From Eledone cirrhosa (Eukaryota), in assembly GCA_964016885.1 (NCBI GenBank), contig OZ024743.1:230454001-230518000 (forward strand): 64,000 nt of DNA, written 5' to 3'. Shown one piece after another: positions 1 to 64,000 of the stretch. The notes below the pieces were generated by a model, which did not search any database, had not been told where the DNA came from, and saw only the letters and a program-made list of their open reading frames with translations. How positions within the stretch are numbered: the stretch's first letter is position 1; every line of letters begins with the position of its first letter. The position numbers and the translations under genes were made by a program.

Positions 1-1006
1 AGCCATTCCTCTTTTTTGTGTATCGCTCTCTATTTTCCATGTGGGAGTGTTATATAATGATTTTGCTTGTTTTGCAAGGATTAACCGAGTGTTTCACAAC
101 GAAGGCTTCTGATTTAAACAGCAGTGAGAAAGTGCCGTAATGTCTCCACCTTTCTATGTACTCCGTGTCATCTCTGATGCCCTTCAGCACAGCTTCAAAT
201 TGGGCGAAGGAAGTGATCACTGTTTTTTTATTCTGATCTGAAATGTCTATAAACATCACTTTTCTCTTCGCCACCGATTCTATGGCCTCTACCGAGACGG
301 TTAACTTGGCCTATGTTTGCTCATTTTTAATGAGCTTCCATGCTTGGGTCAAGTTTTTCCCTTTTGGGTTAAGGTTGATAGTGAAGCACGGCCTTTTCTT
401 TTTCCGGCTGCTACAGTAGTGAAAGGCTTTTGCTGTTGCCAGTGCTATTGCTTGTCACATTGTTGTCGGTGATATTGTTGTTGTTGCTGCTGCTGCCTTC
501 ATTTCCATTGTTGTTGTTGTTGATTTTGTTGTTAGTGGTGGTCTTGTTGTTATTGTTATTCATGTTATAAACATTTATGTCGTCACTGTTATGCGTGTTG
601 TTTTGATTTTTGTTTTTCGTGCCCATTGTTTCAGTGGGTGTGGGGCTGGTTATGTATGTGGTGTTGGCCGCGCCATCCGCCATGGTGGTGGACTGTGTGT
701 GTTGCATTCACTATAGTGAATGGCTAAGCTGTAAATTCTATTTTGTTATGACGAGATGCGTTTTGGTTGCTAATGCTGCTGTTCTTGCTGCCGTTGCTGC
801 CATTGGTTTCAGAGATTTGGCTCTTCCAGTCTTTGGACAGCCAGCTATTTCGTGTAGCGGACGCAAAACCTTTCTCCGCCATCTTCATTTTCACAGAAAA
901 TTGAGTGGTTTGTTTGAAAAACAAACACAGATTTATGCCCCTAAGGGCTTCAAGTAGAGAAAGGAAAACCAGCTCATAAAGATATTCGCTCACTTAGCTT
1001 GAAGGC
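1..1006 (-). mobile_element. 5' part (5'UTR + disrupted ORF1) of an L1/Tx1-type LINE running off the left edge
   Basis: Minus-strand ORF fragments 411-707 (T/N-rich N-terminus) and 50-274 have the same low-complexity composition as ORF1 of the adjacent Tx1 element. No RT is visible in the window and the 5' boundary is approximate. Confidence 0.5.
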
Positions 1007-1116
1007 AATATCAGAATTTCAATGCAAAATGTTGAATATCAGAGAAGATGGAACAAACCTAAATGAGCGATGTAAATCACGTTTTGAAAGATTGAACAAC
1101 AAAAATAATAATAATT

Positions 1117-1159
<43 letters not shown>

Positions 1160-1409
1160 TTTTCTTTATGAACCACAAGGGTTTACATAAAGTAGACATT
1201 AAGGACAGTACAGGACAATACAGGACGGTACAAAAGGGCATTTCTGATGTAAAAAAAACAAGATACAGAGGATGTAATGATAGAACAATGAAAAAATTCC
1301 CCAATAGGGGGGAGACTTCCGAGGGACATTTGTGGAGAAAGCCCATTAAAAAGCCACAGTGACCCTGACCACCAGGGCAAGTGCCCTCTCCCAGTTTACC
1401 ACCTTTAAT

Positions 1410-4274
1410 TTACAGACACATACTCAGAGTACGCCCATTCACTCGGGCCATACTTGCTTCTCTCACACATCTTTCAACAAAATGCTGGGAAGAGAGAACT
1501 TCCCTCTCTACCCTGATTTTCCTTTTCAAATGAAATTTGAAAAAGTTAATCAGGGCCTCACCGAAGAGGTAAGTACTCGTCTTCAGCCTTTTCAAACGTG
1601 ACAACCATACTATCTCTTTCGCCATGGCCACCAGACAGATAAAAACTGCCTGCCGTTCCCAGCTAAAGGAAGAGGGCGGGGCAATCCTCACGATGGACTC
1701 AGCTGATAGCTGGATCCGTCCTACACGCGACAGCAGGTGTTCGACATAAATCCACAATTCATCAATGCTCAGACACTGGACGAGTGCATGCAGTAAGGTT
1801 TCGTCGCCCTGCGCGCATCTCGGGCATGCCTGGCTGACGGCACCTCCATGCCTGTAGTAGAGTTTATCCTGAACTGGCAAAGCTCTTCGGTAGCACTGCC
1901 AGGCCAGGGATTTCTGGAAGTTGTCCATAGGCCCCGGCCCGAAAGTTCTTCCGAAGAGATTGGCTAGTTGATTTTCGTCGACGCCTAGAATTTCCCCAAG
2001 TACGTCGTCGCTCTTCCCCTCCGCTAGTCCTCTATAGAACGTCAAGGTGGAGTTTCCACCGATCACATTGCCCGATTGGTCGAGGGATGTGAGCGCCTGA
2101 AGACATTCCAGTCTGTAAGCGCTCCCTCTCGGTCTTCGCTTGACCCAGGACTGCAGCTCCGTCAAGGAGACGAGCTGGGGAAAGACGCGTCTAGCAAACG
2201 GCGACCACACCTGATCACCGTCGAGGAAGAGGTGGAGATGTCGTAGCCTTAGCGCGTGTCTGCGCATCATCAGCCACGGCATGCCCAGCCTTCCACGTAG
2301 CGGTGTTGACAGCAGTTGGACCTCCTGATCATCGGAGCGCGTCCCTTCCACAAAAAGCGAAAGAGCAAACGCTCCAACGCAGTCAGGCGGGGCTTAGAAC
2401 AAGGTACGACGGTCAGGCGGTAGTAAATGACGGACGCGATATACGCGTTAGCCACCTCCGCTCGACCTTTCAGGAATAGCTTCCTCTCGGCCCATTTCTG
2501 AGTGAGAGAAGCCACCTTGCTCGTCACCTCGTCCCAGTTTTTGTCCGTCTGGAGGTCCGGACCGAACCGGACCCCGAGCAATTTAACCGGTCCGTCCGTC
2601 CAGCGCCCGACGACGCTGTTGGACGGCATGGACCTGCCTCTCCAGGTGCCGAGCTGCAGGCACACTGACTTTTCATGGTTGATCATTGCTCCTGTCACCA
2701 CTTCGTATTCTCTTAGTGTAGTGCCGATCGCCTCGATGTGTTTGGCGTTCGACACCACTACGGTGACATCGTCCACATATGCTGACACGGATCTTCCGCA
2801 TCCTAGTTCGCGTGGGACCCCCTCAACGTCTCCAGTTTGTGCAGTAATGGCTAGAGAGTGGATACGTACAAGAGGGACGAGAGGGGACAACCTTGGCGGA
2901 CCGAGCGCATGATGTTGAACGGTTCCGAAAGGTGACCGTTCATTCTCACCAGAGAGCAGATGTCGCTGTGCAAGGCAGCGATCCAGCCTCTGAAGACGGG
3001 CCCAAAGCCAGCCGCCATCAGGACTGACGCTAGGTAACGATGGTCGACCCTATCGAAGGCTTTTGACTGATCTAAATTGATCAAGGACCCACCCGTGCCA
3101 CGTTCCCTAGCTACCCTCTCTACGATGTATCGCATGAGGTGGAGGTTGTCGTGGAAGTATATGTTGGAAATGGCGCATATCTGCGCCTCTCCCACCAGAC
3201 CACCAACGACAAGCGCCAACCCCTTTGCTAGCACCTTGGCCAAAATCTTGAACTCTGTGTTTAGCGGAGTTATGGGCCTAAAATGATCTATGTTATCCCC
3301 TTTGTTCGGATCCTTTCTCATAAGCGAAACAGCTCCTCGGCTCACAGAGCTGGGAATTCTCCCGTTCGGTTTGCCAGTTGCAGTAGACGTCCGCCAAGAG
3401 GCTTCCGAACAAGTCTGGCATCTGTAAGTAAAGTTCATAGGCCAGACTATCCAAACCAGGCAATTTACCCCTTGTGCAGCCAGTCATTGCCTCTCGTACT
3501 TCAGCCGCTGTTATCGGCTTTTCACAATACTCCGCCTCAGTGGCCGAGAGCCGCAGCAGTCCGTCGAGGTAGACACTAAAGTCCATCCCTCCAACCGGCC
3601 CGCCGCTGCCCCCGAACAGCTGTGCGAAGTGTGGCTGAAAAGCTTCACACATTTGCCCGGGATCGAGTAGCATGCGCCCGTCGTGGTCCACCAAAGACCG
3701 GATCGTGGCTTTGTGGCCACGCCGCGCCTCCGCCCCTCGGGCCCATTGAATGGCTTTCGTCCCCTAGTATCTGAGAGCACGCACCCTAGCTCTGACAACG
3801 AAGCCTTCGTGCTTTGCATTGAAGAATTGGTCAAGGGCCAATTTCGCCGCAATTACGTGGACTTTATCCTAATTGCACTTTTCAAAGCAAACCACCACAT
3901 GTTGTTGACGATAGCCCCCGTCAACGCTCGCTTAACTAGTTCGCTAATCCGGTCTCTGTAGGTCTTGCGCGTTGGTAAGGACGCGTTTAGCTTCCAGTAG
4001 CTGGTCACGTCTAGCACCACTAACTTACCTTCTGGGTCCAGGAAGATGGCCCGTATGGTGAGATCCAAACCTCTCCGAAAAAGCATAGCAACTCCACCCC
4101 CCGATCCCGGACGGCTGGGAGATGCTTACACATCGTAGCTGCTTCGGAGATTCAGGTGTCGCTGATGGCCACTTCATCTATGTTTAGTGATCTGAGGTCG
4201 TTGAGCAGGTAGCCCTGCTTCCATGACGACCCCAAGCCACGCGCATTTATGCTGCCTATTCTGAGTGAGGTCAT
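1410..4274 (-). pseudogene. Tx1-type ORF2 (APE endonuclease, internally deleted, + reverse transcriptase), multiply frameshifted
   Basis: ATG at 4274 reads MTSLRIGSINARGL; motifs YWKLN, LPGLDSL, FRPITPLNTEFKILAK, LDQSKAFDRVDH, VRQGCPLS, AYVDD, CPRC..ETLLHALVQC. Confidence 0.9.
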
Positions 4275-4320
4275 GTTGAAATGGAGAGGAACAGATGGGA
4301 AAGACCACTTACCTTACTTC

Positions 4321-6248
4321 TCATAGAGGAAGGATGGTTTGTCCATCCTTTTCACTGCTTGTGACCTCCGTAAGGATGTCCTTATAAATCCTCCTGGAGA
4401 GTGTTTGTCGGAAGTCTCCGATGTCTTTGGGGAATTTTTGTTTTAATGTCGTGCATGTTTTCTGTGTGATGCGAGTGATTTGTATGTGTGGAGATGGTGT
4501 GAACTTTTGGATTGTTATGTAGTCTTTTTCTGTGATGCTGGTGTTGTGTTGGATGTAGTGTAATAATTGGTTGTTGTTCAAATTTGATGCTGTATAGTGT
4601 GTATCGTTTTGGTTGTTTTGTTTTGTTTGCGCTTGTTGTGGGTTTGTTTCTGTTACGCTTTTTGGTGACTTTTGTGGTGTTGGTGATGGTGGTGTTGGGG
4701 TTAATGATGGTGATGGTGTTGATGTTTGGGGTGATGGGGTTGGTGATGCTGGTATGGATGGTGGCATATCTGTCCTAACTTTTTTGTTTGATAGTTTATT
4801 TATTTCCCTCTGTATTTTGTTTGTGGAGGGGGAAGGAAGATATTCTTTTCTTTTTTGGTTTCTTTTTTTCTTTTTTCCTGATACCGCTTCCCACTCCTCG
4901 TCGTCACAATTTGTCTCCAGTTGCGATAAGCCAGGGAATGGAAAATCCTCCACAGGCGTTGGTTTCGGTTGTGGCGTGGTGGATGGTGTAGGCGCTTGTG
5001 CTAGTTCTGGCGCGTTGGGTGGTGGTGGTGGTGTTGGTTGTTCTACTGTTGCTGCGGTTGTTGCTGTTACAGTTGCTTCTGTCGTTGCTGCTACAGTTGT
5101 TGCTGCCATGTCTGCTGCTGATGGTGTTGATGGTTGAGTCACTGGGGTGGGTAAGAGAGGTGGCTTCAACCTTTTAGCCTGAGGGCAGAAAGCCCTTAGG
5201 TGGGTTCCTTCACCACAAACTACACACCTAGGCCTTCTGCCCTCGACGATTACGGTGAGGTGGCTGCCGTCAGTGAGGTCTATTACCTCTGTGATCTCCT
5301 CAATGCTTTTATGGTCCGCTTGGATCAGAAGCTCCATCCCAGATCCGGACCAGTTCTCCTGCTTTTCTTTCGCTATTTCGATTATTTTGGTGTTGGCCTC
5401 GATGCCGGCGAGGACGGCAGCCATTAGCCATGGAATTTCGATGGCCGGTGGAACGTGGGTCACCCTGATCTTCACGAGTCTCTGGCCACAATAGCTTGGG
5501 ACGAGTGTGAAGTCGTCATTTCTTGATGGGGCCATGGAGTTTTCTGGCCTCCTGTGGTGTTTCAAAGAACACGTCCACGGTTCCATATTTCTGCCCACGT
5601 CTTATGTGGGTTTTTTTTGCCCACACATGTCCCTAAGCTTTTTGGATTTGGGACTCGGATGCCCGTTCCACTCGGCGCTATTTTATGTTAATTGTCCGAT
5701 AAGACACGGTGCATAGACGACGATGCTCCATTTTATTAGGTGTTTGTATGGGGGGGGGGAGTGAGGCTGACCCTGTACCCATCTTTCTTTACCATTCTTT
5801 TGGCTTCTTCTAATTCCTCCTGAGTTACCTGGATCGCTTCGCACGTTTTTGCTACTTTCGCAAAAGACAGGGTAGTTTTCTTAATTTCATTGTTGCTGTT
5901 GTTGTTATCGTTATTTTTGTTATTGTTAATTTTATTTTCAGTTGTGGTGGTGGTGGCGTCAGTGGTGTTCGGTGTGGAAGAGTTCATTTTGGTTTAAATA
6001 ATTTCGATATCACGAGTTAATTTATTTATTTCTTTTGTTTCTGTTGTCGCTGTGGTGGTGGGGGTGGGGGTGGCGGCTTTAACACCTGCAGTCATTGGTA
6101 ATGGCTGGAAATGAATGTCTGCCTGAGACAAATTTAAAATATTGCTACTGCTTATATTTTTAGTGTTGGCAAACGTAGTAATATTTACAATGGTGGTGTC
6201 GGTGTGAGGTGTTAGTTTGTGAGGAAGGTGTGACTCTGAGTCGGCCAT
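4321..6248 (-). pseudogene. Tx1-type ORF1 (nucleic-acid-binding protein), frameshifted
   Basis: Fragments 5994-6248, 5736-5987 and 4321-5598; zinc knuckle CVVCGEGTHLRAFC (CX2CX4HX4C) and basic WEAVSGKKKKR segment. Confidence 0.8.
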
Positions 6249-6465
6249 GATTTTTCAAAGAAAACTTTTTTTTTGTTTGATAATTATAAAAGTTTTAATT
6301 TTGGGCTCAAGGCCCCAATCTTTTTGAGTGTCCTTTTCAGAAATCAATGTATGTGCACTTATATACAGTTAACAATAAAAATTTTCCATAGATGGCAATT
6401 TTAGACAACTGAAAATACAAACCTTTGCGGAGCTCACGATGATACGATTTACTACGTAGGTCGCC

Positions 6466-7745
6466 AATAATAATAATAATAATGATTTCTTTATTGGCCA
6501 CAAGGGCTGTGACATGAAGAAAAACATTACAGACGACAGAGGACGGTACAGGACGGTACGATGTGGGCTTTGTGCGTCTAAATATTTTTATTATTTATAT
6601 AAGAAAAGAAAAAGAAAAAGACATAGAAACGTATATATATATATAAACAATAAAAATGAAAAGTGAAACAATTAAAAATTACGCAATAGAGGGGAAACCT
6701 CCGAGGGTTACTCGTGGCGAAAACCAAACAAAATACCACGGCCACCCTGATCACCAGAGCAAGCGCACTCTCTCAATTTTTCAGTTTCTCAAACTCCAGG
6801 CGTATATTCAGAGCGGTCCCCTTCACTCGGACCATTCTCGTTATATTCACCCACCTTTCAACAAATTTAACGGAAGGCAACACTTGCCTCTCCACCCTGA
6901 TTTTCCTCTTCAAGTGAAAGTTGAAAAAGATAATTAGGGATTCGCCGAAGAAGAAAGTGTCTGTCTTTAACCCTTTCAACCTTGTCCACCACACAATCTC
7001 TTTCGCCATTGTCACCAGGCAGATGACAGCCGCGTTCCCTTCCTCCTCGAAGGAAGACGGCGAGACCATCTGCACAATGGACTCAGTCGATAACCGGATC
7101 AGTCCTACACGCGACAGCAACTGTTCGACATAGCTCCACAAGATAAAAACTGCCTGCCCTTCTTGGCTAAAGGAGGAGGGCGCGGCAATCCTCACGATGG
7201 ACTCAGCTATTAGCTGGATCCGTCCTACACGCGACAGCAGGTGTTCGACATAAACCCACAAGTCAGCAATGCTCGGGCACTGAACGAGTGCTTGCACGAC
7301 GGTTTCATCGCTCTGCGCGCATCTCGGACAGGCTTGGCTGACGGCACTTCCGTGCCTGTAGAGCTTATCTCGAACCAGCAACGCTCCCAGATAGCACTGC
7401 CAGGCCAGGGATATTTGGAAGTTATCCATAGGCCTGGGCTGAAAGTTCTCCGGAAATTAGAAAACAACTGATCTTCTTCGATGCCCAGGATCTCTCCGAG
7501 AACGTAGTCGCACATCTCCTCCACTAGTCCTCTATAGAACGCCGAGGTGGATGTTCCACCGATAATGGTGTCCAGCTGGCAGAGGTCAGTGAGCGCCTGG
7601 AGATATTCCAGTTTCCAAGCGCTATCCCTAGGTCTTTTCATGACCCAGGACTGCAGCTCTGTCAAGGGGACGAGCTGTGGGAAAACGTGCCTGGCGAACA
7701 GCGACCACATCTGTTCACCGTCAAGGAAGCACCAGAGGTGTCGCC
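6466..7745 (-). mobile_element. 5'-truncated L1/Tx1 LINE copy (ORF2 C-terminus + 3'UTR + (ATT)n tail)
   Basis: ORFs 6773-7429 and part of 7225-7803 are homologous to 1410-2351; (AAT)n tail at 6466-6483. Confidence 0.88.
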
Positions 7746-7759
7746 GCACCACCGAATTA

Positions 7760-8101
7760 AGCCGTGACAAATGAAATTTCGTTTCATTTTTTCCGTTTAT
7801 CATTTTCGGTACATCGGCCGATTAACTCACTCGATATGCAAATTAGGCTGCTCAGCCGTTAATATGCATAAGGAAAGTATATACTTTCAGACGTTCAACC
7901 ATCTGGCAGGAAGGTATACGTTGCTGACGATAGCTAATAAGCTTGAAACTAGTACAGGGTTCCTTTGTCAGTGTTGAACAAATGAGCAACGATGGTTGCT
8001 AGACACTGTACGGCTTAATTCGGGATGTTTGTTTACAAACACACCGAGCATTATAATAAATGTTCGGTGAATCAATACGTACATATGTATATGTGTGCAT
8101 G

Positions 8102-8141
<40 letters not shown>

Positions 8142-8252
8142 TATACATAATACTGTACGTCTGTATACATATATGTATGTACGTATACATACTTATATTT
8201 AAGTAACAGCCGTACTAAGAGTGAGAAATGAAATTTCGTTTCATTTTTTCCG

Positions 8253-8255
<3 letters not shown>
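7760..8255 (+). mobile_element. ~457-bp terminally redundant non-coding element with a hammerhead ribozyme (retrozyme/Penelope pLTR-like)
   Basis: GTGA(C/G)AAATGAAATTTCGTTTCATTTTTTCCGT occurs at 7764 and 8221. Homologous to 56395-57398 (ACTCAC..TATGCAAATTAG.CTGC). Ends in (TA)n. Confidence 0.65.
7918..7960 (+). ncRNA. Minimal type-I hammerhead ribozyme (somewhat degenerate)
   Basis: acgttg-CTGACGA-t-AGCT-aata-AGCT-t-GAAAC-TA-GTA-cagggt; palindromic stem III (ACTAGT); imperfect stem I. Confidence 0.6.
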
Positions 8256-8283
<28 letters not shown>

Positions 8284-8518
8284 TTATTATTATTTTTTTT
8301 TCTTTCATTATATTCATTATAAATAATTCGATTCCACTCCTGCCAGGAAGAGATGTGTATATTCAAGGTAGGAACCTTCAATATTTCTTCTTATATATAC
8401 CCTACAACTATATGGAAATATATTACCAATAATGATAATTATCATAAATATAAATCAATCGATTTTTTCAAATAACAGCACAATTTCTACCGGAAACATC
8501 TTTCATCATTAACGATGA

Positions 8519-8755
<237 letters not shown>

Positions 8756-9211
8756 ATATACAGAGAGAGAAAGAGTTTTCGCATATACATAAATGTATTT
8801 ACACAGGGATATATTCACACAGGCATACATAAATACATACATACGTATATACATATACTCTACCCTTTGGAAATAATTTGAACCATTCACAAATATTTGT
8901 AATTTGGTCATAATTTGTCGAAAAACTACATTAGACTCAAGGCATATTTCGAACGCTGTTGCAATATTATTACCTACCTCTCGTCACATAAAGTTTTTCA
9001 TGTCTGTCTTTCGCCAAATTACTACATGTTTCTCCTACTCTATCTTTTACCCTCTCTGTTACTTTACATATTTCTCCTCCACACTCCTCTCTTCGTTGTT
9101 TGATTTTATATTCTTTCTTTTCTTCCTTGTATCTTCTTAACTCGATCTCTAACTTTCGTCTTTCTATCTAGGAAAATTGAAATAAATGCATATATGCATG
9201 TATGTATCCAC

Positions 9212-9806
<595 letters not shown>

Positions 9807-10607
9807 TAATCATTTAATTACTTTCTCTTTATCCCTGTATATACTGTATTTTCCATCATCGTTCTAACTATCTGTCTTCGATCTTTTTCTTACTCCCTCT
9901 CTATGTATATACCTTTCTATACACTGATATATGAATGTGTGTTTAAATGTATGTATATGTTTGTCTGTATGTGTCTGTGCCGGCGTGTGCGTGCTTAATT
10001 CTGTGTCCCTGTTAGTCTATCTCTCATTCTACCTATCTAACTTCTTAAGTATATCAGGAATATTTTTTTCAACAGGTTATGTGTATAGAAATTACCTTAA
10101 ATTCCCACACACGTACACACAAAAAAATCATAAACATAAATAGAAATCAACATTCTACAGGCACTTATATCTATACACACATACACACACATAGGTACAA
10201 GCTCACACACATGTATATAAGACGCCTTCGCGCACATACACATACAAACACACACACACACATACAAACAAACAAACAAACAAACAATAATATTAACAAT
10301 CCATTAACCCGCCGTAAGCCTAGATATACATGCACACAAATACACGTAAATCGTGGTTTATATTAAGTTTAAAATATTGTTTAAATGGGAACTGATACAA
10401 GAAGTAGTGAAGCCATGTATATAATGTATATAATCTATTTTAATGAATATATAATATGGCAACTTAACCCAAGGCAAACACTCAAGCTGCTGTATATACA
10501 AAGCATGTCTATACATAATATAATAATAAATTCTAAACTGGAATAAAAATTAATTCGTCAACATTCAATGCCACCAAATATGAATTACACACACACATAC
10601 ACACACA

Positions 10608-10649
<42 letters not shown>

Positions 10650-10761
10650 TTCACACACACACTCACGCATATATATATATATTACTCTATTACTCTACTA
10701 CGTGTTCGAGCCTGTCATCTGAGGCCATGCTGGGGTACCAAAATTGTAAGTATATATATTT

Positions 10762-10875
10762 GTAATACGAAAGGATTCAGGTCCCTTGAATCGACAACTA
10801 GATCCGAACAATTCGGAGCTAGTTGTCGAATAGGCCGGAGCTCAGCTGTCGGGGTCCTGAATACTTTCATATTAC
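10762..10875. repeat. Nested palindrome (24-bp outer arms plus an 18-bp inner hairpin) of a small dispersed element
   Basis: GTAATACGAAAGGATTCAGGTCCC pairs with GGGTCCTGAATACTTTCATATTAC (3 mismatches); inner TCGACAACTAGATCCGAA pairs with TTCGGAGCTAGTTGTCGA (1 mismatch). Confidence 0.8.
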
Positions 10876-10960
10876 CGACTCTACTTCAGTTAGTATCGAG
10901 TACTCTGGTGAGCTATGGTCCACCTGGTATTTTACCACACCCTTTCTGATAAATAAATAA

Positions 10961-11020
<60 letters not shown>

Positions 11021-11334
11021 ATACTTTGGGAGGGTCATGTTGCCAATAAGAAACACACGCACCAGATGCTTTCACTCCAATTTATATCGGTTCCAACGAT
11101 ATATATACATAACAAAGGAATTGTGGTAAGGAACCAGATGGACCATAACGCACCAGAAATAGCCGTCGAAACGGCTTGAGCTCTGCCGTCGGGGTCATAC
11201 TTTTTCCTATATATATATATATATATATGCATGGGCAGCGAGTAGATAGAACGTTTCATGTATTCGTTTCTTCTCTCTGCGATCTGAGTTTAATTCCAAC
11301 GTGGTTAACGTTATCTTCGATGTTCTTGAAGTCG

Positions 11335-11394
<60 letters not shown>

Positions 11395-12290
11395 AAGGCG
11401 GGTAAAATTCCCGAGATCCATGGACGAGTTCTCTCCAGCGGTCTCTGTCCCTCATTATCGCTGGCTGCCATATCCTGCATCTCCAACAGACCAGTGTCTG
11501 TCCTTAGGGCATCAACATATGTTAACCTTGGTCTTCCTCTTCTAGTGTGTCCATGTAGGGGCTCCCAAAGGAGCACTGAGCGCAATGTCAACTCTGGATG
11601 TCGGTGAGCATGTCCAGCCAACCTCAGTCTCCTCTGTGTCACTTTTGAGCTGACTTTTGGGATGCTCCCATACAGCTCTGAGTTTTTCATCCTCAGTGTA
11701 TACTGATTAATGTTCAGAGCCATCCTCAGCATTCTCGTGTAGCACCCATCCACCATCTGAGTGAGTCTCTTGGTCAGTGTCCAAGTCTCAGACCCATACA
11801 GCAGCACAGACTCCACTACAGCAATGAAGAGGCGGATTTTCAGGTCTCTACGATGGTCTGACTTCCACACCGATCTCAAGCTGTGACACGCCGCCCAGGC
11901 CTTGCTCTTCCTCTCAACCACATCATCTTCCGTATTCCCAATCTTTGCTCCCAAATACAGGAAGTCCTCAACCACTTCCAGCGGCTTCCCGCCTACATTA
12001 ATGATCCGCTCTGGCTTCTCAACATTCTCTACCAGATATTTTGTTTTAGTCTCATTCATTCTCAGCCCCACACTCATCGACACAGTCTCAACCTCCCGCA
12101 TCAAATCCTCTGCCTCCTTCACTGTATTTGTCACCAAAACTATGTCGTCGGCAAATTCAGCATCCGATACCTTTTTCGCCCCAACTCTCCTGCTCTGAGC
12201 CGGTGCTACAGTAAAGCCAGAGTCCTGGTGTTTCTCCAGTGCAAGGCGCATACAATAGTCCACTACGATGATAAAAAGGTAGGGAGCCAT
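11395..12290 (-). pseudogene. RTE RT C-terminal half
   Basis: APYLFIIVVD, EFADDIVL, FLYLG, LLYGSETW, RLRLAGHAHRH, RGRPRLTY. Confidence 0.9.
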
Positions 12291-12349
12291 CAGCTGTCTC
12301 TGAGACAAATATAAAGAATGCAGTTTTCTCTTGCAGAAGAGCCATCAAA

Positions 12350-43336: not shown

Positions 43337-45322
43337 TCTTTATATATATAAAAGTGAGGATGTGTGTGTGTCTGTGTACAAGTTTGTATACTTAAGGCTT
43401 TTACAATTACCAACTGAATTTCACCAAATTGTCTGTGCACGTTGCACAGGTCTCTAAGATGGTCCCAGCACAAACATTTTTTCAAATCGATCCACGTTGA
43501 GCAATATGAAATCGATATCAAAATTATCGGTAGAAAATTGATGTAAGGGAGATAACAAACTTTATTGACAATCCTTATAAAAAAGGGAGATAACCAACTT
43601 TTCAGAAATATAAACATCAGATTCATTTGAAGATAAATCACTAATATTATCGTTTGATTCTTGTTTATTCTTTGTTGCACTTTTCAAAGTTTAAAAAAAC
43701 ACTTGTTGTTTTAACTTGTTTCACTATATTAAGTGTTAATTTTCCTGTTATGCGCCTAATCTCGCAGCAGTCTCGAATTGACGAGATTTTGATGATGGTT
43801 TCTTTACTTTTAGAACAATCGTTATGGGACTTTCCATTCAACCCATTGGGACCTACAACGTTTACATTTTTAAAACTTTCATAAGCCTTGTTGATACAAA
43901 CAAAAATTTGTTGCACTTTCAAAGTTAACTTTAACGCTTCAATTCACACATTTTGACTTTACAACTTTTCACCAAATATGCCCCGTAAAAGAAAGTATGC
44001 ACATATTGGCTATCGGTCGAAGAAAACAATGCGTGTAAATGACGCTCGGCCGATAACCGAAAATAGACAATCACTAAATGCGGTGAGTACAGTTATTGCA
44101 ATATCTTTGTCCGCCGCTGAGTGTCCGTTAGTGCGGCGAACCAATAATGCTAAAGCAACTGCTGCAGCACGAGCTGCAGAGACTACAGAGCAACGTAAAA
44201 CACGCCTTGCTATGGATGCTACAGATACTGCTGCAGCAAGATCTGCAGAGACAGTACAAAAATATGAAAGACGCCGTGCGCGTAATGCTTCAGCTAATGT
44301 GCAGCAAGAGCAATTGAGACTGAGCAAGAACGTCAAAGTCGGCAGTTTGAGAAATGCTTCAGCTACTGCTACGGCACGAGCTGTAGAGACTGTAACAAGT
44401 CGAGCTATTAGGCTGGAGGGTAACACTCAACGTACAGCTTTATCGCGGGGTATTTCAATGTCATCACGCTCACGATGGTACCTTAAGGCAGTTAATTATG
44501 ACCTTAATGTAAACTATCAAATCCATCCTGATATTCAAATATATGCCATGTCAAATACTTCCCAACATTGTAAAGCTAAAAATGCGGGGGGGGGGGGGGA
44601 TCAGATGGAATGTGCTGCTCCAACGGTAAGATTAATTTGCCCACCCTTAGGGAACCACCGCAACCTCTCCAGATGCTTCTAACAGGTAAGCATTCGCAAT
44701 CACGTGATTTTCTGAAGCATATCCGACAGTCCAACATTTCGTTTCAAATGACCTCTTTCAGTGCAAAAATCTCTTTGCGTTTGTTACGAAAAGAAAAACA
44801 AATAATATCGTCTATCCTGAAGTACTTTAGTGTTAACAAAAAAAACTTATTACAGCTCTGCCTTCACTTCACCTTACTCATTACAAAACATAACAATGAA
44901 TATGCCATGCAGGATATTTTGGATTATAAGTTAAAAATGTCACCATACACAGCAAAGGATGCTCTCAAAGAAGAGATTTTCTCTTATTCTACTCTCATTG
45001 TTTTGTTTTTTTTTTTGTTTGTATACAATTCTGCTTTCATTACAACTTGTTGTACTTTAGCAAAACTGACTGTTTTTTTTACAGATGTGCAACGTGTATT
45101 GTCTTTAATCATTTGTATAACTACATCCTGTTCTGTGTTTTCCTTCATTATCAGCATATTTTTATGTGTACAAAGATTGCATTAAATATTCGTTTGCATT
45201 AATTATTGAAGATTTCTGCTTATTTTTAGTGGTTGGGGACAAATAATGTTCTTCTTTTACTTCCGAGCTGTATATTCTTAGCATCATTTCAAACCCTGAG
45301 CAACGCCGGGTAAATCAGCTAG
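43337..45322 (+). mobile_element. Internally deleted Helitron retaining the N-terminal region of RepHel
   Basis: 5' TC, 3' CCCTGAGCAACGCCGGG hairpin + CTAG, inserted between A and T. ORF fragments with R/A-rich repeats and CCSNGKINLP..FLKHIRQ.N.SFQMTSF. Confidence 0.88.
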
Positions 45323-45395
45323 TATATATATCTATAATTAGAAATTGAGATTTTTTTACAAAATGAAAAAAAACGAGGTGTCCTACACGAGTGAA

Positions 45396-45674
45396 TATAT
45401 AAGGAAAACGGATGAAATCGAAATTGCAACTGGAGTCTTTTTTTTTAAATATATTTATATGGTTCCTTTACCGGTTTCGCAGTTCTTTTGCTTTTCAAAA
45501 GTAGAACTGAAATTTAGGGTTTGTGATTTTTCTCGCATTTGAGAAAAACCACAAACCCTCCATCTCAATTCTACTTTAAGAAAAGCACAAGAACTGCGAA
45601 ACCGGTAAAGGAACCAAATAAATGTATTTAAAAAAAAAGACTCCAGTTGCATTTTCGATTTCATCTTTTTTCCT

Positions 45675-45680
<6 letters not shown>
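45396..45680. repeat. ~285-bp fold-back palindrome of two head-to-head HHR-bearing arms
   Basis: Arms pair across a 6-nt loop (GCATTT at 45535-45540). Confidence 0.9.
45462..45507 (-). ncRNA. Hammerhead ribozyme, U3-A8 core variant
   Basis: Minus strand: GTTC-ta-CTT-TTGAAAA-GCA-aaagaac-TGC-GAAAC-CG-GTA-AAG-GAAC; palindromic stem III (ACCGGT). The mirror copy at 45568-45614 has a mutated core. Confidence 0.65.
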
Positions 45681-45737
<57 letters not shown>

Positions 45738-45975
45738 AACGTTTCTCAGTAAAAAGCTGAATAAACATTTGTTCAGAACATCATATAACATATTTTTAAA
45801 CGATCTACGATATATCAATTCATAAACCAATTAGTATTTAATACATATATATACATATATATATGATATGTAGATTTAAATACAAATTTAGCCGTTAAAT
45901 TAAGAAAGATTACTCACATAAAGATTATATTTATATGGCCGTACTTCCAAATATGAGCATCTAACGATAGACAGA

Positions 45976-46044
<69 letters not shown>

Positions 46045-46439
46045 CTGTGTCTGTGTGTCTGTGTGCCATACCCTATGGTCTATAAAAATCTTCTTAGGGA
46101 AATTGTAGATAGAAATACTTTGACAAGACGACAGATTGACTATACCTGTAATTTGAAGAGGAAGTATTGTCACACACTGTGTCACACTAGATGTTTTTGA
46201 AAAAACGTTACCATTTATATATCTGTGTACGTTATTTTCCTGACGGTCGTTCCATTGTGTGAAAGCTGGCACTCTCATCTCCTAAAACGCTGGCTATTTC
46301 TCCATACATACTATTGACAGGGCAGCAATTAGTGTAATTTCATGTTCAAAGAGAAAGATTGTTTTGAACCTTCCTGCTTTCACATATGCATTTGTTTATA
46401 CTAACAACAGAAGCAGCGATAATTGTGTATTCGTAGTTC

Positions 46440-47105
46440 ATTTGTAATAATATTTCTCTTAACGATCATATGGGTGATATGGTGTACATTGAAATAGCTT
46501 AGTTATTAAGTTTACACTAATCATAGCGTCATTAGAATGAATATTTTAAATTTAGGAGACTTATATCTTGTATTATTATTTTCATGTTTACATGTTTATG
46601 AATATTGGTCTTGCTAAATATATAAAGCATTATCATTTGTGCTACTACATTTTTCAACGTGCCATTGTGTAAATAATGTACATAATTGAAAGATTATTCG
46701 ACATCGCATAAGTTTGAATTGCACTTGTAGCAAGAGTTACCTCCCTTGTTATGACAATCACATCACCGCTCTCTAGACAGGAAGTAGCTGGAGTTACTTC
46801 CAGTTGGGGTGGCATAACCATTTTTGTCACTTCCGTCCTGGGACCCTATAAAAGGGATACTCAGGGCGATCTCACTCTCTTCTAACTAGCCTGGTGCGTT
46901 CGCCGATGCTCTATTCTCTGGCAACCCTAACATGGTCTCTTGCGAGCTAACTTCAAAACGGTAACAAATAACTTCACTTCATTCTTTCATCTACCCATGG
47001 ACATGTCAACAATTCTATTCTACATAACTTCAACTTGTTAATTAAACTTTATACACACAACCTAGTGTCTTGTTATATTCATACAACCCAGTCTTTTGTT
47101 ATACA
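46440..47105 (+). mobile_element. Probable solo LTR
   Basis: TATAAAAG at 46847, then a pyrimidine-rich R-like stretch, ATTAAA at 47041 and a ...TTGTTATACA end. The 5' TG boundary and TSD were not resolved. Confidence 0.45.
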
Positions 47106-47439
47106 CTTAAATTTAAGAATTAACGGGGGATAATTGGAATATATGTAATATTATGATTTCCTGAATCATAACACTGAGTTTCACATTGCCAATTAATCAA
47201 ACATTCTAAACAAAGAAGCGGAGTGGGAATATAAGAAACTATATTCGTTATATATTGAAATATAATTTGCCAACATATAGAAACAGTAAAAAAATGCGCC
47301 ACACTTTCACTATTCAATCATCATATAGTAAACTAACACATGCATGTTCTAATATTTATATGCAAACATATAATATGTTTATGTCATTTAATAACATATG
47401 TACAAACAGTGATAATAAATGTTATGATCGATGAATGGG

Positions 47440-47630
47440 ACATAGTGCAACCTCAACGTATTTCTGAAGCTGATTCATTGTGACACTGCCTGAATTAAGT
47501 TTGACGTTTTGAATGTTTGTCCTGGTGTGGTAGCTGCAACAACGGGTAACAGTCTCTTACTGAAAGACACAACGCACCGAAAGGAATCGATCTCACGACG
47601 TTATAATCCTAAGGTGAACAGCCCAACCAG
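47440..47630 (-). mobile_element. Degenerate tRNA-derived SINE
   Basis: Minus strand GTCGTGAGATCGATTCC (B-box-like) followed by GCGTTGTGTCTTTCAGTAAGAGACT. Confidence 0.4.
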
Positions 47631-47729
47631 TAAACCAAGCATACACACACACATAATATATATATATATATATTTCGCTTCTGAATTTGGCAACATTCTT
47701 ATTGGCAACATGACCCTCCCAAAGTATAA

Positions 47730-47776
<47 letters not shown>

Positions 47777-48683
47777 CACACACACACAAACATACATACA
47801 TAATGCAAACAATCATTTCAGATATATACATCAAGTACAAAATAAATGTCGACTTAACAACATTGATTCGTCTATCTCATGATTTCATGTACACACACAC
47901 TAATATTTACACATGCATACTCATATATACACAAACATATACACACATTGTTTGTTAAGCAGGATGTATTGGCTTGATAAATATTATTACAAAGCAATGA
48001 TAAAAGTGATATTGAAAGTGAAAACTGTAAAATGTCATGATTTGCTCCATTTGATTCTAATTACACGCTTACATAAACACCTGATAGTTTGTCTGGACGA
48101 ATTAAGAACAGAGAAAATTGTTTCATTATTATATTATTAGTCTGTGTTAGTGCAAACATCATACGTATTAGAGGTAAGCTTCTGCTTAACATTGACTACG
48201 ACCTCTTTTTCACGTTTCTAGCCTCATTTTAAGGAAAATTAATTTCGACTTACATCATTTCCATGTCCACGAGGCCTTTTCCTTGGCCAGTTTTTTGATT
48301 TGGCTGACTAAAAACATCGCTTTCGTACATGAGGATATAAAACTTGCAAATTTACTTATTTAACGTGTTTGCTCATGGCACTAAATATCAATCAATCTCG
48401 TTCTCAATCTGTATATATACAATATTGTAGCAATGTAACGGGATGCAAATTGGTATAGACGTTAGAATATCAGAGAAAATGTGTTGTGGTATCGCTTACG
48501 GTACTTTGATTTCAAATCCAAACCAGCACAACTTTGTTAATATATAACAGAATTCATGTTATGTCGATCTCTATCTATACCATTACATGTTTATCGTTTA
48601 TGTATTTTTTCTGTCTATGTATATATCCAAGGTATAGGGCACTCAGTCCATGGGACGAGTTTTAATACATTATTAAATGCAAT

Positions 48684-48812
48684 TACGTCTCTTTACGATC
48701 TGAGTTCAAATGCTGCCTAGGTTAACTTTGCCTTTCATCCTTACGGAGTCGATAAAATAAAGTACCAGTAATGTACTGAATAATTGCTGGCCTTGTGCCA
48801 AAAGTAGAAACA
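48684..48812 (+). mobile_element. 5'-truncated tRNA-derived SINE with 15-bp target-site duplication
   Basis: B-box-like GAGTTCAAAT and central TTTCATCCTTACGGAGTCGATAAAATAAAGTACCAG; ATTATTAAATGCAAT at 48669-48683 and 48813-48827. Confidence 0.8.
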
Positions 48813-48880
48813 ATTATTAAATGCAATACTTCAAAGATATCTTAACATGGAAAAACGATAGGAAAAGCCTTTCATTGAGC

Positions 48881-48922
<42 letters not shown>

Positions 48923-48973
48923 GCTCAATGAAAGGCTTTTCCTATCTTCTTTTCTTATTTTACGTCTTTTATA

Positions 48974-49006
<33 letters not shown>

Positions 49007-50868
49007 TCGCTCAATGAAAGGCTTTTCCTATTGTTTTTCCATGTTAAGATGTCTTTGTAGTATTGCATTTAATAATTGTTTCTACTTATATATATATATA
49101 TATAATGTGTGTGTGTCTATGTGTGCGCGTGTGTATATGTGTGTATGTGTGTGTGTGTGTGTGTGTGTGCGTTTCTATGAGTTGTTTATTTGGTGTGAAC
49201 TTCAGCGTTTATTCTTTCGGGTATATAGATCTGTGGGTATATAAATATTTGAGGCTCTATGTATGAGTGTAGGAGACTGTATAAATTTGCGTGTCTGTGT
49301 AATATATATATATGAGATATTTGGTATGGCCTCTTCACTACAGAGATGGTATAATTTCTCACTTTCAACTGTGTATGCTTCGTCTGAACAAGGCGAACAT
49401 TGATGCGTAGAGAATTAATTATTCTACGATCAGGATAAATCGATATTATGACATATTGATAGTAGTTATGCAACCACATATTATTTGTCTCGAGATACTT
49501 GATCCATCTCGCCGTTTTCTTCTGTATCGAATAGTCACTATATCCAGATGTAATGATCAATCAACCTTCTGAAACGATCGCAAACAAGAAATGATTAAGC
49601 TCCAATAATTGCCCTTTGCTTTCATTGACCCCCGCCCGATATATATATAAATATATATAGGAGGAAGTTATGCCTAAGAAAACTCATACAACACCTACAC
49701 CGCACGCTACATCAACACATACGGACTATTTCCAGCCTTGTACCACAACTCACTGAAACCCCAGAACATCTGTCCAGAGTTATCTCCGCCGCTATAGACA
49801 GGTCATACCACCATCGCCGAGACTACGAGAAAATACGCCTAACGCAAACATTTCTCAAACTCAGCACGGCCAACCGTATTAACAACCACCCAACTCTAAG
49901 CACTAACAGAGGCGAACAAGACGGTACCAACACCGAACCTAGCGGCGCCCCGACCAACAAAACACCTGACGCTAAACACCTCGTCACAGACTTGACAGAA
50001 TCCCTCTTCCGAGAGGAATTAGACCTCCTCAGAGTTGGTCCCAAGTTCATATTGAAACAGAGACTGGACGACAAATTATGGCTCGATATAGAAACGAATT
50101 TCTGTCGGGCTGCCTACCAACTAAAATGGATCTCGACTCTCGGCAACAACACCACGGAATCTACCAAACCCAGATTCCCGATATATCAACTTGATCGCCC
50201 ACTCTGTTCACTGCTTGCCAACCGCGAGTTTGAAGAAAAACTCTCGAGGCTAAAACATTCCGTATTTAACATCTTACGGAAAAAGTAGAAGATAGCCCCA
50301 AACCTTTCCAGGACACAACAACTCGCCCTGAAGAAGCTACGGAATAGGAAACTTATATACTTACCATCCGACAAAGGTAAAGAGTTTTGTGTCATCTCTC
50401 AAGCCACATACAACAACCTAGCCTTTGAACATCTAAGCGGCATTGAACAATATAGTGAGATCCCGGACATGACTGCAGCCCAGATCGAAAAACAGGCCAA
50501 CTCCATCTGGTTCGACATCTGTAGGAGAAGACAACTCCCAAATAAAGTTGGGCTCAACTACACCACTAGAAATAGCAGACTGCCCACTTTCTACCCCCTC
50601 ATCAAGACCCACAAAAATAGTACTAAGACACAAATAAGACCCATCGCCTCTAGCATAGTAGGATCCCTATACAAAATATTTTGGATCCTCTCCCAGGTCC
50701 TCAAGCCTCTAATCTCCACATTTCCCCGGCATGTCAGTAGCTCCGACGAAGTCATAAGTAGACTATACCAACTCCAACCAGAAAAAACTTAAACTAAATA
50801 GATACGCCTTTAGCCTCGACGTTGTCTCCCTCTACACTACAGTCCCCGCTCATCCAGCTGTCGATTTA

Positions 50869-52017
50869 TTGACGGACTGCGTGGTTGCAGAGGACATCCA
50901 CTGCAACGGCTTCCATCCGACGGACATACACCAGCTTTTTTCCTTCACAGTGGACAACACGTACTTCACATTCCACCACCACCACACATACAGACAGACA
51001 ACAGGGTTACCCATGGGATCCAGCCTATCGGGCCTGCTGACCATCACCTATATGAACCAGCTAGAATGCCGAGCCCTCAACACCTGCCATTCCCATACCT
51101 TCTTCACCCGATATGTAGATGACATACTCACCCTTACATCATCCCGTGAGGCGGCGGATAAAATATACACGACATTCTCCAGCATGGACGCCAGAATAAA
51201 GTTCAGCATGGAACACCCCGATGACCGCGGATCCTTATCCCTACTGGACTTCCAACTCAGGGTAACAGAGAAAGGCAACATCCACACCTGCTTCTATAAA
51301 AAAGGCGCCAGCAGGGACCTGTTTGTACATTTCAGATCGGCCGTCCCAGCCGGCGGTAAGTTCGGATACATAAGGAACGAACTAACACCTATCCGGAACA
51401 AATGCACTGACGCTAGAGACCGAGACACATACACCATACATTTCCTGGAAGTACTCAAACCGAACGGATACCCGACGTTCACTACGAACCGTGCCAGAAA
51501 GAACAGAGGACACGACACCCGAGGCACTAACACCTGCTTCCTGAAGCTCCCACACTTCAGTGAGGAAACAACAGCCATCCGTAGAGCTATCAGACGAGAG
51601 GGACTAGATAGCCATCTAGCCCACTCAGGACCTTCTCTATGCGGACGGCTAACCAAAAGACACTCCACCAGACATGACAGCCGCTGCAGGCTAGCCAACT
51701 GCCCCATCAACGACACAGACCTATGCCACCAGGCTTACGTCGTATACAGATTAGAGTGCGACAAATGCAGCAACTTCTACGTAGCTAGCACCACCAGACC
51801 ACTTCACATAAGAATAAAAGAACACCTCAATACTAACGCTTCCTCATTTAAGAAACACCTAGTGAAATGCAAAAACACCGACAAAAACTTAACAGTTAGG
51901 ATAGAAACTAAGGAAAGAAACTTCGGCAATCTTAGAATTAAGGAAGCACTGATTATAGAAAAAACACAACCACCAATCAATAATAGACTAGAACTCAACA
52001 CCCAATTTATAACTTGA
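50869..52017 (+). pseudogene. Penelope RT C-half + GIY-YIG endonuclease (largest open fragment)
   Basis: 382-aa ORF; upstream RT pieces (49992-50288, 50469-50792) are separated by stops. Confidence 0.88.
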
Positions 52018-52397
52018 TAGAGCACCTAGCCCCATACCTACACCTCCCACACACACGCACACGCACTCACTCACACACACGCTTACACCTCCGCTTATTC
52101 TCTCTCACACACACATACAGACACAAAGACCAGTTTAACACGATAGAGCATCTATCCCCTACATTCATGTATAGACATATCTTCTCACACTCACACACAC
52201 ACACACATATACTTACACCTTCTCGTATTCTCCCACACACTTAAACATACATGTACAAAACCCATTTTAAAGGGAGACTACTCTTTATACACCTAACCTT
52301 CACTCTTTGACATTAGAGATAGAACAGATTCTCTATACCATTTCCTGTCAGCATGACTTGGCAAGCTATTTAGAACGCTGGTTTAACAATTTTACTT

Positions 52398-52434
52398 CCC
52401 TCCGAAGGAGAGATATTATCTCGAAAATTAAGGA
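52398..52434 (+). ncRNA. Degenerate hammerhead in the Penelope 3' pLTR
   Basis: cct-CCGAAGG-a-GAGAT-att-ATCTC-GAAA-AT-TA-agg; stems are present but the core departs from CUGANGA. Confidence 0.4.
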
Positions 52435-52616
52435 TATTTAAATAAATTTATGGTAAAAGACTAATTGTCAACAATATATTTTGCATCAGCATTTATATTC
52501 TATATCCATACCTGTATTGTATTGGCTTTACAAATACAGACGTTTATAAATCTCTCTCTATATATATATTAGTGAAAAAGAACAAAGGAACTATTATGAC
52601 ATTATAACAAGTTTAT

Positions 52617-52663
52617 TGCCGACAGCCGTTTCGTCCGACCGCATGGTGGGTCTTTTCAAGGCA
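52617..52663 (-). ncRNA. Hammerhead ribozyme, U3-A8 core variant (left arm)
   Basis: TGCC-TTGAAAA-GACCCACC-atgc-GGTCGGAC-GAAAC-GGCT-GTC-GGCA. Confidence 0.65.
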
Positions 52664-55600
52664 TATAACATGTGATTGTAAGATCATTATTTACATCAAC
52701 GTATCACTCAAGGCTAGCAGTTTGAAATTGTGGTATACATCAGCAACTCCGCTTGTATAGTTGGGGTCTATATTCTAAGGGGGCTCTTTTATATTAGTTG
52801 TCGGGGTCAGGAATTGAAGAATAAAAATTAGATAGTATATAATTTACGCATTAACAGTAAACTAAAAGACTTGGGGTCCCGTAGAAGCACCTTAGAAAAT
52901 CCCTCAATAAGTGCATAAAGCTTACAGGCTCCAATAAACCTACTAGACTAGAAGAAATTAAGAGGCTAATAAAATAAAAAAATAAAAATATAAAGTTTCC
53001 CTAAAAAATATATAAAGTTTCCTATGAAATTCCTTCTAGAGAAATATTTTTTTTCCGAAAGAAAAAAACCTTCTTCCCCCGAGATCACGTTTACAGATTT
53101 CAGAAAACTTACGAAGTTTTGATATTCCCTACTAAGTTGAAAGAAACTAATCAATTAGAGGTTAATTCAAAGAGCCTTCTATAATTCTCTCAGAAAAGGC
53201 CCCTTTAATATTTTTAATAGGAACTTCTTCCGAGAGACGCTTCGAAGAATTAAAATTTTAGAGACCCTTTAAGGATATATATATAAACGAATTGAGGAAA
53301 ATTATACATTAAAAGTTAAAAATTACGGTATTTGGGATATCCGAGGAATTTTCAAAGGGCTGCTTCAACAGATACAACTTAGGCATAATAGATACAATAA
53401 TTTAAGTAATTTAAGTAATTTAATTAGGGAGCAATTCAAGGAGTATATCAAGTTGGGCAAGATTAAAGAAAGTGGTAAATAAGAAAATACATAAGCAAAA
53501 AGACAATACTTATAAAATGTATTTTTTAAGAAGGTATAAGGTAGTTTCAGTAATCTAACAATGTATTATCACAAAAAATTATTATAAAATGATTGATACA
53601 GGATTAACAAACACATAATAATATATATTCCTGCCTAATTAACAAGTAATCAAAACACTATTAACAGTCAGGCAAAATTCGCTCAGGGATATCCCGCGCT
53701 CGGATACTTTACACACACACAGCAACACATAGGATTAGCACAGCCACAATGGTATATTCCTGCCTAATTAACAAATAATCGATTCACTATTGATGGTCAT
53801 AAAAATGTACTCAGGGATATCCCGCGAACGGATATTTACATACATACAACAGGGTGAACAGTACTGGTGACCGTGTGGGCGCGATATCCATTATGCGTAT
53901 GTAGTCATCTGCATAGCTCAAGGCACAGCTGGTCTTGTTTAAAAGTTCATGGATCAACTGGGATTCACTATCAGCTGCGTGGACTCTCTGGGAGATGTAC
54001 CTGTGGATCTAATAGCTAGTGGTTGCTGGATGTGGTCCGTTCGATCTTTTAGTTTCAGGGGTTGTACGCTTTCGCGATAGACCAGCCTGCCGGTTCTAAG
54101 TCGAAGGTCTCGCTACGTAGGATGTATTGGTCTACATGCTATATTGTTGTCTGATCACTCGATAAGTTAGTGGTTGTGCCCCTTGAAGAAGGGTGTGTAT
54201 AGCTGGTCTACCTGCTGTCTGCTACTACCCGAGACTGGACACGGTCGTAGCCACAGGCCAGCGCGATAGCATAGAATGCATTTTTTCTGCTGGTCACCCC
54301 GTGTAATACGATACCCTAAGATTCCATGCATGAGATTCACAGAAGCATGCGCAGTCTTAACCGGGAGATGACATGCGAACTTGAAAATACCACAAGCGAG
54401 ACCCTCTGGATAACGTAGACGCCGGACCATACCCGCAAATATATACGCTGATCTGTCTTGAATATACAGGGCTGACGGAATATGGATAACACGACCACCA
54501 TCTAAGCTGGGACCGACCCATACAGCAAACAAAGAGGGGACAGCCCGTCGCTTTTGACCAGTCGCGTGTGGGCTTGGAGTTCGTAATATACCACCCCAGT
54601 CAAATCCACACTGGTTTTTTTAACAATATAGCATGTAGACCAATACATCGTACGTAGCGAAACCTTGGACTTAGAACCATCAGGCTGGTCTATCGCGAAA
54701 GCGTACAACCCCTGAAACTAAAAGATCGAACGGACCACATCCAGCAACCACTAGCTATTAGATCCACAGGTACATCTCCCAGAGAGTCCACGCAGCTGAT
54801 AGTGAATCCTAGTTGATCCATGAACTTTTAAACAAGACCAGCTGTGCCTTGAGCTATGCAGATGACTACATACGCATAATGGATATCGCGCCTGGAGCTA
54901 TGCAGATGACTACATACGCATAATGGATATCGCGCCCACACGGTCACCAGTACTGTTCATCCTGTTGTATGTATGTAAATATCCGTGCGCGGGATATCCC
55001 TGAGTACATTTTATTGACCATCAATTGTTAATCGATTGTTTGTTAATTAGGCAGGAATATATATTATTATGTCTTTGTTAATCCTGTATCAATAATTTTA
55101 TAATAGTTTTTTGTGATAATACATTGTTAGATTACTGAAGCTACCTTATACCTTCTTAAAAATTACATTTTATAATTATTGTCTTTTTGCTTATGTATTT
55201 TCTTATTTACCACTTTCTTTAATCTTGCCCAACTTGATATACTCCTCGAATTGCTCCCTAATTAAATTACTTAAATTACTTAAATTATTGTATCTATTAT
55301 GCCTAAGTCGTATCTGTTGAAGCAGACCTTTGAAAATTCCTCGGATATCCCAAATACCGTAATTTTTAACTTTTAATATATAATTTTCCTCAATTCGTTT
55401 TTATATATATCCTTAAAGGCTCTCTAAAATTTTACTTCTTCGAAGCGTCTCTCGGAAGAAGTTCCTATTAAAAATATTAAAGGGGCCTTTTCTGAGAGAA
55501 TTATAGAAGGCTCTTTGAAATAACCTCTAATTGATTAGTTTCTTTCAACTTAGTAGGGAATATCAAAACTTCGTAAGTTTTCTGAAATCTGTAAACGTGA

Positions 55601-56017
55601 TCTCGGGGAAGGTTTTTTTCTTTCGGAAAAAATTTTTTCTCTCTAGAAGGAATTTCATAGGAAACTTTATATATTTTTTAGGGAAACTTTATATTTTTAA
55701 TTTTTATTTTATTAGCCTCTTAATTTCTTCTAGCCTAGTAGGTTTATTGGAGCCTGTAAGCTTTATGCACTTATTGAGGGATTTTCTAAGGTGCTTCTAT
55801 GGGACCCCAAGTCTTTTAGTTTACTGTTAATGCGTAAATTATATACTATCTAATTTTTAAACTTCAATCCCTGACCCCGACAACTAATATAAAAGAGCCC
55901 CCTTAGAATATAGACCCCAATTATACAAGCGGAGTTGCTGATGTATACCACAATTTCAAACTGCTAGCCTTGAGTGATACGTTGATGTAAATAATGATCT
56001 TACAATCACATGTTATA

Positions 56018-56064
56018 TGCCTTGAAAAGTTCCACCATGCGGTCGGACGAAACGGCTGTTGGCA
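56018..56064 (+). ncRNA. Hammerhead ribozyme, U3-A8 core variant (right arm)
   Basis: TGCC-TTGAAAA-GTTCCACC-atgc-GGTCGGAC-GAAAC-GGCT-GTT-GGCA. Confidence 0.7.
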
Positions 56065-56215
56065 ATACACTTGTTATAATGTCATAATAGTTCCTTTGTT
56101 CTTTTTCACTAATTTCTGCTCTGCGTATACGCATAGAGCTTAACTAGCTACCGTCATATATTTGGTAGGTCAGACGTGATTATCGCGATTCACATACGAC
56201 CTACCATACATCTTA

Positions 56216-56282
<67 letters not shown>

Positions 56283-56354
56283 GTAGAACACTGGAAGGTA
56301 ATATGCTTAGTGGTAGAGCACTCAGTCCATGGGACGAGTTAGTTGTGAAACAAT

Positions 56355-56389
<35 letters not shown>

Positions 56390-56621
56390 ATATATAAACA
56401 ATTAAGTTAAAAATGTACATCTACATATGCATACTGAAATACTAGTATGCATATGAATACACACACGTATACATATGTAGATGTAACAAGTCTTTCACTG
56501 GTTACTTTACTGTGAGTAACACAGCTATTCTGTATGTAAACACACAGACAAACCGGTTTTTAGAGTCATACTGGTTTTTGAGGAAACACCTTTCCTCTAT
56601 TCTCCAGAAAGCCAGACAAGG

Positions 56622-64000: not shown

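What the first reader, a model, noticed from the sequence alone, without database searches (positions are those of the whole stretch)
45462..56064. Recurrent U3-A8 hammerhead core (UUGAAAA) in unrelated elements
Seen: two otherwise dissimilar families (45462-45507; 52617-52663 and 56018-56064) have stems I-III with TTGAAAA in place of CTGANGA, and a third (~39418-39479, -) has TTGATAA. Known: C3 and G8 form a Watson-Crick pair, and U3-A8 is a compensatory variant reported as uncommon. Inference: paired changes across families suggest functional ribozymes that CUGANGA pattern searches would miss.
Basis: partly seen in the sequence, partly recalled or inferred. Interest (0 to 1): 0.7.

Follow-up and report, generated by a model that had tools for sequence, protein, structure and literature searches.

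The report
Repeated U-A swap in retrotransposon hammerheads
These are hammerhead-shaped RNA motifs carried by jumping genes of a large animal genome; an already published U-A swap of one core base pair is the normal form in roughly 29,000 copies and likely arose at least three separate times, which suggests the motifs were kept able to cut themselves, although cutting was not tested.

Summary
Confirmed: the motifs are at the stated places (strands -, -, +, -). U3-A8 is the family norm, not decay: 98, 100 and 97 of the first 100 listed copies of families with 5,059, 473 and 271 exact matches. Genome-wide, one pattern gave U3-A8 29,930, C3-G8 14,546, U3-G8 645 and C3-A8 733, against controls of 508-1,138. 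Family A ends a Neptune-like Penelope-like element (PLE), B a Hydra-clade PLE, and C is a 320-bp retrozyme-like repeat. RT trees reject one origin for A and B (p-AU 3e-7). B and C each have homologous C3-G8 sister families, so the swap likely happened at least three times. Only the copy at 45462 keeps all majority stems, and it lies in a long hairpin; no monomer folds as a hammerhead by prediction; cleavage is untested. U3-A8 in PLE hammerheads, UUGAAAA and UUGAUAA included, is published for Schistosoma (PMC4209133), and this scan noted it before, also in this genome. New member of a known kind; the addition is repeated switching with natural matched pairs.

The parts
45462..45507 (-). Family A type I hammerhead, U3-A8 core 45498-45492; stem I 3 bp + 2-nt bulge + 4 bp, stem II 3 bp, palindromic 6-nt stem III, predicted cut after A17 (45469)
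   Evidence: 5,059 exact family matches
45323..45678 (.). Short inverted insertion made of two pLTR ends of the family A (Neptune-like) PLE; the plus-strand arm (about 45560-45617) has a broken core; the two arms pair and bury the intact motif in a read-through RNA
52617..52663 (-). Family B type I hammerhead, U3-A8 core 52659-52653; stem II broken at its second pair in this copy
56018..56064 (+). Family B type I hammerhead, U3-A8 core 56022-56028; U17 in this copy
52566..56223 (.). Inverted, 5'-truncated insertion of the family B (Hydra-clade) PLE: 3' non-coding region and pLTR on both arms, no RT left
39418..39479 (-). Family C type I hammerhead, U3-A8 core 39466-39460, 12-nt palindromic stem III; stem I broken in this copy
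39287..40102 (-). 2.5 tandem units (323 bp) of family C, a non-coding retrozyme-like repeat; the second unit has a mutated core, the third is truncated

Best explanation
These are type I hammerhead motifs at the ends of Penelope-like retroelements and a short tandem derivative, whose C3-G8 core pair reads U3-A8; the swap likely became fixed at least three separate times in source elements and was then copied, and the motifs would likely cut element RNA as dimers. Shown: anatomy, family-wide fixation, links of A and B to RT/GIY-YIG ORFs of different PLE branches, C3-G8 sisters of B and C, near absence of mismatched 3-8 states. Inferred: selection on the 3-8 pair acted on source elements, not on dispersed copies; two motifs in a tandem transcript pair through their self-complementary stem III and cut after N17, probably helped by the element's protein, releasing unit-length RNA for reverse transcription; direction C-G to U-A. 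The window copies are probably inert passengers.
For: Fixation; per-position counts on 74, 75 and 61 ungapped copies give U3 100/100/100% and A8 100/100/100%. Two-by-two census: 29,930 / 14,546 paired against 645 / 733 mismatched, controls 1,138 / 508 / 512 / 659. ORF links: B flanks a 5.85-kb unit with RT and C-terminal GIY-YIG; A follows a different RT/GIY-YIG ORF in L134 and L135, with the same ORF or its end beside A in L140, L064, L075. Trees: U-A carriers A, A3, B not one clade, p-AU 3e-7; B groups with three C3-G8 families (85-92% bootstrap) and its motif aligns with theirs. C aligns over the whole unit with C3-G8 family F, motif in register; 8 of 12 pairs change on both sides, 95.8% of cells paired, 6 rows. 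Stem III self-duplexes -8.3, -9.7, -20.1 kcal/mol. Published: U3-A8 active in vitro and natural (PMC3088659 section 8); PLE hammerheads cut weakly as dimers (PMC4209133); an anole PLE hammerhead needs the 3-8 pair and the element's protein (PMC11167929).
Against: No cleavage data. No tested monomer has the hammerhead fold as its minimum-energy structure (6 of 6). The genome also carries abundant families with fixed changes at core positions thought essential (U4A, U4C, A13C), so copying does not always need a textbook core. Counts are copies, not events; the reversed-pattern control keeps letters but not dinucleotides. Family T shows about 4-6% non-A at position 8 and seven U3-G8 copies that share a loop variant, so a mismatch may have been copied. 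No C3-G8 sister was found for the A group. A fourth origin (family D) is rejected as one clade with B by RT (p 0.022) but not by EN (p 0.16). Clade names rest on motifs, with no reference sequences in the trees; long branches meet. In the anole element, dead ribozymes did not impair insertion in vitro (PMC11167929).
Confidence: 0.75

Rival explanations
1. The fold is kept but cutting is negligible: the motif serves as a protein-binding or template signal at the pLTR end, or is a relaxed relic, and U3-A8 is one of several tolerated cores.
For: Fixed U4A, U4C and A13C families; predicted misfolds; low in vitro activity of minimal PLE hammerheads (PMC4209133); insertion unaffected by ribozyme-dead mutants and no RNA-seq ends at the cut site in the anole element (PMC11167929).
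Against: The 3-8 pair belongs to the catalytic core, and mismatched states are near background; all three stems covary around an otherwise fixed core.
Confidence: 0.15
2. One origin: U3-A8 arose once and the ribozyme or pLTR end was passed between families by recombination or template switching.
For: PLE copies are nested and adjacent throughout the loci; A, A2, A3, T, U, W2 share core and stem III and may well be one inherited lineage.
Against: B's motif resembles its C3-G8 sisters in stems and flanks, not A or C; C's whole unit is homologous to C3-G8 family F. A swap would have to be confined to the 7-nt core.
Confidence: 0.07
3. Decayed C3-G8 copies or chance matches in AT-rich DNA.
For: The genome is AT-rich; both changes are AT-ward transitions; window copies are individually mutated.
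Against: 97-100 of 100 listed copies per family are U3-A8; single-step intermediates are 40-fold rarer than the double change; shuffles give 0.
Confidence: 0.02

Closest known systems
U3-A8 minimal hammerheads of Cercyon Penelope-like elements, Schistosoma mansoni (Cervera and De la Pena 2014, PMC4209133; main text parts 1-3 of 4 and part 2 of 3 of supplementary file 2 read)
   Same: Type I hammerhead in PLE pLTRs; U3-A8 in place of C3-G8, about 1,300 hits; the supplement lists both UUGAAAA and UUGAUAA in two S. mansoni families and a similar-looking C3-G8 motif in S. japonicum; opposite-strand pairs; dimer model.
   Different: Here the motifs have longer self-complementary stems III (6-12 nt) and no extra base after A9; they sit in Neptune-like and Hydra PLEs and in a tandem non-coding repeat; about 29,000 copies; independent origins were tested with trees and sister families.
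Natural U3-A8 core covariation (Perreault et al. 2011, PMC3088659; section 8 and passages read)
   Same: C3-G8 to U3-A8 in several natural hammerheads; stated to be active in vitro, citing Przybilski and Hammann 2007 (not held, not read).
   Different: Described there as rare; no genome-wide or family-level census in the parts read.
Metazoan non-LTR retrozymes (Cervera and De la Pena 2020, PMC7229834, passages; bioRxiv 10.64898/2026.07.22.740005, abstract start and passages)
   Same: Family C: about 320-bp AT-rich non-coding tandem repeat with one type I hammerhead per unit.
   Different: U3-A8 core; circular RNA not shown; many copies are inverted pairs in (TA)n.
Hydra and Neptune clades of PLEs (Craig et al. 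2021, PMC8557442; section 11 and passages read)
   Same: C-terminal GIY-YIG, linker cysteine motifs, pLTR hammerheads, (TA)n insertion, inverted truncated copies.
   Different: That paper reports canonical hammerheads in Hydra and used a cuganga string for core searches; family B has U3-A8 and a 5.85-kb unit, longer than the under 3 kb given as typical.

Membership tests
Type I hammerhead ribozyme | Core N3-U-G-A-N7-N8-A, GAAA and UH in type I order, with a Watson-Crick 3-8 pair | tested here: met
   pair is U-A, the published variant
Type I hammerhead ribozyme | Three helices, supported by compensatory change | tested here: met
   C/F group: 8 of 12 pairs change on both sides, 6 rows; B group by eye; stem III mainly as a dimer helix. 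Two window copies break a stem.
Type I hammerhead ribozyme | Loop 1-loop 2 tertiary contact | not tested
   A has a 2-nt bulge in stem I that could serve; not analysed
Type I hammerhead ribozyme | Site-specific self-cleavage | not testable with these tools
   needs an assay
Penelope-like element (families A, B) | One ORF with RT and C-terminal GIY-YIG, followed by a pLTR with the hammerhead; tandem or inverted copies; (TA)n sites | tested here: met
   Pfam RT and GIY-YIG hits are weak and below the curated cut-offs; motifs read from translations
Hydra clade (family B) | CxCX5C linker, DKT motif, CxxC and CxH at the EN end, C-terminal EN | tested here: met
   translations against PMC8557442 section 11; RWK reads RWR
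Hydra clade (family B) | Placement in a tree with named reference elements | not tested
   no reference sequences on hand; trees hold this genome's elements only
Neptune clade (family A) | CX2-5CxxC linker, DKG, GxKF, CCHH in EN | tested here: met
   translations; Nematis has a similar linker (PMC8557442), hence 'Neptune-like'
Neptune clade (family A) | Placement in a tree with named reference elements | not tested
   as above
Non-LTR retrozyme (family C) | 150-450-bp low-GC non-coding tandem repeat with a type I hammerhead | tested here: met
   no shared upstream coding sequence among 54 oriented loci
Non-LTR retrozyme (family C) | Expression as linear and circular RNA | not testable with these tools
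   needs RNA data

The most novel reading that the evidence does not exclude
The catalytic 3-8 pair flips repeatedly because flanking sequence selects it: in U3-A8 families a C3 would pair more strongly with a G in loop II or stem III and lock an inactive fold, so U3-A8 is an escape from misfolding, reached through a briefly copied U3.G8 wobble. The genome would then hold at least three natural replicates of a compensatory crossing in a ribozyme active site, with an intermediate still visible in family T.
Probability: 0.2. Interest if true: 0.58.

Novelty: new member of a known kind. Interest (0 to 1): 0.34.

Why it matters
The variant itself is known. What this genome adds is comparative evidence that PLE hammerheads, whose role is disputed, are under selection at a catalytic pair: the two paired states are common, the mismatched ones nearly absent, and the switch recurred. 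Matched natural pairs (B with B' and J; C with F) allow direct kinetic tests of a compensatory change in its own context. In practice, CUGANGA-only searches miss about one in seven conventional hammerheads here (5 of 33 strict hits) and two-thirds of one pattern class.

Tried and rejected
Rfam at E<=1: no hit on the four motifs. (C3 version of B, 0 matches) used the window's rare loop variant and is uninformative. One search had one N too many, missed the main families, and served only as a source of leads. I first took family B for a Naiad; the C-terminal endonuclease and motifs say Hydra. The nearby PLE ORF 49629-52017 is not B's parent; it has its own hammerhead at 52399-52433. No coding partner was found for C, V, T or U; the ORF upstream of U in L245 belongs to another family. 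Hammerheads of five other Neptune-like and about eight Hydra-like RT fragments were not found, so those rows are unlabelled in the trees (13 of 28, 9 of 18 and 7 of 18). Loose family counts in the 600-kb sample (26 U-A, 90 C-G) were dropped because at least 9 U-A hits proved false. A large hidden C3-G8 branch in family T was considered and rejected: no C at position 3 at the 4% level (one sample, contigs). Misfold test: an idea formed after seeing A, B and C; C3-G8 costs 1.3-1.5 kcal/mol more in 12 U-A families against -0.2 to 0.05 in 15 C-G families (p 0.003-0.01; 3 of 30 families did not parse), but the families are related (about 4 of 5 lineages against about half), and drift after fixation predicts the same. 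No RNA holder listed. Papers not held: Przybilski and Hammann 2007, Lunse et al. 2016, Nelson and Uhlenbeck 2008, Hammann et al. 2012; they may hold rates for U3-A8 or more natural cases. Supplement file 1 of PMC4209133 and all supplements of the other papers were not seen.
Full report
Observation. Each has the type I hammerhead order: stem I, a 7-nt core with U at 3 and A at 8, stem II opened by G10.1-C11.1, GAAA, a self-complementary stem III, UH, stem I. The window is a nest of retroelements and (TA)n tracts in a 3.0-Gb genome. A strict descriptor gave 33 hits in 60 evenly spaced 10-kb stretches and none in five shuffles. Rfam missed all four.

Fixed or decayed? Patterns that left positions 3, 7 and 8 free gave 5,059 (A), 473 (B) and 271 (C) exact matches, reversed controls 0. 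Of the first 100 places listed, 98, 100 and 97 are U3-A8. These patterns fix the stems, so they count near-intact copies only. A family-free pattern gave 29,930 U3-A8, 14,546 C3-G8, 645 U3-G8 and 733 C3-A8, with controls of 1,138, 508, 512 and 659. The paired states dominate and the single-step intermediates are near background. That pattern omits several C3-G8 families, so the share among all conventional hammerheads is lower: 27 C-G, 5 U-A and 1 U-G in the unbiased sample. The window copies are worn: a stem II mismatch at 52617, U17 at 56018, a broken stem I at 39418; the A copy is intact, but its minus-strand read-through folds into a long hairpin with the opposite arm.

What carries them. 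[quoted passage not shown] The window holds an inverted 3' remnant. A follows another RT/GIY-YIG ORF with DKG, a CX4CxxC linker and CCHH (L134, L135): Neptune-like. C is a non-coding 320-bp unit in tandem or inverted copies within (TA)n, with no shared upstream sequence among 54 oriented loci, like the non-LTR retrozymes of PMC7229834 (passages). More U3-A8 families turned up: A2 and A3 (Neptune-like ORFs), T, U, W2 (same stem III as A), D (Hydra ORF), C2 and V.

How many origins? In an RT tree of 28 fragments (15 with a known core, 13 unlabelled) the U3-A8 carriers A, A3 and B are not one clade (p-AU 3e-7, at least two changes; long branches flagged). Within Hydra, B groups with three C3-G8 families, B', Y and J (92% RT, 85% EN, not starred; B' is a 49-residue piece), and its motif aligns with those of B' and J in stems and flanks while the core reads UUGAAAA against CUGAAGA or CUGAUGA. 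C is homologous along its whole unit to the C3-G8 tandem family F, with the motif in register; in that six-row alignment 8 of 12 pairs, the 3-8 pair included, change on both sides (related rows, so not a probability). That makes three likely independent switches: A group, B, C group. D may be a fourth (RT p 0.022, EN p 0.16). Within the A group the variant looks inherited. Direction from C-G to U-A is inferred from B's relatives and from the canonical state.

Mechanism. From established hammerhead work (recalled, and stated in PMC3088659 section 8 and PMC11167929 passages), positions 3 and 8 pair in the catalytic core and any swap must keep the pair. None of six monomers tested folds as a hammerhead by minimum energy, while stems III self-pair at -8 to -20 kcal/mol, fitting the dimer model of PMC4209133. 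I infer that tandem transcripts of source elements cut after N17, probably with help from the element's protein as shown for an anole PLE (PMC11167929), to give unit RNA. Selection acts at the source; dispersed copies then decay. Confidence 0.75. Against: no assay; fixed U4A, U4C and A13C families in the same genome; dead ribozymes did not block insertion in vitro in the anole element; family T has 4-6% non-A at position 8 and seven U3-G8 copies sharing a loop variant; the published alignment also holds one U3-G8 motif (Saccoglossus).

Why U-A? AT-biased mutation plus compensation is enough. A bolder idea is escape from misfolding: swapping to C3-G8 in silico costs 1.3-1.5 kcal/mol more in U-A families than -0.2 to 0.05 in C-G families. 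The test was devised after seeing the data, families are related, and later drift predicts the same, so it is a hint.

Known work. PMC4209133 reports U3-A8 in Cercyon PLE hammerheads of Schistosoma mansoni, about 1,300 hits, and its supplement lists UUGAAAA and UUGAUAA in two families. PMC3088659 reports natural U3-A8. Five paper searches showed no paper counting independent origins of U3-A8 in one genome, but four relevant papers were not held. Earlier notes of this scan record the variant in at least 8 genomes, this one included; a words search for convergent origins found none. Those are unchecked AI notes and add no support.

Verdict. Real, fixed, a known kind. The new part is the census and the repeated switch with natural matched pairs. 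Interest 0.34.

Noticed in passing
window 62170-62235 (+) and about 60540-60600 (-); L038, L167, L191: Family Q, the end of a Hydra-like PLE, has a hammerhead-like motif with fixed U4A (core CAGAAGA), a U.U pair at the base of stem II and a stable stem III; 16 hits in the 600-kb unbiased sample, among the most abundant families.
   Followed up: partly
window 49629-52017 (+) and 52399-52433 (+); L054, L124, L181, L189: Broken PLE ORF (RT and GIY-YIG) whose pLTR holds a minimal hammerhead with fixed U4C (core CCGAAGA; the window copy also has A9G) and a 4-nt palindromic stem III. A Hydra relative of B in L245 also shows C4 in its single copy.
   Followed up: partly
L013, L063, L124, L174, L208, L217: Family A2 (U3-A8, Neptune-like ORF) reads GCAA for GAAA (A13C) in all 6 copies seen, a change expected to stop cutting; it was still copied.
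   Followed up: partly
L261-L280: Family T has an excess of mismatched cores: 15 of the 100 listed U3-G8 hits are T-like, seven share a loop variant; four C3-A8 copies share a 3' flank. Possible copied intermediates or a relaxed family with a weak stem I.
   Followed up: partly
window about 26500-38760 (+): Array of about 23 units of 519 bp, each with a C3-G8 hammerhead with a long stem II loop; one unit is U3-G8 (34846). Not contiguous with the Hydra-like ORF at 23320-25391.
   Followed up: partly
window 39024-39068 (-), 56629-56659 (-), 57070-57100 (+), about 7890-7960 (+): Further C3-G8 hammerheads of three other repeat families.
   Followed up: no
window 62508-63972 (+) and L260 2454-2515: Hydra-like PLE running off the window end; its pLTR carries C3-G8 family J, a sister of B.
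   Followed up: yes
window 59112-59816 (+); 43341-45345 and 57446-60519: Pif1 helicase fragment and two related copies of a repeat about 14-15 kb apart, probably Helitron-like (the label is recalled).
   Followed up: no
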